A DNA stretch of 16,375 nt. It comes from a bacterium. Its GTDB lineage: Bacteria; Zhuqueibacterota; Zhuqueibacteria; Oceanimicrobiales; Oceanimicrobiaceae. Numbering within the stretch: position 1 is the first letter of the stretch; every line of letters begins with the position of its first letter. Shown piece after piece: positions 1-16,375 of this stretch. The position numbers and the translations under genes were made by a program. The notes beneath the pieces were generated by a model. It saw nothing but the letters and a program-made list of their open reading frames with translations. It searched no databases and had not been told where the DNA came from. The stretch covers positions 1-16,375 of the forward strand of contig JBHHXN010000118.1 in the NCBI GenBank assembly GCA_046757025.1. Reading direction: 5' to 3'.

Positions 1-84
1 TTCCGTCGCCTCGCTCCTTCAGAATGACATTTTCTGAGTAAATTGGATAACCGTAGTCGAAGGGTGATAAGCTGTTGTTTTTAC

Positions 85-115
85 GTCATGCTTCGACTCC
101 GCTCAGCATGAAGAC
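85..115. repeat. REP-like palindrome (core CTTCGACTCCGCTCAG) with TCATGCT/AGCATGA arms
   Basis: Hairpin arms at 86-92 and 105-111. Related inverted copies occur at 883-896, 922-957 and 7317-7341, with degenerate pieces at 53-66 and 7365-7412. Confidence 0.7.
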
Positions 116-151
116 GCTCGTTTTCGGTCAATCACAAATTACAAAAGTTCT

Positions 152-185
152 AAAAACAAGGCCCAGGAAACCTGAGCTTCCTTGT
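152..185 (-). terminator. Intrinsic terminator of the ECF sigma gene
   Basis: The minus strand reads ACAAGGAA-GCTCAGG-TTT-CCTGGGC-CTTGTTTTT: a stem-loop followed by a U tract, about 20 nt after the stop codon at 207. Confidence 0.7.
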
Positions 186-206
186 CATTCAAAATCAAAT
201 CTCGAT

Positions 207-788
207 CTAAAGATAGCCGTGCTCCACCGCATACGGTTTGAGAGATTTTGCGAGCTGACGACGACCCCGATTGAGCCGGGACATGACGGTACCGATTGGG
301 CAGTTGAGCAAATCAGCGATTTCATGATATTTGAGGCTGTTCACATCGGCTAACAGCACCACTGTCCTGAAATGGTCGGGCAATTTGTCCAGCGCGCGTG
401 TGATGCCGTCGTCGAAAACTTCCTCATATTTCTCCACCAGCTCTTCCTGGATGGTTTCTTCGGGAGATTCGGCGATGGCGTGAGTATCGCTGACGATGTC
501 AAAATCCAGTTGACCAGGCCGCCGCTTTTTCTTGCGATAGTCGTTGATAAAATTGTTGGTGAGAATCCGCATCATCCAGCCTTCAAAATTGGTGCCGCTT
601 TGAAAATTATCGTAAAATCGCCAGGCTTTTAGATAGCTGTTTTGAACCAGATCTTCCGCGTCAAACTGATCCCGGGTCATGGTCAGAGCGATGCTGTAAA
701 ATTTATTCATCAAAGGAAACGCTTCGGCTGCAAAATCCCGATATTTGTTGGGATCTTTGTTTGCAACTCTTCGATCCATAAATTGCAT
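207..788 (-). CDS. ECF (group IV sigma-70) RNA polymerase sigma factor, SigH/SigR/RpoE-like
   Basis: Region 2 reads DAEDLVQ..YLKAW...NFEGWMMRILTNNFINDYRK. Region 4 reads LDKLPDHFRTVVLL...YHEIADLLNCPIGTVMSRLNRGR. AGGAGG lies 8 nt upstream of the ATG. Confidence 0.95.
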   Translation of the reverse strand: MQFMDRRVANKDPNKYRDFAAEAFPLMNKFYSIALTMTRDQFDAEDLVQNSYLKAWRFYDNFQSGTNFEGWMMRILTNNFINDYRKKKRRPGQLDFDIVSDTHAIAESPEETIQEELVEKYEEVFDDGITRALDKLPDHFRTVVLLADVNSLKYHEIADLLNCPIGTVMSRLNRGRRQLAKSLKPYAVEHGYL

Positions 789-921
789 TGTATAATCCTC
801 CTACGAAATTACGTCCTACTTCGGTTTAATTCATATTTTTGAATTCTAAGTATTCCATTTCAAAATTGATTGTCGGGTACCGGTCTTCATGCTGAGTCCC
901 AATTCAAAATCGGAAAACCAT

Positions 922-957
922 GATCTTCACCCTGAGCGGAGTCAAAGGGTGAAGATC
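922..957. repeat. REP-like palindrome, same family as 85-115
   Basis: Perfect 12-bp arms GATCTTCACCCT/AGGGTGAAGATC surround GAGCGGAGTCAA. The core CTGAGCGGAGTCAAAG is one mismatch from the reverse complement of 91-106. Confidence 0.7.
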
Positions 958-1009
958 GGTAGCTGCTATTATCTCCTGTGAACCCCACAACTATTTCTGA
1001 AATGGCGCA

Positions 1010-1276
1010 CTAAGGGTTCGAATATAATTTAAAAAACGTCTTCAAAAGATTTTCAGAAAGCCAGCTCCCGATGTTCAAACCCTGCTCGCCTTTGCAATAT
1101 TCTTTTTCCGCATTAAACAAGGTTTTTTCCACTAACACTCTTGCCTGAGGTGGACTCTTCGTCATACTTAAAGCCGTCATAAACAACATCTCTTTGTATG
1201 AATGGGTAATTTTTATAAATTCGTCATGACGATTGCTTTCATCATCTTTTGCACTATCCGTATTTTGTTTTTCCAA
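1010..1276 (-). CDS. Small stand-alone sigma-70 region-2-like protein (88 aa, no region 4)
   Basis: Aligns by eye without gaps to region 2 of the neighbouring ECF sigma (16/68 identities: ALxMT, A..LV, Y, GxN, W, L, F, Y). TTG start is preceded by GGGAG. Confidence 0.7.
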   Translation of the reverse strand: MEKQNTDSAKDDESNRHDEFIKITHSYKEMLFMTALSMTKSPPQARVLVEKTLFNAEKEYCKGEQGLNIGSWLSENLLKTFFKLYSNP

Positions 1277-1340
1277 AACTTATCACTCCCTGATATATAA
1301 TAAACCGAATCCAGAAAATACCTGAAAAAGCAAATTGAAC

Positions 1341-1628
1341 TTAATCCAGTACGTTAATGGACATTCCAGCCGAGTACAACATGTTTTTGACAAAGGTCGG
1401 GCAGTTCAGTAAAAAAACATGGCTGGTAAGTAATTTTTTAAACGCCTCAACTGCACGTGGACAAATAAATGTCACTTCACAAATTTCGAGAATGATCTGG
1501 CGCTGGTTATTCTGCAAAATCTTACGGATTTCTTCGGTCCAACAGGTGATGTGTTCCTCGGTTATCTCGCCTTCAATTTTTACAATCGCTGTTAAATCGT
1601 TTTCATAAACGGTTTTCATTCGAAACAT
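1341..1628 (-). CDS. STAS-like (anti-sigma-antagonist fold) protein lacking the canonical phospho-Ser motif
   Basis: The pattern IVKIEGEI...IILEICEVTFICPRAV...LLNCPTFVKNML..AG follows STAS secondary-structure motifs. A GAGG RBS precedes the ATG. Confidence 0.75.
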   Translation of the reverse strand: MFRMKTVYENDLTAIVKIEGEITEEHITCWTEEIRKILQNNQRQIILEICEVTFICPRAVEAFKKLLTSHVFLLNCPTFVKNMLYSAGMSINVLD

Positions 1629-1660
1629 GCCATCCTCACAATTGAATTCGAGTGCATCAC

Positions 1661-1677
1661 TACGAAAATTGTGCCAA
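1661..1677 (-). promoter_or_regulatory. Putative sigma54 (-24/-12) promoter
   Basis: The minus strand reads TTGGCACAATTTTCGTA: a perfect -24 TGGCAC, then GG-N10-GT, a variant of the canonical GC at -12. It lies about 33 nt upstream of the STAS ATG. Confidence 0.6.
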
Positions 1678-1776
1678 AAAGAAAAAAGCCACCAGGTACA
1701 CGACCTAAGTGGCTTGTTTATAAACAGTTAGTAAATTTAATTAAAAGCGCTTCAATTCACCCTACCAAGACATTTT

Positions 1777-1811
1777 GTGTCGATATTTCAACACCGTGTC
1801 GGTATTTCAAC
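1777..1811. promoter_or_regulatory. Tandem upstream activator sequences for a bEBP
   Basis: Direct repeat GTGTCGATATTTCAAC (1777-1792) and GTGTCGGTATTTCAAC (1796-1811), with a 19-bp period. Each has the form TGT-N10-AC(A/C) and lies 100-135 bp upstream of the -24 box. Confidence 0.6.
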
Positions 1812-1830
1812 CAAGATATGATTTTCGACT

Positions 1831-2727
1831 TTAAATCACAAAAAACTGTGTGGATTTTTGTTGAATTTGCCCACTATCTAGATCTTTTACGTTCAGAATC
1901 AAATTATAGGTACCGGCCTGTAGATCGTGTACCGGAATGCCGATGGAAAGGGAACAAACGCTGCCCGGTTTCTCTTTGCTGTTGCTGATGGTTTTTAATT
2001 CATGCCCTTTTTGATCCCGTATGGTAAAAGTGGCGATGAAATTTTTGTTCATGCCGTTGGCATTGTAGTGTAAATTATAAACTTCAGAATAAATATATAA
2101 CACCTTCAAATCCCTACCCACTACTCTCGTCACATTGGGAATAATCTTTTGATTATTTTTCACCAGCACGCTTTTTTCGTTTGAATAGGTGATGGAAGAA
2201 GCGATCTGCAGATCGCTGAATTGCAATTCAGATTTTCTATAATCAGGGATGTCGAGATCGCGGTCAAATGAAATTATTTCCAGAGTCTCAAGATCTTTCA
2301 GATTGATTTTGGCCTGATAGAAACCCGGATCGAGATCGACATGAAATCGAATTAACTGCGGTGGCCGCGGTTTATCGATTTCCGCGAAGGATTTAACTTT
2401 TATCGTGTCGATGTAACTGGCGCCGTGAATTTTCGCACCGGAAGCGTTATAAAAGCCAAGGGACAATTCATAGCTTGCGAAAAATCCTTCTTTGAATTTT
2501 ACAAACTGCAGACTGTTGGTTGAAATTTGACTGAAAATTTCAAGGGTAGTTTTATTGCTGAAGGCGGTTCCTTTAAACGTGAGAAAGTCAAAAGCGTAAG
2601 ACTGCTGTTGGAGTTTACCATAAGAAAAGGCCTGCAAGGCAGTTAATAAAACCACCCCAACTACTGTACAAACTCGGTAGGATTGCATCAGTTTTTTGTA
2701 AACGGCTTCTCGTTTTTTCATAAGCAT
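1831..2727 (-). CDS. Exported hypothetical protein, beta-sandwich rich, resembling the N-terminal part of GWxTD-domain proteins
   Basis: Hydrophobic signal or anchor VCTVVGVVLLTALQAFS. Motifs include LQFVK....ASYEL, LQFSDLQIASSI, IIPN, LYIYSEVYNL and GTYNLILNVKD. GGAGG RBS at 2732-2736 supports an ATG at 2727 or 2721 rather than 2745. Confidence 0.7.
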   Translation of the reverse strand: MLMKKREAVYKKLMQSYRVCTVVGVVLLTALQAFSYGKLQQQSYAFDFLTFKGTAFSNKTTLEIFSQISTNSLQFVKFKEGFFASYELSLGFYNASGAKIHGASYIDTIKVKSFAEIDKPRPPQLIRFHVDLDPGFYQAKINLKDLETLEIISFDRDLDIPDYRKSELQFSDLQIASSITYSNEKSVLVKNNQKIIPNVTRVVGRDLKVLYIYSEVYNLHYNANGMNKNFIATFTIRDQKGHELKTISNSKEKPGSVCSLSIGIPVHDLQAGTYNLILNVKDLDSGQIQQKSTQFFVI

Positions 2728-2941
2728 GATTCCTCCATGCTTCAATCCAATTTAAGATAATTTTTTACACTTTTCTTTTTATGACATTAATTTTTTCTAA
2801 TATATTCCAATTTTCGTTTTGAATCTTAAAAATTTTCCGTGGATTCCTGAGCCGGTAAATTTTTGAATGGACGTCTTTATGCGCCGACGGCGAAAATGAA
2901 AATCAGACAAATGATAGAAGGAAAGTGCACAAAGATAAAAG

Positions 2942-5194
2942 TTAGTTTTGGTGTGACTCCGTCGCCGTTTTATCGATGCCCAATTTTTTCATGCGCGACA
3001 GCAGCGTCGTGCGATTGATATCGAGCAGATTCGCCGCGCCATCCGGCCCTCCGATCACGCCGCCGGTTTTCTGCAGCGTTTTGAGAATGTGTTGACGTTC
3101 CACTTGCTCCAGGGTTAAAATCTCGGACTCCAGCAATTGTGTGGGGCTGGAAATGGCGATGTGCTCCTTTTGTAAGACGCCTGCTTCACACAAAATCACC
3201 GCTCGCTCAAGGATGTTGGCCAATTCCCGCACATTGCCAGGCCAGTCATAATTCATCAGCAAATCCATGGCCTCCGGGCTAAAACTGCTGATGCGTTTGC
3301 CCATTCTTTGTGAGTATTTGCCCACAAAATAGCTGCTCAACAAAGCAATGTCGTCTTTTCGCTCTCTTAAGGGCGGAATTCGAATGGGAAAAATGTTCAG
3401 GCGATAGAACAGATCTGCTCTGAAAGAACCGATGTTCACGGCATCCTGGAGATCGCGGTTGGTAGCAGCAATGACGCGCACATCGACTTTCAATGTTTGT
3501 TCACCGCCTACTCTTTCAAACTCCTGTTCCTGTAAAATGCGCAGCAGCTTTATTTGGGTTTCCAGCGGCAGCTCGCCGATTTCATCCAGAAAGATGGTGC
3601 CGCCGTCAGCAAGCTCGAACTTGCCTTTTTTCATGGCAGTGGCGCCGGTGAACGCGCCTTTTTCGTGCCCGAACAGCTCGCTCTCCACCAACCCGCTCGG
3701 CAGCGCTGCGCAGTTTACTTTGATGAGTACGTTGTCCTTTAATCCACTTAATCGGTGAATCGCGCGCGCGATGAGTTCTTTGCCAGTACCGGTCTCTCCC
3801 AGCAAAAGCACGGTGGTGTTGGTAGCCGCGACTTTTTCAATATATTCATAAACCTGCTTGATGGCCCGGGAAGCGCCGACGATTTCACCAAAGTTAAACT
3901 GCGACTTGATCTCTTCCTGCAGATAGATATTTTGCATTTGCAATTTATTGAGCGCAGCTTCCGCTTTTTTGCGCTCCTCGATATCCCGCAGAATAATGGT
4001 AAACAACGGCTCTCCGGCCACCGTCACCTGCGAAAAGGTCGCTTCGATGGCAAACTCCTGGCCGTCGGACCGGCGGGCAGACAGGCCCTCTTGAGCCCAC
4101 ATGTACTGTTTGGTTGACTCCCGCCCGGCGGATTCGGTCACGTACTGCATCAACAACTGGTAGAATTTGTCGGTGAGGAAGCGTTGCAGACTTTTGCCGA
4201 TACATTCGCTGGCGGTACACTGTAAAACTTTTTCGGCCGACTGATTGAAGAGCACGACCTGCAGGTCTTTGTCGATGGTTATGATGGCATCCAAGGCCGA
4301 TTCCAGAATACGGGACAGACGTTCCTCGCTTTCGCGGATGGCCTTTTCAGCTTGAATTCGCTCGGAAATATCGCGTGCCAGCGCCAGACGGAGTTTCTGC
4401 CCGCCCGACTCAAACAAACAGATACGCACCTCCACCGGAAATGTGGAGCCGTCTTTGCGTTTGTGAATGCCTTGCATGGTCACGGGATCGTCTGAATTCA
4501 TTCGCTGAATCATTTTAAAATATTTATCCCGAGATAGGCCGATGGAAATATCCCACACAAATTTTTCCTTGAGCTCCTGCCGGCTGAATTGCAGCACCTT
4601 GCAAGCCTGCTGGTTCACGTCCACTATTTGGCCTTTTGGGGCGATTAAAAAAAACGCGTCGCCGGCGTTTTCAAACAACAGCCGAAAACGCTCCTCGCTT
4701 TCCTGCAGTTTTCTTTCAGCTTGTTTGCGCTCGCTGATATCCCGTACCAATGCGATCATACACTCCCGGCCGTCGATATCGATGACCGAAGCGGAAATCT
4801 CTGCCGGCAGGGCGCCGCCGGATTTTGTGACGCAGGAAAGCTCGTCGGTCCAGCCGCGGCCATCTTTAAATACCGTCTGTGCAAACGCAAGCATTTTCGG
4901 CATTTCTCGGGGATGAATGCGGGTGACGGAGGAGGAGAGCAGCTCCTGGCGTGAGTAGCCAAGCAATGTACAGGCCCTGGGATTGACATCGATGATTTTA
5001 TCCTGATGCGGATCGAGCACAAAAATGGCGTCGTTGGAATAATCAAAAACCCTGTGGAAACGTTCTTCGCTTTTGCGCAGCTCTGCTTCAACACGCTCGT
5101 GCTCAGAACGCAGTTTTTCCAGTCGCTTCAATTTGGCTCGACAAGCTTCCAATTCTCTCAAAAGAGGATCATCCGCTTTGCTTTTACCCTTCAT
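2942..5194 (-). CDS. Sigma54-dependent enhancer-binding protein (FhlA/NtrC-type AAA+) with three PAS domains and a Fis-type HTH
   Basis: Three PAS/PAC repeats (SEERF..., ending RDISER/RDIEER). Also Walker [49 protein letters not shown] and C-terminal [31 protein letters not shown]. Confidence 0.95.
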
Positions 5195-5612
5195 GGTGGT
5201 TAAATCTCCTCTATTATTAATAAAAATAATCTCATCAAAAAATGCAATGTTTATTTCCTGATTCTAAAAAGCGACGTTCCATTTTCAATAATTTTTTTAA
5301 TAATGAATGGAAAAAGTGCGAATGTGGAGCACCGTTTTTGAATGAAAATCACAACGGAATTTGTGCAAAGTCTGGTCGAAATGATTCTTACCTTAACACC
5401 ACGTAAATGTCATTGAGGAAGAATCTTTTTGTGATTTGCAAACACTTTTTTTCAGTTAGTCTTTATTTTGTTTACTGAATAGATTCCGTAACTGTGGGGG
5501 GACAATGCGGGGCTATCCTTGAAAGCGAAACCTAAACCATGAGAGACCTTAGCTTCCTGCGACCAGTTTACAAGTCGTCCAATTTTATCGGATTAAAATC
5601 GGCAGCGGCCGG

Positions 5613-6101
5613 TCACTGCAGGTAGTGCAGATATTCAGATAAAAACTCGCTGGCGATGAGGGTTTCCACCGAAAGCCAGAACAATTGCTGGTGATGAGGA
5701 AACACATAATGGGTTTGCCCCATGCCGAAACAACGGTAAATCCGCTTCCCCTGAATATCCAAATAGGTTCCTTCGATGAAAACGGAATTTTCGGGAGATA
5801 TTTTGTGGGTCATCTTTTGCCAGTTAGAACGGGCCAGCTCGGGATTGGCATAGTATGAAACGTACAGGGTGGCCGACCCCTTTTCTCCGCGGTAAAATCC
5901 TATGGCATTTTCGGGCGCCGAAACCTGTCCCAGGTGCATCTTGTCCAGGTAGGTGCTGGCTTCCTCGCCGATCATTTTTTGATGGAGTTTGAACTGATAA
6001 ATTTCCTCCGGCAGCGGGTCTGGTGCGGATGAGCAAGCGACCACCAACGTTGCCAGCCAAAGCAATTGTGTTCGTACTTTTTTCAAATTAATTCGCTTCA
6101 T
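5613..6101 (-). CDS. Hypothetical lipoprotein
   Basis: From the ATG at 6101 it has a basic N-terminus, a hydrophobic stretch and lipobox VVA-C (MKRINLKKVRTQLLWLATLVVACSS). The composition is protein-like. Confidence 0.75.
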   Translation of the reverse strand: MKRINLKKVRTQLLWLATLVVACSSAPDPLPEEIYQFKLHQKMIGEEASTYLDKMHLGQVSAPENAIGFYRGEKGSATLYVSYYANPELARSNWQKMTHKISPENSVFIEGTYLDIQGKRIYRCFGMGQTHYVFPHHQQLFWLSVETLIASEFLSEYLHYLQ

Positions 6102-6151
6102 TGAAATGCCTTCTGTCTTATTTGATGATGGAAAGCACACTAATTATAAAA

Positions 6152-6178
6152 TGTAACTTTTGTTTTAGCGCTTCGTAA
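6152..6178 (+). promoter_or_regulatory. Putative ECF-sigma promoter of the 6230 gene
   Basis: TGTAAC-N16-CGTAA matches the AAC/CGT ECF architecture (B. subtilis SigW TGAAAC-N16-CGTA). Confidence 0.55.
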
Positions 6179-6229
6179 CCTACTTTGACCTTTCAAATTT
6201 TAATATATTAAAATCATGGAGGTATTAAT

Positions 6230-6679
6230 ATGAAACCACTCATTAAATTACTGTTTATCGTTCTGCTGGCGATTTCCTTTGTACCGGTGCAAATTGGGCT
6301 GGCTAAGGAAAAAACCACAGACTGGAAGGCTTTCAGCGCTAATCTCGTGAAAGCCATTCAAACCCCAATCGACGGGCTGCAACAATCGGCCATGCAGCAA
6401 ATCATCAATTACAGCGACAATCTGGACGTGGAAGATGCGGTATTCGACATCATGCGCATTTACCGCGGCCACAAAAATTTGCATGTACGGCAGTTGGCGC
6501 TGGCCACGCTCCCTAAAACCAACAGCAATTGGGCCATCAGCTTTTTGAAAGTACTGGTGGAATACGAAGATTCGCCGGTGCTGCAAAAGCAAATTTATTT
6601 CATTCTGAAAGATGCTCGGGATGTGCAGATTGTGGACATCCCTCAAAGCGCATTGAATGAACTCTTGGCTATCAAATAG
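6230..6679 (+). CDS. Secreted hypothetical protein, alpha-helical (HEAT-repeat-like)
   Basis: GGAGG RBS and Sec signal peptide MKPLIKLLFIVLLAISFVPVQIGLA. HEAT-like segments include VRQLALATL and AISFLKVLVEYEDSPVLQ. Followed by a terminator. Confidence 0.85.
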   Translation: MKPLIKLLFIVLLAISFVPVQIGLAKEKTTDWKAFSANLVKAIQTPIDGLQQSAMQQIINYSDNLDVEDAVFDIMRIYRGHKNLHVRQLALATLPKTNSNWAISFLKVLVEYEDSPVLQKQIYFILKDARDVQIVDIPQSALNELLAIK

Positions 6680-6701
6680 CCACATATTTTGCCACCCAAC
6701 G

Positions 6702-6737
6702 AAAACCCGTCTCCCTTTTTGGGACGCGGGTTTTTTT
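6702..6737 (+). terminator. Intrinsic terminator of the 6230 gene
   Basis: AAAACCCGtcTCCC-TTTTT-GGGAcgCGGGTTTTTTT forms a stem-loop with a U tract, 23 nt after the stop codon. Confidence 0.8.
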
Positions 6738-6889
6738 ATATTACCTTAATTTTGCACATATAATGGTCAAACCCCGATTTTCCTAATTGTTAGTGGAATA
6801 TAAGTTTAATCTATTTGGTCTGAACAGCTATAGAATTATCTTCTAATTTTCAAGAACTTCAGGATTCTATAGTGCAAAATCGGGGTATT

Positions 6890-6922
6890 AAAAAAGCCGT
6901 AAGGTCTGGGACCTTACGGCTT
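6890..6922 (-). terminator. Intrinsic terminator of the putative sRNA
   Basis: Perfect 13-bp stem AAGCCGTAAGGTC (6894-6906) / GACCTTACGGCTT (6910-6922) with a 3-nt loop. The A6 run at 6890-6895 gives a U tract on the minus strand. Confidence 0.85.
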
Positions 6923-6953
6923 GACACCTCTAATGAGGTATTAATATGAAACC
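6890..6953 (-). ncRNA. Putative ~64-nt antisense small RNA targeting the translation start of the 6230 gene
   Basis: Bounded by a consensus sigma70 promoter and a terminator. The 5' end GGUUUCAUAUUAAUACCUC is the exact reverse complement of 6219-6237. Confidence 0.75.
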
Positions 6954-6959
6954 AATTGT

Positions 6960-6988
6960 ATTATACATATTTGTCATGAAATTGTCAA
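6960..6988 (-). promoter_or_regulatory. Perfect sigma70 promoter
   Basis: The minus strand has TTGACA (6988-6983), a 17-nt spacer, and TATAAT (6965-6960). Predicted +1 is near the G at 6953. Confidence 0.85.
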
Positions 6989-7316
6989 GTAAATTTACCC
7001 AAAATTGGTAAAAATATCGGGAAAGACTTTCTGGCCTTGAAATATTAACTCTGTGTTTTTTTGAGAGCATGGATTTCGGATTTGACTTTTGCCATTATTT
7101 GATGTAACTTTACACAAAATAACAACTCGAATATCCCTGAAGACGCATACACCCGCATCAATTCATTAGGCGAATAGTCTTTCCACGGTGTAATTGCCAT
7201 ACCGGTACTTTGCTTTGCTTTCACCTGACGAAACGAATATTATGAAACAAGTTCGTGATTTTTTGCATCTTTCCAGTTGTGTTGGAGTTGTCCAAATAGT
7301 CCCTCTATGCACACCA

Positions 7317-7412
7317 CTTCATGCTGAGCGCAATCCAAGCACGGCTTTTTTAATGAACTTACAACACCCTGCGACGCAGTTTATCCTGAGTTCAGCAAAA
7401 GGCTCAAGGTGA
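7317..7412. repeat. Degenerate REP-like copies
   Basis: 7317-7341 CTTCATGCTGAGCGCAATCCAAGCA matches the reverse complement of 89-113 at 22/25 positions. A further degenerate CCTGAG...AAGG unit lies at 7365-7412. Confidence 0.55.
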
Positions 7413-7587
7413 AGAAACCAGGCTTTTTGGAAAACCCCCAATCGATTCAAATAGATCGTTGGCAATTGGCCTTGATTTTTCGGTTTTTTGACGCTGACTC
7501 GGAATTCGTCACTTTTGCCGATCAACTGCTCTGTAACGGAAAACCAGGTGTTCGACAATTATTTTTAATAAAATGAAAGGAATCCCA

Positions 7588-7992
7588 ATGCCAAACGATT
7601 TTCCAGCCGCAGGTATGGAATTAACCCATATTTTAGTCACAAATAACTTTGAAAAATCCAAACATTTTTATGCGGATATTTTGGGAGCGGAGTTATTTAG
7701 GGAATATGGCGGTTCTTCAGCCGTATTTAATTTTCTGGGCAGCTGGCTCCTGATCGTCACAGGGGGCGGACCGACCGAAGACAAACCTGAGATCACCTTT
7801 GCTGCTCCCCAAGAAATCAATTCGGTCAGTCACGCCATGACCATACGCGTCCCGGACTGTCAAAAGGCGTACGAAATTTTAAAATCACGCGGAGCAGAGT
7901 TCATCACGCCGCCCGTCGATTGGGGCGCCGAGATTCGCTGCTTTTTCAGGGATCCAGACGGGCATTTACTGGAAATCAGCCAGAGCATTTGA
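7588..7992 (+). CDS. VOC family (glyoxalase/bleomycin resistance) protein
   Basis: Motifs LTHILVT..FEKSKHFYADILG, GAEFITPPVDWG and CFFRDPDGHLLEI. AAGGA RBS precedes the ATG at 7588; 7573 is an alternative start. Confidence 0.92.
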   Translation: MPNDFPAAGMELTHILVTNNFEKSKHFYADILGAELFREYGGSSAVFNFLGSWLLIVTGGGPTEDKPEITFAAPQEINSVSHAMTIRVPDCQKAYEILKSRGAEFITPPVDWGAEIRCFFRDPDGHLLEISQSI

Positions 7993-8035
7993 TAAACATA
8001 AGTTGAGAAAAACACTTCGCCTCTGATTGACCCAA

Positions 8036-9439
8036 CTATTTGGCATACACCAGATACGCCCAGGGTTGCAGATTCAGCGATGTCTGCGCTTCGAATGTTC
8101 GCGGCTGTTCAGCGAATACATCCTGGTAAGCGCCCGCCAGCTGGGCGCTGGACAAAGTTACCGCCTGTTCTTGGTCGGTCAGATTTAAGATGACCAGCAC
8201 CTTATGTCCCTCCTTTTCTCTAACAAAAGCCAGCACGGCTTCATCGTTTGATGTTCTGATCCGCTGCACGGCTCCGCCCTGCTCTCCGTTCCAAAGCGCC
8301 CGGTTTTTCGTTTTTAAATGGAGCAGTTTTTGATATAGATCCGCCAGATCATGTTTGCGCCATTCGATAAGGTCTTTTTCAAAAAAGGCCAGTCTTTTAT
8401 TCAATCCGGCTTCCTGACCGCTGTAGATCAAAGGCATGCCCGGAAGGGTGCCCGCGAGCACGGCAAAGGTGTTCGCCGCCTTTCCCAGCCGCTCGTAAAC
8501 TGTGCCATTCCAGCTGTTTTCATCGTGATTGCTGGTAAAGATCATGCGGTACGCGGAGGCAGGATACTCACTGGCCTCTTTTTTCAGTTGAGCATCTATG
8601 TGGGCCGCCGACTTTTCACCTTTAGCAATACTATTCATTAACCGATACAGCTCCCAGCTGTAGGTCATGTCAAAAGCCTGCTCGTGCAATTCCGGCGTTT
8701 CCCATTCGGCCAGCAGAAAGACGGGCTTAATTCTGTCTAATTCAACCCGCACTTCATTCCAGAAATCCGTTGGCACCATACCGGCCACGTCGCAGCGGAA
8801 ACCGTCGATATCCGTATCCTGCACCCAAAATTTCATGACGTCGATCATGTATTCACGCAGCTCCTGGTTATCGTAATTCAAGTCGATAACATCCGACCAG
8901 TCCGGCACCGGCGGCACAAAATTCTCTTGCTCGTCCTTTGTGTACCAATCCGGATGCTGGACAGCCAGGGGATTGTCCCAGGCTGTGTGGTTGGCTACCC
9001 AGTCGATGAGTACATACATGTCCAGGCTGTGGATTTTTTCAACCAGCGCCTTGAATTCCTCCAGCGTTCCGAACTCGGGATTAACAGCACGATAATCTTT
9101 CACCGAATAGTAACTGCCCAGACGGCCCTTTCGATTGACTTCGCCGATGGGATGAATGGGCATGAACCAGAGAATGCGCACCCCCATTTCCTGCAAACGG
9201 GGTAAATGATTTTCAAACTCGGCGAAAGTGCCACCTGGTGTATATTGCCGCAAGTTGACTTCGTAAATATTGGCATGGACGCTCCATTCGGGATGTTTGA
9301 CGATTGAAACTGCGGCATTCTCTTTTGCAGATATCGAAGTGCTCTGGGTACAAGCGGATAGGCTCCCCAAACACCAAAATAGCCAAACCTGAATACCAAG
9401 CCGGCGAATGGGTTGAATAATGGCGTATAATTGCGTCAT
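8036..9439 (-). CDS. GH13 alpha-amylase family glycoside hydrolase, probable lipoprotein
   Basis: Conserved GH13 regions DWVANH, DGFRCDVA (nucleophile Asp), LAEW (acid/base Glu) and NHDE. AAAGGA RBS precedes the ATG at 9439. Lipobox-like LSA-C. Confidence 0.93.
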   Translation of the reverse strand: MTQLYAIIQPIRRLGIQVWLFWCLGSLSACTQSTSISAKENAAVSIVKHPEWSVHANIYEVNLRQYTPGGTFAEFENHLPRLQEMGVRILWFMPIHPIGEVNRKGRLGSYYSVKDYRAVNPEFGTLEEFKALVEKIHSLDMYVLIDWVANHTAWDNPLAVQHPDWYTKDEQENFVPPVPDWSDVIDLNYDNQELREYMIDVMKFWVQDTDIDGFRCDVAGMVPTDFWNEVRVELDRIKPVFLLAEWETPELHEQAFDMTYSWELYRLMNSIAKGEKSAAHIDAQLKKEASEYPASAYRMIFTSNHDENSWNGTVYERLGKAANTFAVLAGTLPGMPLIYSGQEAGLNKRLAFFEKDLIEWRKHDLADLYQKLLHLKTKNRALWNGEQGGAVQRIRTSNDEAVLAFVREKEGHKVLVILNLTDQEQAVTLSSAQLAGAYQDVFAEQPRTFEAQTSLNLQPWAYLVYAK

Positions 9440-9680
9440 CGCTGTCCTTTTTTTCAGCGATTGACCGAAAACAATCTTTTCCTGTCTCAGCAATTCGCAA
9501 ACCGGATAAACAACTAGATTCGAGTTTTCGGTCAATCGCTATTTCATCAAAACTTCGAGCGATTCCTGGCAAGCAGGAATCATTCTGTCAGTTCTCAGCT
9601 GAAGCAACCACCAGATAAACGACCTCCCTGAGCTAATCACAAACCACCAAAGTTCATGTTGTCCGTTCGGTGTTTTGTTT

Positions 9681-12600
9681 TCAGTTGGTGCCTTCTGCGG
9701 GCTTTTTTAGCTTGGATTTAATCATCACCGCCGGCACGGCATTTTCATGCACCAATTGATTGAAAGCCGGCAGATCTTTTTCCATAATTTCCCGTAGTTT
9801 GCCCAATTCGGTGTCGATCTTGGCCACCAGCTCTGCTTTCACAGCCACCGCCTGATCCGTCGGACGGAAGTCGCCTCGGCTCACCACACCGGCCAACGCA
9901 GCGAGCTTGTTGTTCAACCGAATGGGGAAATTCAGCGGATCCTGTCGGCTTTGATTTTTCGTCTGGTAAAGTTTTTTCTCGATTTCCGACACTTTTTTAA
10001 CCAGCGCTTTGCCGGCCTCCTCGATCTTGTCGGCGCCCGCTTGCTCTTTCAGTTTGCCCGTAACCGACTTCACCTGCTGCCGTACTTCCCGAATTTGTTT
10101 GATGCGGGTGTGGGTTTCCGTCAGCTTGTCCCGCACCGCGATGAGAAAATCGAACTGTGCTTGTAAATCCTTCTGAGAGGAAGACGAGCGGGGATCCTTT
10201 AAAATATCAAAATCCACGCTCATGGAATCTTCTCCCACGATCAGGCGAGCCTGATAATTGCCCGGCACCGCTTTAGGACCACGCAATCCGCCAGCCCACA
10301 TAATCAGACCCTTAAATCCTTCGGCGTCCGCATAATTCATGTTCCAAACAAACTGGTTCATGCCTTTTTCGACGGCCAACCGATCTCCTCTTTCTTTTGC
10401 TTTGGGAGTAAAACGCTTGATGAGCGATCCATCTGTCTCCAGGATTTTGAGCGCCACGGTGTTGCTGTCTGGCGGCAGGTTGAAATGATATCGCAGTACC
10501 ACGCCGTTGGGCGGATTGGCTCCGGCGTTTGCCGGATTACGGGAGAATCCACCGCGCAAACGGTAGGTCGGGCGGGGCTGAAAAAGCCAGAAATCGCGGC
10601 TGGCGATTTCCCCGGACAACTGGTGCAGCGGGGTCAAATCATCCATCACCCAGAAAGAACGCCCCTGGGTCGCGACGATGAGATCGTCATTTTTAAGGGT
10701 CAAATCGGTGATGGGAACGATGGGCAAATTCATTTGAAACGATTTCCAACTGGCGCCATCGTCAAATGAAATGTACATCCCGCTTTCAGTACCGGCGTAC
10801 AAAAGTCCACGCCGTTTGGGGTCTGCGCGAATCACGCGGGTGAAATGCAGCTCATCGATGCCCTTGGTAATTTTTTTCCAGCTCTTGCCGTAGTCGGTGG
10901 TTTTGTAAAGATAAGGGTGAAAATCATCCGACTTGTACAGGGTCGCAGCCACGTACAGCCCGCCCGGCTCAAACGGGTGCGGTTCCAGGCTGTTGATCTG
11001 AATCCACTCCGGCATGATTTTTTTCGAAGGTGTGACGTTTTGCCAGTTTTTACCGCCGTCGCGGGTGACGTAGATCAAGCCATCGTCGGAGCCGGTCCAG
11101 ATAACGCCGGCTTCGTGCGGACTTTCAACGGCCGCAAAAATCGTGGCGTAGTATTCCACGCTGGTGTTGTCTTTGGTGATGGGACCGCCGGAAGGCCCGA
11201 GCTTAGTGCTGTCGTAACGTGTGAGGTCCGGACTGATGGCCTGCCAGCTCTGGCCTTCGTTGGTGGTTTTAAACAAAACATTGCCGGCGGTGTACAGGGT
11301 GTTGGCATCGTGCGGCGAAAAGAAGATGGGAAAATTCCACTGGAATCGATATTTCATGCCTTCGGCGCCGTGTCCCATAGGATTGTCCGGCCAGACATTT
11401 ACCGCCCGGCTTTCGTTGGTTTGGTGATTGACTCTGGTTAAAAATCCCCCGTAAGAACCGCCATACACGATGTCGGGATTTTCAGGATGCGGGGCGATAT
11501 GGCCGCTTTCGCCGCCGGCAGTAGGCTCCCAGTCGCGTTCGCCAATACTGCCGCTGCTTGATCGGTGCACGATGCGCACGGTGGAATTGTCCTGCTGCGC
11601 GCCGTAGATGCGATAGGGAAAATGGTTGTCTGTGGTTACGCGATAGAATTGCGCCGTGGGCTGATTGTGGTAAGTACTCCAGCCTTCGCCGCCGTTGTAA
11701 GTGATCTGTGCGCCGCCGTCGTCGCCCACGATCATGCGTTGGGGACTTTCAGGCGCGATCCACAAATCGTGATGGTCGCCGTGTGGGGTGCGAATGCTTT
11801 CATAGGTTTTACCGCCGTCTTTGGAGCGCCAGAAGCGCACGTTGAGCACATAGACGATGTCCTCATTTTGCGGATCCGCGTAGATACGCGTGTAGTACCA
11901 GGCGCGCTGGCGCAGTTTGCGCTCGTCGTTGATCTTACGCCATTTTTCACCGCCGTCATCCGAGCGGAACACCCCGCCGTCTTTGGCTTCGATGATAGCC
12001 CAGATGCGGTTGGGATTGGCTGGCGAAATCGTTACACAATTGATTCCCACGACCCCCTGGGGCAAACCCTCATTGCGGGTAATCTCATTCCAGGTGTCGC
12101 CACCGTCGGTGGACTTCCAGATGCCGGAGCCTTCACCGCCGCTTTCCAGGCTGTAGGGCGTGCGTTTCACCCGCCACATACTGGCATAAAGTACGCGAGG
12201 GTTAGTGGCGTCCATGGCGATGTCCACGGCTCCGACTTCATTGCTGACAAACAAAATTCGCTTCCAGGTGGCGCCGCCGTCCTGACTGCGGTAAATACCG
12301 CGCTCTTCGTTGGGGCCAAACAAATGACCGAGCACCGCGGCATAAACCAGATTCGGGTTTCTTGGATGAATTCGAATGCGGGGAATGTGCCGAGAATCTT
12401 TAAGACCGCTCTGCTTCCAGGTTTTGCCCGCGTCCATGGATTTCCATACTCCGTAACCGTGCGAAACGTTTCCACGCACTGTGACTTCCCCTCCGCCAAC
12501 ATAAATGACATTGTGATCCCATTCACTCACCGCCACGGCGCCGATGGAACCGCCAAAGAATCCATCCGAAATATTTTTCCAGCTCTGACCGCCGTCTGTG

Positions 12601-12845
12601 GTTCGCCAGACTCCGCCGCCGGTGCCGCCAAAATAATAGGTCATGGGATCGCCGGGTACGCCGGTCACCGCGGCCGATCGCCCGCCGCGATAGGGGCCAA
12701 TGCTGCGGTATTTCAGAGCCTGGTACAAAGACTCGTCAAAATCAACGGGTTTCTGAGCATAAGCGAATTGGAAAATGCTGCAAACCAGAACCACCGCCCA
12801 GAGCAAGATTTGGTTGTAACGCACTCGATGCCATTTTAAACGCAT
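9681..12845 (-). CDS. Large secreted BNR/Asp-box (VPS10/sortilin-like beta-propeller) protein, usually annotated glycosyl hydrolase
   Basis: About 11 (S/T)xD(G/A)GxxW Asp-box repeats, N-terminal YRSIGPYRGGRS, a signal peptide and a C-terminal coiled coil. AGGAGG RBS precedes the ATG at 12845. Confidence 0.9.
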   Translation of the reverse strand: MRLKWHRVRYNQILLWAVVLVCSIFQFAYAQKPVDFDESLYQALKYRSIGPYRGGRSAAVTGVPGDPMTYYFGGTGGGVWRTTDGGQSWKNISDGFFGGSIGAVAVSEWDHNVIYVGGGEVTVRGNVSHGYGVWKSMDAGKTWKQSGLKDSRHIPRIRIHPRNPNLVYAAVLGHLFGPNEERGIYRSQDGGATWKRILFVSNEVGAVDIAMDATNPRVLYASMWRVKRTPYSLESGGEGSGIWKSTDGGDTWNEITRNEGLPQGVVGINCVTISPANPNRIWAIIEAKDGGVFRSDDGGEKWRKINDERKLRQRAWYYTRIYADPQNEDIVYVLNVRFWRSKDGGKTYESIRTPHGDHHDLWIAPESPQRMIVGDDGGAQITYNGGEGWSTYHNQPTAQFYRVTTDNHFPYRIYGAQQDNSTVRIVHRSSSGSIGERDWEPTAGGESGHIAPHPENPDIVYGGSYGGFLTRVNHQTNESRAVNVWPDNPMGHGAEGMKYRFQWNFPIFFSPHDANTLYTAGNVLFKTTNEGQSWQAISPDLTRYDSTKLGPSGGPITKDNTSVEYYATIFAAVESPHEAGVIWTGSDDGLIYVTRDGGKNWQNVTPSKKIMPEWIQINSLEPHPFEPGGLYVAATLYKSDDFHPYLYKTTDYGKSWKKITKGIDELHFTRVIRADPKRRGLLYAGTESGMYISFDDGASWKSFQMNLPIVPITDLTLKNDDLIVATQGRSFWVMDDLTPLHQLSGEIASRDFWLFQPRPTYRLRGGFSRNPANAGANPPNGVVLRYHFNLPPDSNTVALKILETDGSLIKRFTPKAKERGDRLAVEKGMNQFVWNMNYADAEGFKGLIMWAGGLRGPKAVPGNYQARLIVGEDSMSVDFDILKDPRSSSSQKDLQAQFDFLIAVRDKLTETHTRIKQIREVRQQVKSVTGKLKEQAGADKIEEAGKALVKKVSEIEKKLYQTKNQSRQDPLNFPIRLNNKLAALAGVVSRGDFRPTDQAVAVKAELVAKIDTELGKLREIMEKDLPAFNQLVHENAVPAVMIKSKLKKPAEGTN

Positions 12846-12969
12846 GTTCTCTCTCCTCCTTTTAATTGTGATGATGAAAATGGTTAGAATTGATTTAGAA
12901 ACTATGCCTTTCCACAGACGCTGTTGCGAAAAGATGGCTGACGCAGTCAACACCAGTTCGGGCGCCTTA

Positions 12970-13051
12970 AACACTCGGTGACCCCTTCGGTGACAACCGG
13001 GGTTGGTTATTGAACTAACACCCCGGCGGTCCGAAGGACGCCAGGAGTGTT
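12970..13051. repeat. Long imperfect inverted repeat (pair of REP-like units, second family)
   Basis: Nested complementary blocks AACACTC/GAGTGTT, CCTTCGG/CCGAAGG and CCGGGGT/ACCCCGG. Confidence 0.55.
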
Positions 13052-13121
13052 GCTTGCAGTTTAATCCTTTTCAAAAAGATAGCACCCCAAACCTTCATGC
13101 AAATATTTTGATTTAATACAT

Positions 13122-13460
13122 TCAGCTACGGATGATTTCATTAATTCCTTCAATTATATATTCTAATTCCTCAGGGAGATACCTTACCTAATTTTTTTTA
13201 ATTCTTAAAGTTGATAAAGTTCTAATCTAACTTATTTTCACCCATGAGTGCTTTGGCAATTCCGAGGTTGATAATTCTAATGTAAGTGGGAAACCTGCTC
13301 TTTGAGGTTGACTGGTTAAGGCTAACGCAATGACAGTTCCAGAACATTCATTAAAAATATTGTTGCTAAATATTAGAACCGGTCTAAGACCAGCCTGCTC
13401 ATGTCCAATGGTCGGGTTAAAATCTGCCCAATACACCTCACCTCTCAATATTGTGGCCAT
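13122..13460 (-). pseudogene. mazF: PemK/MazF-family mRNA interferase toxin, inactivated
   Basis: N-terminus reads [25 protein letters not shown]. The same frame continues SWVKIS*IRTLSTLRIKKN*VRYLPEELEYIIEGINEIIRS to TGA at 13122-13124 (113 codons) with two internal TAG stops. Confidence 0.85.
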
Positions 13461-13687
13461 AACTCAAGATCGTGGGACAGACCTTCTTCAGCCATTGACT
13501 GTTCGAGCTCAGGATCGAATTTTGCACACTCTTTAGCCAGTCGACTTTTATCAATTCGAATTAATTTTTCTCTTACTGCTTCTTGTATGATGTTGCTTCG
13601 ATTCGGATAAACTTTCTCCTTTACAAGAAGGTCGAGTTTCTTAAGAAGTTGGCTGTCAATTGTCATGGCTACTTTTGCTGTTGACAT
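13445..13687 (-). CDS. Ribbon-helix-helix (CopG/NikR-like) antitoxin, 80 aa
   Basis: RHH pattern [19 protein letters not shown]....[14 protein letters not shown] and an acidic C-terminus. It overlaps the toxin start. GGAG RBS precedes the ATG at 13687. Confidence 0.88.
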
Positions 13688-13705
13688 CGAATTCTCCATT
13701 AATTG

Positions 13706-13724
13706 GTATGATTCATCGTCATAC
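13706..13724. promoter_or_regulatory. Probable TA autoregulatory operator
   Basis: Inverted repeat GTATGA-N7-TCATAC just upstream of the antitoxin RBS. It overlaps a candidate -10 (CTGACA-N16-TAAAGT on the minus strand). Confidence 0.55.
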
Positions 13725-14145
13725 TTTACACTTTTTAAATAAAATGTCAGTTTTATTGTCAAATTTCACGCTCGCAGGGGATTTACACCCCCATGCCTTT
13801 CTACCATGAAATTCCCTGTGAGCGACAAATTTTTACGGCACGTACTTTTTTAGTCATTTACGATCACCTCGTGATAATTGTTATTCTTTGAATCAGTTGA
13901 TACTCATTTTTTAAAATATAAGACAACTGCAGATCAAAACCAACGATATTTTTCGCTTGTTTCCAAATTAGTCAAATCACTTGGCGTATGTTTGTTTCAA
14001 CCGCAGAGAAAGTTTCCAACCCGTGTTTCGTCCAGTAACGTCCGATTGTTTTAGTTCAAACCCAATTGGATTTCCTCCCGTTTTCGACTTGATTTGTAGT
14101 ACCGCGCTTGCTCGCAACTAACAGAGGAAAATTTGGCCATCCATT

Positions 14146-15480
14146 CTACTCGATTCGCAAATTCCCTATAAGCTGCTCGATTACCAGACGCGTGATGCGC
14201 GCCTGGTAACGGGCTACGATGAGCGTGGATTGCGCCCGAATCAGGTTGACCTGCGCATCGCGGAATTCCAGCGAGCTGGCGCTGCCGATCTGGAATCGAT
14301 CCTGCTGCAATTGCAGGTTTTGCTCTGCCGCCAGCACATTTTGCTGTTCAAGCTGCACCAACTGCATGCGTTTGTGAAAGGTTTCGTATTTTTCACGGAC
14401 CAAACCGGACAATTCATTGCGTGCATTTCGCAAAGACAATTCCCGATTGCGGGCTTCCAGTAAGGCGTTTTGCAGGTCGATTTTGTTGCGAAAGCCGTTG
14501 AATAGATTAAAGGAAAAATTCAGCGCCACGCTGGCGTCGGTGCTTTTGTTGGTGATTTCTTCAGGAAAGGCTGGATTGTCGCTGGTATTTGACGACGTGC
14601 GGTCGGTCATGCCATAATTCGCGATCAAAAAAACCCGCGGGAAAAAAGTCGATCTGGAGGATTTGACATCATGCTCGGCGATGCGCTTATTTTGTTTCGC
14701 GACCATTAAACCGCTGTTGTGTTTTTCCGCCAGCTCCTGCAATTCGGAGATATCCAGGTTGAGCGGCGAAATAAGGATTTCTTTTTTCACCGCAATTTCC
14801 GTATCGGGTTCCTGAGCCAGCAAAATGTTCAAATCTTTACGGGCGATCAGCACCTGCAGCTCCTGATTCAACACAGAAGCCTCATCGTTGTTAAACGCCA
14901 CCCGCGCGTTCAGCAAATCGGTAGAGGAGACGCCCCCCAATTCATTGCGCACCTGCTCCTTTTGTAGACGGGTTTGCGAGATATCGCGCGCATTGCGGGC
15001 CACGTCCAGAAGCTGTTCCTGCTGCACCAGATTGAAATACGCCGCTAATATCGCCACCACGGTATTTTCGATGACATTGCGGGCCTGAAATTCACCCAGG
15101 CGGGCCAGCTCATTAAATCGGCTTTTGTCCGCAAACATTTTGAAACCATCGAACAACGTCCAATTCAAGGTTAACTGCGCGTTTTTGGATTCGGCATCCG
15201 ATTTGCCGCCGGGAATGAACGGATGGTTGGTTTCCAGATCGGAAGTTGACCGCGCGTAATTACCCGTGGCCTCGAGAATCGGTAAAAAAGCCGCCGTTCC
15301 CTGCCCGGCGTTGTTGCGGGCCACATCGGCATTGTTGCGGGCGATCTGAATATCGTAATTATTTTTCAAACCCAGCTTGATGGCGTCTTCTACCGTCATT
15401 TCGTTTTGAGCCGTCAGCGGTAAGTTGAACAACAGCAAACAAACGAAGGATTGCACCGTGATCGTTTTCACTCTCATCAT
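14146..15480 (-). CDS. TolC-family outer membrane efflux protein
   Basis: Signal peptide and EDAIKLGLKNNYDIQIA. Two OEP repeats (LNWTLFDGF, FSFNLFNGF) and RFQIGSASSLEFRDAQ. Lies downstream of an RND permease. Confidence 0.92.
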   Translation of the reverse strand: MMRVKTITVQSFVCLLLFNLPLTAQNEMTVEDAIKLGLKNNYDIQIARNNADVARNNAGQGTAAFLPILEATGNYARSTSDLETNHPFIPGGKSDAESKNAQLTLNWTLFDGFKMFADKSRFNELARLGEFQARNVIENTVVAILAAYFNLVQQEQLLDVARNARDISQTRLQKEQVRNELGGVSSTDLLNARVAFNNDEASVLNQELQVLIARKDLNILLAQEPDTEIAVKKEILISPLNLDISELQELAEKHNSGLMVAKQNKRIAEHDVKSSRSTFFPRVFLIANYGMTDRTSSNTSDNPAFPEEITNKSTDASVALNFSFNLFNGFRNKIDLQNALLEARNRELSLRNARNELSGLVREKYETFHKRMQLVQLEQQNVLAAEQNLQLQQDRFQIGSASSLEFRDAQVNLIRAQSTLIVARYQARITRLVIEQLIGNLRIE

Positions 15481-15919
15481 TTAACAAATTCTTTCAATCA
15501 AATGGTTTGGTTTATTAGAAATTGATTTTCCACCTCAGCCGCTTGATACCTTCAGCAAACGTAACCACGGAGAGGTATAGGGTATAAGGGATTATTGGTC
15601 CCGTCCTGAAAAAAGTTGAAGGCTTTTATCATCCGTTTATCATACCTTTTTACGGTTTGTACGCCACGACCCCGGCATGGTTAATTCCACGATTTGGTTC
15701 TTCGTATTCTTGCACATTGTGAGTTATCTGTAACAGTTCACCCCGTAAGTGTTTGGACGCTGATAAACGCAGATAATCGCTGATTTTTTGGAAAACTTTT
15801 TGACAACTGGTTTCATCAGGCTTTAGCTCATCTTTTGACACTTTTCAATATCCATGTTTTGGTCTTTAATCTGTGGCAATCAGCGAAAATTAGTGTCCTA
15901 AAAAGCAGCTGAGCTTGAA

Positions 15920-16375
15920 TCAACCGAGCTTCGCGCTTTGCAGTTCTTTCACAGCCGGTTCCACCATCTCGGGTAAAACACTGGTTTCAGAAAACAAACT
16001 GCTCCACCAGACGCGCAATTTATTCAATAGCAAATAGCCGGCAGGCAGAACCAGCAATAGAATAAACGTGCCAAACAACAACCCATAAGCCACAGACAGG
16101 GCCATGGGAATGAGAAACTGTGCCTGACGGCTGGTTTCCAGAATAATTGGCGCCAGGCCGAAAACCGTCGTAAAGGTGGTCAGCAAAATGGGCCGCAGAC
16201 GCGCCAGACCCGCGTTGAAAACGGCATCGTAAACTTTTTGTCCTGCTTTGAGATTGCGGTTGATCTGATCCACAAACACGATGCTGTCATTGATGATGAT
16301 ACCCGATAGGGCAATAATTCCGTACATTGAAAGAAACGAAAGCTGCACCCCCTGAATGCCGTGCCCCCAAACCGC
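15920..16375 (-). CDS. AcrB/AcrD/AcrF-family RND efflux permease, C-terminal fragment (continues beyond the window)
   Basis: Motifs GIIALSGIIINDSIVFVD, RLRPILLTTFTTVFGLAP and PMALSVAYGLLFGT. The frame stays open to the window edge (AVWGHGIQGVQLSF). Confidence 0.93.
   Translation of the reverse strand, partial: AVWGHGIQGVQLSFLSMYGIIALSGIIINDSIVFVDQINRNLKAGQKVYDAVFNAGLARLRPILLTTFTTVFGLAPIILETSRQAQFLIPMALSVAYGLLFGTFILLLVLPAGYLLLNKLRVWWSSLFSETSVLPEMVEPAVKELQSAKLG

What the first reader, a model, noticed from the sequence alone, without database searches (positions are those of the whole stretch)
207..5194. Possible sigma cascade: triple-PAS bEBP and sigma54 driving a STAS / sigma2-only / orphan ECF sigma unit
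Seen in the sequence: upstream of three co-oriented regulatory genes lie a -24/-12-like box (1661-1677) and tandem TGT-N10-AC(A/C) repeats (1777-1811). An intact GAFTGA-containing activator is encoded 1.1 kb away. The ECF gene is followed directly by a terminator, with no anti-sigma gene. Established knowledge: bEBPs bind tandem palindromic sites about 80-150 bp upstream of the promoter (the NifA UAS is TGT-N10-ACA). SigR/SigH-like ECFs are usually co-encoded with a zinc anti-sigma. Inference: a cytoplasmic PAS signal is relayed through sigma54 to an ECF regulon, with two small accessory proteins taking the place of the usual anti-sigma control.
Basis: partly seen in the sequence, partly recalled or inferred. 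Interest (0 to 1): 0.7.

Follow-up and report, generated by a model that had tools for sequence, protein, structure and literature searches.

The report
Portable sigma54-to-ECF sigma relay cassette
A sensor-activator gene, its binding sites and a sigma54 promoter sit in a fixed layout in front of a small STAS gene and a stress-type sigma factor in two bacterial phyla, so one signal likely switches on a second sigma factor, while the two small accessory proteins are real but probably do not replace the usual anti-sigma.

Summary
The paired activator sites, the -24/-12 box and the genes are present. Box plus paired sites occur once in the genome, and rpoN is present. The layout recurs: 28 of 30 STAS-family loci (29 KSB1, 1 Nitrospirales) have the box, 22 an adjacent activator and 15 an ECF gene. 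In Nitrospirales relatives 20 of 23 loci have each of these features. A bEBP→sigma54→ECF cascade, HrpRS/HrpL-like in logic, is therefore likely. The SigH/SigR-like sigma lies in a well-supported clade of 22 with no anti-sigma next door. The idea that the accessories replace the anti-sigma is weakened: the STAS persists without any ECF (14 of 30) and beside a zinc anti-sigma-like gene (16 of 18 Nitrospirales loci). The sigma2-only gene is optional (5 of 30) but belongs to a 13-member family under purifying selection that lost core- and DNA-binding residues. No binding or transcript test could be run. The scan noted a related Nitrospirales sigma54→ECF circuit before (e1-9891104). New variant of a known kind.

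The parts
2942..5194 (-). FhlA-type sigma54 activator (bEBP), 750 aa: 3 PAS, AAA+ with GAFTGA, Fis-type HTH with recognition helix NRTTLLSRM
   Evidence: this helix type seen once among 38 GAFTGA-type ORFs of the genome (read by eye, one ORF cut by a contig end)
1831..2745 (-). 304-aa ORF like the N-terminal part of GWxTD proteins, without the GWxTD domain; optional passenger, upstream of the promoter here and downstream of it in L046 and L050
1797..1812 (.). distal activator site (16-bp imperfect palindrome)
1778..1793 (.). proximal activator site, ending 103 bp before the -24 G
   Evidence: 101-104 bp in 14 of 28 loci
1677..1713 (-). hairpin (1688-1713) plus T-tract ending at the -24 box; likely a terminator shielding the promoter from upstream read-through
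   Evidence: fold -15.3 kcal/mol, z -2.4; 78% of cells paired and 5 of 11 pairs with two-sided changes in 16 loci
1661..1676 (-). sigma54 -24/-12 box with non-consensus -14 (C) and -12 (T); predicted +1 near 1650
1341..1628 (-). single-domain STAS protein, 95 aa, Pro at the canonical phosphoacceptor position
   Evidence: AF2 pLDDT 90.7; Foldseek SpoIIAA/RsbV E 2e-6
1010..1276 (-). sigma2-only protein, 88 aa, TTG start with a GGGAG ribosome-binding site; diverged member of a KSB1 sigma2-only family
846..1009 (.). multicopy REP-like repeat with a strong hairpin, inserted between sigma2-only and ECF
   Evidence: 45 other genome hits; hairpin -22.3 kcal/mol, z -4.9; the gap is 51 bp in L049
207..788 (-). 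SigH/SigR (ECF12)-like sigma factor, 193 aa, no anti-sigma gene at +1
   Evidence: (best PDB hit a chain named SigH, E 2.3e-40)
148..194 (-). intrinsic terminator-like hairpin after the ECF (core stem 161-177)

Best explanation
This is a conserved, portable cassette in which a PAS-containing activator likely binds the paired sites and switches on a sigma54 promoter, which would transcribe STAS, sigma2-only and an ECF sigma that has no anti-sigma gene beside it. Shown: genes, sites, geometry, synteny, and the clade without an adjacent anti-sigma. Inferred: an unknown cytoplasmic ligand activates the PAS-bEBP; it loops from sites at about -128 to -162 to sigma54-RNAP; the hairpin before -24 blocks read-through from the activator gene; sigma output is set mainly by transcription. 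The new sigma likely drives the same GGAAY-N18-GTT promoters as the genome's zinc-anti-sigma-controlled paralogue (C3), giving that stress regulon a second, sigma54-gated input. STAS and sigma2-only are co-expressed modulators, not substitute anti-sigmas. My preferred but weak guess (about 0.3) is that they act as phosphorylation-independent decoys for zinc anti-sigmas encoded elsewhere.
For: Box upstream of 28 of 30 STAS-family genes; site pair (spacing 18-20) ends 101-104 bp before -24 in 14 of 28 by an automatic pick, with 5 more at 96-99. Adjacent co-oriented bEBP in 22 of 30, ECF downstream in 15 of 30. In the order of G167 (record titled Nitrospirales), box, bEBP and ECF each in 20 of 23 loci. 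High-GC metagenome contigs L156 and L158 show sites-box-STAS-ECF, L156 also the bEBP. Site sequence follows the activator helix: Arg-type helices go with TGTYG/TGCYG-type sites, KPTTL helices with CCCAA..TGGG-type sites (25 rows read by eye). The window ECF falls in a 100/99 clade of 22 with no zinc anti-sigma at +1, 17 of them cassette-linked; a second group of 3 was recruited separately. No GGAAY-N16-20-GTT in window 200-2950, whereas paralogues C3 and C73 have one. C3's neighbour is zf-HC2/RsrA-like. rpoN present. Precedent: HrpRS-sigma54-HrpL (PMC8999054, PMC5263251 passages). For the decoy guess: STAS-ECF fusions (P0007; a 53-member Atlas cluster), STAS-ECF-ZAS order in Nitrospirales, STAS at -1 in ECF19s7/s18, and the sigma2-only family keeping fold and region 2.1 while losing E/D/Q and R/N/Y.
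Against: No transcript or binding data. The -12 element is non-consensus: -14 is G/C in 22 of 28 cassette boxes, whereas this genome's upstream boxes are enriched only for TTG(C/T/A) (70 sense against 12 antisense), so the promoter may be weak. In the window a 304-aa ORF separates activator and sites, and 8 of 30 loci have no adjacent activator; the genome holds 38 GAFTGA-type ORFs, so another activator could act. A strong REP-like hairpin lies between sigma2-only and ECF and could uncouple the ECF here. Regulon sharing is inferred from conserved helices only, and the motif enrichment is modest (65 against 38). Loci are phylogenetically related, so counts overstate independence. The window's sigma2-only copy fell outside the family clade on a very long branch. 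Half of the 30 cassettes have no ECF seen.
Confidence: 0.7

Rival explanations
1. Same cascade, but the STAS is a feedback brake on the activator or on sigma54 initiation (HrpV-like in logic), which is why it heads the transcript whatever cargo follows.
For: STAS travels with the box (28 of 30) more tightly than with an ECF (15 of 30), and activator input domains vary (PAS, REC+PAS, kinase+GAF) while the AAA+/HTH part is 61-73% identical. HrpV inhibits HrpS.
Against: Related activators and promoters occur without STAS (L057, L143-L145, C162, C177). STAS-ECF fusions and repeated STAS-ECF adjacency with three ECF types point to the sigma side.
Confidence: 0.3
2. One reading: STAS and sigma2-only together inhibit the ECF and so replace the missing anti-sigma.
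For: No anti-sigma at +1 in the 22-member clade; STAS directly precedes the ECF at 11-63 bp in several loci; STAS-ECF fusions exist.
Against: STAS kept without ECF in 14 of 30 and beside a zinc anti-sigma-like gene in 16 of 18; cassette ECFs without STAS; sigma2-only in 5 of 30.
Confidence: 0.12
3. The window's sigma2-only ORF is a decaying duplicate with no function, and the ECF is partly uncoupled by the repeat insertion.
For: No homologue among 2 candidates in the protein search; branch length 4.6 and placement outside the family clade; it lacks several family residues such as R18, R21, I25. Frameshifted ECF remnants do occur in such loci (L047, L059, L141).
Against: Intact 88-codon frame of family length with a ribosome-binding site; same position after STAS as in L046, L049, L053, L093; leave-one-out score 54.9 bits to the family against 40.7-42.6 to full ECFs; pN 0.39-0.46 against pS 0.78-0.88 to three relatives.
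Confidence: 0.2
4. The box is not a working sigma54 promoter and the genes are read from a sigma70-family promoter or by read-through.
For: Non-consensus -12; sigma70-like matches exist in the region, at chance level (8 found, 8.8 expected).
Against: Fixed geometry and conservation across families and a second phylum, where the box is canonical (19 TTGC, 1 TTGA of 20); a terminator-like hairpin just upstream.
Confidence: 0.07

Closest known systems
HrpR/HrpS - sigma54 - HrpL (ECF32) cascade of Pseudomonas syringae, with HrpV/HrpG
   Same: An enhancer-binding protein activates a sigma54 promoter that makes an ECF sigma controlled at transcription rather than by a linked anti-sigma (passages).
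   Different: One PAS-bearing activator rather than a heterohexamer; ECF12-like sigma (other ECF types in other lineages); STAS and sigma2-only genes in the transcript; a terminator-like hairpin at the -24 box; no secretion-system cargo.
ECF12 (Streptomyces SigR-RsrA, Mycobacterium SigH-RshA)
   Same: Best NCBIfam and PDB matches; the paralogue C3 has the zinc anti-sigma at +1 and a GGAAT-N18-GTT site.
   Different: The window copy has neither, and sits behind a sigma54 box. The ECF12 supplement section lists subgroups lacking an anti-sigma but mentions no sigma54 or STAS link.
SpoIIAA/RsbV anti-anti-sigma factors; Vibrio fischeri SypA
   Same: Single STAS domain, same fold. SypA as a STAS protein of unknown target in the syp locus (listing and abstract start); its sigma54/SypG control is recalled.
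   Different: Phosphoacceptor Ser in only 2 of 27 family members and 15 of 142 representatives; no kinase or phosphatase gene in the cassette.
PhyR sigma-like domain (sigma factor mimic)
   Same: A sigma-shaped domain that would act as a decoy rather than a sigma (passage); the Atlas structural top row is a stand-alone sigma2/PhyR_sigma2 cluster.
   Different: Only sigma2, with no sigma4-like part and no receiver domain; no NepR; binding partner unknown.

Membership tests
sigma54 enhancer-binding proteins | AAA+ Sigma54_activat domain with GAFTGA, Walker motifs and C-terminal HTH | tested here: met
sigma54-dependent promoter | -24 TGGCAC element | tested here: met
   1671-1676; conserved in 28 of 30 loci
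sigma54-dependent promoter | consensus -12 TTGC | tested here: not met
   TCGT here; only T-15 and G-13 are kept; G/C at -14 in 22 of 28
sigma54-dependent promoter | tandem upstream activator sites at fixed distance, rpoN in genome | tested here: met
sigma54-dependent promoter | TSS about 12 nt from the -12 box, dependent on rpoN and activator | not testable with these tools
   needs transcript mapping and genetics
HrpL-type cascade | ECF gene under a bEBP/sigma54 promoter, no linked anti-sigma | tested here: met
   at sequence level only
HrpL-type cascade (ECF32) | ECF32 sequence group and hrp cluster | tested here: not met
   best matches are SigH/SigR-type; no secretion genes in the window
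ECF12 | score against the published ECF12 group HMM | not testable with these tools
   HMMs not held; proxy TIGR02947 179.6 bits, below its actinobacterial cut-off
ECF12 | zinc anti-sigma at +1 | tested here: not met
   terminator follows; none in the 22-member clade
ECF12 | GGAAY-N17/18-GTT promoter upstream (autoregulation) | tested here: not met
   none in 200-2950; present at paralogues C3 and C73
SpoIIAA/RsbV anti-anti-sigma | STAS fold | tested here: met
SpoIIAA/RsbV anti-anti-sigma | conserved phosphoacceptor serine after Asp | tested here: not met
   Pro here; Ser in 2 of 27 (the column was set from two canonical STAS in L085/L086, and its role is recalled)
SpoIIAA/RsbV anti-anti-sigma | linked kinase-type anti-sigma | tested here: not met
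   none in the window and none recognised by eye in the fetched loci; the rest of the genome was not searched
PhyR-like sigma mimic | sigma2- and sigma4-like subdomains plus receiver domain | tested here: not met
   88 aa, sigma2 only
PhyR-like sigma mimic | binds an anti-sigma | not tested
   no complex prediction was obtained

The most novel reading that the evidence does not exclude
The cassette is a cross-phylum switch that both makes and frees ECF sigma activity. The serine-less STAS family (925 clusters at E<=0.001, 145 at 1e-10) and the sigma2-only family would be two undescribed classes of phosphorylation-independent anti-anti-sigma factors that sequester zinc anti-sigmas after sigma54 induction. 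The conserved non-consensus -14 base and the hairpin at the -24 box would make the switch strictly activator-dependent.
Probability: 0.2. Interest if true: 0.75.

Novelty: new variant of a known kind. Interest (0 to 1): 0.52.

Why it matters
Sigma54-to-ECF relays are known mainly from HrpL. This one is a mobile cassette found in KSB1, Nitrospirales and unassigned high-GC contigs, with three different ECF types swapped in behind the same small STAS gene. It offers a testable explanation for some ECF12 factors that lack a linked anti-sigma, a gap that the ECF classification leaves open. It also defines two small protein families with no described partner, a serine-less STAS and a sigma2-only pseudo-sigma. 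All parts are small and could be reconstituted in E. coli.

Tried and rejected
No RNA holder was listed for the region, which is no evidence either way. The complex prediction (activator AAA+/HTH with STAS) was not available; nothing was folded. A word-index search with the sigma2-only protein found only itself; the family came from genome searches. The free RNAalifold consensus missed the promoter hairpin and paired its left arm with the -24 box; the named hairpin was then counted on the same alignment, so it leans on my choice of structure and of 16 loci picked for having the left arm. The sigma2-only tree did not place the window copy in the family clade. AlphaFold of the 304-aa ORF without an alignment failed (pLDDT 40) and was not searched. 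PAS ligand: matches to FixL, DosP and LOV structures are generic, and the FixL His (heme role recalled) is not kept in PAS3, so no cofactor was assigned. Sigma70-type promoters were at chance level. Rows dropped: two canonical DSS-type STAS hits (L085, L086) from the STAS count; five short sigma2 ORFs from the family (L035, L141 and L012, read as broken ECFs; L138_66 and L139_2083, a separate type); L160 (same as L071) from the Nitrospirales count; and three Nitrospirales loci with an ECF that my pattern missed (L165, L169, L181) from the 18. A recalled paper on -12 mutants was not held. Literature searches listed no description of this cassette or of the sigma2-only family; the library lacks most subscription papers, and the ECF classification supplement was cut, so its tables could bear on novelty.


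Full report
Observation. All named elements are present. The ECF (207-788), the 88-aa ORF (1010-1276), the STAS (1341-1628) and the 750-aa activator (2942-5194) lie on the minus strand. Pfam gives Sigma70_r2/r4 for the ECF, STAS just above cut-off, and three PAS stretches, Sigma54_activat and HTH_8 for the activator. The 88-aa ORF has no Pfam hit but matches the N-terminal part of TIGR02947 and of the neighbouring ECF. The box at 1661-1676 reads TGGCAC-N5-TCGT, and two 16-bp imperfect palindromes lie at 1778-1793 and 1797-1812. With patterns chosen after seeing the window, box and pair co-occurred in 0 of 20,000 resamplings and once in the 5.96-Mb genome. rpoN is present. It resembles the N-terminal part of GWxTD proteins.

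Lineage and synteny. Records of same-family genomes carry titles such as candidate division KSB1 (titles vary). A STAS profile matched 24 of 167 genomes of the phylum. Two matches were ordinary DSS-type STAS proteins and were dropped, leaving 29 loci; with one Nitrospirales-titled locus that makes 30. Of these, 28 have a -24/-12 box upstream and 22 an adjacent co-oriented activator. Fifteen have an ECF downstream: 12 SigH/SigR-like (one broken) and 3 of the TIGR02943 type (one tested). Fourteen have no ECF and one is cut by a contig end. In the order of that Nitrospirales genome 24 of 121 genomes matched; in the 23 further loci, box, upstream activator and downstream ECF were each found 20 times. 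Of 8 metagenome contigs, two high-GC ones show sites, box, STAS and a SigH-like ECF, one of them with the activator. STAS-ECF fusions exist (P0007; a 53-member Atlas cluster). These loci are related by descent, so the counts are not independent events.

Promoter anatomy. An automatic pick of the best site pair gave spacing 18-20 bp and an end 101-104 bp before the -24 G in 14 of 28 loci, with 5 more at 96-99. Read by eye over 25 rows, activators with Arg in the recognition helix go with TGTYG/TGCYG-type sites and KPTTL helices with CCCAA..TGGG-type sites, which argues that the adjacent activator is the cognate one. The window's helix type appears once among 38 GAFTGA-type ORFs of the genome. 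Two features are new. First, position -14 is G or C in 22 of 28 cassette boxes, alternating between the two, while T-15 and G-13 are kept. Genome-wide, upstream boxes are enriched only for TTG(C/T/A), 70 sense against 12 antisense, and Nitrospirales cassettes are canonical. I recall, without having seen the paper, that -15 and -13 matter most for strength, which would fit a working but tuned promoter. Second, a hairpin with a T-tract ends at the -24 box. In 16 loci selected for its left arm, 78% of cells pair and 5 of 11 pairs show two-sided changes, above shuffled and slid controls, although the free consensus fold missed it. It likely stops read-through from the activator gene.

The sigma factor. 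Its best solved relative is a chain named SigH (E 2.3e-40); group HMMs were not available. The genome has three such paralogues. C3 is canonical, with a zf-HC2/RsrA-like neighbour and a GGAAT-N18-GTT site; C73 follows a TetR gene with the same site; the window unit has no such site. In a tree of 59 relatives the window copy lies in a 100/99 clade of 22, none with a zinc anti-sigma at +1 and 17 cassette-linked, and a separate group of 3 was recruited to the cassette too. The ECF12 section of the classification supplement notes subgroups without an anti-sigma and leaves their control open. Region 2.4 and the sigma4 helix are nearly the same in the three paralogues, so a shared regulon is a fair inference. 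Candidate targets include a flavin oxidoreductase and a DoxX gene, but the motif enrichment is modest (65 against 38).

The STAS. It folds as SpoIIAA/RsbV but has Pro at the canonical serine; Ser occurs in 2 of 27 family members and 15 of 142 representatives. The family is broad (925 clusters at E<=0.001) and under purifying selection. It does not behave like a substitute anti-sigma. It stays when the ECF is absent, ECFs stay when it is absent (L057, L143-L145), and in Nitrospirales the ECF behind it has a zinc anti-sigma-like gene at +1 in 16 of 18 loci, read by motif (Pfam zf-HC2 in 4 of 5 tested). Two roles remain: a decoy for zinc anti-sigmas (fusions, three ECF types, STAS at -1 of ECF19s7/s18) or a brake on the activator. 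I rate them about equal and lean to the first. The test by structure prediction could not be run.

The sigma2-only protein. Thirteen such ORFs from three KSB1 families were collected. They keep the hydrophobic core and region 2.1, but E34, D35 and Q38, invariant in 59 of 59 full ECFs, survive in 4, 2 and 4 of 13, and N73, Y75 and R76 in 0, 1 and 0. Regions 2.1 and 2.2 bind both core RNAP and anti-sigma helix 4 (passages of PMC7406223); my assignment of single residues to core or DNA binding is recalled. dN/dS was about 0.1-0.5 in the ten pairs that were not saturated. Twelve members form one branch (89/86, not starred). The window copy fell elsewhere on a very long branch, though it scores higher against the family than against full ECFs (54.9 against 40.7-42.6 bits). 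Five members follow a STAS, one lies in a STAS-less cassette, and seven lie elsewhere without a clear box. Look-alikes of about 95 aa appear in Atlas clusters whose few named members are mostly Verrucomicrobiota (a lead only). It is therefore a real but optional pseudo-sigma.

Caveats in this copy. A REP-like repeat with a strong hairpin fills most of the gap before the ECF and could dampen read-through. The PAS ligand is unknown, and relatives swap input domains freely.

Comparison and verdict. The logic is that of HrpRS-sigma54-HrpL (passages seen in PMC8999054, PMC5263251 and the PMC7826278 supplement); it is not a member of ECF32. Papers seen: PMC7826278 main-text passages, supplement passages and part 6 of 36; passages of PMC5095919, PMC12316311, PMC8999054, PMC5263251, PMC7406223 and PMC4598750; SypA papers as listing and abstract start only. 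Eight searches listed nothing on this cassette. An earlier scan note describes a Nitrospirales activator-ECF circuit with dead activator copies; it is unchecked and may concern a related locus. Verdict: a real, conserved cassette; cascade likely (0.7); accessories real but with unproven partners; new variant of a known kind; interest 0.52.

Noticed in passing
window 1-150 and 846-1009: REP-like palindromic repeat family; a 12-base core occurs 61 times in the genome, often as inverted pairs.
   Followed up: partly
window 1831-2745: GWxTD-N-terminal-like ORF with 9 paralogues in the genome; some carry the GWxTD domain, others, like this one, stop before it. It recurs in or next to the cassette in L046, L050 and L058.
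   Followed up: partly
window 13227-13762: RHH antitoxin-like gene followed by a short (77 aa) PemK/MazF-like ORF, shorter than the 109-position model; possibly a truncated toxin-antitoxin pair.
   Followed up: no
window 5613-6140, 6230-6679: Two ORFs with signal-peptide-like N-termini and no Pfam or NCBIfam match.
   Followed up: no
window 1341-1628: Cys76 (N-C motif) is kept in 21 of 27 family members and 99 of 142 representatives, Cys50 in 18 of 27; a thiol-sensing role is possible but untested.
   Followed up: partly
G000 genome-wide: Sigma54 boxes appear relaxed at -12 in this genome: TTGC 34, TTGA 19, TTGT 17 upstream hits against 4 each antisense.
   Followed up: partly
L184/L187 (G000 C3, C73): C73 has a TetR gene with a GGAAT-N18-GTT site overlapping a palindrome that recurs before its ECF; C3's anti-sigma is 225 aa with a C-terminal extension.
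   Followed up: partly
L138:66-344, L139:2083-2355: A second type of short sigma2-only ORF, distinct from the main family, near NarL-type regulators and close to a main-family copy.
   Followed up: no
L071:9009-9707; L056:7374-7742; L135:7651-8019: Other degenerate regulator-like ORFs near these cassettes: an AAA-like ORF with altered Walker A, and receiver-like ORFs (by eye) with no Pfam hit.
   Followed up: no
L047:3575-3928, L059:2709-3172, L141:4621-5162: Broken ECF12-like genes; in L059 an intact copy lies directly behind the broken one.
   Followed up: no
cassette cargo in L047, L056, L144, L148: Isochorismatase, AhpC/TSA, pyridoxamine-phosphate-oxidase-like and DoxX genes travel with these loci, hinting at redox or electrophile stress.
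   Followed up: partly

Follow-up and report, generated by a model that had tools for sequence, protein, structure and literature searches.

The genome carrying the window (G000; the window is the whole stretch of DNA that was analysed, 16,375 nucleotides) belongs to KSB1/Zhuqueibacterota, a widespread uncultured phylum, and contains at positions 6890 to 6988 a unit that, judged from sequence, would encode a small RNA. We think it probable, at roughly 0.8, that this RNA acts in trans and without Hfq to repress the translation of inducible genes, most of them envelope genes. Like units were found in 11 other genomes of two other families (f6 and f10) and on 3 metagenome contigs, which with that of G000 gives 15 units. 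They would form a real, undescribed sRNA family, a candidate with named predicted targets, sequence-level controls and unusually good sequence evidence for both targets and seed switching. A literature search, which covered main texts and for the most part journals outside subscription, gave no description of a regulatory RNA in KSB1/Zhuqueibacterota or of such a design.

The features of the locus are the following.

6152 to 6176, plus strand: ECF-sigma-type promoter motif TGTAAC-N16-CGT upstream of the 149-aa gene, present at 3 of 2001 SD-bearing G000 starts.
6219 to 6238, plus strand: predicted target site, made up of the SD, spacer, ATG and codons 2 and 3 of the 149-aa gene (pairing over 19 bp at -29.8 kcal/mol, second among 4580 starts).
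6230 to 6679, plus strand: gene of a 149-aa protein with a signal-peptide-like N terminus and weak HEAT-repeat similarity, the predicted target.
6702 to 6738, plus strand: intrinsic terminator of the 149-aa target gene (stem 6708-6726).
6743 to 6886, no strand: multi-copy inverted-repeat element, MITE-like, about 145 nt, between the two terminators and outside the RNA.
6890 to 6922, minus strand: intrinsic terminator with a 13-bp stem (6922-6894) and a U tract.
6890 to 6953, minus strand: predicted small RNA of about 64 nt, with the +1 expected at 6953 or 6954.
6924 to 6941, minus strand: 7-bp hairpin holding the anti-SD, by fold prediction.
6935 to 6954, minus strand: 5' seed (anti-AUGAAACC, spacer, anti-SD), the exact complement of the starts of the gene at 6230 and of a gene on contig C162.
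6946 to 7011, plus strand: ORF of 21 codons that overlies the promoter and is regarded as a by-product; its counterparts in other members lack conservation past MK.
6960 to 6988, minus strand: sigma-70 type promoter TTGACA-17-TATAAT, 12 of 12 consensus positions.

The initial annotation had proposed this arrangement of promoter, copied gene start and terminator downstream of a separately terminated target mRNA, and all these parts were recovered. The 20-mer GAGGTATTAATATGAAACCA lies at 6219-6238 and again at 6935-6954, and none of 200 shuffles gave two matches, even allowing 3 mismatches. Identity between the two copies stops at 6954, which is the expected +1 of the promoter, the sole 12/12 site among 7 sites found in 5500-8000. 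In the predicted fold of the 64-nt RNA (-29.7 kcal/mol, z -8.1), 12 unpaired bases, the first 12 nt of the seed, are followed by the hairpin covering the anti-SD and then by the terminator. The unit thus has its own promoter and terminator and lacks a conserved ORF, as is expected of a trans-encoded base-pairing sRNA. It had also not been recognised as a described RNA family; no Rfam covariance model matched at E<=1 in the window or in 8 member loci, and among the described families MicF, RybB, IstR, OrzO-P, SymR, IhtA and others gave no covariance-model match for the unit. In the DNA runs of one study (n=4) positions 6890-6988 were unchanged in all, which adds little.

The 149-aa protein matches HEAT_2 at an E of 0.078, below the cut-off, and neither it nor the DxDGDG and lipoprotein targets described below fell into a Pfam or NCBIfam family. 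Its homologues are present in 22 of 101 genomes. At none of the 23 other homologue loci with a called start is the start region repeated over more than 10 nt within about 1.5 kb, and related units occupy other gene contexts than that of G000. The linkage between the RNA and its 149-aa neighbour is lineage-specific and not conserved. From the proposal of a linked but trans-acting repressor, the linkage therefore falls away as a general trait, and a trans-acting, seed-first antisense RNA fits best. Seed covariation with the target RBS was likewise not seen at the homologues' own loci (0/23); it exists with other, unlinked genes.

Further repeats and genes were noted in the window. A palindromic, REP-like repeat with the core CTTCATGCTGAGCGGAGTCGAAG lies at 86-125, 913-952 and 7317-7341 and on many G000 contigs. 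At 13227-13762 there is what we take, from the look of the sequence, to be a ribbon-helix-helix-like antitoxin ORF followed by a MazF/PemK-like ORF, apparently shortened (77 aa).

When the seed was paired with 4580 SD-bearing G000 starts by RNAduplex, whose energies exclude target accessibility, the best start was that of the C162 gene (-29.9), followed by the 149-aa neighbour (-29.8); the next-ranked starts, on C54, C206 and C28, reached -22.6 to -22.0, and the mean was -8.7. The C162 gene is unlinked, has a third exact copy of the 20-mer at its start (G000:C162:9735) and encodes a protein of at least 653 aa with a signal-peptide-like N terminus, CBM9 and DUF5916. A 16-nt copy lies at C206:2373, at the start of an AhpC-TSA gene. 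The suggestion that the seed may hit other secreted-protein genes is thus borne out exactly for C162 and in part for the gene starts on C206, C28 and C54; the C162 and C206 copies had been missed by the initial annotation, as had the 6743-6886 element and the 21-codon ORF. On the other side, 3 of 40 control seeds found a further start whose energy lay within 1 kcal/mol of that of their own site. When target structure was taken into account, pairing gained a net -16.3 kcal/mol at the neighbour and -9.4 at C162, and the latter is inside the tail of 300 background starts, the best of which reach -11.2.

The units, that of G000 included, are distributed over 12 genomes in 3 families, in f6 over 6 of 14 genomes spanning four genera and in f10 over 5 of 19, all of one genus (g28); the member genomes are kin and not independent. 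No member was found in the 20 other genomes of the family to which G000 belongs, and a BLAST search of 21 family genomes with the unit as query returned short matches only. An architecture pattern run over 167 phylum genomes gave 6 matches, of which, besides G000, one (G089) had a terminator. A two-sequence model then applied to 150 genomes returned G035, G053, G056 and G040 (E 3e-5 to 3e-4) and G050 (E 0.13), a ten-sequence model run on 125 class genomes weakly matched G082 and G061, whose units turned out to belong to the family, and a pattern search added G088, G032 and G042. The single-sequence model R1 recovered no member. Model R3 gave G082 and G061 weakly (E 0.10 and 0.15) and missed G088, G032 and G042, so the distribution is a lower bound. 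No unit was found in G025, G030, G058, G067 and G007. Loose patterns matched mostly gene starts or terminators, and one of them recovered known f6 units and no new one. Strict-pattern scans of sequence collections gave 7 viral, 15 genome and 30 metagenome matches, among which 0, 1 and 3 were family members; the three metagenome members are f6-type, and the f6 seed was absent from the viral contigs.

All units have a common order of sigma-70 type promoter, 6-7 nt, TTTCAT-N5/6-AYCTC, GCCG..CGGC stem and U tract, with a length of 63-65 nt. Promoter position and spacing are the same in all family members, the TTTCAT-spacer-AYCTC string begins at about +3, and the GCCG..CGGC stem base is common to all 15 units. 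The common-order motif has a single match in G000, where about 0.19 would be expected for the RNA motif alone, with the promoter uncounted. What is kept is UUUCAU (anti-AUGAAA) and A(C/U)CUC (anti-SD); the spacer between them varies, being ATTAAT in G000, GGTAAT and GGTGAT in f10 and GGTGG in f6, where a 19-nt seed at +1 is invariant in 6 genomes of four genera with differing gene contexts. The toehold with an anti-SD hairpin, also part of the first proposal, is predicted in G000 and, with a hairpin ending in GGUGU, in 4 of 5 f10 members; it is not predicted in f6 members, and the toehold design is therefore not general.

Units of similar appearance were seen elsewhere. L182, L192 and L197 (about 4001, minus strand) are promoter-seed-hairpin-terminator units outside KSB1 whose spacers are GGCAC and AGCGC and whose leader similarly leaves 12 nt free; their contigs are short and showed no strong target. 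Other anti-RBS promoter-hairpin units are L193:970 (minus strand), L196:602, L101:1501 and L143:2501; for the L193 seed, a gene start located on its contig gives a pairing of -28.4, and the L143 unit has no second exact spacer in its genome. In G089 and G050, L369:1057-1155 and L371:607-712 are small-RNA-like units with promoter and terminator and different 5' sequences. At L137 and L138 (about 1501) terminator-like stems adjoin TGAGGAGGAG, whose opposite strand is a C/U-rich anti-SD run before a terminator; these stems are possibly another sRNA family.

The seeds pair over about 15-22 nt with genes of their own lineage, for a DxDGDG protein, a Spy/CpxP-like chaperone and a response regulator; complementarity to separately encoded mRNAs thus appears to be conserved, a trait of trans-encoded base-pairing sRNAs. 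In G089 the unit spacer CCACC is the only repeated spacer among 63 sites and occurs in the unit and at two gene starts, those of a lipoprotein and a response regulator. None of the remaining five f6 genomes contains an exact (non-wobble) 13-mer target; in 5 of 5 of them the DxDGDG orthologue (163-168 aa, signal peptide) pairs with the f6 seed by G-U wobbles only, at -31.9 to -33.3. The DxDGDG protein gave no match in G089, which is 85% complete. In G025 and G030, two genomes that yielded no unit, its homologues reach only -20.4 to -24.6 (3/3), and none of the 4580 G000 starts reaches -28.5 with the f6 seed. Response regulator genes pair at -28.6 to -34.5 in G089, G056 (two genes) and G035, the genomes to which the protein search was confined. 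The DxDGDG genes belong to an unnamed secreted family of about 165 aa with a sigma-54-type promoter (L273, L274, L286, L289, L294 and L374-L376), and calcium binding by the repeats is possible.

In f10, pairing of the Spy/CpxP-like gene with the seed of its own genome gave -28.5 to -35.5 in all five g28 genomes; the Spy-like orthologue in G058, where no unit was found, gave -20.6 to -23.6. In G042 an altered anti-SD is matched by a target change in the Spy-like gene, giving 22 unbroken bp. Foreign starts that reach -28.5 with f10 seeds number 1-2 per genome, and single f10 sites are therefore weak evidence. In G061 and G088 the Spy start has a slight preference for the G042 seed over its own, and the G042 lipoprotein pairs better with the G061/G088 seed. 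The 149-aa homologues in G082 and G032 reach only -22.3 and -20.6. Orthologues in genomes without a found unit pair worse than own-lineage targets.

It is possible, though rather unlikely, that the unit is a real pairing RNA whose main outcome is something other than ribosome occlusion, such as duplex-triggered mRNA decay or stabilisation, or that the G000 unit arose independently by copying its neighbour's start and merely resembles the f6 and f10 units. A duplex of 19 bp has a length at which OrzO requires RNase III (PMC3919570); against a different outcome, the duplex covers SD and AUG in every case. A search of G000 with short motifs gave no RNase III signature, and such a search is no evidence of absence. 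As to independent origin, profiles built without G000 matched the full-length G000 unit at an E of 0.69 (f6) and 0.18 (f6 and f10), at ranks 2 and 3, and did not find it when given the RNA part alone; the unit lies 700 bp from one exact target; and G000 shares no strong target with f6 or f10, tblastn recovering neither a DxDGDG nor a Spy homologue and the G000 counterpart of the f10 lipoprotein target pairing at only -16.8. Terminator covariation was modest on alignment A7, where G000 is misregistered. On the other side, G000 shares with G089 features outside the search that found G089 (CTTGACAATTTCA, ATGAGGT, AAAC and AAGCCG..CGGCTT) and with f10 ATACCTC, GGTGT and the hairpin, and the f10 seeds are intermediate between those of G000 and f6. 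Homology of the G000 unit to the f6 and f10 units is likely, and is not significant by sequence score alone.

We consider it very improbable that the unit is an inert or chance duplicate of an AT-rich ribosome-binding site beside a mobile element. The MITE-like element does adjoin it, with 4 other copies in G000 at 92-93% and 3 weaker or partial ones; its arms form the inverted repeat I12, and public contigs have loose ends at 6742-6743 and 6886 and vary among themselves. Unrelated secreted-protein genes may also share start regions, since 16 nt were common to 9 non-paralogous groups among 4267 called genes, and look-alike promoter-seed strings arise by chance in other phyla. However, a 20-nt window was common to 0 non-paralogous pairs in the same control, where the C162 start was miscalled, and the 14-nt core GAGGTATTAATATG occurs four times in G000, in the unit and at three gene starts, and not at all in 166 other phylum genomes. 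The spacer ATTAAT is found at 4 of 124 GAGGT-N4..7-ATGAA sites (rough post-hoc p 6e-7), among which two 4-nt spacers appear twice, and three out-of-phylum look-alikes had no second copy of their own spacer. Among the short-ORF copies of gene starts in G000, no other comes with a strong promoter and terminator. An inert duplicate is rejected, as it leaves unexplained the three matching starts and the conservation of promoter, seed and terminator in 12 genomes.

Least probable of all is a type I toxin-antitoxin locus in which the RNA is the cis-antisense antitoxin of a 21-aa peptide read from the 6946 ATG (plus strand). As in symE/SymR (PMC4147584), the antisense promoter is overlapped by an SD, which could sit hidden in a plus-strand hairpin, by an ATG and by an ORF that is mildly hydrophobic. 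This ORF is, however, unconserved (9-37 aa in f6, 6 aa in f10, no conservation after MK), has no Pfam match and is not accompanied by any conserved small hydrophobic toxin, the targets being proteins of 121-650+ aa; the linkage of RNA and target is not kept, and the matches to unlinked genes are left unexplained.

The targets of the putative repressor carry promoter motifs that give them an inducible look. The DxDGDG genes have TGGCAC-N5-TTG upstream in 8 of 8, which we take to be of the sigma-54 type, and the Spy-like genes CCAAC-N16/17-CGT in 6 of 6. Two of the three G000 starts with TGTAAC-N16-CGT are those of the two exact targets; a looser motif occurs at 32 of 2001 starts, and 12 of the 22 genes homologous to the 149-aa gene retain it. 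The AAC..CGT motifs resemble ECF promoters listed in PMC6180224. As a set, ECF-motif genes pair with the seed no better than others (p 0.20), and therefore the seed picks members, not the regulon. The ECF-type promoters of the targets have a candidate source at 207-1628 of the window, where an ECF sigma factor, a sigma-like ORF that is truncated and a STAS protein stand in a row. Hfq (PF17209), on which an envelope sRNA of the MicF/RybB type would depend in its host, was found in 0 of 5 genomes (85-96% complete), with the control positive in 5 of 14. This fits the long pairing; according to the authors of the work on IhtA, RNAs that do without Hfq tend to have larger pairing regions (PMC4355289).

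The RNA would probably be transcribed constitutively, and its first 19-20 bases would pair with SD, spacer and start codon of several separately encoded mRNAs, which would likely block ribosome loading without Hfq. The free 12 nt at the 5' end may nucleate on AUGAAACC, after which the anti-SD hairpin would open and the SD be covered. The family keeps the anti-SD and the anti-AUGAAA, elements common to most secreted-protein starts; specificity would be set by the 5-6 nt spacer, and therefore two or three substitutions would re-aim the RNA. The weakest step of the proposal is that the RNA would likely act as a threshold: inducible envelope genes would have their basal transcripts silenced until induction titrates the RNA out; this is put forward because the main targets carry ECF- or sigma-54-type promoter motifs and the RNA looks constitutive. 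Taken further, and here we see the odds as even, KSB1 may possess a naturally programmable, chaperone-free antisense scaffold of 64 nt whose anti-SD and anti-start-codon ends are fixed and enclose a 5-6 nt address that reads the SD-AUG spacer as a barcode; changes of address would have moved the RNA between entirely different regulons (ECF- and sigma-54-type) in three families, and genes would join by spacer match. If true, natural sRNA retargeting could be traced, which is otherwise hard because seeds are short, and a minimal Hfq-independent silencer would be available for engineering. With pairing over 15-22 nt, a 5-6 nt address and five seed variants with cognate and non-cognate targets, retargeting is directly testable. 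SD-AUG spacers, usually treated as a matter of length only, may act as regulatory addresses.

The unit would work like OrzO, IstR-1, IhtA and MicF/RybB but is a member of none of these. MicF, MicA and RybB-type enterobacterial sRNAs are stress-induced and Hfq-dependent, and with a 5' seed they block, by short imperfect pairing, the translation starts of envelope-protein mRNAs, the terminator being a 3' scaffold. The unit has in common with them the predicted 5' seed, the envelope-protein mRNA starts and the terminator as scaffold, and differs in its sigma-70 consensus promoter, the lack of an Hfq hit, near-perfect long pairing and the absence of an Rfam match. OrzO (zorO-orzO) has 18 nt of complementarity, acts with its 5' end and is Hfq-independent (PMC3919570), and IstR-1 (tisB-istR) has 21 nt of complementarity (PMC4147584); both are, in these accounts, short type I antitoxin RNAs beside a target gene, linked and non-overlapping like the unit. 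Their target, by the same accounts, is one small hydrophobic toxin, whereas the unit would address several secreted and signalling proteins of 121-650+ aa and its linkage is not conserved; IstR-1 moreover binds far from the RBS, in contrast to the predicted site on SD and AUG. SymR covers the RBS and start codon (PMC4147584) but is encoded opposite its target, while no conserved gene lies opposite the RNA described here. IhtA of Chlamydia trachomatis is trans-acting and Hfq-independent, occludes the start codon and has more than one target (PMC4355289); by that account it uses a 6-7 nt loop with no SD pairing, whereas the KSB1 RNA is predicted to use its 5' end, with 15-22 bp over SD, spacer and AUG.
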